Below are positions 1 to 64,000 of a DNA stretch of 64,000 bases, one piece after another. Each line of letters starts with the position of its first letter. The first letter of the stretch is position 1. This stretch comes from Shigella phage JK23. The stretch lies in sequence record MK962752; one strand, given 5' to 3'. The position numbers and the translations under genes were made by a program. The notes under the pieces are model-generated. The model was not told where the DNA came from. It made no database searches and worked only from the letters and a program-made list of their open reading frames with translations.

Positions 1-1008
<1,008 letters not shown>

Positions 1009-1036
1009 TATTAAAGCATATTAAAGAGGATTAAAA

Positions 1037-3016
1037 ATGACTTTATTATCTCCGGGCATTGAGCTCAAAGAAACTACGGTTCAAAGCACCGTGGTTAATA
1101 ACTCTACTGGTACAGCAGCTTTGGCCGGTAAATTCCAGTGGGGTCCTGCTTTTCAGATTAAACAGGTTACAAACGAAGTAGATTTAGTTAATACTTTTGG
1201 TCAACCTACAGCTGAAACTGCTGACTATTTTATGTCTGCAATGAATTTCTTACAATATGGAAATGATTTGCGAGTTGTGCGCGCTGTCGATAGAGATACC
1301 GCTAAAAACTCATCTCCGATTGCTGGTAATATTGAATACACAATTTCTACCCCAGGTAGTAACTACGCGGTTGGAGATAAAATCACGGTCAAATATGTTT
1401 CAGAAGATGTTGAAACAGAAGGTAAAATTACCGAAGTAGATGCTGATGGAAAAATTAAGAAAATTAATATTCCTACTGCAAAAATTATTGCTAAAGCTAA
1501 AGAAGTTGGCGAATACCCAACATTAGGTTCTAACTGGACTACAGAAATTTCTTCATCTTCTTCCGGTTTAGCTGCAGTAATAACTCTTGGAAAAATTATT
1601 ACTGATTCCGGTATTTTATTAGCTGAAATCGAGAGCGCTGAAACTGCTATGACAGCAGTTGATTTTCAGGCAAATCTTGAAAAATATGGAATTCCAGGAG
1701 TAGTAGCTCTCTATCCAGGCGAATTAGGCGATAAAATTGAAATTGAAATCGTATCTAAAGCTGACTATGCGAAAGGCGCTTCTGCATTACTGCCAATTTA
1801 TCCAGGTGGTGGTACTCGTGCATCTACTGCCAAGGCAGTATTTGGATATGGGCCGCAGACTGACTCACAGTACGCTATTATAGTTCGTCGAAATGATGCT
1901 ATTGTTCAAAGCGTTGTTCTTTCAACTAAGCGTGGTGAAAAAGATATTTACGATAGTAACATCTATATTGATGACTTTTTCGCAAAAGGTGGTTCAGAAT
2001 ATATTTTCGCAACTGCGCAAAACTGGCCAGAAGGCTTCTCTGGAATTTTAACTCTGTCTGGTGGATTATCATCAAATGCTGAAGTAACAGCAGGAGATTT
2101 GATGGAAGCTTGGGACTTCTTTGCTGACCGCGAATCTGTTGACGTTCAGTTGTTTATTGCGGGTTCTTGTGCCGGTGAATCTCTTGAAACAGCATCTACT
2201 GTCCAAAAACATGTTGTTTCAATTGGTGATGCTCGTCAAGATTGCTTAGTATTGTGCTCACCTCCGCGTGAAACTGTAGTTGGAATTCCTGTAACTCGTG
2301 CAGTAGATAATTTAGTTAACTGGAGAACTGCAGCAGGTTCATACACTGATAATAACTTTAATATCAGTTCAACCTACGCAGCAATTGATGGTAACTACAA
2401 ATATCAGTATGACAAATATAATGATGTGAATCGTTGGGTTCCATTAGCAGCTGATATTGCTGGTTTATGCGCAAGAACTGATAACGTATCTCAGACTTGG
2501 ATGTCTCCAGCTGGTTATAATCGTGGCCAGATTCTTAACGTTATTAAACTTGCTATTGAAACTCGCCAAGCTCAGCGCGACCGTTTATACCAAGAAGCTA
2601 TTAATCCAGTAACTGGTACAGGTGGCGATGGTTACGTATTGTATGGTGATAAAACAGCTACTTCTGTTCCTTCTCCATTTGATCGTATTAACGTTCGTCG
2701 TCTGTTTAATATGTTGAAAACGAATATCGGACGTAGTTCAAAATATCGTTTGTTCGAATTAAACAACGCGTTTACTCGTTCATCATTCCGCACAGAAACT
2801 GCCCAATACTTACAGGGAATTAAAGCTCTCGGTGGAATTTATGAATATCGTGTAGTTTGCGATACAACAAATAACACTCCGTCAGTAATTGATAGAAATG
2901 AGTTTGTTGCAACATTCTACATTCAACCGGCTAGAAGCATTAACTACATTACCTTGAACTTCGTAGCAACTGCTACTGGTGCAGATTTCGATGAGTTAAC
3001 TGGTCTTGCTGGTTAA
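1037..3016 (+). CDS. 18: tail sheath protein gp18
   Basis: 659-aa ORF, ATG 1037 after AGAGGA RBS and late promoter; length and position match T4 gp18. Confidence 0.93.
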   Translation: MTLLSPGIELKETTVQSTVVNNSTGTAALAGKFQWGPAFQIKQVTNEVDLVNTFGQPTAETADYFMSAMNFLQYGNDLRVVRAVDRDTAKNSSPIAGNIEYTISTPGSNYAVGDKITVKYVSEDVETEGKITEVDADGKIKKINIPTAKIIAKAKEVGEYPTLGSNWTTEISSSSSGLAAVITLGKIITDSGILLAEIESAETAMTAVDFQANLEKYGIPGVVALYPGELGDKIEIEIVSKADYAKGASALLPIYPGGGTRASTAKAVFGYGPQTDSQYAIIVRRNDAIVQSVVLSTKRGEKDIYDSNIYIDDFFAKGGSEYIFATAQNWPEGFSGILTLSGGLSSNAEVTAGDLMEAWDFFADRESVDVQLFIAGSCAGESLETASTVQKHVVSIGDARQDCLVLCSPPRETVVGIPVTRAVDNLVNWRTAAGSYTDNNFNISSTYAAIDGNYKYQYDKYNDVNRWVPLAADIAGLCARTDNVSQTWMSPAGYNRGQILNVIKLAIETRQAQRDRLYQEAINPVTGTGGDGYVLYGDKTATSVPSPFDRINVRRLFNMLKTNIGRSSKYRLFELNNAFTRSSFRTETAQYLQGIKALGGIYEYRVVCDTTNNTPSVIDRNEFVATFYIQPARSINYITLNFVATATGADFDELTGLAG

Positions 3017-3032
3017 TACGGTGCATTCTAAA

Positions 3033-3050
3033 GGCCTGTTTCGGCAGGCC
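3033..3050 (+). terminator. hairpin after gene 18
   Basis: GGCCTG...CAGGCC inverted repeat. Confidence 0.5.
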
Positions 3051-3051
3051 A

Positions 3052-3059
3052 TATAAATA
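3052..3059 (+). promoter_or_regulatory. late promoter TATAAATA (gene 19, distal)
   Basis: Exact motif just after the gene 18 terminator hairpin. Confidence 0.6.
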
Positions 3060-3110
3060 CACTATATCCTTAATTCTTTAATTCTATATGCCCTAGGTTA
3101 AACATAGGGA

Positions 3111-3118
3111 TATAAATA
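3111..3118 (+). promoter_or_regulatory. late promoter TATAAATA (gene 19, proximal)
   Basis: Exact motif 15 bp upstream of ATG. Confidence 0.65.
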
Positions 3119-3132
3119 CTACAGAGGCTAAT

Positions 3133-3624
3133 ATGTTTGTAGATGATGTAACACGAGCGTTTGAATCTGGTGATTTTGCTCGACCTAACTTATTCCAAGT
3201 AGAAATTTCTTATCTTGGACAAAATTTTACATTCCAATGTAAAGCCACTGCTTTACCAGCTGGTATTGTAGAAAAAATTCCAGTCGGATTTATGAACCGT
3301 AAAATTAACGTAGCAGGCGATCGTACATTCGATGACTGGACTGTTACAGTAATGAACGATGAAGCTCATGATGCTCGCCAGAAGTTTGTTGATTGGCAAA
3401 GCATTGCTGCTGGTCAAGGAAACGAAATTACTGGTGGAAAACCTGCAGAGTATAAAAAGAGCGCTATTGTTCGTCAATATGCTCGTGATGCTAAAACAGT
3501 AACAAAAGAAATTGAAATTAAAGGTCTGTGGCCTACTAACGTGGGTGAACTTCAATTAGATTGGGATTCAAACAATGAAATCCAAACCTTTGAAGTAACT
3601 CTTGCTCTCGATTATTGGGAATAA
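3133..3624 (+). CDS. 19: tail tube protein gp19
   Basis: 163-aa ORF after two TATAAATA late promoters; length/position match T4 gp19. Confidence 0.93.
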   Translation: MFVDDVTRAFESGDFARPNLFQVEISYLGQNFTFQCKATALPAGIVEKIPVGFMNRKINVAGDRTFDDWTVTVMNDEAHDARQKFVDWQSIAAGQGNEITGGKPAEYKKSAIVRQYARDAKTVTKEIEIKGLWPTNVGELQLDWDSNNEIQTFEVTLALDYWE

Positions 3625-3656
3625 AATGAATGGGGAGAAATCCCCATCCTGCTTAA

Positions 3657-5281
<1,625 letters not shown>

Positions 5282-5282
<1 letters not shown>

Positions 5283-5521
5283 TGGAAGGTTTAATTGAAG
5301 CTATTAAATCAAACGACCTCGTAGCCGCTCGTAAATTATTTGCTGAAGCCATGGCTGCAAGAACGACTGATTTAATTAAAGAAGAAAAAATCGCTATCGC
5401 TCGTAATTTCTTAATCGAAGGTGAAGAACCTGATGACGAGGATGATGACGAAGACGAAGATAGTGATGATAAAGACGACAAAAAAGACAAAGACTCTGAC
5501 GAAGACGAGGATGATGAATAA
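5282..5521 (+). CDS. 67: prohead core protein gp67 (acidic C-terminus)
   Basis: 79-aa ORF with Asp/Glu-rich tail; ATGA overlap with gene 20 stop; position as T4 gene 67. Confidence 0.85.
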
Positions 5522-5946
5522 TGCTTCTGATCCCTGAAACTCATGAATTAGTTCTCGAGAATGTCGAAGCACTTATTCCTGAAGCACAGGGTCGCTTTGA
5601 CGAATTGTCTTCTGCTTTAAATAAAGACGATATAAATACAATTGTCGAGAATATGCTTGATGATGAAACTGATTTAGCGGTTGCATTAGCTTCTATTAAT
5701 GAAAATATGCCGTTAAATGAATTTATCGTTAAACATGTTTCTGCCCGTGGTGAAATTACTCGCACTAAAGATCGCAAAACCCGCGAACGTAATGCATTTC
5801 AAACTACCGGGTTGTCTAAAGCAAAACGTAGACAAATTGCTCGTAAAGCTACCAAAACGAAGATTGCCAATCCAGCAGGTCAATCTCGTGCTCAGCGTAA
5901 GCGTAAAAAAGCTCTTAAACGCCGTAAAGCATTAGGATTAAGCTAA
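5521..5946 (+). CDS. 68: prohead core protein gp68
   Basis: 141-aa ORF with basic C-terminus; position between 67 and 21. Confidence 0.85.
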
Positions 5947-6584
5947 TGAATGAACCCCAATTACTAATTGAAACTTGGGGTCAACCTGGCGAAATTATTG
6001 ATGGCGTACCAATGCTTGAATCTCATGATGGAAAAGACTTAGGTTTAAAACCGGGTTTATACATCGAAGGAATATTCATGCAAGCGGAAGTCGTCAATAG
6101 AAATAAACGTCTTTATCCAAAACGTATATTAGAAAAAGCGGTAAAAGACTATATTAATGAGCAAGTTTTAACTAAACAAGCTCTCGGAGAATTAAATCAT
6201 CCTCCACGCGCTAATGTTGACCCGATGCAAGCCGCTATCATTATAGAAGATATGTGGTGGAAAGGAAATGACGTATACGGACGAGCTCGTGTTATTGAAG
6301 GTGACCACGGTCCTGGAGATAAATTAGCAGCTAATATTCGTGCCGGATGGATTCCAGGAGTTTCTTCTCGTGGATTAGGTTCATTGACTGACACAAATAA
6401 AGGTTATCGTATCGTAAACGAAGGATTCAAATTAACTGTAGGTGTTGATGCAGTATGGGGTCCAAGTGCTCCAGATGCATGGGTAACTCCTAAGGAAATT
6501 ACCGAATCACAGACGGCGGAAGCCGATACAAGTGCCGATGACGCCTATATGGCTCTCGCAGAGGCCATGAAAAAAGCGTTATAA
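5946..6584 (+). CDS. 21: prohead core scaffold/protease gp21
   Basis: 212-aa ORF, size and position match T4 gp21. Confidence 0.9.
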   Translation: MNEPQLLIETWGQPGEIIDGVPMLESHDGKDLGLKPGLYIEGIFMQAEVVNRNKRLYPKRILEKAVKDYINEQVLTKQALGELNHPPRANVDPMQAAIIIEDMWWKGNDVYGRARVIEGDHGPGDKLAANIRAGWIPGVSSRGLGSLTDTNKGYRIVNEGFKLTVGVDAVWGPSAPDAWVTPKEITESQTAEADTSADDAYMALAEAMKKAL

Positions 6585-6587
6585 ATA
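6580..6587 (+). promoter_or_regulatory. late promoter TATAAATA (gene 22)
   Basis: Exact motif overlapping gene 21 stop. Confidence 0.7.
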
Positions 6588-6614
6588 TTATTATCTAAAC
6601 AACAGGACTACAAA

Positions 6615-7424
6615 ATGCTTAAAGAACAACTGATTGCCGAAGCGCAGAAAATTGATGCTTCCGTTGCTCTTGATAGTATTTTCGAATCAGTTAATATTTC
6701 TCCGGAAGCAAAAGAAACTTTCGGCACTGTATTCGAAGCTACCGTCAAGCAGCACGCCGTTAAATTAGCTGAATCTCATATCGCTAAAATTGCTGAAAAA
6801 GCAGAAGAAGAAGTAGAAAAAAATAAAGAAGAAGCAGAAGAAAAAGCTGAGAAGAAAATCGCTGAGCAAGCTTCTAAATTCCTTGACCATCTTGCAAAAG
6901 AATGGCTCACTGAAAATAAATTAGCAGTAGATAAAGGTATCAAAGCCGAACTGTTTGAATCCATGCTTGGTGGATTGAAAGAGCTCTTCGTTGAACACAA
7001 CGTTGTTGTTCCAGAAGAATCAGTTGATGTTGTAGCTGAAATGGAAGAAGAACTGCAAGAACATAAAGAAGAATCAGCTCGTCTGTTCGAAGAACTCAAT
7101 AAGCGTGACGCATATATCAATTATGTGCAGCGTGAAGTGGCATTGAGCGAAAGTACTAAAGATCTGACTGAGTCTCAAAAAGAAAAAGTCTCTGCTCTGG
7201 TCGAAGGTATGGATTATTCAGATGCATTCTCAAGTAAATTGAGTGCAATCGTAGAAATGGTGAAGAAATCTAATAAAGATGAAAGCACTATTACTGAGAG
7301 TATAAATACTCCTGATACTGAAGCAGCCGGACTGAATTTCGTCACTGAAGCTGTAGAAGATAAATCTGCACAAGGTGCAGAAGATATTGTAAGTGTATAT
7401 GCGAAAGTCGCATCTCGTTTCTAA
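6615..7424 (+). CDS. 22: prohead core scaffold protein gp22
   Basis: 269-aa coiled-coil, Glu/Lys-rich ORF after TATAAATA; matches T4 gp22. Confidence 0.9.
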   Translation: MLKEQLIAEAQKIDASVALDSIFESVNISPEAKETFGTVFEATVKQHAVKLAESHIAKIAEKAEEEVEKNKEEAEEKAEKKIAEQASKFLDHLAKEWLTENKLAVDKGIKAELFESMLGGLKELFVEHNVVVPEESVDVVAEMEEELQEHKEESARLFEELNKRDAYINYVQREVALSESTKDLTESQKEKVSALVEGMDYSDAFSSKLSAIVEMVKKSNKDESTITESINTPDTEAAGLNFVTEAVEDKSAQGAEDIVSVYAKVASRF

Positions 7425-7442
7425 TTTTAAAGGTTAACACAA

Positions 7443-9008
7443 ATGACTATCAAAACTAAAGCTGAACTTTTGAACAAATGGAAGCCATTACTGGAAGGTG
7501 AAGGTTTACCGGAAATTGCTAATAGCAAACAAGCGATTATCGCTAAAATCTTTGAAAACCAGGAAAAAGATTTCCAGACAGCTCCGGAATATAAAGACGA
7601 AAAAATTGCTCAGGCATTCGGTTCTTTCTTAACAGAAGCTGAAATCGGTGGTGACCACGGTTACAATGCTACCAACATCGCCGCAGGTCAGACTTCTGGC
7701 GCAGTAACTCAGATTGGCCCAGCTGTTATGGGTATGGTACGTCGTGCTATTCCTAACCTGATTGCTTTCGATATTTGTGGTGTTCAGCCAATGAACAGCC
7801 CGACTGGCCAGGTATTCGCACTGCGTGCAGTATATGGTAAAGACCCAATCGCTGCTGATGCTAAAGAAGCATTCCACCCAATGTATGGTCCAGATGCAAT
7901 GTTCTCTGGTCAGGGTGCTGCTAAGAAATTCGCTGCTTTGAAAGCAAGTGATACTCTTGAAGTCGGAACTATTTACACTCACTTCTTCCAGGAAACTGGT
8001 ACAGTATATCTGCAAGCTACAGCAGCTAAACAAATTGATTCAGGCGCATCTGACGCAGACAAATTAGATGCTGAAATTAAGAAACAAATGGAAGCTGGTG
8101 TACTGGTAGAAATCGCTGAAGGTATGGCTACTTCTATCGCTGAACTTCAGGAAGGTTTCAACGGTTCTACCGATAACCCATGGAATGAAATGGGCTTCCG
8201 TATCGATAAACAAGTTATCGAAGCTAAATCTCGTCAGCTGAAAGCTGCTTACTCTATTGAATTAGCACAAGACCTTCGCGCTGTTCACGGTATGGATGCT
8301 GATGCTGAACTGTCTGGTATTCTGGCTACCGAAATTATGCTGGAAATCAACCGCGAAGTTGTTGATTGGATTAACTACTCCGCTCAGGTTGGTAAATCTG
8401 GTATGACCCTGACTCCGGGTTCTAAAGCTGGTGTATTTGACTTCCAGGACCCAATCGATATTCGTGGTGCTCGCTGGGCAGGTGAATCCTTTAAAGCTCT
8501 GTTGTTCCAGATTGACAAAGAAGCAGTTGAAATTGCTCGTCAGACTGGTCGCGGCGAAGGTAACTTCATTATCGCTTCCCGTAACGTAGTTAACGTTCTG
8601 GCTTCAGTTGATACCGGCATTTCTTATGCTGCACAAGGTCTGGCTACTGGCTTTAACACTGATACTACCAAGTCAGTATTTGCTGGTGTTCTGGGTGGTA
8701 AATACCGTGTATATATCGACCAGTATGCTAAACAGGATTATTTCACCGTAGGTTATAAAGGTCCGAACGAAATGGATGCTGGTATTTACTATGCTCCATA
8801 TGTAGCTCTGACTCCGCTGCGTGGTTCTGATCCGAAGAACTTCCAACCGGTAATGGGATTCAAAACTCGTTACGGTATCGGTATCAACCCATTTGCAGAA
8901 TCCGCTGCTCAGGCTCCGGCTTCTCGCATCCAGAGCGGTATGCCTTCTATTCTGAATAGCCTTGGTAAAAACGCTTACTTCCGCCGTGTATATGTTAAAG
9001 GTATCTAA
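7443..9008 (+). CDS. 23: major capsid protein gp23
   Basis: 521-aa ORF, size/position match T4 gp23; followed by strong hairpin terminator. Confidence 0.95.
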   Translation: MTIKTKAELLNKWKPLLEGEGLPEIANSKQAIIAKIFENQEKDFQTAPEYKDEKIAQAFGSFLTEAEIGGDHGYNATNIAAGQTSGAVTQIGPAVMGMVRRAIPNLIAFDICGVQPMNSPTGQVFALRAVYGKDPIAADAKEAFHPMYGPDAMFSGQGAAKKFAALKASDTLEVGTIYTHFFQETGTVYLQATAAKQIDSGASDADKLDAEIKKQMEAGVLVEIAEGMATSIAELQEGFNGSTDNPWNEMGFRIDKQVIEAKSRQLKAAYSIELAQDLRAVHGMDADAELSGILATEIMLEINREVVDWINYSAQVGKSGMTLTPGSKAGVFDFQDPIDIRGARWAGESFKALLFQIDKEAVEIARQTGRGEGNFIIASRNVVNVLASVDTGISYAAQGLATGFNTDTTKSVFAGVLGGKYRVYIDQYAKQDYFTVGYKGPNEMDAGIYYAPYVALTPLRGSDPKNFQPVMGFKTRYGIGINPFAESAAQAPASRIQSGMPSILNSLGKNAYFRRVYVKGI

Positions 9009-9022
9009 TCTTTGACGATTTA

Positions 9023-9040
9023 AGGGACCTTCGGGTCCCT
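9023..9040 (+). terminator. hairpin terminator after gene 23
   Basis: AGGGACC-TTCG-GGTCCCT followed by T-rich tract. Confidence 0.7.
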
Positions 9041-9056
9041 TTAGTTGTTTTTATGG

Positions 9057-9064
9057 TATAAATA
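9057..9064 (+). promoter_or_regulatory. late promoter TATAAATA (gene 24)
   Basis: Exact motif between gene 23 terminator and gene 24. Confidence 0.7.
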
Positions 9065-9091
9065 AATCATATAAACTGAAAGGAAAGCGCA

Positions 9092-10375
9092 ATGGCTAAA
9101 ATCAACGAACTTCTGCGCGAATCAACCACAACGAATAGCAACTCAATCGGTCGCCCAAATCTCGTTGCTTTGACTCGCGCTACCACTAAATTAATATATT
9201 CTGACATTGTAGCAACGCAAAGAACTAATCAACCTGTTGCTGCTTTTTATGGTATCAAATACCTTAACCCGGATAACGAATTTACATTTAAAACTGGTGC
9301 TACTTACGCCGGCGAAGCTGGATATGTAGACCGAGAACAAATCACAGAATTAACAGAAGAGTCTAAATTAACTCTCAATAAGGGCGATTTATTCAAATAT
9401 AATAATATCGTTTATAAAGTATTAGAAGATACACCATTTGCTGATATTGAAGAAAGCGATTTAGAATTAGCTCTTCAGATTGCAATTGTTCTTTTAAAGG
9501 TTCGTCTATTTTCTGACGCAGCGTCAACAAGCAAATTTGAAAGCTCTGATAGTGAAATTGCGGATGCTAGATTCCAGATTAATAAATGGCAAACCGCAGT
9601 TAAATCTCGTAAACTTAAAACTGGTATCACAGTTGAATTAGCACAAGATTTAGAAGCAAATGGATTCGATGCTCCTAATTTCTTGGAAGATTTGCTTGCA
9701 ACTGAAATGGCAGATGAAATCAATAAAGATATTCTGCAGTCTTTGATTACAGTGTCAAAACGCTATAAAGTTACAGGAATTACTGATACTGGATTCATCG
9801 ATTTGAGTTATGCATCTGCACCTGAAGCTGGTCGTTCATTATACCGAATGGTATGTGAAATGGTTTCGCATATCCAAAAAGAATCAACTTATACAGCAAC
9901 GTTCTGTGTTGCTTCAGCTCGTGCTGCTGCGATTCTTGCTGCATCAGGTTGGTTAAAACATAAACCAGAAGATGATAAATATCTTTCACAAAATGCCTAT
10001 GGGTTCTTAGCTAATGGTTTACCGCTTTATTGCGATACTAACAGCCCATTAGATTATGTAATCGTTGGTGTAGTAGAAAATATCGGTGAAAAAGAAATTG
10101 TTGGATCAATTTTCTATGCTCCGTATACAGAAGGTCTTGACTTAGATGACCCTGAACATGTAGGTGCATTTAAAGTTGTAGTTGACCCAGAAAGTTTGCA
10201 GCCATCTATCGGTTTATTAGTTAGATATGCTTTATCAGCAAATCCTTACACTGTAGCAAAAGATGAAAAAGAAGCAAGAATAATTGATGGTGGAGACATG
10301 GATAAAATGGCGGGTCGTTCAGATTTGTCTGTTTTATTAGGTGTTAAGCTACCAAAAATTATCGTTGATGAATAA
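9092..10375 (+). CDS. 24: capsid vertex protein gp24
   Basis: 427-aa ORF after TATAAATA; matches T4 gp24; no segD-like gene between 23 and 24. Confidence 0.92.
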   Translation: MAKINELLRESTTTNSNSIGRPNLVALTRATTKLIYSDIVATQRTNQPVAAFYGIKYLNPDNEFTFKTGATYAGEAGYVDREQITELTEESKLTLNKGDLFKYNNIVYKVLEDTPFADIEESDLELALQIAIVLLKVRLFSDAASTSKFESSDSEIADARFQINKWQTAVKSRKLKTGITVELAQDLEANGFDAPNFLEDLLATEMADEINKDILQSLITVSKRYKVTGITDTGFIDLSYASAPEAGRSLYRMVCEMVSHIQKESTYTATFCVASARAAAILAASGWLKHKPEDDKYLSQNAYGFLANGLPLYCDTNSPLDYVIVGVVENIGEKEIVGSIFYAPYTEGLDLDDPEHVGAFKVVVDPESLQPSIGLLVRYALSANPYTVAKDEKEARIIDGGDMDKMAGRSDLSVLLGVKLPKIIVDE

Positions 10376-10380
10376 AACAA

Positions 10381-10398
10381 AGGGACCTTTCGGTCCCT
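10381..10398. terminator. bidirectional hairpin between convergent genes 24 and rnlB
   Basis: AGGGACC-TTTC-GGTCCCT followed by TTTTATTT. Confidence 0.7.
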
Positions 10399-10404
10399 TT
10401 TTAT

Positions 10405-11409
10405 TTAACTTACCAATTCAATCCAAGCCGGACGAAGTACATCTTGTACCATTTTAACTAATTCCTTTTTAACCAAAGAAGGATTATCTGCTTGAGTTAG
10501 AGTAATACCTTCACGAGAAGTTTCTTCCAAAATATCTTGAACAGTTAGTCCCATCACCTTTCCAAAATCCTTCGTACCAATTTCACCAATTTTAGAAATA
10601 ACGTTATTTACTCGGTTCAGTGTAACGTAGCAAGCTAAAATTCCCACCAATTTGTTATCAGCTTCTGATAGTTCAACTTTAGCTTTAATAGGCTTATCAG
10701 ACTTTTTCTTTTCACTAAATTTGGAATTCTTGCATTTGATGGCTACACGATTTCCATTATGAAGCCAAGAAGGATAACAAGGTTTCAATACATATCCTTC
10801 AGCGGTAAATACTTCGCCTTTGGCTTCAGCTTTCCAAACACATTTGTTAGCGTCAACTAATCCAGCATGGTCTACTGTAAAATTATAATCTTGGACGACA
10901 GAATCTAAATCATTTGGCAATTTAATAAGTTCTTCAAATTTACCACGACCTAAAAGTGGAGCCATTTTAAATTTAAATGTATTACAAAATGATTCCATCA
11001 TATAATCATCGACATAAGTCACATCACCACTTTCTGTAGTGACAATAATGTCAAATACATAAAAATCTTTATCGCCATAATCGACATTCTTCTGAATGCC
11101 AGGTCCAGCGAATTCGCCAAAGACTTGATAAGATACAACCGCTGAGGTTTCCATAATATCTTGTACTGCTTTAATAGAATCTTCGTAATTCTTTAGAATA
11201 ATTTCATACCCAAAGAAATCTTCAGCAGGAAGAATCGGTCCAGTACGTTTAGCGCAAGTTACTTTATCACGCTCAATAATCAATGAGAAATTTGTGCCGT
11301 GAATCTTTTCACGAGCTACCCACTCCCCACCAGTCAATCCCAAGCTATAAAGTTTTTCAATAAATTTAGAGTTGTAATGATTTTCAAGACTGCTATACTT
11401 TTTAAACAT
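10405..11409 (-). CDS. rnlB: RNA ligase 2 (Rnl2)
   Basis: 334-aa ORF beginning [16 protein letters not shown], with Lys-containing nucleotidyltransferase motif (REKIHGTN); matches T4 Rnl2 size. Confidence 0.9.
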
Positions 11410-11418
11410 AATTAATCC

Positions 11419-11697
11419 TCAAAATGTAATTTCTAACCAATCACCATCACGCTGATCACTATTGACTTTAAAGCTGAATCCTTCTTTTCTCAGCCAATCA
11501 CCAATTTCTTCAGTAATCAATTTATCACGAGCAATACAATAATAACTAAAATGTGTTTTACCTTGTTCAGCTGCTTTATTAGCAAGTTCCGAAAAATCTT
11601 TAATAAAACACTCTAGCTTAAACTGTTTACTTTTAAGTGCTTTTTCGCGCAATTGATTAGCAAAAGATTCATTTTCATAAAGATCATACTGTTCCAT
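11419..11697 (-). CDS. 24.2: hypothetical protein 24.2
   Basis: 92-aa ORF with ATG start; position as T4 24.2. Confidence 0.6.
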   Translation of the reverse strand: MEQYDLYENESFANQLREKALKSKQFKLECFIKDFSELANKAAEQGKTHFSYYCIARDKLITEEIGDWLRKEGFSFKVNSDQRDGDWLEITF

Positions 11698-11899
11698 TTT
11701 TCACCTTTTTATTGATATGTCTTTTTCTATAGACGACTTTTTCTCGAGTTTCAAATTTATTTTTAGCAGTCATAGCTCGAGCCCATAATACAGCCACTTC
11801 TTTTGCCTGTAAGTTTAATTCACGAGCAATTTCAATGAATGACTTTCCAGACTCATGAAGAGTAAACACCACAACCTCAGTTCTCATAATCAATCTCAT
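11684..11899 (-). CDS. 24.3: hypothetical small protein 24.3, possible HTH
   Basis: 71-aa ORF; segment SFIEIARELNLQAKEVAVLW resembles a helix-turn-helix. Confidence 0.55.
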   Translation of the reverse strand: MRLIMRTEVVVFTLHESGKSFIEIARELNLQAKEVAVLWARAMTAKNKFETREKVVYRKRHINKKVKNGTV

Positions 11900-11966
11900 G
11901 TTATCGAGTTGGTGCCATTATATACATCATTTTCTGATTGTGTTTTGTGTGCTTTCAAAATGAAGA

Positions 11967-11984
11967 AAGGGGCCGAAGCCCCTT
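11967..11984 (-). terminator. hairpin after hoc
   Basis: AGGGGC-CGAA-GCCCCT. Confidence 0.6.
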
Positions 11985-11988
11985 ATGA

Positions 11989-13407
11989 TTATGGATAGGT
12001 ATAGATGATACCAGTTTCTAAAGCAGTTTTATGAATGATGTATCCATTACGCGATTCTTGAACATCAACTTCTGGATAGTCTTTCATCATCTTCTGAAGA
12101 GTGTAACGATGTAGGTAATATTTACTATCTGGGTCGTCAGTTTTCCAATCTTTACCTTCTTCGGTCATTTTTTGGATTTCATCCATAACCCACCAACCGC
12201 ACCAGATATAAGCTGAAGTACGATGTGGAAGAGGATGAACATAAGGTAGTTCACCTTCTGGTTCTGGAGCAACTTTATCAGTTACCTGAACTTGACCTTC
12301 TGCTGTAATAGTTTTGCTATCGTAATCAGTTGCAGTAACGACAGCAGTAACTTCAATAGTTTGACTTCCAACAGATGAGGTATCGACAGTATATACGTTA
12401 GTTGACCCTTCTACAGGAGAAGAATCTTTCTTCCATGAGTAAGTAATTTGTGCTTCTTCTGGAGCACCCGTAACATTAGCCGTAAATGTAGCCGAAGCAT
12501 CTTGCTGAACATTAATAGAAGGAGGAGTCAATGTAACCTGTGGATTCATTGTCTTCTTATTAACTGTCAATGATACTTCATTAGAAGTAACTTCCTTTTC
12601 ATTGTAATTTTCAGCAGTTACTTGAGCTACGCATTTAATTCTTTTTACTCCACTTGTAGTTGGAGTATAGTTAAATGTAGAGTTAGTTTCTCCACCAATT
12701 TGTGAATCATCTACATACCACTGATACGTAGCAGACGCTCCATCAGGTTGAGAAGCTAAGGCAGCAGTAAATTGAACTGGGGTTCCGATTACTCCCGCTG
12801 GAGGACTATCAGGAGTTACTGCCAAAGTAGTTGTCTGCGTCTTTTTATTAACAGTCAGTGACACTTCATTGGAAGTAACTTCCTTTGTATCATAATCTGT
12901 CGCGGTTACTTGAGCTACGCACTTAATTGTTTTAACTCCGCTTGCGTCAGGAGTGTAATTGAATGTAGTGCTAGTTGCTTCGCCCACAGGAGAACCGTCA
13001 ACGTACCATTGATACGTAGCGTTTGCACCTGATGGCTGTGAAGCTAAGGCAGCGGTAAATTCAATTGGAGTTCCAATCACTCCAGCATCAGGGCTACCAG
13101 GAGTTACTGCCAAAGTAGTTGTTTGTGTCTTATTTTGAACTGTGATAGTTGTACTAATTTCAGCTGTTTCAGGTTCAGATTCTGCAACTTGATTGGTTGC
13201 AACTACTTTAATAGTCTTTTGACCGGCAGGTCCTTTTAGTACATAACTAAAAGTTGCTGACGTTTCTTCCTGTGGAGCGTCGTCTACAGTCCAAGCATAT
13301 GTAATAGTTCCGCCTCCAGTTTCACCACTGGGTGTAGCAGTAAACTGCTTAGTTTCATCAATAACCCCTGTCGGTGTTTTAGGAGTTATATCAACTGTAA
13401 AAGTCAT
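11989..13407 (-). CDS. hoc: highly immunogenic outer capsid protein Hoc (4 Ig-like domains)
   Basis: 472-aa ORF of Thr/Val-rich Ig-like repeats with C-terminal capsid-binding region; translationally coupled downstream of inh. Confidence 0.85.
   Translation of the reverse strand: MTFTVDITPKTPTGVIDETKQFTATPSGETGGGTITYAWTVDDAPQEETSATFSYVLKGPAGQKTIKVVATNQVAESEPETAEISTTITVQNKTQTTTLAVTPGSPDAGVIGTPIEFTAALASQPSGANATYQWYVDGSPVGEATSTTFNYTPDASGVKTIKCVAQVTATDYDTKEVTSNEVSLTVNKKTQTTTLAVTPDSPPAGVIGTPVQFTAALASQPDGASATYQWYVDDSQIGGETNSTFNYTPTTSGVKRIKCVAQVTAENYNEKEVTSNEVSLTVNKKTMNPQVTLTPPSINVQQDASATFTANVTGAPEEAQITYSWKKDSSPVEGSTNVYTVDTSSVGSQTIEVTAVVTATDYDSKTITAEGQVQVTDKVAPEPEGELPYVHPLPHRTSAYIWCGWWVMDEIQKMTEEGKDWKTDDPDSKYYLHRYTLQKMMKDYPEVDVQESRNGYIIHKTALETGIIYTYP
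12556..13131 (-). repeat. tandem pair of ~288-bp units encoding two near-identical 96-aa Ig-like domains within hoc
   Basis: Protein residues 93-188 and 189-284 are about 85 percent identical (KTQTTTLAVTP...EVSLTVNK). Confidence 0.8.
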
Positions 13408-13416
13408 AAGTTATCC

Positions 13417-14097
13417 TTATTTTAATGTTACGAAAGAAGAATTACGTGTTTCACGAATTAGAACTGATCCGTCACGATTAATGTAGTAAATTAAGCTAAA
13501 TAAAGTTTGGTGTGCCGACGCATGTTCAAAACTAGTTGGGTGAGATTTCCAATCTGGGGTTTCAGCAATCCATTGATAAATCCACCAAGGAACAGTGCAG
13601 AATCCTGGATTTTTTCCAATCAGCTGAAGATTCGGACTAAAGTTTTCCGGAAGAGTAAATACAGACGGCTTTTCAGATTCAATAATCTCAGCTACAGCCT
13701 GTTCGAATTTTTCTTCAACAAAAGGAGTATCTTCAATTAAAACAGTGGTATTTTCAGGAATTTTATCCGTTTCTACTACTTCAATTTTAATGTCAGATTT
13801 AACCGGAGAATCAATCAAAAGTGCTGCCTCTGGATTGACTTCTTCATCGTCATATTTTAATCCGTCTGCGGCATCAGCAGCATCAATTAAGTCTTTAATA
13901 GATAACCCATCAGTCTCTGGCATAGGTTCACTAGCGAGCTTCTGGAGAGCTTCTTCAATATCATTAACGATATTATCAAAAGATTTATTCTTTTTGACCT
14001 TTATACCAAACTGTTCAGCATATTCAGCTAATTTAGCTTTAGCTTCTTTATTATCATCAAGAGCCTTCAGCTCTGCAATATAATCTTTATCTATCAT
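13417..14097 (-). CDS. inh: inhibitor of prohead protease Inh
   Basis: 226-aa ORF; size and position match T4 inh. Confidence 0.8.
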   Translation of the reverse strand: MIDKDYIAELKALDDNKEAKAKLAEYAEQFGIKVKKNKSFDNIVNDIEEALQKLASEPMPETDGLSIKDLIDAADAADGLKYDDEEVNPEAALLIDSPVKSDIKIEVVETDKIPENTTVLIEDTPFVEEKFEQAVAEIIESEKPSVFTLPENFSPNLQLIGKNPGFCTVPWWIYQWIAETPDWKSHPTSFEHASAHQTLFSLIYYINRDGSVLIRETRNSSFVTLK

Positions 14098-14110
14098 AAT
14101 ATTTCCTCAG

Positions 14111-14118
14111 TATAAATA
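14111..14118 (+). promoter_or_regulatory. late promoter TATAAATA (uvsW)
   Basis: Exact motif 30 bp upstream of uvsW ATG. Confidence 0.6.
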
Positions 14119-14147
14119 TAGATATATTTATTACATGGTATTTAGAC

Positions 14148-15659
14148 ATGACTGACATTAAAGTACATTTTTATGATTTTAGTCACGTGAGAATTGATTG
14201 CGAAGAAAGTACATTTCATGAACTCCGTGATTTCTTTAGCTTTGAAGCTGATGGGTATCGTTTTAATCCGAAGTACAAATATGGCCACTGGGATGGACGA
14301 ATTCGTCTTTTAGATTATAATCGCCTTCTTCCATTCGGTTTAGTCGGGCAAATTAAAAAGTTCTGCGATAACTTTGGCTATAAAGCCTGGATTGACCCAC
14401 AGATTAACGAAAAAGAAGAATTATCAAGAAAAGATTTTGATGAATGGCTTTCTAAATTAGAAATCTATTCAGGAAATAAAAGAATTGAACCGCATTGGTA
14501 TCAAAAAGATGCAGTGTTCGAAGGATTAGTTAATCGTCGTAGAATTCTTAATCTTCCAACATCCGCAGGTAAATCTTTAATTCAAGCTTTGCTTGCTCGG
14601 TATTATTTGGAAAATTATGAAGGCAAAATTCTTATCATTGTTCCAACAACTGCTCTAACAACTCAGATGGCTGATGACTTCGTTGACTATCGTTTATTCA
14701 GTCATGCAATGATAAAGAAAATTGGTGGCGGAGCATCAAAAGATGATAAATATAAAAATGATGCACCAGTCGTTGTTGGTACATGGCAAACTGTAGTAAA
14801 ACAACCGAAAGAATGGTTCTCACAGTTTGGAATGATGATGAATGATGAATGCCATCTTGCTACAGGAAAAAGTATTTCATCTATCATATCAGGTTTAAAT
14901 AACTGCATGTTCAAATTTGGTCTATCTGGTTCATTACGTGATGGCAAAGCCAATATCATGCAGTATGTTGGAATGTTTGGTGAAATATTTAAGCCAGTAA
15001 CGACTTCTAAGTTAATGGAAGATGGACAAGTAACTGAGCTAAAAATTAATAGTATTTTTCTTCGCTATCCCGATGAGTTCACTACTAAATTAAAGGGAAA
15101 AACTTATCAAGAAGAAATAAAAATTATTACGGGGCTTAGTAAAAGAAATAAATGGATCGCTAAATTGGCTATTAAGCTTGCACAAAAAGATGAAAACGCT
15201 TTTGTCATGTTTAAACATGTATCACATGGTAAAGCTATTTTCGATTTAATTAAAAATGAATACGATAAAGTTTATTACGTATCAGGGGAAGTTGATACCG
15301 AAACCCGCAATATAATGAAAACCTTAGCTGAAAATGGTAAAGGAATAATTATAGTAGCTAGTTATGGTGTATTTTCTACTGGTATTTCAGTTAAAAATCT
15401 GCATCACGTTGTTTTAGCACACGGTGTTAAATCTAAAATTATTGTATTGCAAACAATAGGTCGCGTATTACGTAAACATGGTTCTAAAACAATCGCAACA
15501 GTCTGGGACCTCATAGATGACTGTGGTGTCAAGCCAAAATCTGCTAATACTAAAAAGAAATATGTTCACTTGAACTATCTTTTAAAACACGGCATTGATC
15601 GTATTCAGCGCTACGCAGATGAAAAATTTAATTACGTAATGAAAACAGTTAATTTATAA
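14148..15659 (+). CDS. uvsW: UvsW RNA-DNA/DNA-DNA helicase
   Basis: 503-aa ORF with SF2 helicase motifs (PTSAGKS Walker A, DECH box). Confidence 0.92.
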   Translation: MTDIKVHFYDFSHVRIDCEESTFHELRDFFSFEADGYRFNPKYKYGHWDGRIRLLDYNRLLPFGLVGQIKKFCDNFGYKAWIDPQINEKEELSRKDFDEWLSKLEIYSGNKRIEPHWYQKDAVFEGLVNRRRILNLPTSAGKSLIQALLARYYLENYEGKILIIVPTTALTTQMADDFVDYRLFSHAMIKKIGGGASKDDKYKNDAPVVVGTWQTVVKQPKEWFSQFGMMMNDECHLATGKSISSIISGLNNCMFKFGLSGSLRDGKANIMQYVGMFGEIFKPVTTSKLMEDGQVTELKINSIFLRYPDEFTTKLKGKTYQEEIKIITGLSKRNKWIAKLAIKLAQKDENAFVMFKHVSHGKAIFDLIKNEYDKVYYVSGEVDTETRNIMKTLAENGKGIIIVASYGVFSTGISVKNLHHVVLAHGVKSKIIVLQTIGRVLRKHGSKTIATVWDLIDDCGVKPKSANTKKKYVHLNYLLKHGIDRIQRYADEKFNYVMKTVNL

Positions 15660-15671
15660 GGGCTTCGGCCC
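15660..15671 (+). terminator. intercistronic hairpin after uvsW
   Basis: GGGC-TTCG-GCCC immediately after stop. Confidence 0.5.
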
Positions 15672-15684
15672 TTTGGAGAAAAAG

Positions 15685-15915
15685 ATGTTACTAGAATTTA
15701 AACAATTTCTTTATGAAGCTTCTATTGATGAATTTATGGGTAAAATTGCCTCTTGTCAAACATTAGAAGGTTTAGAAGAACTTGAAGCTTATTATAAGAA
15801 AAGAGTTAAAGAAACTGAATTAAAAGATACTGATGACATCTCAGTCAGAGATGCTTTGGCAGGAAAAAGAGCTGAATTAGAAGATTCAGACGATGAAGTA
15901 GAAGAAAGCTTTTAA
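15685..15915 (+). CDS. uvsW.1: UvsW.1 small protein
   Basis: Track start 15673 is TTG; ATG 15685 after GGAGAA RBS gives 76 aa as in T4 UvsW.1. Confidence 0.75.
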   Translation: MLLEFKQFLYEASIDEFMGKIASCQTLEGLEELEAYYKKRVKETELKDTDDISVRDALAGKRAELEDSDDEVEESF

Positions 15916-15970
15916 ATTAAAAAAGGCCCAACCAAAAAGGAAGGGCCAAAACTATAGACTAAAGGTCACA

Positions 15971-16138
15971 CTATAGCAAAAGTTGCGTTTCATTTAATTG
16001 TTCTTCCGAACTTTCTGAAACTGGTAGTTCTTTAATGTAATTATAGCAAGGCCCAGGATGTACAGGACCTTTGTCTGTTTCAACAACCAATGCAGAATCG
16101 ATTGGAGTTTTACAGACAACACAAATCTTATCTGACAT
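15971..16138 (-). CDS. uvsY.-2: small Cys-containing protein (uvsY.-2-like), 55 aa
   Basis: Not in ORF track (<60 aa); ATG 16138 preceded by GAGGAG RBS; product MSDKICVVCKTPIDS...HPGPCYNY. Confidence 0.6.
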   Translation of the reverse strand: MSDKICVVCKTPIDSALVVETDKGPVHPGPCYNYIKELPVSESSEEQLNETQLLL

Positions 16139-16166
16139 GATTGTCTCCTCTGAATTATATATCTAT

Positions 16167-16391
16167 TTATACAACTCTCATATGCATATCAATGCCCATA
16201 TCTTTAGAATAAAAATATTCATCAAGATATCCGGCAAATTTTCCTTTAATATAAAGAACATCTTCACCGCACGGGTGGTCGGCCAGGATACGAATATCCT
16301 GACGCTTAAGATTATGCTTTTTCATTAAGAATTGAATTTCCGTTTCAAATTCTTCTTCATAATTAAAAGCATCATCAATGTTATATCTCAT
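16167..16391 (-). CDS. uvsY.-1: hypothetical protein uvsY.-1
   Basis: 74-aa ORF, ATG start overlapping uvsY stop. Confidence 0.65.
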   Translation of the reverse strand: MRYNIDDAFNYEEEFETEIQFLMKKHNLKRQDIRILADHPCGEDVLYIKGKFAGYLDEYFYSKDMGIDMHMRVV

Positions 16392-16804
16392 TATTTTCCA
16401 GCCTCAAATGCTCGCATGTCTTGAATATGCTTAATAGCAAATCCACGTGATTTAATAGCATCAAGAGCTCCGCTACAGAAATCTAATAAAATCCCCCAAT
16501 ACTGTAACGAGGTATCAACTTTTAAAACATCCTTATCAGCTGATAGAACTGTCTTCATTTCTGATTTCTCGTAACGATCCATACTAAATTCATCACCATC
16601 TCCTCGTCCCGAGTAGTAGTCTAATTTAGCTTTAAGAGCAACTTTTTTCTGTGCATCAATTCTAAGCATTTCCTTTTTAATACTTGAATGCTTATTAAGC
16701 CATTTACTATATAACATCACATTATTAGCTGCTTCATACTGTAATTTAGTCGAATCTATAAACACATCTTTCTTCAATTCTTCTTGAAGATCTTCTAATC
16801 TCAT
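16391..16804 (-). CDS. uvsY: UvsY recombination mediator
   Basis: 137-aa ORF matching T4 UvsY length; MotA-type middle promoter upstream. Confidence 0.9.
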   Translation of the reverse strand: MRLEDLQEELKKDVFIDSTKLQYEAANNVMLYSKWLNKHSSIKKEMLRIDAQKKVALKAKLDYYSGRGDGDEFSMDRYEKSEMKTVLSADKDVLKVDTSLQYWGILLDFCSGALDAIKSRGFAIKHIQDMRAFEAGK

Positions 16805-16844
16805 ATTGTTCTCTATTCAATTGTTATTGGATGGACTTAGATTC

Positions 16845-16873
16845 ATTATACCACGTTTATACGTGAAGCATTA
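16845..16873 (-). promoter_or_regulatory. MotA-dependent middle promoter of uvsY
   Basis: On - strand: TAATGCTTCA (MotA box), 13-bp spacer, TATAAT. Confidence 0.65.
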
Positions 16874-17269
16874 TACTCTATTACTGGAAGCCAGTTGTAG
16901 TTTTATCTGCTCAATATCATCAGGGTTATCGATGACTGAAAAGCGTATTTCTACTATCAAAGTATAATCATCATAAACCGGTATTACATTAACTGCTAAT
17001 TTATCAATACGTGGCTCATAGTTTCTTACTGCGCTTTCGATATTACGCTCAACCGTGTCAGCAGTAAGAGGAGTCATATTCTCAAAAAGTTGGTCAGATA
17101 AATCACATCCAAATTCAGGGTCAAACGGTCTTGAACCTTTTCTTGTTGTAATAATTCCTAAAAGACTATTTTTAATTGACCTTAATCCAAGTGATCTTGA
17201 AACGTCTTTGTTCCAATCCATTTTCATCTCTGGGTCAATATCAGAATAAAGCTTATTAATATTTGCCAT
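16871..17269 (-). CDS. 25: baseplate wedge protein gp25
   Basis: 132-aa ORF; position and size match T4 gp25. Confidence 0.9.
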   Translation of the reverse strand: MANINKLYSDIDPEMKMDWNKDVSRSLGLRSIKNSLLGIITTRKGSRPFDPEFGCDLSDQLFENMTPLTADTVERNIESAVRNYEPRIDKLAVNVIPVYDDYTLIVEIRFSVIDNPDDIEQIKLQLASSNRV

Positions 17270-17895
17270 TACAATAGCTCAAAGAATTCTTTGAGTCCTC
17301 TTATTACATGAGCGTGAGTTTTTCCACACTCTGGACACTTAATTGGAACAGCCAAATAAACAGTAGGCTTTAAAAGCATATCTTTTATAGCTACAATATC
17401 TGACTCTGTGATGATAGAATATAAATCTTCCAATTCTTTTTCATTTAAGTCTTCAACTGGAATGCTTTCACCGTTAGCATGAATCGTTTCTATACATGAT
17501 ACTATCATGTGGGCTATATTTTTATCATCAAAAATTTTAGGGTAATGGAATTTAATTTTAATGTCACCCAGTGTATACCAGAGGTCTTCTGGTGCATCTA
17601 TTTGTGCATGTAATAGATTTATATGGGTTGGTATTTCAGTTCCACAGGTGCACTTCCAGGAGTTTTCGTGATTAACTTCTCCAAGAGAATGTGCCCATAA
17701 ATGAATCAACAATAGTTCTGATTCTTGGCGGTTTAAATCTTTTGCATTTGTGCAGTCTTTGATTAGCTTTTTAACAATTACTTCTACAGAACCATTATTT
17801 TTGGCAGTAATAAGTTCTAGATATTCTTTAAGCGTGAATGCGCGACAATTGATTATTTTAGAACCAACTCTCACATCAAATTTGTATTCATACAT
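17269..17895 (-). CDS. 26: baseplate hub protein gp26
   Basis: 208-aa ORF; position and size match T4 gp26. Confidence 0.88.
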
Positions 17896-17916
17896 ATTTA
17901 GCTCCTTTATTTATCA

Positions 17917-17924
17917 TATTTATA
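17917..17924 (-). promoter_or_regulatory. late promoter TATAAATA on - strand (genes 26-25)
   Basis: Plus-strand TATTTATA overlapping the + strand motif by 4 bp. Confidence 0.6.
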
Positions 17925-17928
17925 AATA
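17921..17928 (+). promoter_or_regulatory. late promoter TATAAATA (gene 51)
   Basis: Exact motif in the 26/51 divergent intergenic region. Confidence 0.65.
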
Positions 17929-17945
17929 GAATAAAAGGAGCATCT

Positions 17946-18695
17946 ATGGCAAACATTATTCGTTGTAAATTACCAGATGGTGTTCATCGTTTTAAACCAT
18001 TTACGGTAGAAGATTATCGAGATTTTTTGTTAGTTCGAAACGATATAGAACATCGGTCACCGCAAGAACAAAAAGAAATAATTACTGATTTAATTGATGA
18101 TTATTTTGGAGACTATCCGAAGACTTGGCAACCATTTATATTTTTGCAGGTATTTGTAGGGTCGATAGGTAAAACTAAAGTACCGGTCACATTTGTATGT
18201 CCAAAATGTAAAAAAGAAAAGACAGTTCCATTTGAAATATATCAAAAAGAATTAAAGGAACCTGTTTTTGATGTAGCTAATGTTAAAATTAAATTAAAGT
18301 TTCCTTCTGAGTTTTATGAAAATAAAGCAAAGATGATTACTGAAAATATTCATTCCGTCCAAGTAGATGAAATTTGGTATGATTGGAAGGAAATTAGTGA
18401 ATCAAGTCAAATAGAACTTGTTGATGCTATCGAGATAGAAACATTAGAAAAAATTCTCGATGCAATGAATCCTATTAATTTAACTCTACATATGTCATGC
18501 TGTAATAAGTACATTAAAAAATACACTGATATAGTAGACGTGTTTAAGCTATTAGTTAACCCAGATGAGATATTTACTTTTTATCAAATTAATCACACAC
18601 TCGTAAAAAGTAATTATAGCTTAAATTCAATAATGAAAATGATTCCTGCCGAGCGCGGATTCGTATTAAAACTGATTGAGAAGGATAAACAATAA
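17946..18695 (+). CDS. 51: baseplate hub assembly protein gp51
   Basis: 249-aa ORF divergent from 26; matches T4 gp51. Confidence 0.88.
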
Positions 18696-19870
18696 TGAGT
18701 ATGTTGCAACGCCCCGGATATCCAAATCTCAGCGTTAAATTATTTGATAGCTACGACGCTTGGAGTAATAATAGATTTGTTGAATTAGCTGCTACTATTA
18801 CTACATTAACTATGCGGGATTCTCTTTATGGCCGAAATGAAGGAATGCTGCAATTTTATGATTCTAAAAACATCCATACAAAAATGGATGGAAATGAAAT
18901 AATTCAGATTTCTGTAGCTAATGCAAATGATATTAATAATGTTAAAACACGAATTTATGGATGTAAGCATTTTTCCGTGTCAGTAGATTCAAAAGGTGAT
19001 AACATCATTGCTATTGAATTGGGAACTATTCATTCTATAGAAAATCTTAAATTTGGTAGACCATTTTTCCCTGATGCAGGTGAATCTATAAAAGAAATGC
19101 TTGGTGTCATTTATCAGGATCGCACATTATTAACTCCAGCAATAAATGCTATAAATGCTTATGTTCCTGATATTCCATGGACTAGCACATTTGAAAACTA
19201 TTTGTCATATGTAAGAGAAGTTGCTCTAGCTGTAGGAAGCGACAAATTTGTATTTGTATGGCAAGACATCATGGGAGTTAACATGATGGACTATGATATG
19301 ATGATAAATCAAGAACCATATCCAATGATTGTCGGTGAGCCATCTTTAATAGGTCAATTTGTCCAAGAATTAAAATATCCATTAGCATATGATTTCGTTT
19401 GGTTGACTAAATCGAATCCTCACAAACGTGATCCAATGAAAAACGCTACTATCTATGCGCATTCATTTTTAGATTCTTCATTACCAATGATTACTACAGG
19501 AAAGGGTGAAAACTCTATTGTAGTGTCAAGGTCAGGTGCTTATTCTGAAATGACTTATAGGAATGGATATGAAGAAGCTATTCGTCTTCAAACTATGGCA
19601 CAATATGACGGCTATGCTAAATGTTCTACTGTCGGTAATTTTAACTTGACTCCTGGCGTTAAAATTATTTTTAATGATAGTAAAAACCAATTTAAAACAG
19701 AATTTTACGTTGATGAAGTTATCCATGAATTATCCAATAATAATTCAGTAACTCATCTATATATGTTCACTAATGCAACGAAACTGGAAACAATAGACCC
19801 AGTTAAGGTTAAAAATGAATTTAAATCTGATACTACCACTGAAGAAAGTAGTTCTTCCAATAAGCAATAA
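18695..19870 (+). CDS. 27: baseplate hub protein gp27
   Basis: 391-aa ORF; matches T4 gp27. Confidence 0.9.
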
Positions 19871-20348
19871 AGAAGTTTCTATTCCTAAAATGGGTCTTAA
19901 GCATTATAACATTTTAAAAGATGTTAAAGGTCCTGATGAAAATTTAAAACTTCTTATTGATTCTATTTGTCCGAATTTATCACCGGCAGAAGTTGATTTC
20001 GTTTCTATTCATTTATTGGAATTTAATGGAAAGATTAAATCTCGTAAAGAAATAGATGGCTATACTTATGACATTAATGATGTTTATGTGTGCCAAAGAT
20101 TAGAATTTCAATACCAAGGAAATACATTTTATTTTAGACCTCCTGGAAAATTTGAACAATTTTTAACGGTGAGCGATATGTTGTCTAAATGCTTGCTTAA
20201 GGTCAATGATGAAGTTAAAGAAATTAATTTTCTTGAGATGCCAGCATTCGTTTTAAAATGGGCAAATGATATTTTTACAACTTTAGCAATTCCTGGCCCT
20301 AATGGTCCAATAACTGGAATTGGCAATATTATTGGATTATTTGAATGA
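19815..20348 (+). CDS. 28: baseplate hub distal protein gp28
   Basis: 177-aa ORF overlapping the 3' end of gene 27 in another frame, as in T4. Confidence 0.85.
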
Positions 20349-22117
20349 AAAAGCCACAAGAAATGCAAACGATGCGTAGAAAAGTTATTTCAGATAATAA
20401 ACCAACGCAGGAAGCGGCTAAATCCGCTTCCAACACTTTATCTGGACTTAATGATATATCTACGAAATTGGATGATGCCCAAGCTGCTTCTGAATTAATA
20501 GCTCAAACTGTCGAAGAAAAATCGAATGAAATAGTTGGAGCAATTGGTAACGTAGAAAGCGCAGTGAGTGATACTACTGCCGGTTCTGAGTTAATTGCTG
20601 AAACTGTCGAAATTGGCAACAATATTAATAAAGAAATCGGTGAATCGCTCGGAAGCAAATTAGATAAATTAACAAGTTTACTAGAGCAAAAAATTCAGAC
20701 AGCTGGAATTCAACAGACTGGAACTAGTTTAGCCACGGTTGAAAGCGCTATTCCTGTTAAAGTCGTTGAGGATGATACCGCTGAATCTGTGGGTCCTTTA
20801 TTACCGGCTCCCGAAGCAGTTAATAATGATCCTGACGCTGATTTTTTCCCTACCCCTCAACCAGTTGAACCCAAACAAGAATCGCCAGAAGAAAAACAGA
20901 AAAAAGAAGCATTTAACTTAAAATTATCTCAAGCTTTAGATAAATTAACAAAGACTGTTGATTTTGGATTTAAGAAATCCATTTCAATTAGTGATAAAAT
21001 ATCAAGCATGTTATTTAAGTACACCATAAGTGCTGCTATTGAAGCTGCTAAAATGACTGCAATGATATTGGCTGTTGTTGTTGGAATAGATCTGCTGATG
21101 GTTCACTTTAAATATTGGTCAGATAAATTTTCAAAAGCCTGGGATTTATTTAATACTGATTTTACTAAATTCTCTAGCGAAACCGGAACTTGGGGTCCTT
21201 TATTACAGAGCATCTTTGATTCTATTGATAAAATTAAACAACTTTGGGAAGCGGGAGATTGGGGTGGATTGACAGCAGCTATCGTAGAAGGACTCGGAAG
21301 TGTTCTTTTTAATTTAGGAGAGCTTATTCAATTAGGTATGGCTAAATTATCTGCTGCAATTCTTCGAGTCATTCCTGGTATGAAGGATACCGCTGATGAA
21401 GTAGAAGGAAGAGCATTGGAAAATTTCCAAAATTCTACTGGAGCATCTCTCAATAAAGAAGACCAAGAAAAAGTTGCAAATTATCAAGATAAACGAATGA
21501 ATGGAGACCTTGGTCCGATAGCAAAAGGATTAGATAAAATTGCTAATTGGAAAACTCGTGCATCTAATTGGATTCGTGGGGTTGATAATAAAGAAGCACT
21601 AACTACCGACGAAGAACGTGCAGCAGAAGAAGAAAAATTAAAGCAACTTTCACCTGAAGAAAGAAAAAATGCTTTAATGAAGGCTAATGAAGCACGTGCC
21701 GCGATGATTCGTTTTGAAAAATATGCTGATTCAGCTGATATGAGTAAAGACTCAACGGTTAAATCAGTTGAAGCTGCCTATGAAGACCTTAAAAAACGGA
21801 TGGATGACCCGGATTTAAATAATTCACCGGCAGTTAAAAAAGAACTTGCTGCTAGATTTTCTAAAATTGATGCTACTTATCAAGAGCTCAAGAAAAATCA
21901 GCCTAATGCCAAACCTGAAACTTCTGCTAAATCACCAGAAGCGAAACAAGTCCAGGTGATTGAAAAGAATAAAGCACAGCAAGCTCCTGTTCAACAAGCA
22001 TCTCCTTCGATCAATAATACTAATAATGTTATTAAGAAAAATACTGTCGTTCATAATATGACACCCGTAACGAGCACGACTGCTCCTGGTGTATTTGGCG
22101 CGACTGGAGTTAATTAA
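20345..22117 (+). CDS. 29: tail tape measure / baseplate hub protein gp29
   Basis: 590-aa ORF; size and position match T4 gp29. Confidence 0.9.
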   Translation: MKKPQEMQTMRRKVISDNKPTQEAAKSASNTLSGLNDISTKLDDAQAASELIAQTVEEKSNEIVGAIGNVESAVSDTTAGSELIAETVEIGNNINKEIGESLGSKLDKLTSLLEQKIQTAGIQQTGTSLATVESAIPVKVVEDDTAESVGPLLPAPEAVNNDPDADFFPTPQPVEPKQESPEEKQKKEAFNLKLSQALDKLTKTVDFGFKKSISISDKISSMLFKYTISAAIEAAKMTAMILAVVVGIDLLMVHFKYWSDKFSKAWDLFNTDFTKFSSETGTWGPLLQSIFDSIDKIKQLWEAGDWGGLTAAIVEGLGSVLFNLGELIQLGMAKLSAAILRVIPGMKDTADEVEGRALENFQNSTGASLNKEDQEKVANYQDKRMNGDLGPIAKGLDKIANWKTRASNWIRGVDNKEALTTDEERAAEEEKLKQLSPEERKNALMKANEARAAMIRFEKYADSADMSKDSTVKSVEAAYEDLKKRMDDPDLNNSPAVKKELAARFSKIDATYQELKKNQPNAKPETSAKSPEAKQVQVIEKNKAQQAPVQQASPSINNTNNVIKKNTVVHNMTPVTSTTAPGVFGATGVN

Positions 22118-22125
22118 GGAATAAT

Positions 22126-23220
22126 ATGGCAATTGTTAAAGAAATAACTGCTGATTTAATTAAAAAGTCCGGTGAGAAAATTTCAGCCGGACAGAGTACT
22201 AAATCAGAAGTAGGAACTAAAACATACACTGCCCAGTTTCCAACTGGGCGTGCTAGTGGTAATGACACTACAGGGGACTTCCAGGTAACAGATCTATATA
22301 AGAATGGATTATTATTTACTGCATACAATATGTCATCTAGGGATTCTGGAAGTCTTAGATCGATGAGATCTAACTACTCTTCTTCATCTTCGAGTATTTT
22401 ACGTACAGCTAGAAACACTATTAGTAGTACAGTATCAAAACTATCAAATGGATTAATATCAAATAATAATTCAGGAACAATAAGTAAATCTCCTATCGCA
22501 AACATTCTTTTACCGAGATCTAAATCTGATGTTGATACATCATCACATAGATTTAATGATGTTCAAGAAAGCCTTATCAGTAGAGGCGGAGGTACTGCTA
22601 CTGGTGTGCTAAGTAATATTGCTTCAACCGCAGTATTTGGGGCGCTGGAAAGTATAACACAAGGTATAATGGCTGATAATAATGAACAGATTTATACGAC
22701 AGCCAGAAGTATGTATGGTGGTGCTGAAAATAGAACTAAAGTGTTTACATGGGATTTGACTCCACGTTCAACAGAAGATTTAATGGCTATTATTAATATC
22801 TATCAATATTTTAACTATTTTTCTTATGGTGAAACGGGTAAATCTCAATATGCTGCTGAAATAAAGGGGTATTTAGATGATTGGTATCGTTCTACGTTAA
22901 TTGAACCTTTATCTCCGGAAGACGCAGCTAAAAATAAAACACTATTTGAGAAAATGACATCGAGTTTAACTAACGTTCTAGTAGTTTCAAACCCGACAGT
23001 TTGGATGGTGAAAAACTTTGGTGCAACATCTAAGTTTGATGGAAAAACGGAAATATTTGGTCCATGCCAAATACAGAGCATCAGATTTGATAAAACACCT
23101 AATGGTAACTTTAACGGATTAGCTATTGCTCCAAACCTCCCTAGTACATTTACTCTCGAGATTACTATGAGAGAAATTATCACGTTAAACCGTGCTTCTT
23201 TATATGCGGGGACTTTTTAA
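22126..23220 (+). CDS. 48: baseplate tail-tube junction protein gp48
   Basis: 364-aa ORF; matches T4 gp48. Confidence 0.9.
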   Translation: MAIVKEITADLIKKSGEKISAGQSTKSEVGTKTYTAQFPTGRASGNDTTGDFQVTDLYKNGLLFTAYNMSSRDSGSLRSMRSNYSSSSSSILRTARNTISSTVSKLSNGLISNNNSGTISKSPIANILLPRSKSDVDTSSHRFNDVQESLISRGGGTATGVLSNIASTAVFGALESITQGIMADNNEQIYTTARSMYGGAENRTKVFTWDLTPRSTEDLMAIINIYQYFNYFSYGETGKSQYAAEIKGYLDDWYRSTLIEPLSPEDAAKNKTLFEKMTSSLTNVLVVSNPTVWMVKNFGATSKFDGKTEIFGPCQIQSIRFDKTPNGNFNGLAIAPNLPSTFTLEITMREIITLNRASLYAGTF

Positions 23221-24185
23221 TGTATTCTTTAGAGGAATTTAATAATCAAGCAATAAACGCAGATTTCCAACGTAATAATATGTTTAGCTGCGTTTTTGCA
23301 ACAACTCCATCAACTAAAAGCTCTTCGTTGATAAGTTCAATTAGCAACTTTTCTTATAATAACTTGGGCCTAAATTCAGATTGGTTAGGATTAACTCAAG
23401 GTGATATTAATCAGGGAATTACCACGCTAATTACAGCTGGCACACAAAAACTGATAAGAAAATCAGGGGTTAGTAAATATCTTATTGGTGCCATGAGTCA
23501 ACGTACAGTTCAAAGTTTATTAGGCTCATTTACAGTTGGTACATATTTAATTGACTTCTTTAACATGGCATATAACTCATCTGGATTGATGATATATTCT
23601 GTAAAAATGCCAGAGAACAGATTATCCTATGAAACTGACTGGAACTATAATTCTCCTAATATTCGTATAACTGGGAGAGAATTAGACCCTTTGGTTATTT
23701 CATTTAGAATGGATTCAGAAGCTTGTAACTATCGTGCAATGCAAGACTGGGTTAACGCTGTTCAAGACCCAGTAACTGGATTACGTGCTTTGCCGCAAGA
23801 TGTCGAGGCAGATATTCAGGTTAATCTTCATTCTCGCAATGGATTACCTCACACTGCGGTGATGTTCACCGGATGCATTCCAGTGTCAGTGAGCGCTCCT
23901 GAGTTATCATATGATGGAGATAACCAAATAACTACATTTGATGTTACTTTTGCGTACAGAGTGATGCAGGCTGGAGCAGTTGATAGGCAAGCTGCGCTTG
24001 AATGGCTTGAATCTGCTGCTATAAATGGTATTCAAAGCGTTCTCGGAAATAGTGGAGGTGTTACTGGACTATCTAATTCGCTTTCACGACTCAGTAGATT
24101 AGGAGGAACTGCAGGAAGCATTTCAAACATTAATACTATGACAGGAATTGTCAATTCGCAAAGTAAAATATTAGGAGCAATATAA
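23220..24185 (+). CDS. 54: baseplate tail-tube initiator gp54
   Basis: 321-aa ORF; matches T4 gp54. Confidence 0.9.
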   Translation: MYSLEEFNNQAINADFQRNNMFSCVFATTPSTKSSSLISSISNFSYNNLGLNSDWLGLTQGDINQGITTLITAGTQKLIRKSGVSKYLIGAMSQRTVQSLLGSFTVGTYLIDFFNMAYNSSGLMIYSVKMPENRLSYETDWNYNSPNIRITGRELDPLVISFRMDSEACNYRAMQDWVNAVQDPVTGLRALPQDVEADIQVNLHSRNGLPHTAVMFTGCIPVSVSAPELSYDGDNQITTFDVTFAYRVMQAGAVDRQAALEWLESAAINGIQSVLGNSGGVTGLSNSLSRLSRLGGTAGSISNINTMTGIVNSQSKILGAI

Positions 24186-24189
24186 CAAT

Positions 24190-24207
24190 GGGGACCGAAA
24201 GGTCCCC
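24190..24207. terminator. bidirectional hairpin between convergent gene 54 and the alt block
   Basis: GGGGACC-GAAA-GGTCCCC followed by T-rich tract. Confidence 0.7.
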
Positions 24208-24213
24208 ATATTT

Positions 24214-24504
24214 TTATTTACGGAATGAAATGAAAGCAGAAACTGAAGCAACTAAACTGTCTTCAATATAAACTTCAATTTTTACCGGAGCTTCTGACTC
24301 AAATTTACCTGTTACTACACCTTGGAAAATGCTTTCAGTCTGTTCTGGTTTTGAAAAATTTTCAGAAGGAAAAATTCCGAACTTTTTATCTGTTCCAAAA
24401 ATTTTAATAAATTCATCGTAAACTGCTTCATTAAAAGCATTATCAGCAGGAATAACGCCTTCAACGACGAGCTCTTGGCCTAAAAAGCGTAAAGAAGATT
24501 TCAT
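24214..24504 (-). CDS. hypothetical protein downstream of alt (alt.-N family)
   Basis: 96-aa ORF with ATG start, GAGGA RBS and early promoter upstream. Confidence 0.6.
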   Translation of the reverse strand: MKSSLRFLGQELVVEGVIPADNAFNEAVYDEFIKIFGTDKKFGIFPSENFSKPEQTESIFQGVVTGKFESEAPVKIEVYIEDSLVASVSAFISFRK

Positions 24505-24511
24505 TTTGTGT

Positions 24512-24565
24512 TCCTCATGTTATGTCAGTAAGACTACTATAACACAACACGAGGGACTTGTAAAC
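24512..24565 (-). repeat. 54-bp exact repeat, copy 1 (early promoter plus leader)
   Basis: Identical to 40482-40535. Confidence 0.9.
24536..24565 (-). promoter_or_regulatory. early promoter (-35 GTTTAC, -10 TATAGT)
   Basis: On - strand GTTTAC, 18-bp spacer, TATAGT, then GAGGA RBS; inside 54-bp repeat. Confidence 0.55.
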
Positions 24566-26622
24566 TACATTTTGAACTTTTTAGACATTCCGTTGATGTT
24601 AACCAAAGAAGCTAATATTTGAGAAACTTCGTTTTCCTCTTCTTTTGATTCTTCTACAAGGAATTGATTAAATCCAGCCATTGGACGAACTTCACCAGTT
24701 TCCATTAAATGGTCGCCATCATATACTGATTCTTCTAATTGGTCAGAAGGAGGAACGATTGTACCTTCGATTAGATACTTGTTATAAGCAGTTTCTTTCA
24801 TAAAGTACGTACTTACTTTATTAATCTTTAGTAAAATTCCGCGCGGTAGAATAACTTCAGCTTCTGATGGAAATCCTGATAAATGACCCGGAACGATAAC
24901 TTTGATTCGCTCAGCTCCTTTAATTACCATACCCACGCTAGTTTCAGCATCTTCATTAGCATATGTAGAATGACTACCCATATGCATCAAATCTTCTGCA
25001 TCAACAGAACCTTCTCCTTCGCCAGAAAATACTGCACCGGAATCATCTAGAGCCATATAGTTTTTACCATGCTCACCGAAGATATTTGGTTTAAGCGATG
25101 TCGATACGAAGTTCTTGAAATAGAACATTTTGTTTTCAATGTTATGACGCAAAGTTTTAAAGGTAACTTCTTGTCCACGATAAAGCGTAGTTCCTGGAGG
25201 AAGAACTGAACCTTTAGCGAATGCAGAATCCAACGTCTCAATGTGCTTAATAGCTCGTTCCATATATTCTTCACGGGTAGAATCTGGTTTACCCAAAAGG
25301 AACGAGTTCATTTCAACATATGAATCTGCACAATAATCTTCAATTACATCAGACTCAGCCTGAGTCAGTCCTTTTGGAGTTACTTCAGTGCTTGCGTATT
25401 CATATGCCTGAGCAGCAGATTCATTAATCAATTTATAAATGCCATTCATGACAAATTGAATAATAGCTGTCTTTTCATCTGGCGTAGCTTTAGAACCTTT
25501 AACCAAATCATTGATAATTTTCTTAATAACATCAAAGCTATTAGAAATATTAATATCAGCAAGATCGCTTAAAATTTTATCAGTTTTATAATCAAAGAAT
25601 TCTTTATTCTTTAAATATTCTTGAGAACCTTGATATGTTATATCGCTCTGCAACTTGATAGATGGATCACGTAAACGTGCATGGGCCAATGCAATATGAT
25701 TTCGGAAGTTTTCTAGTTCATAATCGCTAGATTTAAAACGAGAAGCACTTCTCATACCACCGATAGCTCCTTTGCCGAAGTTTGAACCAATCTGGATAAC
25801 GCCAGAGTTCATCGGACCTTCTGCTTTATATACCGGAACTTTAGATTCAAACTCTTGATATTTCTTGGCAGCGAAGCCATCACCCTGAAGTGAAGCATCG
25901 ACAGTAGAATATTGAGCTTGTGCTGCTAATCGACGACTAATTTTAGTTTTTTGAATAACAGCTTGATCCGTGCGCTTATCATTTTCTAAAGCAATAGAAG
26001 CAGCAACAGCGACAGCTTTAGGAACAGCATTACCTGTTTTAACATCTACATAAACATCACCGACCTTTGATTCAACTTTTGTGAATAACTCGGTTGAAAT
26101 AGGAGGTACACCTGGAATGTCTTCTAAATTGGCATTTTTACGGTAAACCATAATATATGCGTACTTTTTATCATAGTCCCAGATTTCCTTTAAAAGAACA
26201 TATCGACCTGCTCCTTTAGTACGTACTAAACGGTCAGCAATAACTTGCATTTGACGAGCTGCGCCATTTGTTTTACTTTTTAGTACGCGGAATAGACATG
26301 CGTCGATTTTATACTGTTTCATTGTTTGAAGAGCAGTATCAAAAACGGCATTAATGACACCAATTGGATTTCCACCCAAGTTTTTAAGCTTAACTAATGA
26401 TAGTTTCTCATTAACACCTATCATTACGATATGCATCATTTTATCGCCTGGTTTAACGTTTTTATTCGTATCACCACCAGAGGTGTATGTACAAAATCTA
26501 AATCCAGGAAGCACGCTTTCTTCGCCGGCTTGAATAGCAAAAATTTGTGGTATTTTATGCTTAGGATTTAAGTTAACAACCGGCGCCGAAGCGCCGTCAA
26601 ATAATTCTGTAATAAGTTCCAT
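24565..26622 (-). CDS. alt: Alt-like ADP-ribosyltransferase, paralogue 1
   Basis: 685-aa ORF; N-terminal MELITELFD (prohead-protease LxE site); C-terminal R-S-E ART motifs YRGQ / STSL / EAEVILPRG. Confidence 0.85.
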   Translation of the reverse strand: MELITELFDGASAPVVNLNPKHKIPQIFAIQAGEESVLPGFRFCTYTSGGDTNKNVKPGDKMMHIVMIGVNEKLSLVKLKNLGGNPIGVINAVFDTALQTMKQYKIDACLFRVLKSKTNGAARQMQVIADRLVRTKGAGRYVLLKEIWDYDKKYAYIMVYRKNANLEDIPGVPPISTELFTKVESKVGDVYVDVKTGNAVPKAVAVAASIALENDKRTDQAVIQKTKISRRLAAQAQYSTVDASLQGDGFAAKKYQEFESKVPVYKAEGPMNSGVIQIGSNFGKGAIGGMRSASRFKSSDYELENFRNHIALAHARLRDPSIKLQSDITYQGSQEYLKNKEFFDYKTDKILSDLADINISNSFDVIKKIINDLVKGSKATPDEKTAIIQFVMNGIYKLINESAAQAYEYASTEVTPKGLTQAESDVIEDYCADSYVEMNSFLLGKPDSTREEYMERAIKHIETLDSAFAKGSVLPPGTTLYRGQEVTFKTLRHNIENKMFYFKNFVSTSLKPNIFGEHGKNYMALDDSGAVFSGEGEGSVDAEDLMHMGSHSTYANEDAETSVGMVIKGAERIKVIVPGHLSGFPSEAEVILPRGILLKINKVSTYFMKETAYNKYLIEGTIVPPSDQLEESVYDGDHLMETGEVRPMAGFNQFLVEESKEEENEVSQILASLVNINGMSKKFKM

Positions 26623-26625
26623 GAT

Positions 26626-28722
26626 TTATCCTTGAACGAACTTGTAAGGCATGTTTGTAATATCTATGCAAGACGCAATAATTCCAAGAGATGATTCTAC
26701 TTTCTGTTTAACATTTGATGAAACAAATGATGCAAAGTCAACTCTGTCTTCTACTTCAATATCACCTGTCATTGCAACTACTTCGCCGGTTTCCATTAGA
26801 TGGTCACCGTCATAAATTACCGATTCGGTGAGTTCTTCTGTGGTCATAACTTCAGCTTGAATAAGTTTTGTATTATTAGATGTTGTTCCGTCATTATTAG
26901 AAGCATCAGTTATTTTATTAACTTTAACCATCAATCCGCGCGGTAGAATAACTTCAGCTTCTGTTGCTATTCCGAGACTTCCTGGATATACAACATTAAC
27001 TTTATGAGCTCCATCAATTGCCCATCCTATTTGAACTTTAACGTATTCAGGATTTTCTTTATACGCTCTTATTTCGTTTGGATTAATAGTTATTCCTTCT
27101 TCATTTTTATCAACTGTTAATTCATTGCGAGCTTCTGGTTCTAAAAGACCAATACCAGCATGTGTAATTCCAAAACGTCCAAAAATGATAGGAGTTAAAG
27201 AAGTAGATACAAAATTTCTGAAATAGAACACTTTATTTTTAACTAGTGCTTCGTATATAGGAGCAGTCATACTTTGAGCACGATAAACTGTAATGCCTTC
27301 TGGTATACGGTCACCATTTTCAAAAGCTGAATCTAAATTATTTATAGCAGATTCAATTTCTTTTTCACTCATTATATCATATCGTTCTGGATTGTAACGA
27401 CCTAAAAGAAGATTATTGATGTCTGTATATCCTGAACCACAATACTCTCTAATGCCGCGCTTTTGTGATGGAGTATATTTAGAACCATCACGGGCAATAG
27501 TAATATCAATCATTGGACCTGCACCAATTCCGGAAAAGCTATAAATCATTCGTTTGAGGAATTTAGTTTTTGCTGCATTCCAGGCATTTTTAGTTATTTC
27601 TCCCCAGACTTCATCTGGCTGCCCTTTACGAGTTTTATTATGTTTATCAAGCCAATTATCTTTATATTCTTCAAATAATTGATTAACAGCTGCTGCGTAT
27701 TTCTCTAAACATTTTATTGAAGTAGTTGGTTCATTTTTAATCGCATTAAGAATTACATCTTTAATTTTTTCTGAAACTTCACCGACTTGACTCATTGGAA
27801 AGAATTTATAATCATAGTGAAGTTCATCTGCCGTTCCTTCAGCAATAATTTTTGCTGCCTTAGTTTTAGAAGCTAATGAATTAATTCCAAGCTTCATTTC
27901 TTCTGCTTCGGGAATTAAAGGTGCAGTAGCAGGTTTATTGAAATTAGCTGCGGTAGATTCATACTTCTGGAATAATTCACTTTCAAATCTAGAAGATTCC
28001 AATGACTGACTTTGTGCAATTGCTCTACGGGAAATTTTAACTTTAACGATTACGGCTTGGTCAGAACGTTTATCGTTTTCTTGTGCAATAGATGCAGCAA
28101 TTGCCTCATTTTTGGTTACTTGAGCTCCAGTATCTTTATTAATATAAACATCACCGACCTTCGATTCAACTTTAGTAAAGAGCTCGGTACTAATTTCCGG
28201 AACTCCTGGAATGTCTTCTAGTGATACATTTTTGCGATGTATAAGAATATATGCATACTTTTTATCATAATCCCAGAGTTCCTTAAGAAGGACGTATCTG
28301 CCACCTGAACGACTACGGATAAGTCTATCAGCAATAACTTGAATTTGTCGAGCTTGGCCAGCAGTTTTAGACTTAAGAATACGAAGCATACAAGCATCAA
28401 TTTTATACTGACGCATTGTTTGCATTGCAACAGTAAAAACTGAATTGATATAATTAATTGGGCTTGGACCAAGACCTTTTAATTTAGCAATTGAACCTTT
28501 AGCAGTTAATGTAAAAGGAACAATATGCATCATTTTATCGCCCATTTTTAAATCACGATTAGTATCACCTCCAGATGTATAGGTACATAAACGAAAGCCT
28601 GGTTGTTCAATTGCATCATCAACATGAACTGAAAAAATTTGTGGTATTTTCTTCTTTGGATTTAAGTTTGTAATCGGAAGAGTAGTATCTTCGTCAAATA
28701 ATTCTGTAATGAGTTCCATCAT
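26626..28722 (-). CDS. alt: Alt-like ADP-ribosyltransferase, paralogue 2
   Basis: 698-aa ORF; same N-terminal MELITELFD and C-terminal YRAQ / STSL / EAEVILPRG motifs, divergent central region; late promoter upstream. Confidence 0.85.
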   Translation of the reverse strand: MMELITELFDEDTTLPITNLNPKKKIPQIFSVHVDDAIEQPGFRLCTYTSGGDTNRDLKMGDKMMHIVPFTLTAKGSIAKLKGLGPSPINYINSVFTVAMQTMRQYKIDACMLRILKSKTAGQARQIQVIADRLIRSRSGGRYVLLKELWDYDKKYAYILIHRKNVSLEDIPGVPEISTELFTKVESKVGDVYINKDTGAQVTKNEAIAASIAQENDKRSDQAVIVKVKISRRAIAQSQSLESSRFESELFQKYESTAANFNKPATAPLIPEAEEMKLGINSLASKTKAAKIIAEGTADELHYDYKFFPMSQVGEVSEKIKDVILNAIKNEPTTSIKCLEKYAAAVNQLFEEYKDNWLDKHNKTRKGQPDEVWGEITKNAWNAAKTKFLKRMIYSFSGIGAGPMIDITIARDGSKYTPSQKRGIREYCGSGYTDINNLLLGRYNPERYDIMSEKEIESAINNLDSAFENGDRIPEGITVYRAQSMTAPIYEALVKNKVFYFRNFVSTSLTPIIFGRFGITHAGIGLLEPEARNELTVDKNEEGITINPNEIRAYKENPEYVKVQIGWAIDGAHKVNVVYPGSLGIATEAEVILPRGLMVKVNKITDASNNDGTTSNNTKLIQAEVMTTEELTESVIYDGDHLMETGEVVAMTGDIEVEDRVDFASFVSSNVKQKVESSLGIIASCIDITNMPYKFVQG

Positions 28723-28742
28723 ATCCTCTCTAGTGTTTATTC

Positions 28743-28750
28743 TATTTATA
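28743..28750 (-). promoter_or_regulatory. late promoter TATAAATA on - strand (alt paralogue 2)
   Basis: Plus-strand TATTTATA between a hairpin and the alt RBS (GAGAGG). Confidence 0.6.
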
Positions 28751-28755
28751 AAATT

Positions 28756-28773
28756 AAAGGCCCGAAGGCCTTT
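28756..28773 (-). terminator. hairpin upstream of alt late promoter
   Basis: AAAGGCC-CGAA-GGCCTTT. Confidence 0.55.
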
Positions 28774-28960
28774 AATAATCTATTGGTAAGAGAGTACGAT
28801 ATATTTCAAACTTTGGACCTTTTTCATAGGCATCAAAAGTTTCTGTGAATTTATTATAAGCATATGCATCTATAAATTCAATCATGATTTGTGATACAGA
28901 AGTAGAAACATCTCCACCTTCTTTTTGAGCCACGACAATTGTTTCTAAGTAAGCTTTCAT
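28772..28960 (-). CDS. hypothetical small protein
   Basis: 62-aa ORF, ATG start overlapping 3' end of gene 30. Confidence 0.45.
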   Translation of the reverse strand: MKAYLETIVVAQKEGGDVSTSVSQIMIEFIDAYAYNKFTETFDAYEKGPKFEIYRTLLPIDY

Positions 28961-30420
28961 AAACCAGTTACCTCATGAAAATCACCAAATACATCTTCGA
29001 ATGTATTAGCTTTAGTTTTATCTTCACGTAAACGAATCGCAATCGGAAGAAATAATTTAACGTAATCAGTGCGGCCATCAGATTTTAACCAACCGTTGCA
29101 TTCGCACTCTAGAATTTTTCCAATATAATAATTTTGGTTTTCCATAATGCGAGTACGGTCAAGTTCATGCGATTTTACACCGGCTTTATCTTTTAAGCCT
29201 GAACCAGCATTTACTTTAATTTTTCCACACTCTGATTCAAGAATAAATCCACCCGCTTTAGTAGGGTCTTTACGGTGAGGATAAATTCCTACAATTTTTA
29301 AATCAACATCAATTACTTCTTTAAATTTATAGAGATTTTTTGAACGAGCATTTTCCCATAATCCATCGATATTTTTGAGAATAATACCTTCAAGACCTTG
29401 GTCAATATATTTTTTATAAATTACCTTAGCTTCATTTAGGTTATTTACTACCTGGTTTTCAATTAAAATTACTTTATCATAGCCTGATGTCATTTGTTCT
29501 AGTTTAGAAAAACGTACATCATACTTTAAACGAAATGCAGGAAGACCATATATTTCTACTAATGGAACATAGTCCCAGACCTGAAACTTCATGCATTGAG
29601 CTTCTTTTTCGGAAATGGTTCCCTTTAAAGATTTATTAGCGATTCCATTAGAAGCAGTACGTGATTCAGCTACTTCGGCGAATTCTTTAGCTTTACTAAT
29701 TTCAGGATAAGCATCAAAAAGAAAATCTAGGCCTTCTGGTTCCTTTTCAACTTGCTCATGGTATACCAATTCGCCATCAATTAACACACCTTCTGGATGA
29801 ATCTGGCGGGCTTCAGCGGTCATTTTGATTAACTCTTCCTTAAGAAGGTCTAATCCTAGATATTCATTACCAGCTCGTGATAAAAGACGAACATCATCTA
29901 ATTCATCACCTCTAACTTCAGCAAAACACCGAGCTCCATCAGCTTTTAACTGGGCAAAGGCTGGAAATTTGATATTCTTATTAATGCCTTTTTCATCATA
30001 AGAACTTGCCAGCATTTGAGGTTGTTCAGGAATTAAACCTGGCCAAACTTTGTTTGCAATAGATACTGAAGCACCACATTCAAGGTCTCGCATCATCACT
30101 CGACGCAAAACTTCAACATCATCTTTTTTACCATCGGTGATGTATCCAGTTAATTCCTCAATTGCCGCATTTCCAGTCAATTTCCGAGTAGCTAACGTGA
30201 ATTCAATGAAGTCAAGCATATCGGTAAGAGTCAACATTCCAAAACTCTGGGTAGCAATACCAGGTTTAGGCCATTTCTTGATATAATACTGTAACCCACG
30301 AGAATAAGTCAGACGATATACTCGTTTAAGCAATTCATTATCTTTATTCTTTTCAAGAATTGCTTGCTTCTGTTTAGTTGAACCAATAGATGCTATTTCG
30401 TTCAGAATTTTAAGAATCAT
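28957..30420 (-). CDS. 30: ATP-dependent DNA ligase gp30
   Basis: 487-aa ORF (T4 DNA ligase length); adenylation motif KADGAR. Confidence 0.93.
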   Translation of the reverse strand: MILKILNEIASIGSTKQKQAILEKNKDNELLKRVYRLTYSRGLQYYIKKWPKPGIATQSFGMLTLTDMLDFIEFTLATRKLTGNAAIEELTGYITDGKKDDVEVLRRVMMRDLECGASVSIANKVWPGLIPEQPQMLASSYDEKGINKNIKFPAFAQLKADGARCFAEVRGDELDDVRLLSRAGNEYLGLDLLKEELIKMTAEARQIHPEGVLIDGELVYHEQVEKEPEGLDFLFDAYPEISKAKEFAEVAESRTASNGIANKSLKGTISEKEAQCMKFQVWDYVPLVEIYGLPAFRLKYDVRFSKLEQMTSGYDKVILIENQVVNNLNEAKVIYKKYIDQGLEGIILKNIDGLWENARSKNLYKFKEVIDVDLKIVGIYPHRKDPTKAGGFILESECGKIKVNAGSGLKDKAGVKSHELDRTRIMENQNYYIGKILECECNGWLKSDGRTDYVKLFLPIAIRLREDKTKANTFEDVFGDFHEVTGL

Positions 30421-30686
30421 TGTTCATCCTTTAGAGTTTGGTTTACAGCTCTATTATAAATCAATTCATCATTAAGCTCAGTCAAAGACCTGTGGTACGT
30501 GGTTCTAACTTTATTTCCTTGCATCCAGTGCTTGACGTAAATGAAACCTTGCTCTACACATTTTTTAAAAATTCGTTCGTCTTTTTGAGCTCGGAATTCT
30601 GGATTGCATCTAAAAAATTGATTTACGTGACCGTAATCACGTGTAGTATTACCTTCATTTTCATAAATAGTGTGAACAACAAACAT
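30417..30686 (-). CDS. 30.1: hypothetical protein 30.1
   Basis: 89-aa ORF; first of nine small ORFs between 30 and rIII, as in T4. Confidence 0.6.
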   Translation of the reverse strand: MFVVHTIYENEGNTTRDYGHVNQFFRCNPEFRAQKDERIFKKCVEQGFIYVKHWMQGNKVRTTYHRSLTELNDELIYNRAVNQTLKDEQ

Positions 30687-31525
30687 TAGAATGCTCCTTG
30701 GAAAATATTATCACCACTAGTAGGTCTATTATACAAATACTCTATGCCACCAGGTTTAATATAGTTCCATGTCTGAAACGGATGTGTCTGATATGGATGA
30801 TATAGATGATTATAAGGATTAAATCCAGGAGTTCTCCAGGTAGTGTTCCAAGGAAAAGAATCGTTTTTGATCATCTTCTCGATTGCATCTTTTATAGCTT
30901 TTTCACTATCAAAGCTTTCTTTATTTTCCTTTGGTGAAAAAAGCTTATTCTCTACATCGTTCCATGTATAAACTCGCTGAGCAGTTTTTGGAATATTGTC
31001 ACGCTCTCCTCGAGCCATCCAATAAACAGGAACATTTAATATTTCACTCGCGTGATCGCAGTGGTGAGCGAGATCGTCAATATAACAAATTACGTTATAT
31101 TTCTCTTTTGCCTTTTTGAACAACTCTTCTTTTGAAGAATCATGACCACACATCAATACTTCTGAGAAGGCACCAGGAAAAAGAGCATTCAAATTAAATT
31201 GACGATTCAGCAGAGCGTCAATAGAATCACCCAATGCTGTAACAGCTACAAAATTATAATCTTCTTTTAATTTGTTAATTACACACAGGGCATCTTTATA
31301 TGGAGACAAGTAACGAATAAAATCTGAACGATTGTATTTTTCAATTAACTTGACGCCAAGTTCTTCATCACAATTAAAGAGTTTACCAGGAGAAATAAAT
31401 TTCTCATCTTGGATCATTTTTAAAATATGTTCTAACGGAAGATTATATTTCTGAGCAAAATAAGGAAGGCCTGATTGCCAGCTTAAACATACTCCATCAA
31501 TATCAGTTAAAATAGTAGGCTTCAT
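30686..31525 (-). CDS. 30.2: HAD-superfamily hydrolase-like protein 30.2
   Basis: 279-aa ORF with N-terminal motif ILTDIDGV (HAD motif I). Confidence 0.65.
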   Translation of the reverse strand: MKPTILTDIDGVCLSWQSGLPYFAQKYNLPLEHILKMIQDEKFISPGKLFNCDEELGVKLIEKYNRSDFIRYLSPYKDALCVINKLKEDYNFVAVTALGDSIDALLNRQFNLNALFPGAFSEVLMCGHDSSKEELFKKAKEKYNVICYIDDLAHHCDHASEILNVPVYWMARGERDNIPKTAQRVYTWNDVENKLFSPKENKESFDSEKAIKDAIEKMIKNDSFPWNTTWRTPGFNPYNHLYHPYQTHPFQTWNYIKPGGIEYLYNRPTSGDNIFQGAF

Positions 31526-31980
31526 AGAGAGTCTCTTAATAGGTTTAACACATCAATAAATTCAGCTTCGGTTAATATTGTATCATCTTTTGTTAGACCA
31601 CTAGCCATGCTGTGCTTCAAAACTTTTCCTTTCGAGGCGTGTAATGCATCACGAAAGCCCTTGTTTTGGATCGCTGCTTCAAAATATGCATTTGTGTATA
31701 ATTCTTTCCATGCTGGGGAGTATCTTGAAAACGGAACTCCAAGCCAGAAGAGGGTCCCACGGTCCTGAGCTCTAGCATAAGACCTTCCAGCTTGTTGGGC
31801 GGCAAGCCCGGATAACCCAAATATACGACGTTGTTGTTCAGCATTTTTCACCTTGCATCCTTGGAGGAATCCTTCAAGACCTCCGAATTGAATACCATCC
31901 ATGACGAAAGGCCATTGGGCGAAATTACTTAATGCACACGATGGCCATCTAAAATTGCTTCTAATCTCTAACTCAGACAT
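31522..31980 (-). CDS. 30.3: NADAR (YbiA/DUF1768)-like protein 30.3
   Basis: Track start is TTG; ATG 31980 gives 152 aa; motif ALSNFAQWPFVMDGIQFGGLEGFLQGCK resembles the NADAR core. Confidence 0.65.
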   Translation of the reverse strand: MSELEIRSNFRWPSCALSNFAQWPFVMDGIQFGGLEGFLQGCKVKNAEQQRRIFGLSGLAAQQAGRSYARAQDRGTLFWLGVPFSRYSPAWKELYTNAYFEAAIQNKGFRDALHASKGKVLKHSMASGLTKDDTILTEAEFIDVLNLLRDSL

Positions 31981-32179
31981 TTTCAATACTTATAATTTCA
32001 ACATCAGCCCAATGACCATAGCAAGGAAGACGAAATTCAACTGGCCAGTTAGGGTCCTTTTCTAATATAATAGACTTAACTTGTGGTTCTTCATGTTCAT
32101 CAGTATATGGATTTTTATCTGTTACTTTATATGTGACCTTAATGTACTGAATTCCAAAAATCTTATTAATTATATTCAT
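31973..32179 (-). CDS. 30.4: hypothetical protein 30.4
   Basis: 68-aa ORF, ATG start. Confidence 0.55.
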   Translation of the reverse strand: MNIINKIFGIQYIKVTYKVTDKNPYTDEHEEPQVKSIILEKDPNWPVEFRLPCYGHWADVEIISIENV

Positions 32180-32373
32180 ACTAATTCCTTTAATCCGTAG
32201 ATAGGAGATAATTCATCGCCCATACGAAGGTCTTCATTTCCATCTACCCAAGAAACAATATAAGCCTCTTTTATTTGAATACCACTCCATTTAAACGGAG
32301 GTAGAACCTTAAAAATTAATCCAGGTATACCAACTCCCTTTAATTCAACAGTTTGACCTAAAAAAAATTTCAT
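32176..32373 (-). CDS. 30.5: hypothetical protein 30.5
   Basis: 65-aa ORF, ATG start. Confidence 0.55.
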   Translation of the reverse strand: MKFFLGQTVELKGVGIPGLIFKVLPPFKWSGIQIKEAYIVSWVDGNEDLRMGDELSPIYGLKELV

Positions 32374-32660
32374 TAAAACCTCATCTGAAAACCGTGCGAT
32401 TTAACATTACCGCCATTAATATCAGAACTATTAATTTCACGTGCAATTGAGGGATCAATGTCAATTTCGCGATTGAGTTTAGTGATAGCTAAAGTATCGC
32501 GCCCATTTACAGTACGGAACTCTAAAGGGCAGACTACATTAACGTAGTTTTTAATCGATTCACTGGTAGGTTGCAAATGTGCAGGAAGGTCTTTAGGCGC
32601 CTTTGAGAAAACTACTTCGCAGAAGTTTTTACGGGTATCAAAATAAGTAGTCATAAACAT
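32373..32660 (-). CDS. 30.6: hypothetical protein 30.6
   Basis: Track start 32711 is TTG and would include a terminator hairpin; ATG 32660 with AGGA RBS gives 95 aa. Confidence 0.55.
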   Translation of the reverse strand: MFMTTYFDTRKNFCEVVFSKAPKDLPAHLQPTSESIKNYVNVVCPLEFRTVNGRDTLAITKLNREIDIDPSIAREINSSDINGGNVKSHGFQMRF

Positions 32661-32677
32661 AACATTTTCCTCAGTAA

Positions 32678-32691
32678 GGGGCCAAAGCCCC
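32678..32691 (-). terminator. hairpin between 30.7 and 30.6
   Basis: GGGGC-CAAA-GCCCC. Confidence 0.5.
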
Positions 32692-32700
32692 TCATTTATT

Positions 32701-33066
32701 TTAAATATCAAATTCGTTAAGAACTACATCAAAGATTGCTTCAAGATGCTCAGGTTTAGCTCTGTTACTCAGAATATGACGAATCCAAGTTTTAACCAAA
32801 AGCTTGCGATTAACGCCATTCCAGCAAGGATGAGTCCCTAAATCGCGTTCACGGAAATCATCATCCAGAGCGATTTTAAAGTTGGAACCTTCCATCGTGA
32901 TTGAAACCGTGATACCGTTTTCAAATCGCATATAAACGTAATTAGGAGTCATATACTGCTCAATTTCGCATACTGATCCATTTTGATGTTTCCAAAGGCA
33001 AATAGTATCAATAGAACCTGCAATACCATTAGAAACATATTTACGTTCAAAGTTGATGTAGTTCAT
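32701..33066 (-). CDS. 30.7: hypothetical protein 30.7
   Basis: Track start is TTG; ATG 33066 after GGAG RBS gives 121 aa; early promoter upstream. Confidence 0.6.
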   Translation of the reverse strand: MNYINFERKYVSNGIAGSIDTICLWKHQNGSVCEIEQYMTPNYVYMRFENGITVSITMEGSNFKIALDDDFRERDLGTHPCWNGVNRKLLVKTWIRHILSNRAKPEHLEAIFDVVLNEFDI

Positions 33067-33102
33067 TTTATTCTCCAAGATGTTTAATTGCGGTACAGGT
33101 AT

Positions 33103-33131
33103 ATAATATCATATCCTGTACCAAAGTAAAC
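33103..33131 (-). promoter_or_regulatory. early promoter upstream of 30.7 (GTTTAC, 17 bp, TATTAT)
   Basis: Read on - strand; -10 lies in the loop of an 8-bp palindrome. Confidence 0.55.
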
Positions 33132-33133
33132 AA

Positions 33134-33466
33134 TTATTTTACTACTTTCCAATGCTGCATGTCAAGTTTACCAACTTTTTTCATCTTCTCAATTAAGCGT
33201 TCGGCACGTTGGCGAGCTGTAACATAATACCATTCACCTAATTCATTTTGTTCAATTTTTCCAACGATTACTGTATTCAATTCATAAATCCAACCAGTAA
33301 AGAAATTATGAACTTGAATTGTAAAGGTGAAATCTGTTCCCATACCTTCTGTTGTTTCTACTTCAATAATATCACCTTCAACTGCCATTAAGAACCACAT
33401 AGTTTCATCATATTTACCATTGAAGCATTTAGTTTTAACTGCAGCGTTCAGATTAATCGTTTTCAT
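33134..33466 (-). CDS. 30.8: hypothetical protein 30.8
   Basis: 110-aa ORF, ATG start. Confidence 0.6.
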   Translation of the reverse strand: MKTINLNAAVKTKCFNGKYDETMWFLMAVEGDIIEVETTEGMGTDFTFTIQVHNFFTGWIYELNTVIVGKIEQNELGEWYYVTARQRAERLIEKMKKVGKLDMQHWKVVK

Positions 33467-33552
33467 TTTATTCTCCTTTGTTTGTGTAAGATAATACTAT
33501 CACAAAGGAACCATACTGTAAACAACTTTATGCAATCTTTGGAAAATAAAAA

Positions 33553-33572
33553 AGGACTCCCGAAGGAGTCCT
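33553..33572 (-). terminator. hairpin after 30.9
   Basis: AGGACTCC-CGAA-GGAGTCCT. Confidence 0.6.
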
Positions 33573-33576
33573 CAAC

Positions 33577-33753
33577 TTATGCTTTCTGCTTACCAAAACG
33601 AGAAGCATCATCTCGAAGAACCGCACGTGCTCGGCGCATGATCTTCTCAACAGTTTGATTGATACGAGAGTTCGACCCACGCTTGTAGCCAGCGCGTTTA
33701 GAATCACCAACTTTCTTTTCAACTGCTTTCTTTGCTTTAGCTTGTTTTGCCAT
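33577..33753 (-). CDS. 30.9: hypothetical basic small protein 30.9
   Basis: ATG 33753 (MAKQAKAKKAVEKK...) gives 58 aa; track ORF extends further upstream. Confidence 0.55.
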   Translation of the reverse strand: MAKQAKAKKAVEKKVGDSKRAGYKRGSNSRINQTVEKIMRRARAVLRDDASRFGKQKA

Positions 33754-34151
33754 TATAAATTCTCTTTTAAATGAAAATGCAGGACTTATTGGCATTGCCT
33801 GCGCAAGCCCTCAAGGGGAACATAGGTTTTTTGATATTTAACGACCAGGATAACCATAAACCCGTCATCATACCTTATAGCTCTTATCTGTTGCACACCG
33901 TTAGCTTAAAGGTTCCGGGTTCGATTTCTCGAGGATAAGATATATACTGATGGATATATAGGCCTTGAGGCGTACTCCCGATTGGCCATCACCTCGGGGT
34001 AGCATGCACTTGCCGCTATAAGAATAACATTCAAGAGGTACACCGTAAAACTGCCGGGGTCTTAAAACTATAATGATTCGCAAATCATTAATCAGACAGT
34101 TCGACGGCTCCTCGTTTTAACTTCACACTAAGGCAGTGAATCTCCAATAAA

Positions 34152-34400
34152 TTACTTCAGTGTTACCACAAAGTGACGAACTGCTTTTCGTGCAGCAGAA
34201 GCCAGAGGCTTAGCATATTTAAGTTCATCTTTTTCCTGAAGCTCAGCAGCTAATGCAGTTTGAGCAGGATTCAGATGTTTGAAATAACGCAGGATTTCAA
34301 GAGCTTCGGCTTCAACATCAATAGATGCGCCATAGTTTTCGTGACCATTATTCCATGCGTTTCGTTGCAGTTCAAGAGCGTGTTGTAATTGTTTAATCAT
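34152..34400 (-). CDS. rIII: rIII lysis-inhibition accessory protein
   Basis: 82-aa ORF (T4 RIII is 82 aa), located between 30.9 and gene 31. Confidence 0.8.
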   Translation of the reverse strand: MIKQLQHALELQRNAWNNGHENYGASIDVEAEALEILRYFKHLNPAQTALAAELQEKDELKYAKPLASAARKAVRHFVVTLK

Positions 34401-34547
34401 TTAAAAATTCTCGTTAGAGATTAAAACTCGGTAGTCACGTTCTTCTGAATTTCATCTTCTTTCGACAGATCTCTCAGTTGTAGACTACCACATAGAATTG
34501 TTCGGTTAACTTATTATTCCGACACCAAATTCATATTATTATTTATA

Positions 34548-34883
34548 TCACTTATAAAGACACGGAATAGCTTTATAGTGACAGGTAACGAATTTTTGTT
34601 TAATTTCTTTTGGCTGCTTAAGACCCAGAGCTACAAAAGGGTGTGGAACGTTTCGAATTTGACCAACTGGAAGAGAAGTCAAATCACCAACTTCACAGAA
34701 ACCTTCAGGAACATCAGGACCGACAGAGTGAACTACACACAGTTCAGGAACTTCACCTTGAACACGTTTACCGATAATAAGTCCTGATTCTGTAACTTCT
34801 TCATCACCGGCTTGTGCAGGTTCAGAAACTAAAATAACATATTCACCGACAGCACGAATTGGTAGCTGTTGTACTTCAGACAT
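34548..34883 (-). CDS. 31: co-chaperonin gp31 (GroES analogue)
   Basis: 111-aa ORF matching T4 gp31 size and position; MotA-box middle promoter upstream. Confidence 0.88.
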
Positions 34884-34899
34884 CGTTTTTCCTTTTTGT

Positions 34900-34942
34900 T
34901 AACAGATGAATTAATAATAACAAATAATTCTTAAAGCATTTA
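34900..34942 (-). promoter_or_regulatory. candidate MotA-box middle promoter of gene 31
   Basis: On - strand: AAATGCTTTAA followed about 12 bp later by TA-rich -10-like hexamer. Confidence 0.4.
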
Positions 34943-35248
34943 TTTACCAATAAATTGGAGCAAATGCTCAACTTTCATACCATTAACGGAAATCAATTTG
35001 TCAATAGAAAAACCTCGCCATGCACCAAGTTCAACATCAAATACTGGAATCATATCAGTAGATTCTTTCCGAGTAGATTCAGTCAATTTACCAGTTTGCA
35101 TGGTTGGCATAAAGTCAGCATCGCGAGTACCTTTCATAACACGAATAGTACCATCAGACTTTTCAAAAACTACGTTTGAAACACCCATGGACAATTTAGT
35201 TTTCAAAATTTCACGAATTGCTACTTTTTGTTCAGTCGTCAGTTTCAT
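34940..35248 (-). CDS. 31.1: hypothetical protein 31.1
   Basis: 102-aa ORF, ATG start. Confidence 0.6.
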   Translation of the reverse strand: MKLTTEQKVAIREILKTKLSMGVSNVVFEKSDGTIRVMKGTRDADFMPTMQTGKLTESTRKESTDMIPVFDVELGAWRGFSIDKLISVNGMKVEHLLQFIGK

Positions 35249-35485
35249 TTATTTACCTATTACAGTTTTAATATGAGTTGTTCCACGTTCTTTAAGAGTG
35301 GAAAGTAATTTTTGGCATTTTTCTAAATCAGATTTCCAACTATGTGGTCTATCAATACAAACCCAGTTTGACTTATAATACTGCTTCCATTTAGAGAAAA
35401 AATACTTCTTATACTCTACAGCAAATGAAATGTTCTCGTTGGAATAAGAACTAATTGCTGTGAGCTGTACCAAACGAAATTTCAT
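35249..35485 (-). CDS. 31.2: hypothetical protein 31.2
   Basis: 78-aa ORF, ATG start. Confidence 0.55.
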   Translation of the reverse strand: MKFRLVQLTAISSYSNENISFAVEYKKYFFSKWKQYYKSNWVCIDRPHSWKSDLEKCQKLLSTLKERGTTHIKTVIGK

Positions 35486-36066
35486 TATTCACCACAGAAT
35501 TCGTTGATATTTTCCCAGTTTAACTTATTTAAGTTTTTCTTAGGAACATTAAACACTTCAATACCTGCATTTCGCAGAATATCATCCCAGCCAGGTTTAT
35601 TTTTATCGTATGTTTCACAATAAACCAGCTTTTTAATTCCAGATTGAGCTATTGCTTTTGCACAATCTGGGCAAGGAGAAAGTGTTACATACATAGTAGC
35701 ACCTTCAATTGAAGAACCGTTTCGTGCAGCAAACAAAATCGCATTTAGTTCAGCATGAATTTCATTTTTAGACGACCATTCAGAGTGCGCGCTACGATGT
35801 TCTTTCGCCAATACAAAACGATCAGTTGAACCAAACGATACACATTCAGGCTTATGACCTTGAATGATAGTATGTTTAGGCTTATTCAGCAACCAACCTT
35901 GCTCAGCAGCATAATCACAGCAGTTCACACCACCTGCAGGTGAACCATTATATCCAGTAGAAATAATACGTCCATTCTTTTCAATTACTGCTCCTACTTT
36001 CCAGGAGCAACATTTTGATTCTTGTGATACTAAATATGCAATTTGAAGTACTGTACTCGCTTTCAT
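35485..36066 (-). CDS. cd: dCMP deaminase
   Basis: 193-aa ORF with zinc deaminase motifs HAELNAI and PCPDCAKAI. Confidence 0.92.
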   Translation of the reverse strand: MKASTVLQIAYLVSQESKCCSWKVGAVIEKNGRIISTGYNGSPAGGVNCCDYAAEQGWLLNKPKHTIIQGHKPECVSFGSTDRFVLAKEHRSAHSEWSSKNEIHAELNAILFAARNGSSIEGATMYVTLSPCPDCAKAIAQSGIKKLVYCETYDKNKPGWDDILRNAGIEVFNVPKKNLNKLNWENINEFCGE

Positions 36067-36401
36067 TTCATAATCACCAGATAAGCAGATTTAGCAGTTT
36101 CAACACGATAAATTTCGTGACGAAGTTTAGTTATACTTTTAATAACAGAACTAATTATATTCTGCCCATCTTTAAAGCGGTTTTTCTTATCAATAAAAAT
36201 TGCACCAGCCATCTTTTTGTGAAGCTCAACTGGATACTTCGTCACAATAATAGCATCATACACAGAAGGATGAATACTATTCACTAGAGTATCGTTCATT
36301 AAAGTTATTCTAATGAACTGTGCTGTTTCAGAGTCAAGCGCTCTATGATCGCCAGTATCATTTTCAAGACAATTATCAATTATATCAGTTAAATTCATCA
36401 T
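36063..36401 (-). CDS. cd.1: hypothetical protein cd.1
   Basis: 112-aa ORF; five small ORFs between cd and pseT as in T4. Confidence 0.55.
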   Translation of the reverse strand: MMNLTDIIDNCLENDTGDHRALDSETAQFIRITLMNDTLVNSIHPSVYDAIIVTKYPVELHKKMAGAIFIDKKNRFKDGQNIISSVIKSITKLRHEIYRVETAKSAYLVIMK

Positions 36402-36634
36402 AGTACGCCATACACCCTTTGTGCTTCAACTAATCCATCAAAATCCAATTTGAGATGTGTTATTTGGTCACCATCACCTGGATTCACAATTACTAATACC
36501 GAACGAGGAGTTTCGGTAATAACACGAACCGACGTTTCAGGAAATCGTTCAGAAACCTTATTTACCAATTCTTGAGCAAATAGTTTAACTTTTTCTTGGA
36601 ATTCTTTAACAGTAATTGGTTTTTCGCTTAGCAT
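36398..36634 (-). CDS. cd.2: hypothetical protein cd.2
   Basis: 78-aa ORF. Confidence 0.55.
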   Translation of the reverse strand: MLSEKPITVKEFQEKVKLFAQELVNKVSERFPETSVRVITETPRSVLVIVNPGDGDQITHLKLDFDGLVEAQRVYGVL

Positions 36635-37155
36635 GTTGATCCTAGCTCCTTACTTTCAACATTTTTAACTAATTTGACAGAAACTAATTCAGCATCTTGG
36701 GTAATCATTACCGGACCTTCTTCATGCTCTTCAAGATATTCTAGAGCTTTCTTTTTAGCTTCTTCCTTCGTATCAGTTTGAGCATAGATATAGAACATAC
36801 AACCAGTAATACCTACTACTTTCCACTTAATTTCTTTATCAGTTTTAATTTCAAATTTACTTACAGAATCATCTTTTTGAACTTCTTCGAAAAAAGAATA
36901 TTCTAACATATAAGCAATTGAAAATAACGGGCTAACTTTATAGGATTCACCCATTACATCAACAGCTTTATACCAACAATCATCAATTTCACGTTTAATG
37001 CTAATAACATTTTTCGCAGGATCTATTTTTACTTTAAATGAATTTTCCCCAATAAACTGGGCAATTCGTTTATTAGCCTCGCAAGTTTCATTAAAAATAT
37101 CTTTATATCCAGCTTTAAAGCGATAAACCTTATCTTCTTCAAACCATTCGCTCAT
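36628..37155 (-). CDS. cd.3: hypothetical protein cd.3
   Basis: 175-aa ORF with early promoter upstream. Confidence 0.6.
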   Translation of the reverse strand: MSEWFEEDKVYRFKAGYKDIFNETCEANKRIAQFIGENSFKVKIDPAKNVISIKREIDDCWYKAVDVMGESYKVSPLFSIAYMLEYSFFEEVQKDDSVSKFEIKTDKEIKWKVVGITGCMFYIYAQTDTKEEAKKKALEYLEEHEEGPVMITQDAELVSVKLVKNVESKELGSTC

Positions 37156-37185
37156 TTCAATTTCCTCATTTGTTTTGGTAGAGCT

Positions 37186-37215
37186 ATAATATCACAACTC
37201 TACCGTAAAGTAAAC
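37186..37215 (-). promoter_or_regulatory. early promoter upstream of cd.3 (GTTTAC, 18 bp, TATTAT)
   Basis: Read on - strand; -10 lies in the loop of a 7-bp palindrome. Confidence 0.55.
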
Positions 37216-37217
37216 TA

Positions 37218-37493
37218 TTAAATTGCTTTGAATTCTGATGTCTGTGATTCAAAGCGAATGTCGCCTTTGATAACTAGCTCAGCATCAAGACCAAATACAA
37301 CAATGATATGCGCGGAACCTGGATACAACGTAATGGCAATAGAATCCACCTGGTCTGGAAGCAAAGCGTTCAATACATGAGTCACTTGAGCGTGGATTCG
37401 AAGTTCAGCTGCATTATCAAGCTTTTCAAACATGTTATTAGCGATAATTTGGCTAAACACTACTTCTACGATTTTAGAGTAAGTCGGAAACAT
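37218..37493 (-). CDS. cd.4: hypothetical protein cd.4
   Basis: Track start 37523 is TTG; first ATG 37493 gives 91 aa. Confidence 0.5.
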   Translation of the reverse strand: MFPTYSKIVEVVFSQIIANNMFEKLDNAAELRIHAQVTHVLNALLPDQVDSIAITLYPGSAHIIVVFGLDAELVIKGDIRFESQTSEFKAI

Positions 37494-37495
37494 AT

Positions 37496-37696
37496 TTACC
37501 TCACATAATTTTCTTCGAGCCAATCAATAACATCCAAAGCGTTATCAAAAGTTGCGCCATCTACTTTGTCTTCTGTTTCATAATCAAGAACATCTAGGCC
37601 TACTCTTCCGTCAACAATAGGCCATAGACAAAATAGATATTTCTTTTCTTTTTCAATTTTATCACAAAGACGATAAATCTTTTCTAGGTTATTCAT
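37496..37696 (-). CDS. cd.5: hypothetical protein cd.5
   Basis: 66-aa ORF. Confidence 0.5.
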   Translation of the reverse strand: MNNLEKIYRLCDKIEKEKKYLFCLWPIVDGRVGLDVLDYETEDKVDGATFDNALDVIDWLEENYVR

Positions 37697-37884
37697 ACGT
37701 TTTCCATGGTAAAGGCAGTTTAGTTTTCTTTACTACTAGTTCAACATCAGGATTCTTTTCTCTTAATTTAAGGCATTCCTCCCATGCTCTATTTTCACTA
37801 GTAAATACACAAAATTGCCCATTACTAGTACCAACTAAACCGCTATTTACAATAACAAAGCCCAAGTTTCATGGTGCCAAGCCA

Positions 37885-39103
<1,219 letters not shown>

Positions 39104-39107
<4 letters not shown>

Positions 39108-39334
39108 TTATTTTTCTCAACTAATGATTGAATATAATCATGCAAGTCTTTAGATGCTTTACCCCACTTATTTTGATATTCATTTTTGAGATTAGCACGT
39201 GATTGAGCTAATAAAACATCATTAGTTGGAGGTAAAGATTCTAACCGCTGAATCTGGCGTCCATAAATCATTGCAGCCATCTCGGATTCATAAATCAATC
39301 CTTTGAGATGTTCAAATTGATGCCATGAAATCAT
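39104..39334 (-). CDS. hypothetical protein
   Basis: 76-aa ORF. Confidence 0.5.
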
Positions 39335-39630
39335 TTACATTTATCCTCTTTTAACTCTTGACGATAATAACATATCATAGTTTTTTGGTCATGTACATAT
39401 CGTTTTACATCATTAAGCCAAATACGAAATTCCTGGGAATCTTCAAATGGCATACCGACCCAAGCTTTACCATCAATAACTTTAACTTGCCAAGATAGTT
39501 TAGCTTCATCATATGACTTTATCTGTACAGGCCAATTAGGATGAACTGTTTCTTTCTTTACTTCTAGAGGCTTTGTCGAACAACCAGCTAGAAGACCGAT
39601 AGATAATATTACTGCTGATAGTCTAATCAT
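39331..39630 (-). CDS. predicted lipoprotein
   Basis: 99-aa ORF with signal peptide and lipobox (LLAGC). Confidence 0.55.
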   Translation of the reverse strand: MIRLSAVILSIGLLAGCSTKPLEVKKETVHPNWPVQIKSYDEAKLSWQVKVIDGKAWVGMPFEDSQEFRIWLNDVKRYVHDQKTMICYYRQELKEDKCK

Positions 39631-39980
39631 TTAGAAAGGTCCTGGATGTCTTCTGCGAACTTGTTGAAGGAGTTGTTGATTTGTTTTTCAACCAATCCTG
39701 GCTTACGAGCCACCACATCCGCCTTCTTTGCATCTTTGCGCAGTTTTTCATTTTCACGCTCAATAGCAGCAATCGCCTCACGATTTTTATTATTCATCGC
39801 ATCAATATAATTATACTGAATTCGCAAATTATTTAATGCTAAGGCGTTTTCATTGGCTGTTTTTGTAATTTCAGTAACTGATGTTTCTAATCTTTCTACC
39901 TTATTTTTTAAAATAATAGATGTTCCGCCAAATGCTATTACAAGTAATAGCAATCCAGCTGTAAAATTACTTAATTGCAT
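39627..39980 (-). CDS. predicted membrane-anchored coiled-coil protein
   Basis: 117-aa ORF with N-terminal hydrophobic helix (AGLLLLVIAFGGTSIIL) then charged coiled-coil. Confidence 0.55.
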   Translation of the reverse strand: MQLSNFTAGLLLLVIAFGGTSIILKNKVERLETSVTEITKTANENALALNNLRIQYNYIDAMNNKNREAIAAIERENEKLRKDAKKADVVARKPGLVEKQINNSFNKFAEDIQDLSK

Positions 39981-40477
39981 AAAGTTTTAATAACCTCTAT
40001 AATATCGTCTTGAGAAAGACCGTTAATTAAAATATGATGTTCAGCCGGAGATTTAGAAATTTTAAAGCATGCCTCAACATCTTCTGCCATATCCGATGCG
40101 CTACGATTTGGATTACTAATTCCAAGACGATGTTTTCCCGTTAAAGGATTAACGATGATATAGCATTTACAGTTGTTAATATGAACATTAGGTTGAGTCT
40201 GATTAATGAACACATCGCAATCATATTTCGCAAGCTGATTTTCTAAAAAGACTTTCATCTCTTCAACCGCATCAGGAAGCATATCACGGGCTTGCTCAAG
40301 ACGACGATTTCGATATTCTTTAATGGTCGTTTTCCGCTTGACTTGCTTAGCTAAATCTTTCTTAAGATCGGTGATATATCCAACTCGACGGTTTCCTTTA
40401 AATACAGAAATCCCATCTGTAGTATCACCGTATGCTTCAACGACCATTTCAGTAGTAATGAGCTGCAAATCCATCAT
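39971..40477 (-). CDS. alc: Alc transcription-elongation inhibitor
   Basis: 168-aa ORF (T4 Alc ~167 aa) between pseT cluster and rnlA; early promoter upstream. Confidence 0.75.
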   Translation of the reverse strand: MMDLQLITTEMVVEAYGDTTDGISVFKGNRRVGYITDLKKDLAKQVKRKTTIKEYRNRRLEQARDMLPDAVEEMKVFLENQLAKYDCDVFINQTQPNVHINNCKCYIIVNPLTGKHRLGISNPNRSASDMAEDVEACFKISKSPAEHHILINGLSQDDIIEVIKTLCN

Positions 40478-40481
40478 AAAG

Positions 40482-40535
40482 TCCTCATGTTATGTCAGTA
40501 AGACTACTATAACACAACACGAGGGACTTGTAAAC
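40482..40535 (-). repeat. 54-bp exact repeat, copy 2 (early promoter plus leader of alc)
   Basis: Identical to 24512-24565. Confidence 0.9.
40506..40535 (-). promoter_or_regulatory. early promoter of alc (-35 GTTTAC, -10 TATAGT)
   Basis: Identical sequence to 24536-24565. Confidence 0.55.
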
Positions 40536-40538
40536 AGC

Positions 40539-42126
<1,588 letters not shown>

Positions 42127-42134
42127 AATAAAAT

Positions 42135-42148
42135 GGGCCTTGCGGCCC
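42135..42148 (-). terminator. hairpin between nrdB and denA
   Basis: GGGCC-TTGC-GGCCC. Confidence 0.5.
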
Positions 42149-42153
42149 ACTCC

Positions 42154-43332
42154 TTAAAAGTATTTTTTAAAACTCATCATAACTTTATCATCAACATCAT
42201 TATCAATCTGTGCAACAAGATAAGATGACAGTTCTACTTCTTGTGGCGCTGATTGAACATTATCAGAATTAAGATATTCACGAATCCAAGGATATGGATG
42301 TTTAACCGGAGCATCGGTAATTGGGCATGGAAGACCGCACTGTTTCATACGAGATACAGTTAAGTAATCAATAAAGCTCCACATGCTATTTGTATTTAAT
42401 CCAGGAACATCGCCATCTTTAAATAAATGAACTGCCCAATCTTTTTCTTGGCGGTTAACTTCCATGAAAATATCAACTGCTTCTTGTTCACACTCTTGAG
42501 CAATTTTAACCCATTGATCGCCATCAGTACCAGATTGAAGTTGACGAATAATATATTGTGTACCTTTAAGATGAAGCTGCTCATCACGTGCAATGAACTT
42601 CATAATCTTGGCATTACCTTCCATGATTTCCATGTTTTTATGGAAGTTAAAGGTACACGCAAAAGATACATAAAAACGAATAGCTTCTAATGCATTAATA
42701 ACGTGCAAACAGAGGTAAAGAGATTTCATTAGCTCACGCTTCCAATATGTCTCATGCTCAATAGCATCTTCAATAACGTCTTTGTCTGCATTAATTTCTT
42801 TTTGGTATTCGATATCAGCTTTAGCGTTTTCCCAATAACGAGTTTTAATCAGAACATCATCATAATAACGTCCAATGGATTCAGCACGTTTCATAATAGC
42901 TTCATCTAATACAATTTCATCAAATACCTTCGATGGATCAGTATAAAGATTTCGCATGATATGAGTATATGAACGACTGTGAATAGTTTCACTAAAAGTC
43001 CATGTAGCAACCCATGTATCAAGGCTTGGGTCTGAAATTAATGACATAAGTACAGCAGATGGCGCGCGACCCTGAATGCTATCTAAAAGTGATTGATACT
43101 TCAAGTTGTTAGTAAAAATATTTTGCTGATACTGAGGAAGCTTATTAAACTGTGCAGCATCCATCATCAAGTTTACTTCTTCAGGACGCCAGAAAAATGA
43201 TAATTGCTTTTCGGTTAAATCTTCAAAAACTTTATGACGTTGAATATCATAACGCGCAATACCAAGACCTGAACCAAAAAACATAGGTTCTTTTAAAACA
43301 TCAACTGGATTTGTATTAAAAACTGTGCTCAT
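42154..43332 (-). CDS. nrdB: ribonucleotide reductase small subunit, no intron
   Basis: 392-aa continuous ORF with diiron-tyrosyl radical protein character; uninterrupted unlike T4 nrdB. Confidence 0.92.
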   Translation of the reverse strand: MSTVFNTNPVDVLKEPMFFGSGLGIARYDIQRHKVFEDLTEKQLSFFWRPEEVNLMMDAAQFNKLPQYQQNIFTNNLKYQSLLDSIQGRAPSAVLMSLISDPSLDTWVATWTFSETIHSRSYTHIMRNLYTDPSKVFDEIVLDEAIMKRAESIGRYYDDVLIKTRYWENAKADIEYQKEINADKDVIEDAIEHETYWKRELMKSLYLCLHVINALEAIRFYVSFACTFNFHKNMEIMEGNAKIMKFIARDEQLHLKGTQYIIRQLQSGTDGDQWVKIAQECEQEAVDIFMEVNRQEKDWAVHLFKDGDVPGLNTNSMWSFIDYLTVSRMKQCGLPCPITDAPVKHPYPWIREYLNSDNVQSAPQEVELSSYLVAQIDNDVDDKVMMSFKKYF

Positions 43333-43383
43333 AAATTTTCCGCTTAGTTAATAGTTGGTGACTCGTCCGTGAGTCAAATTATA

Positions 43384-45648
43384 TCATAATTTACAGGATG
43401 AACAATCTTCAGCTTTTGGAGTTTCTATTTCATAATCATCAGTACCAGAACCATCGCGGGTATTATGATAATAGAAATTTTTTCCGCCAAAATACCAAAA
43501 ATACAAAAGGTCATCAATCATTATTGACATTGGAACCTTGCCTTTAGGGAAGATTTGGGGGTCATAGTATGTATTCGCCGAAGCTGATTGACAAACCCAT
43601 TTCAGCATAATAGCTACTTGCGTAAGATAAGGTTTATTACCTTTCTTAGCTAATTTCCATGTATAATCATATAGGTCTATGTTATGTTCAATATTGGGCA
43701 CGACTTGATTAAAGGAACCCTCTTTTGATTCTTTAACAGAGACTGGTCCACGTGGAGGCTCGATACCGTTTGTACTGTTAGAAACTTGGGAAGATGACTC
43801 ACATGGCATAAGTGCTGATAGTGTGCTATTACGGATGCCAAAGAGCTTAAGGTCTTCCCGCAGCGACGACCAGTCACAAACGTATTTTGGAGCTGCGATT
43901 TGGTCAATCTTTTTATTGTACCAGTCGATAGGTAATTCGCCTCGAGACCAACGAGTGTCTGAATAATATTCGCAAGGTCCTTTTTCTTTGGCGAGCTTAA
44001 TGGATGCTTTAATGAGTCCATACTGTAATCTCTCAAATAGTTCATGTGTTAAATCGTTAGCATCTTCATAAGAAGCAAAGTTACTTGCCAGCCAAGCTGC
44101 ATAGTTGGTAACACCTACACCGAGGTTACGACGCTTTTTAGCTTTTTCTGCTTCAGGAACTGGATATCCTTGGTAATCCAAAAGATTATCAAGAGCACGA
44201 ACTTGAACTTCTGCCAATTCATTAATTTTATCTTGGTCTTGCCAGTCAAAATTATCTAGTACGAATGCAGAGAGAGTACACAATCCAATTTCAGCATCAG
44301 GACTATTCACATCATTTGTTGGAATAGCAATTTCACAGCACAAGTTACTCTGACGAATAGGTGCCTTTTCACGAATAAACGGAGTATAGTTATTCGTATT
44401 ATCAATGAACTGTACATAAATTCTTGCTGTTCCTGAACGTTCAGTCATGAGCAATTCAAATAGTTCACGGGCTTTAATACGCTTTTTACGAATATTAGGG
44501 TCTTTTTCTGCTGCTTCGTATAATTCACGGAAACGGTCTTGGTCTTTAAAATAAGAATAATAAAGCTCTCCACCCATTTCATGCGGACTGAACAAAGTAA
44601 TGTAATCGTTCTTTCCGAATCGTTCCATCATCAAATCATTCAGTTGAACACCATAATCCATATGACGAATGCGGTTTTCTTCTACGCCTTTGTTATTTTT
44701 CAAAACGAGAAGATTTTCAACTTCCAAATGCCAAATAGGATAATAAGCAGTAGCAGCGCCGCCACGAATTCCACCCTGTGAACATGATTTAACTGCAGTC
44801 TGAAAATGTTTCCAAAAAGGAATAACACCAGTATGGCGTACTTCACCCATGCCAATCTTAGAACCTTCGGCACGAATCATACCAACGTTAATACCAATTC
44901 CAGCGCGTTTAGAGATATATTCAACAATCGAAGCGGAAGCCTTATTGATAGACTTCAGCGAATCACCTGCCTCAATAACAACACATGAACTAAACTGTCG
45001 AGTCGGAGTACGACAACCAGCCATAATAGGAGTTGGTAATGAAATCTGTCGAGTAGATACTGCTTCATAAAAACGAATAACATGTTTTAATCTATCAACA
45101 GGTTCATCTTGATGCAATGCCATTCCAATAGTCATAAATGCAAACTGCGGAGTTTCATAAATTTGACCAGTGGTTTTATCTTTAACGAGATATTTTTCTT
45201 TTAATTGCATCGCCCCGGAATAAGTAAATTCCATATCCCGTTCGTGCTTAATTTTTGATTCTAAAAATGTAATTTCTTCTGCTGAATATTTTGACAACAA
45301 TTCAGGGTCATATTTACCTTCATTTACACAGTAAGAAATATGGTCAATAAATGAACGCGGTTCATACTGCCCATAAACATGCTTACGAAGAGCGAACATT
45401 AGACAACGTGCAGCTACATATTGATAATCAGGCTCTTCAACCGAAATAGAATTCGCAGCGGCCTTAATGACAATAGTCTGAATATCATCAGTTGTCATTC
45501 CATCACGGAGATAAGATTTAATATTTTCATATAATTCATAAGGATCTACTGATGTTCCCTCAGCTGCCCAAGATAAAACTTTAATAATTTTTTGTGGGTC
45601 AAAGCTCTGAGAAACACCACTACTTTTGATAACATTAATTAATTGCAT
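43384..45648 (-). CDS. nrdA: ribonucleotide reductase large subunit
   Basis: 754-aa ORF, same length as T4 NrdA; ATP-cone N-terminus and C-terminal Cys pair. Confidence 0.93.
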   Translation of the reverse strand: MQLINVIKSSGVSQSFDPQKIIKVLSWAAEGTSVDPYELYENIKSYLRDGMTTDDIQTIVIKAAANSISVEEPDYQYVAARCLMFALRKHVYGQYEPRSFIDHISYCVNEGKYDPELLSKYSAEEITFLESKIKHERDMEFTYSGAMQLKEKYLVKDKTTGQIYETPQFAFMTIGMALHQDEPVDRLKHVIRFYEAVSTRQISLPTPIMAGCRTPTRQFSSCVVIEAGDSLKSINKASASIVEYISKRAGIGINVGMIRAEGSKIGMGEVRHTGVIPFWKHFQTAVKSCSQGGIRGGAATAYYPIWHLEVENLLVLKNNKGVEENRIRHMDYGVQLNDLMMERFGKNDYITLFSPHEMGGELYYSYFKDQDRFRELYEAAEKDPNIRKKRIKARELFELLMTERSGTARIYVQFIDNTNNYTPFIREKAPIRQSNLCCEIAIPTNDVNSPDAEIGLCTLSAFVLDNFDWQDQDKINELAEVQVRALDNLLDYQGYPVPEAEKAKKRRNLGVGVTNYAAWLASNFASYEDANDLTHELFERLQYGLIKASIKLAKEKGPCEYYSDTRWSRGELPIDWYNKKIDQIAAPKYVCDWSSLREDLKLFGIRNSTLSALMPCESSSQVSNSTNGIEPPRGPVSVKESKEGSFNQVVPNIEHNIDLYDYTWKLAKKGNKPYLTQVAIMLKWVCQSASANTYYDPQIFPKGKVPMSIMIDDLLYFWYFGGKNFYYHNTRDGSGTDDYEIETPKAEDCSSCKL

Positions 45649-45965
45649 AAGTCCTCAACTTGAAAATCGTCTTTAAACAATCGGTTAACTATATGAGCTA
45701 TTATATCACCATGACACGGCTTTGGTTTACATGTGCATCCTAGCCTCATTCCACGTAAAGGCTCTAAATGTGCTTTAGTTATTTCTCCGGATTTAATTCG
45801 ACGTATAAAATCTTTTTTGAATAATTCAATGGCAGCCTCCCGGCTGCCAGCATCTTTACCGACGTAATTTCCCCAAAATGTACCACGGTGAATATTAACA
45901 TCAAAGTCGGATTTGTATTTATTCACTACCCGACATAGACGGCCCGCGCGGTGATAATTCGGCAT
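45639..45965 (-). CDS. hypothetical protein with Cys/His motif
   Basis: 108-aa ORF; motif [11 protein letters not shown] suggests metal binding. Confidence 0.55.
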
Positions 45966-46182
45966 ATTGTTTTTCCGTTAAAACAGTAATATCGTAGTAA
46001 CAGTCAGAAGAAGTTTTAACTGTGGAAATTTTATTATCAAAATACTCACGAGTCATTTTATGAGTATAATATTTTTTGCCATAAATGATAATAGGCTGAT
46101 TTGGTCCTGGAACTTCTAGCTCACTTGGATTAGGAAGTGTAAAAAGAACTACACCAGAAGTATCTTTAAATCGTAAAATCAT
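45919..46182 (-). CDS. hypothetical protein
   Basis: 87-aa ORF between td and nrdA. Confidence 0.5.
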
Positions 46183-47039
46183 ATTGCCATTTTCCCTTTA
46201 ATTGCTGGATGCGATTCATAATTTTCAAGGATAAAATCTTTCGGTTTCATGTATTCAGTTAACCAGTAAAGCTGTGTTTCGGTGTCACAATTTCCAAACT
46301 CTATAGGCCAATCAATTTTAAGTTCACATAGTTCTTTAGGCTCACGACGTAAAATTTCTTTACATTGCTCAGTATGATTCATATAGATGTGAGTATTACC
46401 ACCAGAAAATATCAAATCTCCTGGGATAAGATTACACATCTTAGCCACAATATGCGTCAAGGCAGCGTACGAGGCAATGTTGAATGGCAATCCCAAGAAA
46501 ACATCTACACTTCTTTGGTACCATTGTAAATCAAGATAACCATTACGCACATTAAACTGATAGAACATATGACAGGGCGGTAATGCCATTTGATTGATTT
46601 CAGCTGGATTCCATGCTGAAACGATTTGACGTCGATCAGTTGGTAATTTTTTAATACGATCAATAGTTTCAACTAATTGATCCACACCGCCGAAATCACG
46701 CCATTGTTTACCGTATATAGGACCAAGTTCACCACTATGATATCCTAGGTCTTTAGCCTGGTTTTCATAGTTATCGTCCCAAATAGTTTTACCTTGAATA
46801 AGACTACCATGTGTGCGAAGACGTAAATCATTAACATTGGTAGAACCGGAAATAAACCATAGAAGCTCAGCAATGCATGCATTCCACGCAAGCTTCTTAG
46901 TTGTTACCGCAGGAAAACCTTTAGTTAAATCCCAACGTAATTTAGTACCGAACAAAGCAATTGTTCCTGTGCCTGTTCGGTCATCGGTTTCATAGCCATT
47001 TTCAAAAATGTCTTTAATTAAATCTTGGTATTGTTTCAT
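46179..47039 (-). CDS. td: thymidylate synthase, no intron
   Basis: 286-aa continuous ORF with catalytic Cys motif (PPCHMFYQF); T4 td carries a group I intron, absent here. Confidence 0.93.
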
Positions 47040-47084
47040 TTAGTACCTTATATAAATTATAATACATTTTATGAAGCTAAATAA

Positions 47085-47432
47085 TCAATACGGTTTAGCA
47101 TCAAATTTTCTCTCAATTTCAGGCGTGAAATATAATTCTTTACCGCGTTTGGAAAAGCGACCAATAATATGATAATTATTCTCATCAAACGTGATATTAC
47201 CAATATCCATAGCTTTCAACCAAATATCGATATTTCTATCCAGCTTTATGTCAAAATTCCAATACGGAGAACTATTACCGAAAATACTGCAAGCGGATTC
47301 AGTGAAACAACTGCTATAAATCTTGTCTTTAGGAACTACTAATTGATAGACACCTTTAATAAACTGAGGACCCTGCCACTTTGGCTGTTTCGTGTCTTTT
47401 TCTAATAGAATAGGGTAATAATTAAAATTCAT
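47085..47432 (-). CDS. hypothetical protein
   Basis: 115-aa ORF inserted between frd and td. Confidence 0.5.
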   Translation of the reverse strand: MNFNYYPILLEKDTKQPKWQGPQFIKGVYQLVVPKDKIYSSCFTESACSIFGNSSPYWNFDIKLDRNIDIWLKAMDIGNITFDENNYHIIGRFSKRGKELYFTPEIERKFDAKPY

Positions 47433-47451
47433 ATTTCCGCCACGCGTTATT

Positions 47452-48278
<827 letters not shown>

Positions 48279-48289
48279 ATTGCCTCCTA

Positions 48290-48622
48290 TTAAAAAGGAT
48301 CAGTAACATATCCGCTAGCTTTAATCATTTTAATTAACGTTAACATTCCTTTGTTAACTGCTCGTGAGATTTCATCAAAAACTTCATCACTAAAAAGTTC
48401 TAACACGCCCTTCTGAACTTTTAATTTACAGCCAACAATTTCGTCATCTCCTATAGTAAATTCGCTTCCGCCAATTCCGCCGAAAAACTTAATTACGCCA
48501 GTTAACTGTCTTCCACGAGAATATGGGTCGTGTGATAAAGTAATATGAGTCACCCCAGGTACAGTTTTAAATTGGCAGCGGATGTTTACTTGAGCAATTC
48601 CAGTTACATGAATGTCAGACAT
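48290..48622 (-). CDS. hypothetical protein
   Basis: 110-aa ORF. Confidence 0.5.
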   Translation of the reverse strand: MSDIHVTGIAQVNIRCQFKTVPGVTHITLSHDPYSRGRQLTGVIKFFGGIGGSEFTIGDDEIVGCKLKVQKGVLELFSDEVFDEISRAVNKGMLTLIKMIKASGYVTDPF

Positions 48623-48632
48623 ATTATTTTCC

Positions 48633-48875
48633 TCAAACAGACTTTTTCACAATTTTCCAATCAGCTTTAAACTGATCAACATCAGAATGATAAATCCAGA
48701 ATCCTGCGCTTTCTCCGTCTTCATAAAGAGGACATCCATCACATTCATCTTCCCATCCCATGTCACGTAAAAGATGTTCAGCTTTTTCAACAAGTTCAGA
48801 ATCTTTACCGATGATATTAAAATACCATTTACCTCTAACTTCTGAATCTTTGATGCTCTGGCGTTGTAATCTCAT
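48633..48875 (-). CDS. hypothetical protein
   Basis: 80-aa ORF. Confidence 0.5.
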   Translation of the reverse strand: MRLQRQSIKDSEVRGKWYFNIIGKDSELVEKAEHLLRDMGWEDECDGCPLYEDGESAGFWIYHSDVDQFKADWKIVKKSV

Positions 48876-49013
48876 TTTATTCTCCTTAGCAAGCTTTAAT
48901 CAAAAGATATAAACAGACCAACATAACTGCTGCCATAATATAAGGTGCGAACATTTTCTTTTCTCCATTAGTTTTGATAGGGTAATAGTATCACACTACT
49001 ACCCTGTTGTAAA

Positions 49014-49379
49014 CTACTTTTTGAAAGTTTTTCGCAAAAGTTCAATGATTTCATCTACATTATTTTCGTCAACAATGCAGTGAATTTTTGTTACGCCAGA
49101 AACTATGTCTTCGGCTCCATCTTCTTCAGAAGTCGGTTCTTTATACTCACGAAAACAATGAAATTCGTCTTCACAAACGTTAAAGTAAAAATGCTTTCCA
49201 TTTGCGCATTCAATGTGTTTTATTACTCTAAATCCATCAACAAAGAAAGCTTCTTTAACTTCAAACCATCCACCATTTTCTTGAATAATTTTAACTATCG
49301 ATGAATTAGAACGTGGGCGATAATTAATAAATGTATCAATAAGTCTTGGAACAAGCTCATACTTTTTGCCAATATACAT
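49014..49379 (-). CDS. hypothetical protein
   Basis: 121-aa ORF. Confidence 0.5.
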   Translation of the reverse strand: MYIGKKYELVPRLIDTFINYRPRSNSSIVKIIQENGGWFEVKEAFFVDGFRVIKHIECANGKHFYFNVCEDEFHCFREYKEPTSEEDGAEDIVSGVTKIHCIVDENNVDEIIELLRKTFKK

Positions 49380-49424
49380 TACGTTTTCCTCATTTTAACG
49401 GGGCTTGTAATAGCCCCTTGATAA

Positions 49425-49655
49425 TTATTGTTCAATCAATCCCATGTAAAATTCTGCGTCTTCAGAATCCATACCATCACAATATTCATTAGCCATAAAG
49501 CGGGTGAGGTCTTCAAGAGGACCTTCAATGACAATAGAAAAATTGCAATAATTGGGATCATCGTGAATACTTGTGATACTAAGTTCAGGATAACGATTAC
49601 GAATAATTTCTTCAATATATTCAAAATCAACGATGTCAATATCAACTTTAGCCAT
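49425..49655 (-). CDS. hypothetical protein
   Basis: Track ORF starts upstream of its own predicted promoter; ATG 49655 after AGAGGA RBS gives 76 aa. Confidence 0.5.
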
Positions 49656-49698
49656 ATTATTTTCCTCTTTAATTATCAGCAGTATTGCCGATAGTTGT

Positions 49699-49728
49699 AT
49701 AGTACCATGGAAGGACAAGGATGTAAAC
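49699..49728 (-). promoter_or_regulatory. early promoter downstream of gene 32 (GTTTAC, 18 bp, TACTAT)
   Basis: Read on - strand. Confidence 0.45.
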
Positions 49729-49759
49729 AGTTTTGTGAAAAAATTTTTGAAATAAAAAA

Positions 49760-49778
49760 GGGGACCTCTAGGGTCCCC
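49760..49778 (-). terminator. hairpin terminator after gene 32
   Basis: GGGGACC-TCTAG-GGTCCCC. Confidence 0.65.
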
Positions 49779-49800
49779 AATTAATTAGTAATATAATCTG

Positions 49801-50709
49801 TTAAAGGTCATTCAAAAGGTCATCTAGATCCGTGTCATCAGCACTAGATGAACTGCCAGAGCTTGAGCTCATAAAATCATCTTCAGTTTTTGTTTTGAAG
49901 TCATCAACATTGAATGCATCCAAATCATCAGCAACTTTATCAGCTTTCTTAGCGGCAGTTGCAGCGGCACCACCCATTGCAGCAGTTCCCATAACTTGAC
50001 TGAACTTAGTGCTCAGTTCTTCAAATGATTTGAATTTATCTTTAGAAGTCATTTCAGAAAGGTCAACCATTTGTTCGAACAGTTCTTTCTGGAAAGATTC
50101 ATCGTCAATGTTTGGAATCGCAGATTGATTCAGGAATTTAGATTCGTCGTAGTTACTAAAACCAGAAACTTGTTTAACTTTCAGTACAAAGTTAGCACCT
50201 TCCCACGGACAAGTTACATCAACCGGAGTTTCACCCATTTCAACATCAACCGCAATCATCGCGTTGATTTTATCCCAGATTTTCTTACCGAAACGATATT
50301 TAAATACTTTACCTTCGTTTTCTGGAGCAGCTGGGTCTTTTACAACAAGAATGTTAGCCCAGTAAGAAGTTTTACGTTTAACAAGACTGTACTCTTTATT
50401 GTCAGTGTTGTACAAATCATTTTTACTGATGTACTGACATACTGGACAAGAATCGTAATCACCGTAGGTAGATGAGCATGTTTCGATATACCATTTACCA
50501 TTTTTCTTGAAACCGTGATTTACAAGAAGTGCGAATGGTGCTTGTTCATCATTTTTAGACGGAAGAAAACGAATTACTGCTTGGCCGTTACCCGCATTGT
50601 CGAGTTTCAGTTTCCACTCGCCTTTATCTTCAGAAGAAAAACCACCTTTATTTCCAGCCAGTTTAGCCATTTGCGCAGCGAGTTCAGCAGTAGATTTACG
50701 TTTAAACAT
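49801..50709 (-). CDS. 32: single-stranded DNA-binding protein gp32
   Basis: 302-aa ORF with acidic Ser/Asp-rich C-terminus; gene-32-type leader with pseudoknot upstream. Confidence 0.95.
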
Positions 50710-50770
50710 TTTTATTTCCTTTTTAATTTAATTAACAGTTGGTGCTATGACGATGTATGACCTCATAGCT
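50710..50770 (-). promoter_or_regulatory. gene 32 translational operator (A/U-rich leader plus pseudoknot)
   Basis: mRNA leader reads GCUAUGAGGUCAUACAUCGUCAUAGC...UUAAUUAAAUUAAAAAGGAAAUAAAAAUG, matching the gp32 autoregulatory site as I recall it. Confidence 0.7.
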
Positions 50771-50793
50771 GGTCAGTGAGATAATTATAATCT

Positions 50794-50801
50794 TATTTAT
50801 A
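50794..50801 (-). promoter_or_regulatory. late promoter TATAAATA on - strand (gene 32)
   Basis: Plus-strand TATTTATA upstream of the gene 32 leader. Confidence 0.6.
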
Positions 50802-50809
50802 ATAAGCAA

Positions 50810-51463
50810 TTAATACTTGCAAGATTTCACAGTTTCAATGAAAACATTTTTAGCTTTCTGTGAATCAATATTTAAAATTTTTCTATAAGCCTTTAACTTT
50901 ATAGAATAATTATTCCAGACTAAATTATCAGTCTGTTCATCATGTTTATCAATTATATTTAAAAACGAATCAAGCAAGATAAACGTTTCAAACGAAATTA
51001 TATTCGATTGAAGTAGTTTAAAAATATAACTTGATTGAACTTTTGGATTATACTCAAAGATTTCTTTAAAAGCAGAAACTTCAACTTTTTTACTAAAATA
51101 GTAAATATTGCGAATATCTTCTTCAAACTTAAATTTAATTTGCTTTAAGCGTCCGATATATTCACGATAAAACACAAGTGCATCAGCGTCAGAGATGTCA
51201 CCAATCCAAGCATCTTGGTTAGCAACCAAATTACTTATAAAAATTAAAGCAAGTTCCTTTAATTTATATTTTTCTGATAACTTCTGGAAAAAATACTTAT
51301 CCCTTCGCTTTTGATAAGCGGCATCAGACACCCGCATGCACCAATTATACTTAATTACATCATACTTTCCATTCATATGCTGTTTTATCATTAAGTATAA
51401 TTTATAAACTGATTTACCATCAATGTATCTTTCACCACCAGCAGGCATGCGGAGTTTAATCAT
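50810..51463 (-). CDS. 59: helicase loader gp59
   Basis: 217-aa ORF, same length and position as T4 gp59. Confidence 0.9.
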   Translation of the reverse strand: MIKLRMPAGGERYIDGKSVYKLYLMIKQHMNGKYDVIKYNWCMRVSDAAYQKRRDKYFFQKLSEKYKLKELALIFISNLVANQDAWIGDISDADALVFYREYIGRLKQIKFKFEEDIRNIYYFSKKVEVSAFKEIFEYNPKVQSSYIFKLLQSNIISFETFILLDSFLNIIDKHDEQTDNLVWNNYSIKLKAYRKILNIDSQKAKNVFIETVKSCKY

Positions 51464-51798
51464 AGTAGAAAATCTAATGTATTAGTTTTTTCACAACGAA
51501 CAACAGAAGGACGTAAAAGATTTTCGTCAATGGCTTCTGACTGAATTTTTTCAATTATACCCGAAGGAATAAATTTAGCAAATTGAGTTTCAGGAATAGA
51601 GTTTTCTTCCAAGAATGCTGTCGTAGCTTCAAGATAACTCATTCCAAACTCTTCTACCATTTTTTCAATGATAAATCCATTTTCTTGACGATCGAGAAGC
51701 TTTGCTATTTCATCCTTTTCTTTCTTGATTGAAAGTTCTTTTTCTGAAAGACCGGTCTCATCGACCGGACGAATATCATTTAGAGAAAACTGTGTCAT
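51460..51798 (-). CDS. 33: late transcription co-activator gp33
   Basis: Track start is TTG; ATG 51798 gives 112 aa (MTQFSLNDIRP...). Confidence 0.88.
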   Translation of the reverse strand: MTQFSLNDIRPVDETGLSEKELSIKKEKDEIAKLLDRQENGFIIEKMVEEFGMSYLEATTAFLEENSIPETQFAKFIPSGIIEKIQSEAIDENLLRPSVVRCEKTNTLDFLL

Positions 51799-52045
51799 AA
51801 AGTTCAACTACCTCTTCAGTTTCAGCTTCAAACACATCACGATTATCTTTATGATACAAAGCTAATAGACGATTAAACATCTTACCATCAACGCCAAGTT
51901 CATCTTTAGCACGAATTCGAATATCTTTAATCAGTTCATTATAACCGGAAATTTTCAGTTTATGATCAGATGCTTCTTTAATAAATTTAGCCAAGTCTTC
52001 GCCATGGATAGCTTCATCAAATTCAACCATTTCTTTTTTAGCCAT
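51776..52045 (-). CDS. dsbA: dsDNA-binding protein DsbA
   Basis: 89-aa ORF, size and position as T4 DsbA. Confidence 0.85.
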   Translation of the reverse strand: MAKKEMVEFDEAIHGEDLAKFIKEASDHKLKISGYNELIKDIRIRAKDELGVDGKMFNRLLALYHKDNRDVFEAETEEVVELYDTVFSK

Positions 52046-52053
52046 TATTCACC

Positions 52054-52971
52054 TCAAAATTCATTAATGCTATTAGTTAATTTAGAAAGACCCGCTTTTA
52101 CAAAATATGAATAAATTTTGCCACGCGGTGGTAATTTATATGAATTATAGTAATTCACAATGTTTGAAGCAATATTATCAGGAATATAATCAAAATCAAT
52201 TAGAACTAAATTTTCTTTATAACGATTATATTCAGATTCTGTGAGAAGCACCTTAGCTTGCTCACGGTCATTAGCAATAGCTTCAACGATTGAAGTTTTC
52301 ATTGAAGGAGTTCGTTCACCTTCAACTCTGGTAAACCAAAAGTCAGATCGTACTTTAACTGAAGCAACGTTATCCTTTTTGTCGCCTTTAAGGATTTTAG
52401 TCATACAGTCAATTTCAGCAGAACCGCTTTTAATTTTAACCCATTTCTTATGCATCGGTGACCATTGCTTAACATTTGGATATTTGTGAAGCTGTGTAAA
52501 GTCACCATCCGATGAAATGATTAAAATCTTATGTCCTTCTAAAGAGAACTTTTTAACAAGAACAGCAATGTGGTCATCTGCTTCATACTTATCAATATCC
52601 ATAACAATGTATGGCATATAAGCTTTCAATTCATCTATAACTTTATGGCTGGATTCAAAATAACCTTCCCAGTCCCAAGTAGATTCTTCTCGTGCTTTTC
52701 CACGGTTTTTCTTGTAATAGTAAGCGAAATCACGACGCCAGTATCCAGATTTCGCGTTATCAATACATAGTACAATTTTAGTGTATCCAAGCGTTTTTGC
52801 TTTTTTGACATTAAACTTAATTGAGTTCAATATCAAATGACGAACCATCGATAAATTAATTTTTTCTTTATCTGGGAAGTTTACCAGAGCAGTTGAAAGA
52901 GCAATTTGACTAAAGTCAATAAAGCAAATTCCTTCTTTGTAATCTTCATCCAGCATCATTTCTAAATCCAT
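52054..52971 (-). CDS. rnh: RNase H / 5'-3' exonuclease
   Basis: Track start is TTG; ATG 52971 gives 305 aa beginning MDLEMMLDEDYKEG, as T4 RNase H. Confidence 0.92.
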   Translation of the reverse strand: MDLEMMLDEDYKEGICFIDFSQIALSTALVNFPDKEKINLSMVRHLILNSIKFNVKKAKTLGYTKIVLCIDNAKSGYWRRDFAYYYKKNRGKAREESTWDWEGYFESSHKVIDELKAYMPYIVMDIDKYEADDHIAVLVKKFSLEGHKILIISSDGDFTQLHKYPNVKQWSPMHKKWVKIKSGSAEIDCMTKILKGDKKDNVASVKVRSDFWFTRVEGERTPSMKTSIVEAIANDREQAKVLLTESEYNRYKENLVLIDFDYIPDNIASNIVNYYNSYKLPPRGKIYSYFVKAGLSKLTNSINEF

Positions 52972-53033
52972 ATGAACCTCGTTCAATTAGTGAGATTTCT
53001 ATTATATACTATCTAAATCTTAAAGTAAACAGG

Positions 53034-53041
53034 TATAAATA
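53034..53041 (+). promoter_or_regulatory. late promoter TATAAATA (gene 34)
   Basis: Exact motif 35 bp upstream of ATG. Confidence 0.7.
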
Positions 53042-53075
53042 CTTATTATTGAAAACACAATAGGAGCCCGGGAGA

Positions 53076-56000
53076 ATGGCCGAGATTAAAAGAAAGTTCA
53101 GAGCAGAAGATGGTCTGGACGCAGGTGGCGATAAAATAATCAACGTAGCTTTAGCTGACCGTACCGTAGGAACTGACGGTGTTAACGTTGATTACTTAAT
53201 TCAAGAAAACACAGTTCAGCAATATGATCCAACTCGTGGATATTTAAAAGATTTTGTAATCATTTATAATAATCGTTTTTGGGCAGCAACGGATAATATT
53301 CCAAAACCTGCTGGAAATTTTAATAGAATTCGTTGGAAAGCATTACGTACTGATGCCGTATATACAACCGTATCATCTGGACCATATCAATTAAAATCCG
53401 GAGAAGCAATTTCAGTAGATACATCAGTTGGCAATGACATTGAGTTTACTTTACCACCTTCTCCGCTTGATGGAGAAACCGTAATAATTCAAGATATCGG
53501 TGGAAAACCTGGCATAAATCAGGTTAAAATAAATTCTTCAAATCAGAGTATTGTCAATTTTAGAGGTGAACAGGTACGTTCAGTTTTAATGACTCATCCA
53601 AAGTCACAGATGATATTCATTTTTAATAATCGTTTGTGGCAAATGTATGTTGCTGATTATAGCAGAGAAGCTGCGATTGTTACTCCATCGACTGCGTATC
53701 AAGCACAATCTAATGATTTTATCGTACGTAGATTTACTTCTGCTGCACCAATTAATGTTAAACTTCCGAGATTTGCTAATCATGGCGATATTATTAATTT
53801 CGTTGATTTAGATAAACTGAATCCACTTTATCATACAATTGTTACTACATACGATGAAACGACTTCAGTACAAGAAGTTGGAACTCATTCCATTGAAGGC
53901 CGTACATCGATTGACGGTTTCTTGATGTTTGACGATAATGAGAAATTGTGGAGATTGTTTGACGGGGATAGTAAAGCACGTTTACGCATTATAACAACTA
54001 ATTCAAATATTCGTCCAAATGAAGAAGTCATGGTATTTGGCGCGAATAATGGAACAACCCAAACAATTGAACTTCAGCTTCCGACTGATATTTCTGTTGG
54101 TGATACTGTTAAAATTTCCATGAATTACATGAGAAAAGGACAAACAGTTAAAATCAAAGCTGCTGGTGAAGATAAAATTGCTTCTTCAGTTCAATTGCTG
54201 CAATTCCCAAAACGTTCAGAATATCCGCCTGAAGCTGAATGGGTAACAGTTCAAGAATTAGTTTTTAATGGTGAAACTAATTATGTACCAGTTTTGCAAC
54301 TTGCTTATATAGAAGATTCTGATGGAAAATACTGGGTTGTACAGCAAAACGTTCCAACAGTTGAAAGAGTCGATTCTTTAAATAATTCTACTAGAGCAAG
54401 ATTAGGCGTAATTGCTTTAGCTACACAAGCTCAAGCAAATGCTGATTTAGAAAATTCTCCACAAAAAGAATTAGCAATTACTCCAGAAACGTTAGCTAAT
54501 CGTACTGCTACTGAAACTCGCAGAGGTATTGCAAGAATAGCAACTACTGCTCAAGTAAATCAGAACACCACATTCTCTTTTGCAGATGACCTTATCATCA
54601 CTCCTAAAAAGCTGAATGAAAGAACTGCTACAGAAACTCGCAGAGGTGTTGCTGAAATTGCTACGCAGCAGGAAACTAATACAGGTATCGATGATACTAC
54701 AATCATCACTCCTAAAAAGCTTCAAGCTCGTCAAGGTTCTGAAACATTATCGGGTATTGTAACTTTTGTATCTACTGCAGGAGCTACTCCAGCTTCTAGT
54801 CGTGAATTAAATGGTACAAATGTTTATAATAAAAACACTAATAATTTAGTTGTTTCACCTAAAGCTTTGGATCAGTATAAAGCTACTCCAACGCAACAAG
54901 GCGCAGTAATTTTAGCAGTTGAAAGTGAAGTAATTGCTGGACAAAGCCAAGAAGGATGGGCAAATGCGGTTGTAACACCAGAAACGTTACATAAAAAGAC
55001 ATCAACTGATGGAAGAATTGGTTTAATTGAAATTGCTACGCAAAGCGAAGTTAATACAGGAACTGATTATACTCGCGCAGTCACTCCTAAAACTTTAAAT
55101 GACCGTAGAGCAACTGAAAGTTTAAGTGGTATAGCTGAAATTGCTACGCAAGTTGAATTCGACGCAGGCGTCGACGATACTCGTATCTCTACACCATTAA
55201 AAATTAAAACCAGATTTAATAGTACTGATCGTACTTCTGTTGTTGCTCTATCTGGATTAGTTGAATCAGGAACTCTCTGGGACCATTATACCCTTAATAT
55301 TCTTGAAGCAAATGAGACACAGCGTGGTACACTTCGTGTAGCTACACAAGTTGAAGCTGCTGCAGGAACATTGGATAATGTTCTAATAACTCCTAAAAAG
55401 CTTTTAGGTACTAAATCTACTGAAGCACAGGAAGGCGTTATTAAAGTTGCAACTCGGTCTGAAACTGTAGCTGGAACGTCAGCAAATACTGCTGTATCTC
55501 CAAAAAATTTAAAATGGATTGTGCAGAGTGAACCTACTTGGGCAGCGACTACTGCGATAAGAGGTTTTGTTAAAACTTCGTCTGGTTCAATTACATTCGT
55601 TGGTAATGATACAGCTGGTTCAACACAGCCATTAGAATCATATGAGAAAAATGGTTATGCAGTATCACCATATGAATTAAATCGCGTATTAGCAAATTAT
55701 TTGCCATTAAAAGCAAAAGCCGTAGATAGTAATTTATTAGATGGTCTAGATTCGCTCCAGTTCATTCGTAGGGACATTGCACAAACAGTTAATGGTTCAC
55801 TAACCTTAACCCAACAAACGAATCTGGGTGCCCCTCTTGTATCATCTAGTACTGCTACATTCGGTGGATCAGTTTCAGCAAATAGTACATTAACTATTTC
55901 TAATACTGGAACGGCAACTCGTCTGATTTTTGAGAAAGGACCTCAAACTGGAACAAACCCGGCTCAAACGATGACAGTCAGAGTGTGGGGAAATCAATTT

Positions 56001-56945
56001 AGCGGGGAATCAGACACAACACGTTCTACCGTATTTGAAGTTAGTGATGAAACGTCTAGTCATTTTTATTCTCAGCGTAATAAAGCTGGAAATATAACAT
56101 TTAATATCAACGGTACAGTAACACCGATAAATGTTAATGCTTCAGGAACATTGAATGCAAATGGTGTAGCAACATTTGGTAATTCAGTCACTGCAACTGG
56201 TGAAATTATTTCTCGAAGCGCAAATGCTTTCCGTGCTATTAACGGAAATTATGGTTTCATTGTTCGCAATGATGGATCAGTAACGAATTTTATGCTTACT
56301 GCATCAGGCAATCAGACTGGTGGATTTAATGGATTACGTCCATTGTCCATTAATAATCAATCTGGGCAGGTCACAATTGGTGAAAGCTTGATCATTGCTA
56401 AAGGTGCTACTATAAATTCAGGTGGTTTAACTGTTAACTCGAGAATTCGTTCTCAAGGTGTTAAAACATCTGATTTATATACCCGTGCGCCGACATCTGA
56501 TACTGTAGGATTCTGGTCAATCGATATTAATGATTCAGCCACTTATAACCAGTTCCCGGGTTATTTTAAAATGGTTGAAAAAACTAATGAAGTTACTGGA
56601 CTTCCATACTTAGAACGTGGTGAAGAAGTTAAATCTCCTGGTACATTGACTCAGTTTGGTAACACACTTGATTCACTTTACCAAGATTGGATTACTTATC
56701 CAACGACCCCAGAAGCACGTACCACTCGCTGGACACGTACATGGCAGAAAACCAAAAACTCTTGGTCAAGTTTTGTTCAGGTATTTGACGGAGGTAACCC
56801 TCCTCAACCTTCAGATATAGGAGCGATCCCATCTGATAATGGAATAATAGGTAATCTTACTATTCGCGATTTCTTACGAATTGGTAATGTTCGCATTATT
56901 CCTGACCCAGTGAATAAAACTGTTAAATTTGAATGGGTTGAATAA
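53076..56945 (+). CDS. 34: long tail fibre proximal subunit gp34
   Basis: 1289-aa ORF (T4 gp34 length) after TATAAATA; internal ~40-aa repeats. Confidence 0.93.
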   Translation: MAEIKRKFRAEDGLDAGGDKIINVALADRTVGTDGVNVDYLIQENTVQQYDPTRGYLKDFVIIYNNRFWAATDNIPKPAGNFNRIRWKALRTDAVYTTVSSGPYQLKSGEAISVDTSVGNDIEFTLPPSPLDGETVIIQDIGGKPGINQVKINSSNQSIVNFRGEQVRSVLMTHPKSQMIFIFNNRLWQMYVADYSREAAIVTPSTAYQAQSNDFIVRRFTSAAPINVKLPRFANHGDIINFVDLDKLNPLYHTIVTTYDETTSVQEVGTHSIEGRTSIDGFLMFDDNEKLWRLFDGDSKARLRIITTNSNIRPNEEVMVFGANNGTTQTIELQLPTDISVGDTVKISMNYMRKGQTVKIKAAGEDKIASSVQLLQFPKRSEYPPEAEWVTVQELVFNGETNYVPVLQLAYIEDSDGKYWVVQQNVPTVERVDSLNNSTRARLGVIALATQAQANADLENSPQKELAITPETLANRTATETRRGIARIATTAQVNQNTTFSFADDLIITPKKLNERTATETRRGVAEIATQQETNTGIDDTTIITPKKLQARQGSETLSGIVTFVSTAGATPASSRELNGTNVYNKNTNNLVVSPKALDQYKATPTQQGAVILAVESEVIAGQSQEGWANAVVTPETLHKKTSTDGRIGLIEIATQSEVNTGTDYTRAVTPKTLNDRRATESLSGIAEIATQVEFDAGVDDTRISTPLKIKTRFNSTDRTSVVALSGLVESGTLWDHYTLNILEANETQRGTLRVATQVEAAAGTLDNVLITPKKLLGTKSTEAQEGVIKVATRSETVAGTSANTAVSPKNLKWIVQSEPTWAATTAIRGFVKTSSGSITFVGNDTAGSTQPLESYEKNGYAVSPYELNRVLANYLPLKAKAVDSNLLDGLDSLQFIRRDIAQTVNGSLTLTQQTNLGAPLVSSSTATFGGSVSANSTLTISNTGTATRLIFEKGPQTGTNPAQTMTVRVWGNQFSGESDTTRSTVFEVSDETSSHFYSQRNKAGNITFNINGTVTPINVNASGTLNANGVATFGNSVTATGEIISRSANAFRAINGNYGFIVRNDGSVTNFMLTASGNQTGGFNGLRPLSINNQSGQVTIGESLIIAKGATINSGGLTVNSRIRSQGVKTSDLYTRAPTSDTVGFWSIDINDSATYNQFPGYFKMVEKTNEVTGLPYLERGEEVKSPGTLTQFGNTLDSLYQDWITYPTTPEARTTRWTRTWQKTKNSWSSFVQVFDGGNPPQPSDIGAIPSDNGIIGNLTIRDFLRIGNVRIIPDPVNKTVKFEWVE

Positions 56946-56953
56946 GAGGTATT

Positions 56954-58069
56954 ATGGAAAAATTTATGGCAGAGTTTGGACAAGGATATGTCCAAACGCC
57001 ATTTTTATCGGAAAGCAATTCAGTAAGATATAAAATAAGTATAGCGGGTTCTTGCCCGCTTTCTACAGCAGGACCATATGTTAAATTTCAAGATAATCCT
57101 GTAGGAAGTCAAACATTTAGCGCAGGTCTTCATTTAAAAGTTTTTGACCCTTCTACAGGAGCATTAGTTGACAGTAAATCATATGCTTTTTCTACTTCAA
57201 ATAATACTACATCAGCTGCTTTTGTTAGTTTCATGAATTCTTTGTCAAACAATAGACTTGTTGCTATATTAACTAGCGGAAAGGTTAATTTTCCTCCTGA
57301 AGTGGTATCTTGGTTAAGGGGAGCAGGAACTTCAGTTTTTCCATCAGATTCAGTATTGTCAAGATTTGACGTATCATATGCTGCTTTTTATACTTCTTCT
57401 AAAAGAGCTATTGCATTAGAGCATGTTAAACTAAGTAATAGAAAAAGCACAGATGATTATCAAACTATTTTAGATGTTGTATTTGATAGTTTAGAAGACG
57501 TCGGAGCGACAGGATTTCCAAAAAGAACTTATGAAAGTGTCGAGCAATTCATGTCAGCAGTTGGTGGAACTAATAACGAAATTGCGCGATTGCCAACTTC
57601 AGCTGCTATAAGTAAACTTTCTGACTATAATTTAATTCCTGGTGATGTTCTTTATCTTAAAGCACAGTTATATGCTGATGCTGATTTACTTGATCTTGGA
57701 ACTACAAACATATCCATTCGTTTTTATGATGCATCAAATGGATATATTTCCTCTACCCAAGCTGAGTTTACTGGGCAAGCTGGGTCTTGGGAATTAAAAG
57801 AAGATTATGTAGTTGTTCCTGAAAATGCAGTAGGATTTACGATATATGCACAAAGAACTGCCCAAGCAGGTCAAGGCGGCATGAGAAATTTAAGCTTTTC
57901 TGAAGTATCAAGAAATGGCGGCATTTCAAAACCTGCCGAATTTGGCGTCAACGGTATTCGCGTTAATTATGTCTGCGAATCGGCTTCACCTCCAGATATA
58001 ATGGTACTTCCTACACAAGCCTCTTCTAAAACTGGCAAAGTGTTTGGGCAAGAATTTAGAGAAGTTTAA
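56954..58069 (+). CDS. 35: long tail fibre hinge protein gp35
   Basis: 371-aa ORF; position and size match T4 gp35. Confidence 0.9.
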   Translation: MEKFMAEFGQGYVQTPFLSESNSVRYKISIAGSCPLSTAGPYVKFQDNPVGSQTFSAGLHLKVFDPSTGALVDSKSYAFSTSNNTTSAAFVSFMNSLSNNRLVAILTSGKVNFPPEVVSWLRGAGTSVFPSDSVLSRFDVSYAAFYTSSKRAIALEHVKLSNRKSTDDYQTILDVVFDSLEDVGATGFPKRTYESVEQFMSAVGGTNNEIARLPTSAAISKLSDYNLIPGDVLYLKAQLYADADLLDLGTTNISIRFYDASNGYISSTQAEFTGQAGSWELKEDYVVVPENAVGFTIYAQRTAQAGQGGMRNLSFSEVSRNGGISKPAEFGVNGIRVNYVCESASPPDIMVLPTQASSKTGKVFGQEFREV

Positions 58070-58074
58070 ACTAA

Positions 58075-58092
58075 GGGAGCCTTTGGGTTCCC
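58075..58092 (+). terminator. hairpin after gene 35
   Basis: GGGAGCC-TTTG-GGTTCCC followed by TTTTTC. Confidence 0.6.
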
Positions 58093-58100
58093 TTTTTCTT

Positions 58101-58108
58101 TATAAATA
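58101..58108 (+). promoter_or_regulatory. late promoter TATAAATA (gene 36)
   Basis: Exact motif after the gene 35 terminator hairpin. Confidence 0.7.
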
Positions 58109-58131
58109 ATATTAAAATAAAGGGGCATATA

Positions 58132-58782
58132 ATGGCTGATTTAAAAGTAGGTTCAACTGTTGGTGGATCTGTCATTTGGCATCAAGGAAATTTTCCATTG
58201 AATTCAGCCGGTGACGATGTACTCTACAAATCATTTAAAATATATTCAGAATATAATAAACCGCAGGCAGCTGATAACGATTTCGTTTCTAAAGCTAATG
58301 GTGGTACTTACACCGGTCCAATTACTATTAATTACGGGGTAAATAGTTATCTTCAATTAAGTAATAATGAAACCCCCATCCGAATTCGTTCTGGTGGCGG
58401 CACTGGTAATACTCTTGTAGTTGGTGGCTCTTCTGGCGGTATTAGTTTTAGACCAGCAGGTAGTGAAATCACTACTGGACAAATTACTATTACGCCAGAA
58501 GGTTTGACAACATTTACCAAAGCTGTAACGGCTCCATCTGTAACTGTCACATCTACTCCTTCCGCAGCATCTGATGCTACTCGTAAAGATTATGTTGATG
58601 GAGCAATAAATACTGTTACAGCAAATGCAAACTCTAGGGTATTACGCTCTGGAGACACTATGACAGGAAATTTAACTGCGCCAAACCTTTTTTCACAGAA
58701 TCCTGCATCTCAACCTTCACACGTTCCACGATTTGACCAAATCGTAATTAAGGATTCTGTTCAAGATTTCGGCTATTATTAA
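58132..58782 (+). CDS. 36: long tail fibre distal connector gp36
   Basis: 216-aa ORF after TATAAATA. Confidence 0.9.
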
Positions 58783-58790
58783 GAGGACTT

Positions 58791-60710
58791 ATGGCTACTT
58801 TAAAACAAATACAATTTAAAAGAAGCAAAACTGCAGGTCAACGTCCTGCTGCTTCAGTATTAGCCGAAGGTGAATTGGCTATAAACTTAAAAGATAAAAC
58901 AATTTTCACAAAAGATGACTCAGGTAGTGTTATAGAATTAGGTTTAAAATATGGAGGAACAATTGATGGTTCTTTAACTGTTAATGGAAATATAATTGGA
59001 AATTTAACAGGTAACGCTGCAACTGCAACGAAATTAAAAACAGCACGAAAAATTAATGGTATATCCTTTGATGGGTCAAAGGATATCACGCTAACTCCAT
59101 CTGACATAAATGTCAATAGCACAACATTTATAAAAAATAATGGCGAATTACCTGTTGATGCTAATTTAGATGAGTATGGGCCTGTTGAAGAATATCTTGG
59201 TGTTTGGTCGAAAGCAACTTCAACCAACGCTCAACCAGCAAATAAATTTCCAGAAGAAAATGCTGTAGGTGTGCTAGAAGTATTTGTGGCCGGTCAATTT
59301 GCTGGTACTCAGAGATATACAACTAGATACGGAAATGTTTATATTCGTTCCTTGACTGCTACATGGAACGGAGTAAATGGTCCGTGGAGTGTGTGGCGAA
59401 ATATTCAATCCGGTACTCGTCCACTGTCAACAACAATTGATCTTAATGATCTAGGAGGCGCTGAACACTTTGGTTTGTGGCGAAATAGTTCAAATTCCAT
59501 TGCTACCTTTGACAGAAATTTCCCAGAAGAGGGGTCGTCAGCTCAAGGTCTTTTGGAAGTATATGAAGGTGGAAACTATTCTCGTACACAAAGATATACA
59601 ACCAGATTTGGTGTTGTATATACTCGTTGTCTTGCTGCCGCGTGGGATGCTTCCGCGCCTAAATGGGGACCGTGGCAACAAGTCGGTAATGTCACACCAG
59701 CGACTTTCTATGACGGAGATCTGAATGATTTTAAAACCCCTGGGTTATATAATATTTTAGGCACTGATGCCGTTATTAACTGTCCTACAGGTGAAGGTTT
59801 GCCGACTGTTATTGTTGGTTTGCTGGAAGTTAAACAACGTGCTTCTGGCGGTGCTATTTTCCAAAAATTTACTACTGCCGGAACGGGTGCAACTACTCGC
59901 GATCGTATTTTTGAGCGTGCATATACTGGTGGTGTGTGGGGTGCATGGAACGAAGTATATACATCTTACTCTCTGCCAATTACTTTAGGTATGGGTGGTA
60001 TTAAAACTCAATTAGCGGAGCTAGATTGGCAAACATTTGATTTTGTTCCTGGTAGTATGTTTAGCGTTCCTTTGAACAAAATAAAGAACATGCCAGCTAA
60101 TATGAATTGGGGCACGATTGACGGAAACTTAATTATGTTTTCTGTTGGTCCTAGCGAGCACACCAGCACAGGACGTACTGTTCAGGTTTGGCGTGGAACT
60201 GTATCCCAGACAAACTATCGTTATTTTGTCGTTCGTGTGTTCGGTAATTCTGGAAATAGAACTTGCACAGTTCGCCGTGTTGTTCTTGAAGACGGATCAC
60301 ATACTTGGACTGCTCAACAAAACTTTAGGGGATTGCTGAATATCACTGCTGCTGTTAATCTTGGTGCTAATCAGAAAATTTCACTTGCTCCAGGAGCATA
60401 TATTCAAGCCCCTGCTAGCGGTTCTGGTTCTAATACTTACGCAAATCAGAATACTACCATTGCGCCATTATATCAGGCTATTGACGATTCAAATAAAAAC
60501 CAGTTTGCGCCAATTGTTAAACAGAAAAATACTGTAAGTAATATCACCTTTGCCACTGGTATGGCTATAGGTACATCCGAATATAAGATCATTGCTCAGG
60601 GTGATTTATCCGCTGATGGAACAGCAGATGGGTTAAAACAGTGGACTTTCATGCCGTCAGGTTATTTTAAATCTCCAGGGCGTGTATATGTCATTATATC
60701 AGGCTATTGA
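58791..60710 (+). CDS. 37: long tail fibre distal subunit gp37, N-terminal 639-aa ORF ending at a frameshift
   Basis: ATG 58791; frame terminates at TGA 60708-60710, 17 bp into the second copy of a 226-bp tandem duplication. Confidence 0.85.
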
Positions 60711-60917
60711 CGATTCAAATAAAAACCAGTTTGCGCCAATTGTTAAACAGAAAAATACTGTAAGTAATATCACCTTTGCCACTGGTATGGCTATAGGTAC
60801 ATCCGAATATAAGATCATTGCTCAGGGTGATTTATCCGCTGATGGAACAGCAGATGGGTTAAAACAGTGGACTTTCATGCCGTCAGGTTATTTTAAATCT
60901 CCAGGGCGTGTATATGT
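60466..60917 (+). repeat. perfect tandem direct duplication, 2 x 226 bp, inside gene 37
   Basis: 60466-60691 is base-for-base identical to 60692-60917; 226 is not a multiple of 3. Confidence 0.95.
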
Positions 60918-61962
60918 CGGTGATGCGTTCCTTAATACAGATGGTAATATTGCCGGTTCAATCTGGAAGAAATATAACAATGCGACAAATTTAGATGCTG
61001 CCTTGAATACTCGCGTAGGTAAAGGCGGTGATACGATGACAGGTCGGTTAACAATCAATGCACCTAATGATTCTATTGTATTATCAACGACTGCTAGTAA
61101 TTCTTTGCATATTCGTGGTGACATAGACGGGACTGGTAACTGGTATATTGGTAAGGGTGGTGCTGATAATTCGCTAGCATTTTATAGCTATGCTTCTCAG
61201 GCGGCAGTACATATCACAAACAATGGTGAGATTGCGTTAAACCCGCAAAATACCGCAATGGTTAACGTTAACCGTGACCGTGTACACATTAACGGTTCTG
61301 GATGGATTGCTAGACAACCGGGTGATTGGGGCAACCAATGGCGAGTAGAAGCTCCATTATTCGTTGATCATGGTTATGTTTCACAGGATTGTTATTATCC
61401 TATTCTTAAAGCAAGAAGCGTTATAACCAATCAAGGATATAGCACCGCTGTTGACTTTGGTATGCGTCGTATTCCATCACAGTGGGGGCAAGCAATCATT
61501 CGTGTCGGATCCACGGAGGCTTCTCCTGATGCTGGACACCCACAAGCTATATTTGAATTCCATCATGATGGATTCTTTTATACACCAGGAAATGGTAGCT
61601 TTAGCGATGTGTATATTCGTTCTGACTCCCGTCTCAAGATTAATAAAGAAGAATTAGAATATGGAGCGGTCGAAAAAGTTTGCCGACTGAAAGTTTATAT
61701 TTACGATAAAGTTAAGTCTATTAAAGACCGTAGTGTTATTAAACGTGAAGTTGGTATTATTGCTCAGGACCTTGAAAAGGAATTACCGGAAGCTGTATCT
61801 AAAGTTGAAGTTGATGGATCTGATGTTCTGACAATTTCTAACTCTGCTGTGAATGCTCTTTTAATTAAGGCTATTCAGGAAATGAGTGAAGAAATTAAAG
61901 AATTGAAAACGCCTCTCTTTACTAAAATTGCTCGCAAAATTAGTAAATATTTTAAATTCTAA
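60682..61962 (+). pseudogene. 37: gp37 C-terminal portion (+1 frame relative to N-terminal ORF), including C-terminal chaperone-like domain
   Basis: No ATG (track start is GTG); repeats residues [10 protein letters not shown]...SPGRVYV of the upstream ORF, then continues; C-terminus has SDSRLKINKEEL motif typical of tail-fibre intramolecular chaperone domains. Confidence 0.8.
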
Positions 61963-61968
61963 CAACAA

Positions 61969-61983
61969 GGGGGAAATGCCCCC
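61969..61983 (+). terminator. hairpin after gene 37
   Basis: GGGGG-AAATG-CCCCC followed by TTT. Confidence 0.55.
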
Positions 61984-61998
61984 TTTGGAGTATAAATT

Positions 61999-62781
61999 AT
62001 GGCAGTAGTTGGTGTTCCTGGTTGGATTGGAAGTTCAGCCGCAAATGAAACAGGACAGCGCTGGATGAGTCAAGCGGCTGGTCAATTAAGATTGGGTGTT
62101 CCTTGCTGGATGAGTCAATTTGCAGGTCGCTCACGAGAAATTATTCACACGCTTGGAGCAGACCATAACTTCAATGGTCAATGGTTCCGAGATAGATGTT
62201 TTGAGGCAGGTAGTGCACCTATAGTGTTTAATATTACAGGTGATTTAGTATCATATTCTAAAGATGTTCCTTTATTCTTCATGTACGGAGATACACCAAA
62301 TGAATATGTTCAGTTAAATATACATGGCGTAACGATGTATGGACGTGGCGGTAATGGTGGTAGCAATAGTCCTGGCTCAGCTGGAGGTCATTGTATTCAA
62401 AACGATATTGGTGGGAGACTAAGAATTAATAATGGTGGAGCTATTGCTGGCGGCGGTGGCGGCGGTGGCGGCGGATATTATTCTCCTTTTTCACAAATGA
62501 GATTAACCTTTGGCGGTGGTGGTGGGCGTCCGTTTGGTGCACCTGGCGGATCTATTGATATGCAATCAGGCGCAACTGCTGGTACTATTTCTGCACCTGG
62601 CTCAGGATCCGTGAATGGTATCTATAATGGTGGAAACGGTGGTGAAGTAGGTTCCGCGGGAGGTAGATGCAATATTCGCGGTCAAGGATCTGAATATAAT
62701 GGCGGCGCTGCTGGTTATGCTGTCATAGGGTCTGCTCCAACGTGGCAAAATGTTGGAGCAATATATGGTCCAAGAGTATAA
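61999..62781 (+). CDS. 38: tail fibre adhesin gp38 (T2/T6 type, glycine-rich motifs)
   Basis: 260-aa ORF with conserved N-terminus and C-terminal Gly-rich blocks ([16 protein letters not shown]). Confidence 0.9.
62449..62475 (+). repeat. (GGN)9 trinucleotide tract encoding poly-Gly in gp38
   Basis: ggcggcggtggcggcggtggcggcgga read directly. Confidence 0.9.
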
Positions 62782-62811
62782 TGTGAATAAATACCCTTAA
62801 AAGGAGGGTCT

Positions 62812-63468
62812 ATGGCAGCACCTAGAATATCATTTTCGCCCTCTGATATTCTATTTGGTGTTCTAGATCGCTTGTTCAAAGATAACGCTACCGGGAAGGT
62901 TCTTGCTTCCCGGGTAGCTGTCGTAATTCTTTTATTTATGATGGCGATTGTTTGGTATAGGGGAGATAGTTTCTTTGAGTACTATAAGCAATCAAAGTAT
63001 GAAACATACAGTGAAATTATTGAAAAGGAAAGAAATGCACGCTTTGAATCTGTCGCCCTGGAACAACTCCAGATAGTTCATATATCATCTGAGGCAGACT
63101 TTAGTGCGGTGTATTCTTTCCGCCCTAAAAACTTAAACTATTTTGTTGATATTATAGCATATGAAGGAAGATTACCTTCAACAATAACTGAAAAATCACT
63201 TGGAGGATATCCTGTTGATAAAACTATGGATGAATATACAGTTCATTTAAATGGACGTCATTATTATTCCGACTCAAAATTTGCTTTTTTACCAACTAAA
63301 AAGCCTACTCCCGAAATAAACTACATGTACAGTTGTCCATATTTTAATTTGGATAATATCTATGCTGGAACAATAACCATGTACTGGTATAGAAATGATC
63401 ATATAAGTAATGACCGCCTTGAATCAATATGTGCTCAGGCGGCCAGAATATTAGGAAGGGCTAAATAA
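62812..63468 (+). CDS. t: holin T
   Basis: 218-aa ORF (T4 T length) with single N-terminal TM segment, downstream of gene 38. Confidence 0.9.
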   Translation: MAAPRISFSPSDILFGVLDRLFKDNATGKVLASRVAVVILLFMMAIVWYRGDSFFEYYKQSKYETYSEIIEKERNARFESVALEQLQIVHISSEADFSAVYSFRPKNLNYFVDIIAYEGRLPSTITEKSLGGYPVDKTMDEYTVHLNGRHYYSDSKFAFLPTKKPTPEINYMYSCPYFNLDNIYAGTITMYWYRNDHISNDRLESICAQAARILGRAK

Positions 63469-63741
63469 TTATTTGTTTGTATACATCTCTAGATATCGAT
63501 ATACACCCTCAAAACCCTCGTTGAATTCGTCGATGAGGGTTTTCTTATCTTCTTGGGTTAATTCAGAAACAATTTTACGAAATGAATTCTGATTTAACTT
63601 TCTACCTTCATGCGTTACTCCAATCTCATTCAGAAATGCAATAAAATTAGCACGATTCTCAACAATATCTTCTCTGGAAAATTTAATCAAAATAGATGCA
63701 ACAGTAATAATTTCACGAACTGTATCAATGTTTTTATTCAT
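63469..63741 (-). CDS. asiA: anti-sigma70 factor AsiA
   Basis: 90-aa ORF (T4 AsiA length) with early promoter upstream. Confidence 0.9.
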   Translation of the reverse strand: MNKNIDTVREIITVASILIKFSREDIVENRANFIAFLNEIGVTHEGRKLNQNSFRKIVSELTQEDKKTLIDEFNEGFEGVYRYLEMYTNK

Positions 63742-63753
63742 TAACTATACCAC

Positions 63754-63906
63754 TCAATTAGTTGACTTTGTTATAATATCATCAGACGCTTGATTTGTAA
63801 ACTGGTCTGTGTTATTTTCTTCAAAAATTTTTTCTACGAATTCCTTGAACGACTCGCGTTCCTGAGCTACATTATGCTCGATTACCTTTTCAAGATTATA
63901 ACTCAT
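63754..63906 (-). CDS. hypothetical small protein (50 aa)
   Basis: ATG 63906 overlaps stop of upstream ORF (ATGA); not in ORF track; asiA promoter lies in its 3' part. Confidence 0.35.
   Translation of the reverse strand: MSYNLEKVIEHNVAQERESFKEFVEKIFEENNTDQFTNQASDDIITKSTN
63773..63802 (-). promoter_or_regulatory. early promoter of asiA (GTTTAC, 18 bp, TATTAT)
   Basis: Read on - strand, about 30 bp upstream of asiA ATG. Confidence 0.55.
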
Positions 63907-64000
63907 TCGAAATAATCTTCAATTTCGTAATCATGGACATAAATCATTATAGTTTTTAATACATCATCAATGCTTTTTCCTGGGGCTGGAATTACGTAGA
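63903..64000 (-). CDS. 3' end of an ORF continuing beyond the window (possibly arn region)
   Basis: Open frame from window edge to TGA at 63903-63905 on the - strand. Confidence 0.35.
   Translation of the reverse strand, partial: YVIPAPGKSIDDVLKTIMIYVHDYEIEDYFE

Follow-up and report, generated by a model that had tools for sequence, protein, structure and literature searches.

Riboswitch aptamers with kissing or pseudoknotted arms are well established, among them the lysine riboswitch with its L2-L3 kiss, the purine riboswitch with its L2-L3 contact and SAM-I, in which a four-way junction is combined with a pseudoknot. Four-way-junction ribozymes with docking arms are likewise known, namely the hairpin and twister-sister ribozymes. 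The orphan RNAs GOLLD, ROOL, raiA and OLE are complex-folded motifs of bacteria and phages with sizes of ~200-800 nt; they were found by comparative genomics alone, contain tertiary or pseudoknot contacts backed by covariation as well as near-invariant unpaired strands, are often phage-borne, and their biochemical function is unknown.

We analyzed a 64,000-nt stretch of Shigella phage JK23 (MK962752), referred to as the window, and describe an RNA element (element E) located between rIII and gene 30.9. E resembles GOLLD, ROOL, raiA and OLE in being a comparative find with a multi-helix fold, a covarying tertiary contact and near-invariant unpaired strands, but differs from them by its size of 151 nt, its restriction to T4-like phages of Enterobacterales and to one intergenic region, and the absence of an Rfam match. 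With the kissing-arm aptamers it shares the multi-helix junction, adjacent hairpins tied by their loops, the location in an mRNA leader and the size, and a large conserved internal loop in one arm could supply the needed bend; in contrast to them, E matches no Rfam riboswitch family, and no ligand is suggested by the downstream gene. The likeness to the lysine riboswitch (L-box) is architectural only: in both RNAs two adjacent hairpin loops kiss, whereas the junction is five-way there and four-way plus three-way in E, and RF00168 gave no match. A tRNA also has a four-way junction and a closing terminal stem and is a GC-rich RNA in an AT-rich phage, but the junction of E has no linkers, its arm lengths are wrong, and adjacent arms interact instead of the D and T arms. 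Finally, the T4-group RNAs rnaC and rnaD (species 1 and 2 RNAs) are likewise small (119-139 nt), annotated as misc_RNA in T4 and of unknown function; their locus, however, is the tRNA cluster, and T4 has both yet lacks E. Kinship with them was rejected, as the model of E, run with filters off across the T4 tRNA/rnaC/rnaD region, reached at most 3.9 bits. BLAST with E matched no place in T4.

Modules and transcription of the rIII-30.9 interval

The gap between rIII and 30.9 comprises 398 bp (33754-34151). The interval contains the following features, given in the direction of transcription.

34152..34400, minus strand: rIII, the upstream gene of the transcription unit (ORF list, T4 annotation, PHROG 1457 lysis inhibition accessory protein)
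34028..34151, minus strand: module U, an optional irregular long hairpin of ~125 nt right after the rIII stop (predicted fold)
33872..34026, minus strand: element E with immediate flanks, ~155 nt, with 'GA' instead in T4 (alignment with T4, RB32, G50 and VR25)
33874-34024, minus strand: element E, core structured RNA of 151 nt, on the same strand as the neighbouring genes
33837..33872, minus strand: M1 hairpin (AUGAUG, stem, conserved loop UUxUxGGUUAUC, GUUAAA), constant 5' leader of 30.9
33808-33818, minus strand: H hairpin (CCCCUUGAGGG), followed by CUUGCG and M3 (H-M3 stretch 33779..33818)
33779-33802, minus strand: M3, a variable hairpin, with H in the constant leader just 5' of the 30.9 ribosome-binding site
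33577..33753, minus strand: gene 30.9, the downstream gene, 58 aa, very basic (ORF list, T4 annotation)

The first-pass annotation had described the gap as devoid of convincing ORFs and raised in GC content, and both observations held. The same longest frames were recovered (60 aa with a TTG start at 33901-34083 on the minus strand, 55 aa on the plus strand, then 45, 36 and 34 aa), none of which is open throughout in the homologues. The GC content was 41.7% for the gap, 44.3% for 33781-34080 and 60.0% for 33961-34020 compared to 36.3% for the full window; E with 46.4% is located at the 96.7th percentile among 151-nt windows, a value that is raised but not extreme. The gap carries RNA structure, not protein. 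In this respect the earlier reading as a structured RNA stood, but not as one gene of 398 bp: the gap is a series of RNA modules in the order U-E-M1-H-M3, of which only E is large and discrete.

Module U holds two GGAG sites and the 8-bp AT-rich hairpin (AATGATT/AATCATT at 34072-34089), which had been noticed before and does exist, but does not belong to E. T4 and VR25 have this module, G50 retains part of it and RB32 lacks it, and it shows little variation. M1 occurred in every genus examined, either before or after E, and contains 2 covarying pairs. In the H-M3 stretch the sequence block is invariant in five genera, with the stem variants CCUCUUAGAGG and GCCUUCGAGGC read by eye. The order of the modules is U-E-M1-H-M3 in the T-evens, M1-E-H-M3 in Klebsiella phages and E-hairpin-M1-H-M3 in Cronus. 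The interval represents an array of shuffled RNA modules and as such bears on the assembly and exchange of regulatory regions in T4-like phages.

Pattern scans for promoters and terminators around the two genes yielded the following candidate signals.

near 34941: middle-type promoter (pattern scan)
34540..34547, minus strand: T4-type late promoter consensus TATAAATA, upstream of rIII (pattern scan)
33599-33615: weaker 5-bp terminator match within the 30.9 coding sequence
33552..33573, minus strand: intrinsic terminator with a UUCG loop, 3' of 30.9; no other strong intrinsic-terminator match lies downstream of rIII

In the gap itself, scans for promoters (sigma-70, late and MotA/middle type) and for terminators gave no match, and the RNA of E should therefore be part of the rIII-30.9 transcript. 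For T4 rIII, expression from promoters of the early, middle and late classes has been reported (PMC9409239). E would be transcribed within an rIII-30.9 mRNA extending from the promoters upstream of rIII to the terminator after 30.9, as judged from the pattern scans. This terminator also explains the only Rfam match of note, a weak one to the family Atu_C8 (31 bits), which was rejected.

Distribution and conservation of element E

The flanks of the site in T4 are 99-100% identical to the window, and exactly E (~155 nt) is missing. A covariance model of E (R1) gave a single match in the window (33871-34027, minus strand, 184 bits, E-value = 1e-42). Among 1111 rIII-bearing phage records E was found in 407, approximately a third, and was absent from 63%; all but one of the 407 records contained one match, which was always located between rIII and 30.9. 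Presence is patchy, with E in 161 of 162 Klebsiella phages and in 131 of 561 Escherichia phages (rIII-bearing records). Scores were bimodal: full-length copies reached 163-190 bits and the other rIII-bearing loci remained below 9 bits, so that no divergent copies were detected there, including the Aeromonas- and Vibrio-type large T4-likes. E is an optional cassette which is gained or lost as a whole unit. The classic laboratory strains checked (T4, T2 and RB32) do not contain it, which is probably why it was overlooked. T-even phages are the bacterial viruses studied most intensively, yet E escaped notice. Outside the unnamed candidates of a survey of 10,006 viral RNA candidates (PMC10690425), the literature search retrieved no paper that contains a core 15-mer of E and, by topic, no description of it.

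A host or prophage source of E was rejected, as the searches of bacterial genomes yielded no matches: a 20-mer of its core was absent from 185,579 bacterial and archaeal species genomes, BLAST found no match in 5,426 E. coli genomes, and a looser anchor pattern gave chance matches only in bacteria, the best of which scored 17 bits with the E model. One metagenome match was likewise a chance match, located within coding sequence.

In every genus comparison E was the best-conserved segment with 80-100% identity, compared to 70-84% for rIII, 62-81% for gp31 and 72-88% for 30.9, and in the more distant genera it evolved ~3-4x slower than the flanking genes. Such a unit might be a selfish or neutral cassette spread by recombination among co-infecting T4-like phages with no benefit to the phage. 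The patchy presence, the clean gain or loss of the whole unit against nearly identical flanks and a different 53-nt insert at the same site in VR25 would fit this explanation, as would the 100% identity of E between JK23 and a JS98-like phage, the rIII genes of which are only 84% identical, pointing to recombinational spread. A neutral passenger, however, would neither evolve so slowly nor hold 99% pairing through compensation at ~20 positions and covariation in a kissing loop (see below). Moreover, E occurs as one copy per genome in a fixed intergenic region, no target-site duplications, endonuclease or transposase were found, and it is near-universal in Klebsiella phages. We consider a selfish or neutral cassette quite improbable.

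Predicted fold of element E and its comparative support

The helices and loops of E are as follows, beginning with the closing stem.

34015..34018, minus strand: P1 5' strand, pairs with 33878-33881 and closes E; both-side changes in 3 of 4 pairs (AU/UA/CG/GC types)
33878..33881, minus strand: P1 3' strand, partner of 34015-34018
33961..34014, minus strand: P2-P3 arm, with P2 and the long helix P3 on the two sides of a conserved internal loop (AAGUGCAU / CUCAAG)
34012-34014 with 33961-33963, minus strand: P2, GGC with GCC, invariant
33992-34003 with 33970-33985, minus strand: P3, 13 pairs, 7 compensated
33986..33991, minus strand: P3 apical loop, 5' half of the kissing loop, UGAUGG in JK23 and CGAUGG in most copies
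33941..33960, minus strand: P4 hairpin (UAUAUAU...GUAUAUA), 7 pairs, 3 compensated
33948..33953, minus strand: P4 loop, 3' half of the kissing loop, CCAUCA in JK23 and CCAUCG in most copies
33882..33940, minus strand: P5 domain, with P5, P6, P7 and J7/5
33934-33940 with 33882-33888, minus strand: P5, UCUUAUC with GAUAAGA, 3 of 7 pairs compensated
33921-33932, minus strand: P6 tetraloop hairpin, 3 of 4 pairs compensated
33916-33920 with 33895-33900, minus strand: P7 with a conserved 15-nt loop, 1 of 5 pairs compensated
33889-33894, minus strand: J7/5, invariant strand GCAACA

In the predicted fold, the closing stem P1, which is lengthened in JK23 to CUUAUAGC/GCUAUAAG, opens into a four-way junction without linkers. 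The P2-P3 arm and the adjoining hairpin P4 are tied by a 6-bp loop-loop kiss, and the fourth arm, P5, leads into a three-way junction with the P6 tetraloop hairpin, P7 and the invariant GCAACA strand. Two motifs recognized earlier by hand turned out to be helices of this fold with compensatory changes: the 7-bp stem TCTTATC...GATAAGA (33882 and 33934, 45 nt between) is P5, and the TATATA-type palindrome (33941 and 33955) is P4. Compensation in P3 is exemplified by the series CCCGA/UCGGG, CUCUA/UAGAG and CGGAU/AUCCG, and P4 occurs as TATATA/TATATA, TATACA/TGTATA, TATTCA/TGAATA and TACACA/TGTGTA, with its closing U·G pair retained in 30 of 32 copies. The P6 loop reads GAAA in 21 copies, UAAA in 5 and GUAA in 3; since the UAAA copies show that it is not strictly GNRA, a tetraloop-receptor model for E is weakened. 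A pairing of J2/3 (UGCAUG) with J7/5 (GUGCA) was rejected, as the few substitutions there are non-compensating by eye.

The nested fold of 43 pairs was evaluated on 32 distinct copies, in which 99.1% of the cells were paired. Both sides had changed in 20 of the 43 pairs compared to 7.7±1.6 in shuffles, the observed values on five measures were reached by 0 of 500 shuffles, and slid controls were only 26-42% paired. A mutual-information scan flagged columns 40-84 and 41-83, which revealed the kissing loop. All 192 cells of this 6-bp helix were paired (100%), and 3 of its 6 pairs covary, with changes from CG to UA in 8 copies, from GC to AU/UA in 4 and from GC to AU in 2. Its pair count was reached by 10 of 500 shuffles, and slid controls were mostly far lower. 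The copies are mostly 92-100% identical and the covariation signal derives from roughly seven lineages, therefore common descent accounts for some of these covariation counts; P2 and the greater part of P7 are without variation and hence give no covariation signal either way. The folding energy of the single sequence was no better than that of shuffles (z = -1.4 sense, -1.0 antisense), so that the support for E is comparative and not thermodynamic. Compensatory substitutions beyond both shuffled and slid controls, as found here, are the mark of a conserved structured noncoding RNA. Conservation and covariation among relatives, on which the first-pass annotation had made its RNA reading depend, were clearly found, and its proposal of a structured RNA other than a canonical tRNA was borne out by the covariation.

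Consistent with this proposal, ARAGORN detected 0 tRNA or tmRNA genes in 64 kb, and the Rfam models gave no tRNA or tmRNA match. The two programs, which had been suggested as a check of the gap, matched no known RNA there: Rfam 15 (4227 models) at gathering thresholds over the 64-kb window gave no match in the gap, at E ≤ 10 on 951 nt nothing overlapped the element, and at E ≤ 10 on 171 nt there was a lone 11-nt chance match in the 3' flank (box C/D snoRNA sR7, E = 7.1). Hence the strongly constrained fold of E has no relative among the 4227 Rfam families. The T-loop-like GGTTCGATT (at 33918; consensus GTTCRANNC) had been misread, since it is located on the plus strand and the structure-bearing strand is the minus strand; there it reads AAUCGAACC, which supplies the 3' strand of P6 and the first part of P7. 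A mimic or decoy of rRNA was not supported either. GGGAGUAC-GCCUCAAGG resembles 16S helix 27 and GAACCUUUA resembles 23S, but local alignment scores as high occurred in 17 of 300 and in 39 of 300 shuffles, respectively.

The strand was evaluated by means of G·U pairs. With 60 G·U cells, 99.3% of cells were paired on the gene strand compared to 95.4% on the opposite strand, which favours the gene (minus) strand as the RNA strand of E. This bears on the explanation that the locus acts as DNA, as a replication origin or a recombination or packaging signal, or that it encodes small proteins. Palindromic stems could form in single-stranded DNA as well, and several records annotate 2-3 'hypothetical protein' ORFs here, and in one record the region is termed an 'ori type 2 repeat'. 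The G·U pairs, however, are retained on one strand, and the tetraloop hairpin and the U·G closing pair are strand-specific. A protein-coding role was rejected, as in each of the three sense frames several homologues have stops and the indels (1, 2 and 7 nt) are not multiples of three; the annotated ORFs moreover begin in module U, which is missing from other genera. A DNA-level or coding function is thus hardly credible, and the two or three 'hypothetical proteins' of several GenBank records, which fall within the RNA of E, call for a correction of the annotation. As judged from the aligned copies, E is very probably a selected, strand-specific structured RNA element.

Possible roles of element E

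We propose that E would fold alone into a compact tertiary structure and exert its effect through a bound partner, which may be a protein or a small ligand. It would serve as an accessory RNA module and might first be excised from the mRNA. Its autonomy is suggested by the module order, which differs between genera, and by the freely variable sequence of P1. Tentatively, we favour such an autonomous partner-binding module over the rival mechanisms, and the complete statement, a selected structured RNA element that also acts as an autonomous partner-binding module, appears somewhat probable.

E always lies upstream of 30.9 in the same transcript with no terminator in between, which leaves room for a role in cis on 30.9 or rIII. 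E might be a leader or riboswitch that senses a metabolite or a protein, maybe gp30.9 itself, and adjusts how the 30.9 or rIII message is translated or how stable it is. A multi-helix junction in which adjacent hairpins kiss is an architecture like that of aptamers, and M1, H and M3 are structured as well and may sequester the 30.9 ribosome-binding site, as read by eye from the sequence. The small, very basic gp30.9, for which no Pfam, PDB or functional PHROG match was found, is predicted by AlphaFold to consist of a disordered basic N-terminal tail and one helix, a model too simple for a fold search that is compatible with RNA binding. On the other hand, no conserved expression platform was found: P1 and both flanks differ by genus, as does the placement of E with respect to the 30.9 start and the hairpins M1, H and M3. 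E is at least 95-115 nt away from the start codon with hairpins between, and is located on either side of M1. Furthermore, the 63% of phages without E have retained 30.9 with its constant leader unaltered (the T4 30.9 is 100% identical to that of JK23), and, as stated above, no riboswitch family of Rfam matches. A cis-acting leader thus seems unlikely, and a partner-binding accessory module would be the likelier role than a switch wired to the start site of 30.9.

E might also be a self-cleaving ribozyme or an RNase processing signal, splitting the rIII/30.9 transcript or freeing E as a stable RNA. The near-invariant junction strands and internal loops together with a tertiary contact are typical of catalytic cores, precedents for a four-way junction with docking arms exist in the hairpin and twister-sister ribozymes, and the intercistronic position fits a processing signal. 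However, none of the ribozyme models of Rfam 15 matched, even at E ≤ 10 on 171 nt, no hammerhead, hairpin or twister core was recognisable by eye, and the same two genes are expressed in phages without E. Cleavage or processing as the function of E is therefore highly improbable.

T4 and many relatives do not contain E, therefore any function of the element is dispensable in the laboratory. At the same time, T4 with its nearly identical flanks represents a natural near-isogenic control, and the swap of one 155-nt cassette could test the function. Returning to the partner-binding module, it is rather unlikely that E is the first of a new class of phage-encoded functional RNAs with an aptamer-like or catalytic domain acting beyond its own mRNA. 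If so, E could, for instance, serve as a decoy or sponge that ties up a signalling nucleotide or a protein of the host or the phage, aiding the phages that carry it on particular hosts, and such action would explain why a patchy accessory module of 151 nt is near-invariant across genera.

The rIII-30.9 intergenic region

The window is a genome segment of a Tequatrovirus (T4-like), and positions 33754-34151 are 100% identical to Escherichia phage vB_EcoM_G4498. The first-pass annotation had described a gap of about 400 bp with several short ORFs between rIII and 30.9; the gap, of 398 bp, and these ORFs are present. The GC elevation reported there was reproduced as well (44.3% for 33781-34080 and 60.0% for 33961-34020 compared to 36.3% for the window), and every motif it named was found in the gap. 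Its T-loop-like sequence does occur, on the plus strand, which is the wrong strand for a T-loop. The following features were assigned, E being the structured element under study and U, M1, H and M3 the other modules of the gap.

Features of the locus
~34941, minus strand: putative middle promoter (MotA-box/-10 match), upstream of gene 31
34548-34883, minus strand: gene 31
34540-34547, minus strand: putative late promoter, perfect T4 consensus box TATAAATA, between gene 31 and rIII
34152-34400, minus strand: rIII
34028-34151, minus strand: module U
33874-34024, minus strand: element E
~33837-33872, minus strand: module M1
33808-33818, minus strand: module H
33779-33802, minus strand: module M3
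33577-33753, minus strand: 30.9
33552-33573, minus strand: intrinsic terminator (strong match, UUCG tetraloop), after 30.9
33134-33466, minus strand: 30.8

Pattern scans of the gap yielded neither a promoter nor a terminator. T4 rIII has been reported to use early, middle and late promoters (PMC9409239). Based on these promoters and the layout of signals around the gap, E would be embedded in an rIII-30.9 mRNA of ~1 kb that is produced at all stages of infection.

The gap had been proposed to encode a structured RNA other than a tRNA. Since the folding energy of the single sequence was no better than that of shuffles (z about -1), this idea could not be confirmed on one sequence; it was borne out by compensatory pairs in an alignment of 32 distinct copies. 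ARAGORN detected no tRNA, and no Rfam match was obtained inside the gap; the sole sub-threshold match nearby (Atu_C8, 31 bits) is due to the UUCG terminator after 30.9. Searching a 171-nt stretch at permissive settings against Rfam 15, none of 4227 families matched E, and we consider it quite improbable that E is a ribozyme or a processing signal. No relation to the orphan stable RNAs rnaC and rnaD of T4 was found, and E resembles 16S helix 27 and a 23S segment no more than shuffled controls do. E fails membership in every named family testable and is rated a new family of a kind already known, the conserved structured noncoding RNAs of phages; we liken it to the complex-folded orphan noncoding RNAs that comparative genomics has brought to light. 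In the searchable literature no description of E was found; a large 2023 survey of viral structured-RNA candidates could include it unnamed (PMC10690425).

Fold and strand of E

RNAalifold analysis of the 32 copies resulted in seven helices (P1-P7) with 43 nested pairs, in which standard pairs occupy 99.1% of 1374 cells. Changes on both sides were detected in 20 pairs compared to 7.7 ± 1.6 in shuffles, which ignore relatedness, and none of 500 shuffles reached the observed value in any of five measures. When partners were slid by 1-3 columns, pairing fell to 26-42%. Compensated pairs are distributed over P1 (3/4), P3 (7/13), P4 (3/7), P5 (3/7), P6 (3/4) and P7 (1/5); P2 and the greater part of P7 do not vary in the 32 copies, and pairing there is predicted. 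Sequence diversity is limited, with about seven lineages supplying most of the covariation; robustness lies with the measures that count pairs, and the slid controls are decisive.

P1 closes a four-way junction without linker nucleotides. Two neighbouring arms kiss, and the internal loop of one of them is large and nearly invariant (AAGUGCAU / CUCAAG). The fourth arm leads into a three-way junction, which comprises a tetraloop hairpin, a second hairpin whose 15-nt loop is conserved, and the invariant strand GCAACA. The kissing contact emerged from a mutual-information scan, in which two non-nested column pairs were found; extended, they give a helix of 6 bp that joins the apical loop of P3 (CGAUGG) to the loop of P4 (CCAUCG). 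Each of the 192 cells of this helix is paired and three of its pairs covary, from C-G to U-A in eight copies, from G-C to A-U or U-A in four and from G-C to A-U in two. The loops read CUAUGG/CCAUAG in Muldoon, CAAUGA/UCAUUG in Cronus and UGAUGG/CCAUCA in the window. This architecture recalls the junction-plus-kissing-loop aptamers of the lysine and purine riboswitches.

Sixty cells of E are G·U, so that pairing amounts to 99.3% on the gene strand versus 95.4% on the opposite strand, and the U·G pair closing P4 is retained in 30 of 32 copies. It follows that the RNA shares its reading direction with rIII and 30.9. That E is instead a DNA element or a small ORF is extremely improbable. E is not coding; each of its sense frames is broken in several homologues, and indels of 1, 2 and 7 nt occur. 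MK327939, MZ234027, OL362041 and other records (loci L001-L003) annotate two to three "hypothetical protein" ORFs inside or across E. Their starts lie in module U, without counterpart in other genera, and these ORFs appear to be annotation artefacts.

Distribution and gain or loss of E

BLAST searches located E in 407 phage records at 408 places, with a single match per record except in one, and RIII was found in 1111 records. Sorted by host name, Klebsiella phages carry E in 161 of 162 cases and Escherichia phages in 131 of 561; Acinetobacter does not occur among the host names listed for E matches, and 69 Acinetobacter phages carry rIII. The 20-mer core GCTAACGGTGNGCAACAGAT had no match in 185,579 bacterial and archaeal species (one genome each), nor did BLAST detect E in 5,426 complete E. 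coli genomes. Matches in metagenomes and IMG/VR were exclusively to T4-like contigs, chance matches aside. A covariance model built on 32 distinct copies gave 163-190 bits for full-length copies, with no intermediate values towards the background of rIII-bearing loci (<9 bits) and decoy bacterial loci (<=17 bits).

E is the best-conserved segment in each genus comparison, with identities of 100, 99, 94, 92, 85, 84 and 80%, the matching values for rIII being 84, 83, 74, 73, 74, 73 and 70%. As the two gradients are broadly parallel, the sequences fit an old, vertically inherited element that is held under strong purifying selection and has been lost repeatedly. Recombination also moves E, as shown by its 100% identity to the copy in a JS98-like phage and by its gain or loss against identical T4 flanks. 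In T4 the spacing between rIII and 30.9 is only 244 bp; the flanks are 99-100% identical to the window, and ~155 nt (33872-34026) are replaced by "GA". Among other T-evens, RB32 retains only the 3' ~115 nt of the gap before 30.9, and in G50 part of the 5' block is present. VR25 (KP007361, locus L102, about 920-975) carries an unrelated 53-nt insert exactly at the E site between U and M1, and this junction looks like a recombination hotspot. The insert contains another GGUUAUC motif.

In Klebsiella and Enterobacter T4-like phages E likewise lies between rIII and 30.9, and similarity in the gap is confined to E (91-96% identity). Klebsiella phages have the module order M1-E-H-M3, Erwinia phage Cronus the order E-hairpin-M1-H-M3. 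The gap is thus modular and E a discrete cassette within it, a conserved RNA domain with tertiary structure, specific to one strand and gained or lost as a unit. A purely selfish cassette would move in this way too, a reading we regard as improbable. Strong constraint together with a patchy, accessory occurrence is what host-interaction functions would be expected to show, and we conjecture such a function for E.

Possible action of E and the 30.9 leader

The position of E before 30.9 raises the possibility of a cis-regulatory leader, which we consider unlikely, though conceivable. The closing stem of E insulates it and varies freely in sequence; neither the neighbours of E nor its distance to the 30.9 start is constant among genera, and in phages without E, 30.9 and its constant leader are unchanged. 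These findings argue against a riboswitch of the classic type, in which the expression platform is hard-wired, and favour E as a module that acts autonomously. From its anatomy, the near-invariant loops and junctions are predicted to form a binding surface or a pocket, into which a protein or small ligand would fit.

Immediately after the rIII stop, module U forms a long irregular hairpin of ~125 nt, whose two GGAG motifs may be RegB sites. Like E it is an optional cassette: T4 and VR25 have it, G50 has lost part of it and RB32 lacks it. The M1 hairpin, conserved in all genera examined, has two covarying pairs and the invariant loop UUxUxGGUUAUC, with AUGAUG on the 5' side and GUUAAA on the 3' side; it is located 3' of E in T-evens and 5' of E in Klebsiella phages. 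H and M3 (33779-33818, minus strand) are the constant structured leader of 30.9, and compensating variants were seen by eye in both. The H hairpin CCCCUUGAGGG and the adjoining CUUGCG are invariant in five genera. M3 varies in size, with 24 nt in the window, and its position is taken in Karam-, Moon- and Klebsiella phages by a 57-nt GGGAGC...GCUCCC domain with GAAA loops.

Within 33754-33778 (minus strand), AUUUUC could pair with GAGAAU over the Shine-Dalgarno region of 30.9, as could UCUCC with GGAAGA before 30.9 in Klebsiella phages. Site-sequestering hairpins are known for other T4 genes, and by analogy the pairing at the 30.9 start may be one.

The product gp30.9, a very basic protein of 58 aa restricted to T4-like phages, is an obvious candidate to bind its own leader. 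It has an invariant motif SKRAxYK...SN.R, and its AlphaFold model shows a disordered N-terminus and one helix (residues 29-53, mean pLDDT 67); neither a family nor a fold or function is assigned to it. Several GenBank records and one UniRef entry label 30.9 "glycogen branching enzyme", which appears to be an annotation artefact.

Follow-up and report, generated by a model that had tools for sequence, protein, structure and literature searches.

The distal long-tail-fibre gene 37 of Shigella phage JK23 is interrupted, in its deposited form, by a perfect tandem duplication of 226 bp, and we are highly confident that this duplication is not biology: it would be an artefact of genome finishing, made when overlapping contig ends were joined untrimmed. 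The window analysed here is a stretch of 64,000 nucleotides of the JK23 record (MK962752, 168,349 bp; Kaczorowska et al. 2019, PMC6832132), and coordinates count from its first base. The study that deposited this record used Illumina MiSeq 2x250 bp sequencing, assembly with MIRA v4.0.2 and ORF calling with Prodigal, and the paper that describes the phage leaves the split of gene 37 unmentioned (PMC6832132).

Both copies of the repeated unit are on the plus strand. The first (60466-60691) covers codons 559-634 of gp37, in the shaft region, each of its edges falling between the first and second base of a codon, and the second (60692-60917) follows it directly and is 100% identical to it. String comparison and a repeat search agree that 226 of 226 bases are the same, and TRF returns a period of 226, 2.0 copies, 100% matches and a score of 906. 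There are two copies only, in direct tandem and identical in sequence, as overlapping contig ends should be, and a perfect repeat of this length cannot have arisen by chance. The match runs one base beyond the unit (C at 60466, 60692 and 60918), with the consequence that the copy boundary is ambiguous by 1 bp and that there is no real microhomology at the junction. No other direct repeat of the 64-kb window exceeds 75 bp at an identity of 90% or more and, at 226 bp, this one is shorter than a single 250-nt read.

As 226 = 3x75+1, the repeat shifts the frame of gp37 by +1, and a stop codon is met 17 nt past the junction. The first open reading frame, ORF1 (58791-60710, plus strand), carries gp37 residues 1-634 followed by the out-of-frame IISGY and a TGA at 60708-60710; its 639 aa are 100% identical to QEG05285.1, the 639-aa 'large distal tail fiber subunit' of Shigella phage JK23. 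The second, ORF2 (60688-61962, plus strand, +1 frame), carries the repeated segment and gp37 residues 635-981, with the gp37_trimer and Peptidase_S74 domains, and from its ATG at 60688 it is the same (100%) as QEG05286.1, a CDS of 424 aa called by the GenBank annotators. Open from 60637, the +1 frame overlaps that of ORF1 by 74 nt (60637-60710); besides the ATG at 60688, preceded by a weak AGGG 7 nt upstream, it offers an in-frame GTG at 60682. When one copy is deleted in silico, the two frames merge into 2946 nt coding for 981 aa without an internal stop, a product that aligns colinearly, free of indels, with gp37 of Escherichia phage 107, likewise 981 aa long. The repeated unit (residues 559-634 of 981) lies upstream of the gp37_trimer and S74 domains identified by Pfam, the S74 intramolecular-chaperone domain (PF13884) belonging to the C-terminal part of gp37. 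The first-pass annotation, made from the letters of the DNA, had thus read the lesion correctly in most respects: the exact repeat, the +1 shift, the truncation at 639 aa by the TGA at 60708-60710, the ORF of about 981 aa restored by removal of one copy, the chaperone-like domain past the frameshift (found as PF13884 in ORF2) and the gp38 adhesin partner (the downstream gene, with PF05268 and PF21721) were all recovered. It went astray in stating that the +1 frame has no ATG of its own.

The surroundings of the gene are those of a T-even long-tail-fibre module, where Pfam matches and the annotation of relatives give the order gene 34 (53076-56945), gene 35, gene 36, gene 37, the gene 38 adhesin, holin t and asiA. 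Its Pfam matches are PF05268 (3e-72), PF21721 (6e-20), PF13884 (2e-10) and PF20744 (2e-6). The small distal fibre subunit gp36 (58132-58782, plus strand) is intact, and so is the gp38 adhesin of the T2/T6 type (61999-62781, plus strand; PF05268 and PF21721), a protein with Gp38_N and GP38 domains that is encoded directly downstream of a gp37 with Peptidase_S74 at its C-terminus. This is the arrangement of the T2/T6-type distal fibre, in which the C-terminus of gp37 is cleaved and the fibre is capped by gp38 (PMC3157838), and the gene underlying the JK23 repeat is an ordinary T2/T6-type gp37.

A comparison with gene 37 of close relatives, as the first-pass annotation had proposed, speaks for a single copy without exception. 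All 190 of the 190 phage records matching positions 60000-61400 of the window (1401 bp) span 1175 bp, that is, 1401 - 226, the length expected when the unit is present once. The best of these matches, phage 107 (99.6%), has a single copy that is base-for-base the same as the unit of JK23. A 40-mer or a 26-mer drawn across the junction has no exact match in collections of viral sequences, metagenomes and genome contigs, and the repeat is therefore private to the record, with relatives in single copy and a junction without match elsewhere, as an overlap of contig ends would be. The exact products of ORF1 and of both variants of ORF2 were not found on the assembled contigs searched. A protein identical to the gp38 of JK23 is encoded on at least 24 other contigs, and gene 37 is uninterrupted (981-1031 aa) on 10 of the 10 inspected contigs that carry it. 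The gp37 proteins of phage 107 (OQ599309), APTC-EC-2A (OK274152), G4498 (NC_054918) and CM8 have in common with that of JK23 a gp38 partner and an S74 chaperone; the collapsed JK23 protein is 98-99% identical to those of APTC-EC-2A and G4498 over ORF1 and differs from that of phage 107 by 56 substitutions, and in comparison with these four proteins the second 226-bp copy exists only in the JK23 record. We also sought a single-copy gene 37 with 100% identity from independent sequencing; the best matches stand at 98-99%, so that they provide no same-strain control for JK23. The closest long relative is G4498 (98.9% over 24 kb), and a comparison of 88 of its CDS with the window shows a break in gene 37 only, two more CDS being clipped by the ends of the window; the other compared CDS being intact, the sequence of the window is otherwise clean.

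The sister genomes deposited by the same study provide what we take, at the level of sequence comparison, to be the decisive test of the artefact reading. JK38, CM8 and JK45 were inspected in full, JK23 over its 64-kb window, and JK36 and JK42 around genes 34-38, while JK32 was left out. In JK38 (MK962755) a stretch of 730 bp is repeated with 100% identity within gene 37 (155327-156056 = 156057-156786). It is the sole large repeat of that genome, it has 0 bp of microhomology and, as 730 = 3x243+1, it too shifts the frame by +1: gene 37 is annotated there as two CDS, of 906 aa and 594 aa, which collapse to a single ORF of 1253 aa, and phage QOTSP, 100.0% identical to JK38 across the duplicated region, has it in single copy and serves for JK38 as the kind of control that JK23 lacks. 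In CM8 (MK962750, RefSeq NC_054939) the only large repeat, of 974 bp (71366-72339 and 72340-73313, 99.2% identity), lies in the ipI-ip5-57B region and leaves a truncated extra copy of 57B; the relatives listed among 778 matching records (T4_ev240, RB14) have the region once. Between the copies of CM8 there are 8 mismatches, clustered next to a short repeated intergenic element, a hint of local mis-joining and not of a clean overlap. JK45 (MK962757, RefSeq NC_054940), finally, has its only large repeat, of 503 bp with 100% identity (2412-2914 and 2915-3417), beside rIIA.1, in a region that is single-copy in the close relatives listed (APCEc01 and others) among 156 matching records. Each of the three genomes inspected in full thus carries one private duplicate, and JK23 one in its 64-kb window. 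No duplicate of gene 37 was found in JK36, JK42 or JK45. The 1091-aa gp37 and the long fibres of JK36 had been considered as the possible outcome of an in-frame duplicate, an idea rejected when no repeat was found.

The end of the rIIA CDS is the exact starting point of the JK38, CM8 and JK45 records, which implies that these were re-oriented after assembly. The first base of the JK23 window aligns to position 95,844 of G4498, an offset that fits a JK23 record likewise starting at rIIA, its orientation being deduced from the 64-kb window, and that places the JK23 duplicate at about 156.4 kb. On the map, the duplicates of JK23 and JK38 nearly coincide (about 155-157 kb); both lie in gene 37, even though the phages have different types of gp37. 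With two of four joins in a gene that makes up about 2% of the genome, the ends of the contigs were not placed at random; our guess is that similar coverage profiles steered the points where MIRA started and stopped or, alternatively, that polymorphism at a hypervariable locus did so.

We can therefore understand the signature left in these genomes, one private, perfect or nearly perfect duplicate per genome, blind to frame and to gene, in a set of which three sister records are rIIA-first, as that of an untrimmed closure. The sequence of events would have been as follows. The DNA of T-even phages being circularly permuted, their reads would assemble as a circle, from which MIRA 4.0.2, an overlap-layout assembler working here on 2x250-nt reads, may have produced a linear contig of slightly more than one turn. 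A stretch of 226 bp, less than one read length, would hence have been present at both ends of the contig. When the authors reset the start of the record to rIIA, following the T4 convention, the old ends would have been joined head to tail with the overlap kept, so that it now appears doubled in tandem at the place of these old ends, which would have happened to fall within gene 37. Prodigal would then have made two ORFs, of 639 and 424 aa, out of the gene of a real phage that presumably has one copy and a normal gp37 of 981 aa. The join between 60691 and 60692, where GTATATGT is followed by CATTATAT, is the proposed site where the old contig ends were concatenated; the cut-and-join step itself we infer. 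An untrimmed end overlap in contigs that exceed 100% of a circularly permuted phage genome is a documented artefact (Turner et al. 2021, Phage Annotation Guide, PMC8785237). The JK23 case resembles it in having two perfect copies produced in one event, private to the record and indifferent to frame and gene boundaries. It differs in that the documented duplicate is as a rule found at the extremities of the record, whereas that of JK23 is internal and mimics a mutation of gene 37, presumably because the record was rotated after assembly.

What is known of the living phage points in the same direction. A T-even phage without gp37 is fibre-less and non-infectious, and the deposited genotype of JK23 cannot, for this reason, be that of the working phage. 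No phage of its collection has a wider host range than JK23, to which 54% of the test strains were susceptible; its plaques on K12 measure 2-3 mm, and its morphology is T4-like (PMC6832132). Its free fibres measure 125 +/- 1 nm, against 126 +/- 11 nm for CM8, a phage with an intact gp37 of 981 aa (PMC6832132). Host range, plaques and fibre length do not fit a broken gp37, and they contradict the defective distal fibre that the first-pass annotation had foreseen. That annotation had also listed an assembly artefact among its options, and this option now finds strong support in the single-copy relatives, the duplicates of the sister genomes and the phenotype of JK23; its other proposals, a very recent event or a high-frequency reversible switch, are disfavoured by the lesions at non-fibre loci of CM8 and JK45 and by the infectivity of the phages.

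Among the alternatives to the artefact, the one that survives best, while still improbable in our judgement, is a real and recent tandem duplication in part or all of the JK23 lysate, whose junction reads would have been threaded into the consensus. Genomes with a defective gene 37 would then be carried by complementation from the wild type, and be regenerated and resolved by recombination of the T4 type. T4 does form tandem duplications, and these are unstable, which lends this account some substance. Duplications in gene 37 can moreover be selected (Tetart 1996, cited in PMC3157838), and both the JK23 and the JK38 cases hit that gene, a known hot spot of plasticity (PMC3157838). Yet both are out of frame and lethal for fibre assembly, while the phages were plaque-purified, are highly infectious and have fibres of normal length; microhomology at the junctions amounts to 0 (JK38) or 1 bp (JK23); the same lesion, one per genome, is found at unrelated non-fibre loci in CM8 and JK45; and nothing like it is seen in hundreds of relatives sequenced elsewhere. 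The lesion of JK38 had raised the idea of a phenomenon specific to gene 37, which was dropped as the main explanation because the same type of lesion occurs at the non-fibre loci of CM8 and JK45. A stronger form of the proposal, to which we give still less credence, is that the duplication is physically present in the stocks of JK23 (and of JK38) and that, in T-even lysates, out-of-frame tandem duplications reversible by recombination occur at appreciable frequency at a single spot of gene 37. If this were true, fibre-less 'off' genomes that revert by homologous recombination would constitute a heritable and reversible switch of adsorption.

A precedent for a biological origin is provided by the T4 gene 37 duplications that widen host range (Tetart, Repoila, Monod & Krisch 1996, J Mol Biol 258:726, cited in PMC3157838). 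The likeness is one of location, a tandem duplication in the distal long-tail-fibre gene of a T-even phage, and the differences are several. The T4 duplications are in frame and give functional fibres, whereas that of JK23 shifts the frame by +1, which would abolish the fibre; they concern the C-terminal adhesin domain of a T4-type gp37, whereas the JK23 unit belongs to the shaft of a T2/T6-type gp37 (residues 559-634); and they take place between short repeated motifs, whereas the identity at the JK23 junction is of 1 bp only, a chance level. Neither a longer, in-frame adhesin nor end points at motifs of the C-terminal adhesin are thus found in JK23.

Another way to save the deposited sequence would be to suppose that the split gene is real and functional, either because its two products assemble or because ribosomes shift by +1, perhaps as a reversible on/off switch; the shift, at a site within 60637-60710, would yield a gp37 of 1056 aa with an in-frame repeat of 75 aa. 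The in-frame ATG at 60688 with its AGGG, the 74-nt overlap of the frames and the infectivity of JK23 (PMC6832132) could be invoked in its favour, and we nevertheless regard it as very improbable. The late-promoter motif TATAAATA is absent between 58102 and 62100, gene 37 included, and the AGGG is weak. No slippery or prfB-like shift site can be recognised on reading the sequence at TAT-TGA-C. No relative has the gene split: other truncated calls aside, no homologous case appears among 1949 homologues. The fibres of JK23 are as long as those of CM8, made with a 981-aa gp37 (PMC6832132). If two products were made, they would form two non-covalent trimeric pieces. We know of no route by which such pieces would be joined. 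The weakest reading, which we find barely credible, takes the two copies for a short direct terminal repeat at the fixed physical ends of the genome, brought together by rotation of the map. A rotated genome of that kind would indeed show one tandem repeat, but headful packaging by terminases of the T4 type permutes the ends circularly and at random, the repeats lie within coding sequence at four different loci in close relatives, and short-read assemblers collapse direct terminal repeats where a duplication is seen here.

Taken as an artefact, the JK23 duplication has almost no biological significance, and its value is one of curation. Spurious tandem duplicates, one to a record, are present in no fewer than four public T-even entries of a single study: JK23 (MK962752), JK38 (MK962755), CM8 (MK962750, RefSeq NC_054939) and JK45 (MK962757, RefSeq NC_054940). 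Those of JK23 and JK38 split the gene for the receptor-binding fibre, and the two bogus proteins that each split yields have spread to nr and UniRef (for JK23, QEG05285.1 and QEG05286.1). Host-range prediction, catalogues of receptor-binding proteins and counts of pseudogenes are misled by such records. A rule for the scanning of genomes can be drawn from this: when a re-oriented phage genome shows a tandem repeat that is perfect, private and blind to frame, a closure artefact is the first thing to suspect, and the rule covers repeats from less than the length of a read to the ~1 kb reached in the sister genomes.

Several observations made along the way concern gene 37 in other contexts. Complete E. 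coli genomes gave a sole match, at 1928760-1929969 of NZ_CP098223.1, with 83.5% DNA identity to part of gene 37, in a prophage fibre gene annotated as 'pyocin knob domain-containing S74 family peptidase'. It was set aside as a related copy of gene 37, the match being to an unrelated prophage fibre gene at 83.5%; the similarity suggests, on the strength of the DNA alignment, that fibre modules may have been exchanged between prophage and T-even phages. Three C-terminal fragments of gp37, of 391-396 aa, are annotated on contigs of about 166 kb that are labelled E. coli but belong to T4-like phages included in bacterial assemblies. Other assemblies, it seems, also have a cut or broken gene 37, the fragments starting within the same segment (MAIGTSEYK...). 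A contig labelled Shigella sonnei encodes a mosaic gp37 of 1070 aa, the N-terminal ~680 aa of which are of the phage 107 type, followed by a different, T4-like C-terminal adhesin and chaperone region.

The window contains other repeats of a different nature. A perfect direct repeat of 54 nt (24512-24565 and 40482-40535), its copies 16 kb apart, lies with one copy in the intergenic gap that follows alt and the other in that which follows rnlA, on the minus strand, and is kept at the same places in CM8 (120272 and 135449) and JK38 (118846 and 134248). Read on the minus strand, it resembles a T4 early promoter (GTTTAC...TATAGT) with a GAGGA ribosome-binding site behind it. At 12551-13126, a 288-nt tandem repeat with 77% identity, in a gene for a Hoc-like head-decoration protein, probably corresponds to repeated Ig-like domains. 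Two adjacent paralogues of Alt-like ADP-ribosyltransferases (24574-28719) appear as direct repeats about 2.1 kb apart, and one of them, only about 71% identical to its counterpart in G4498, is the most divergent stretch of the window.
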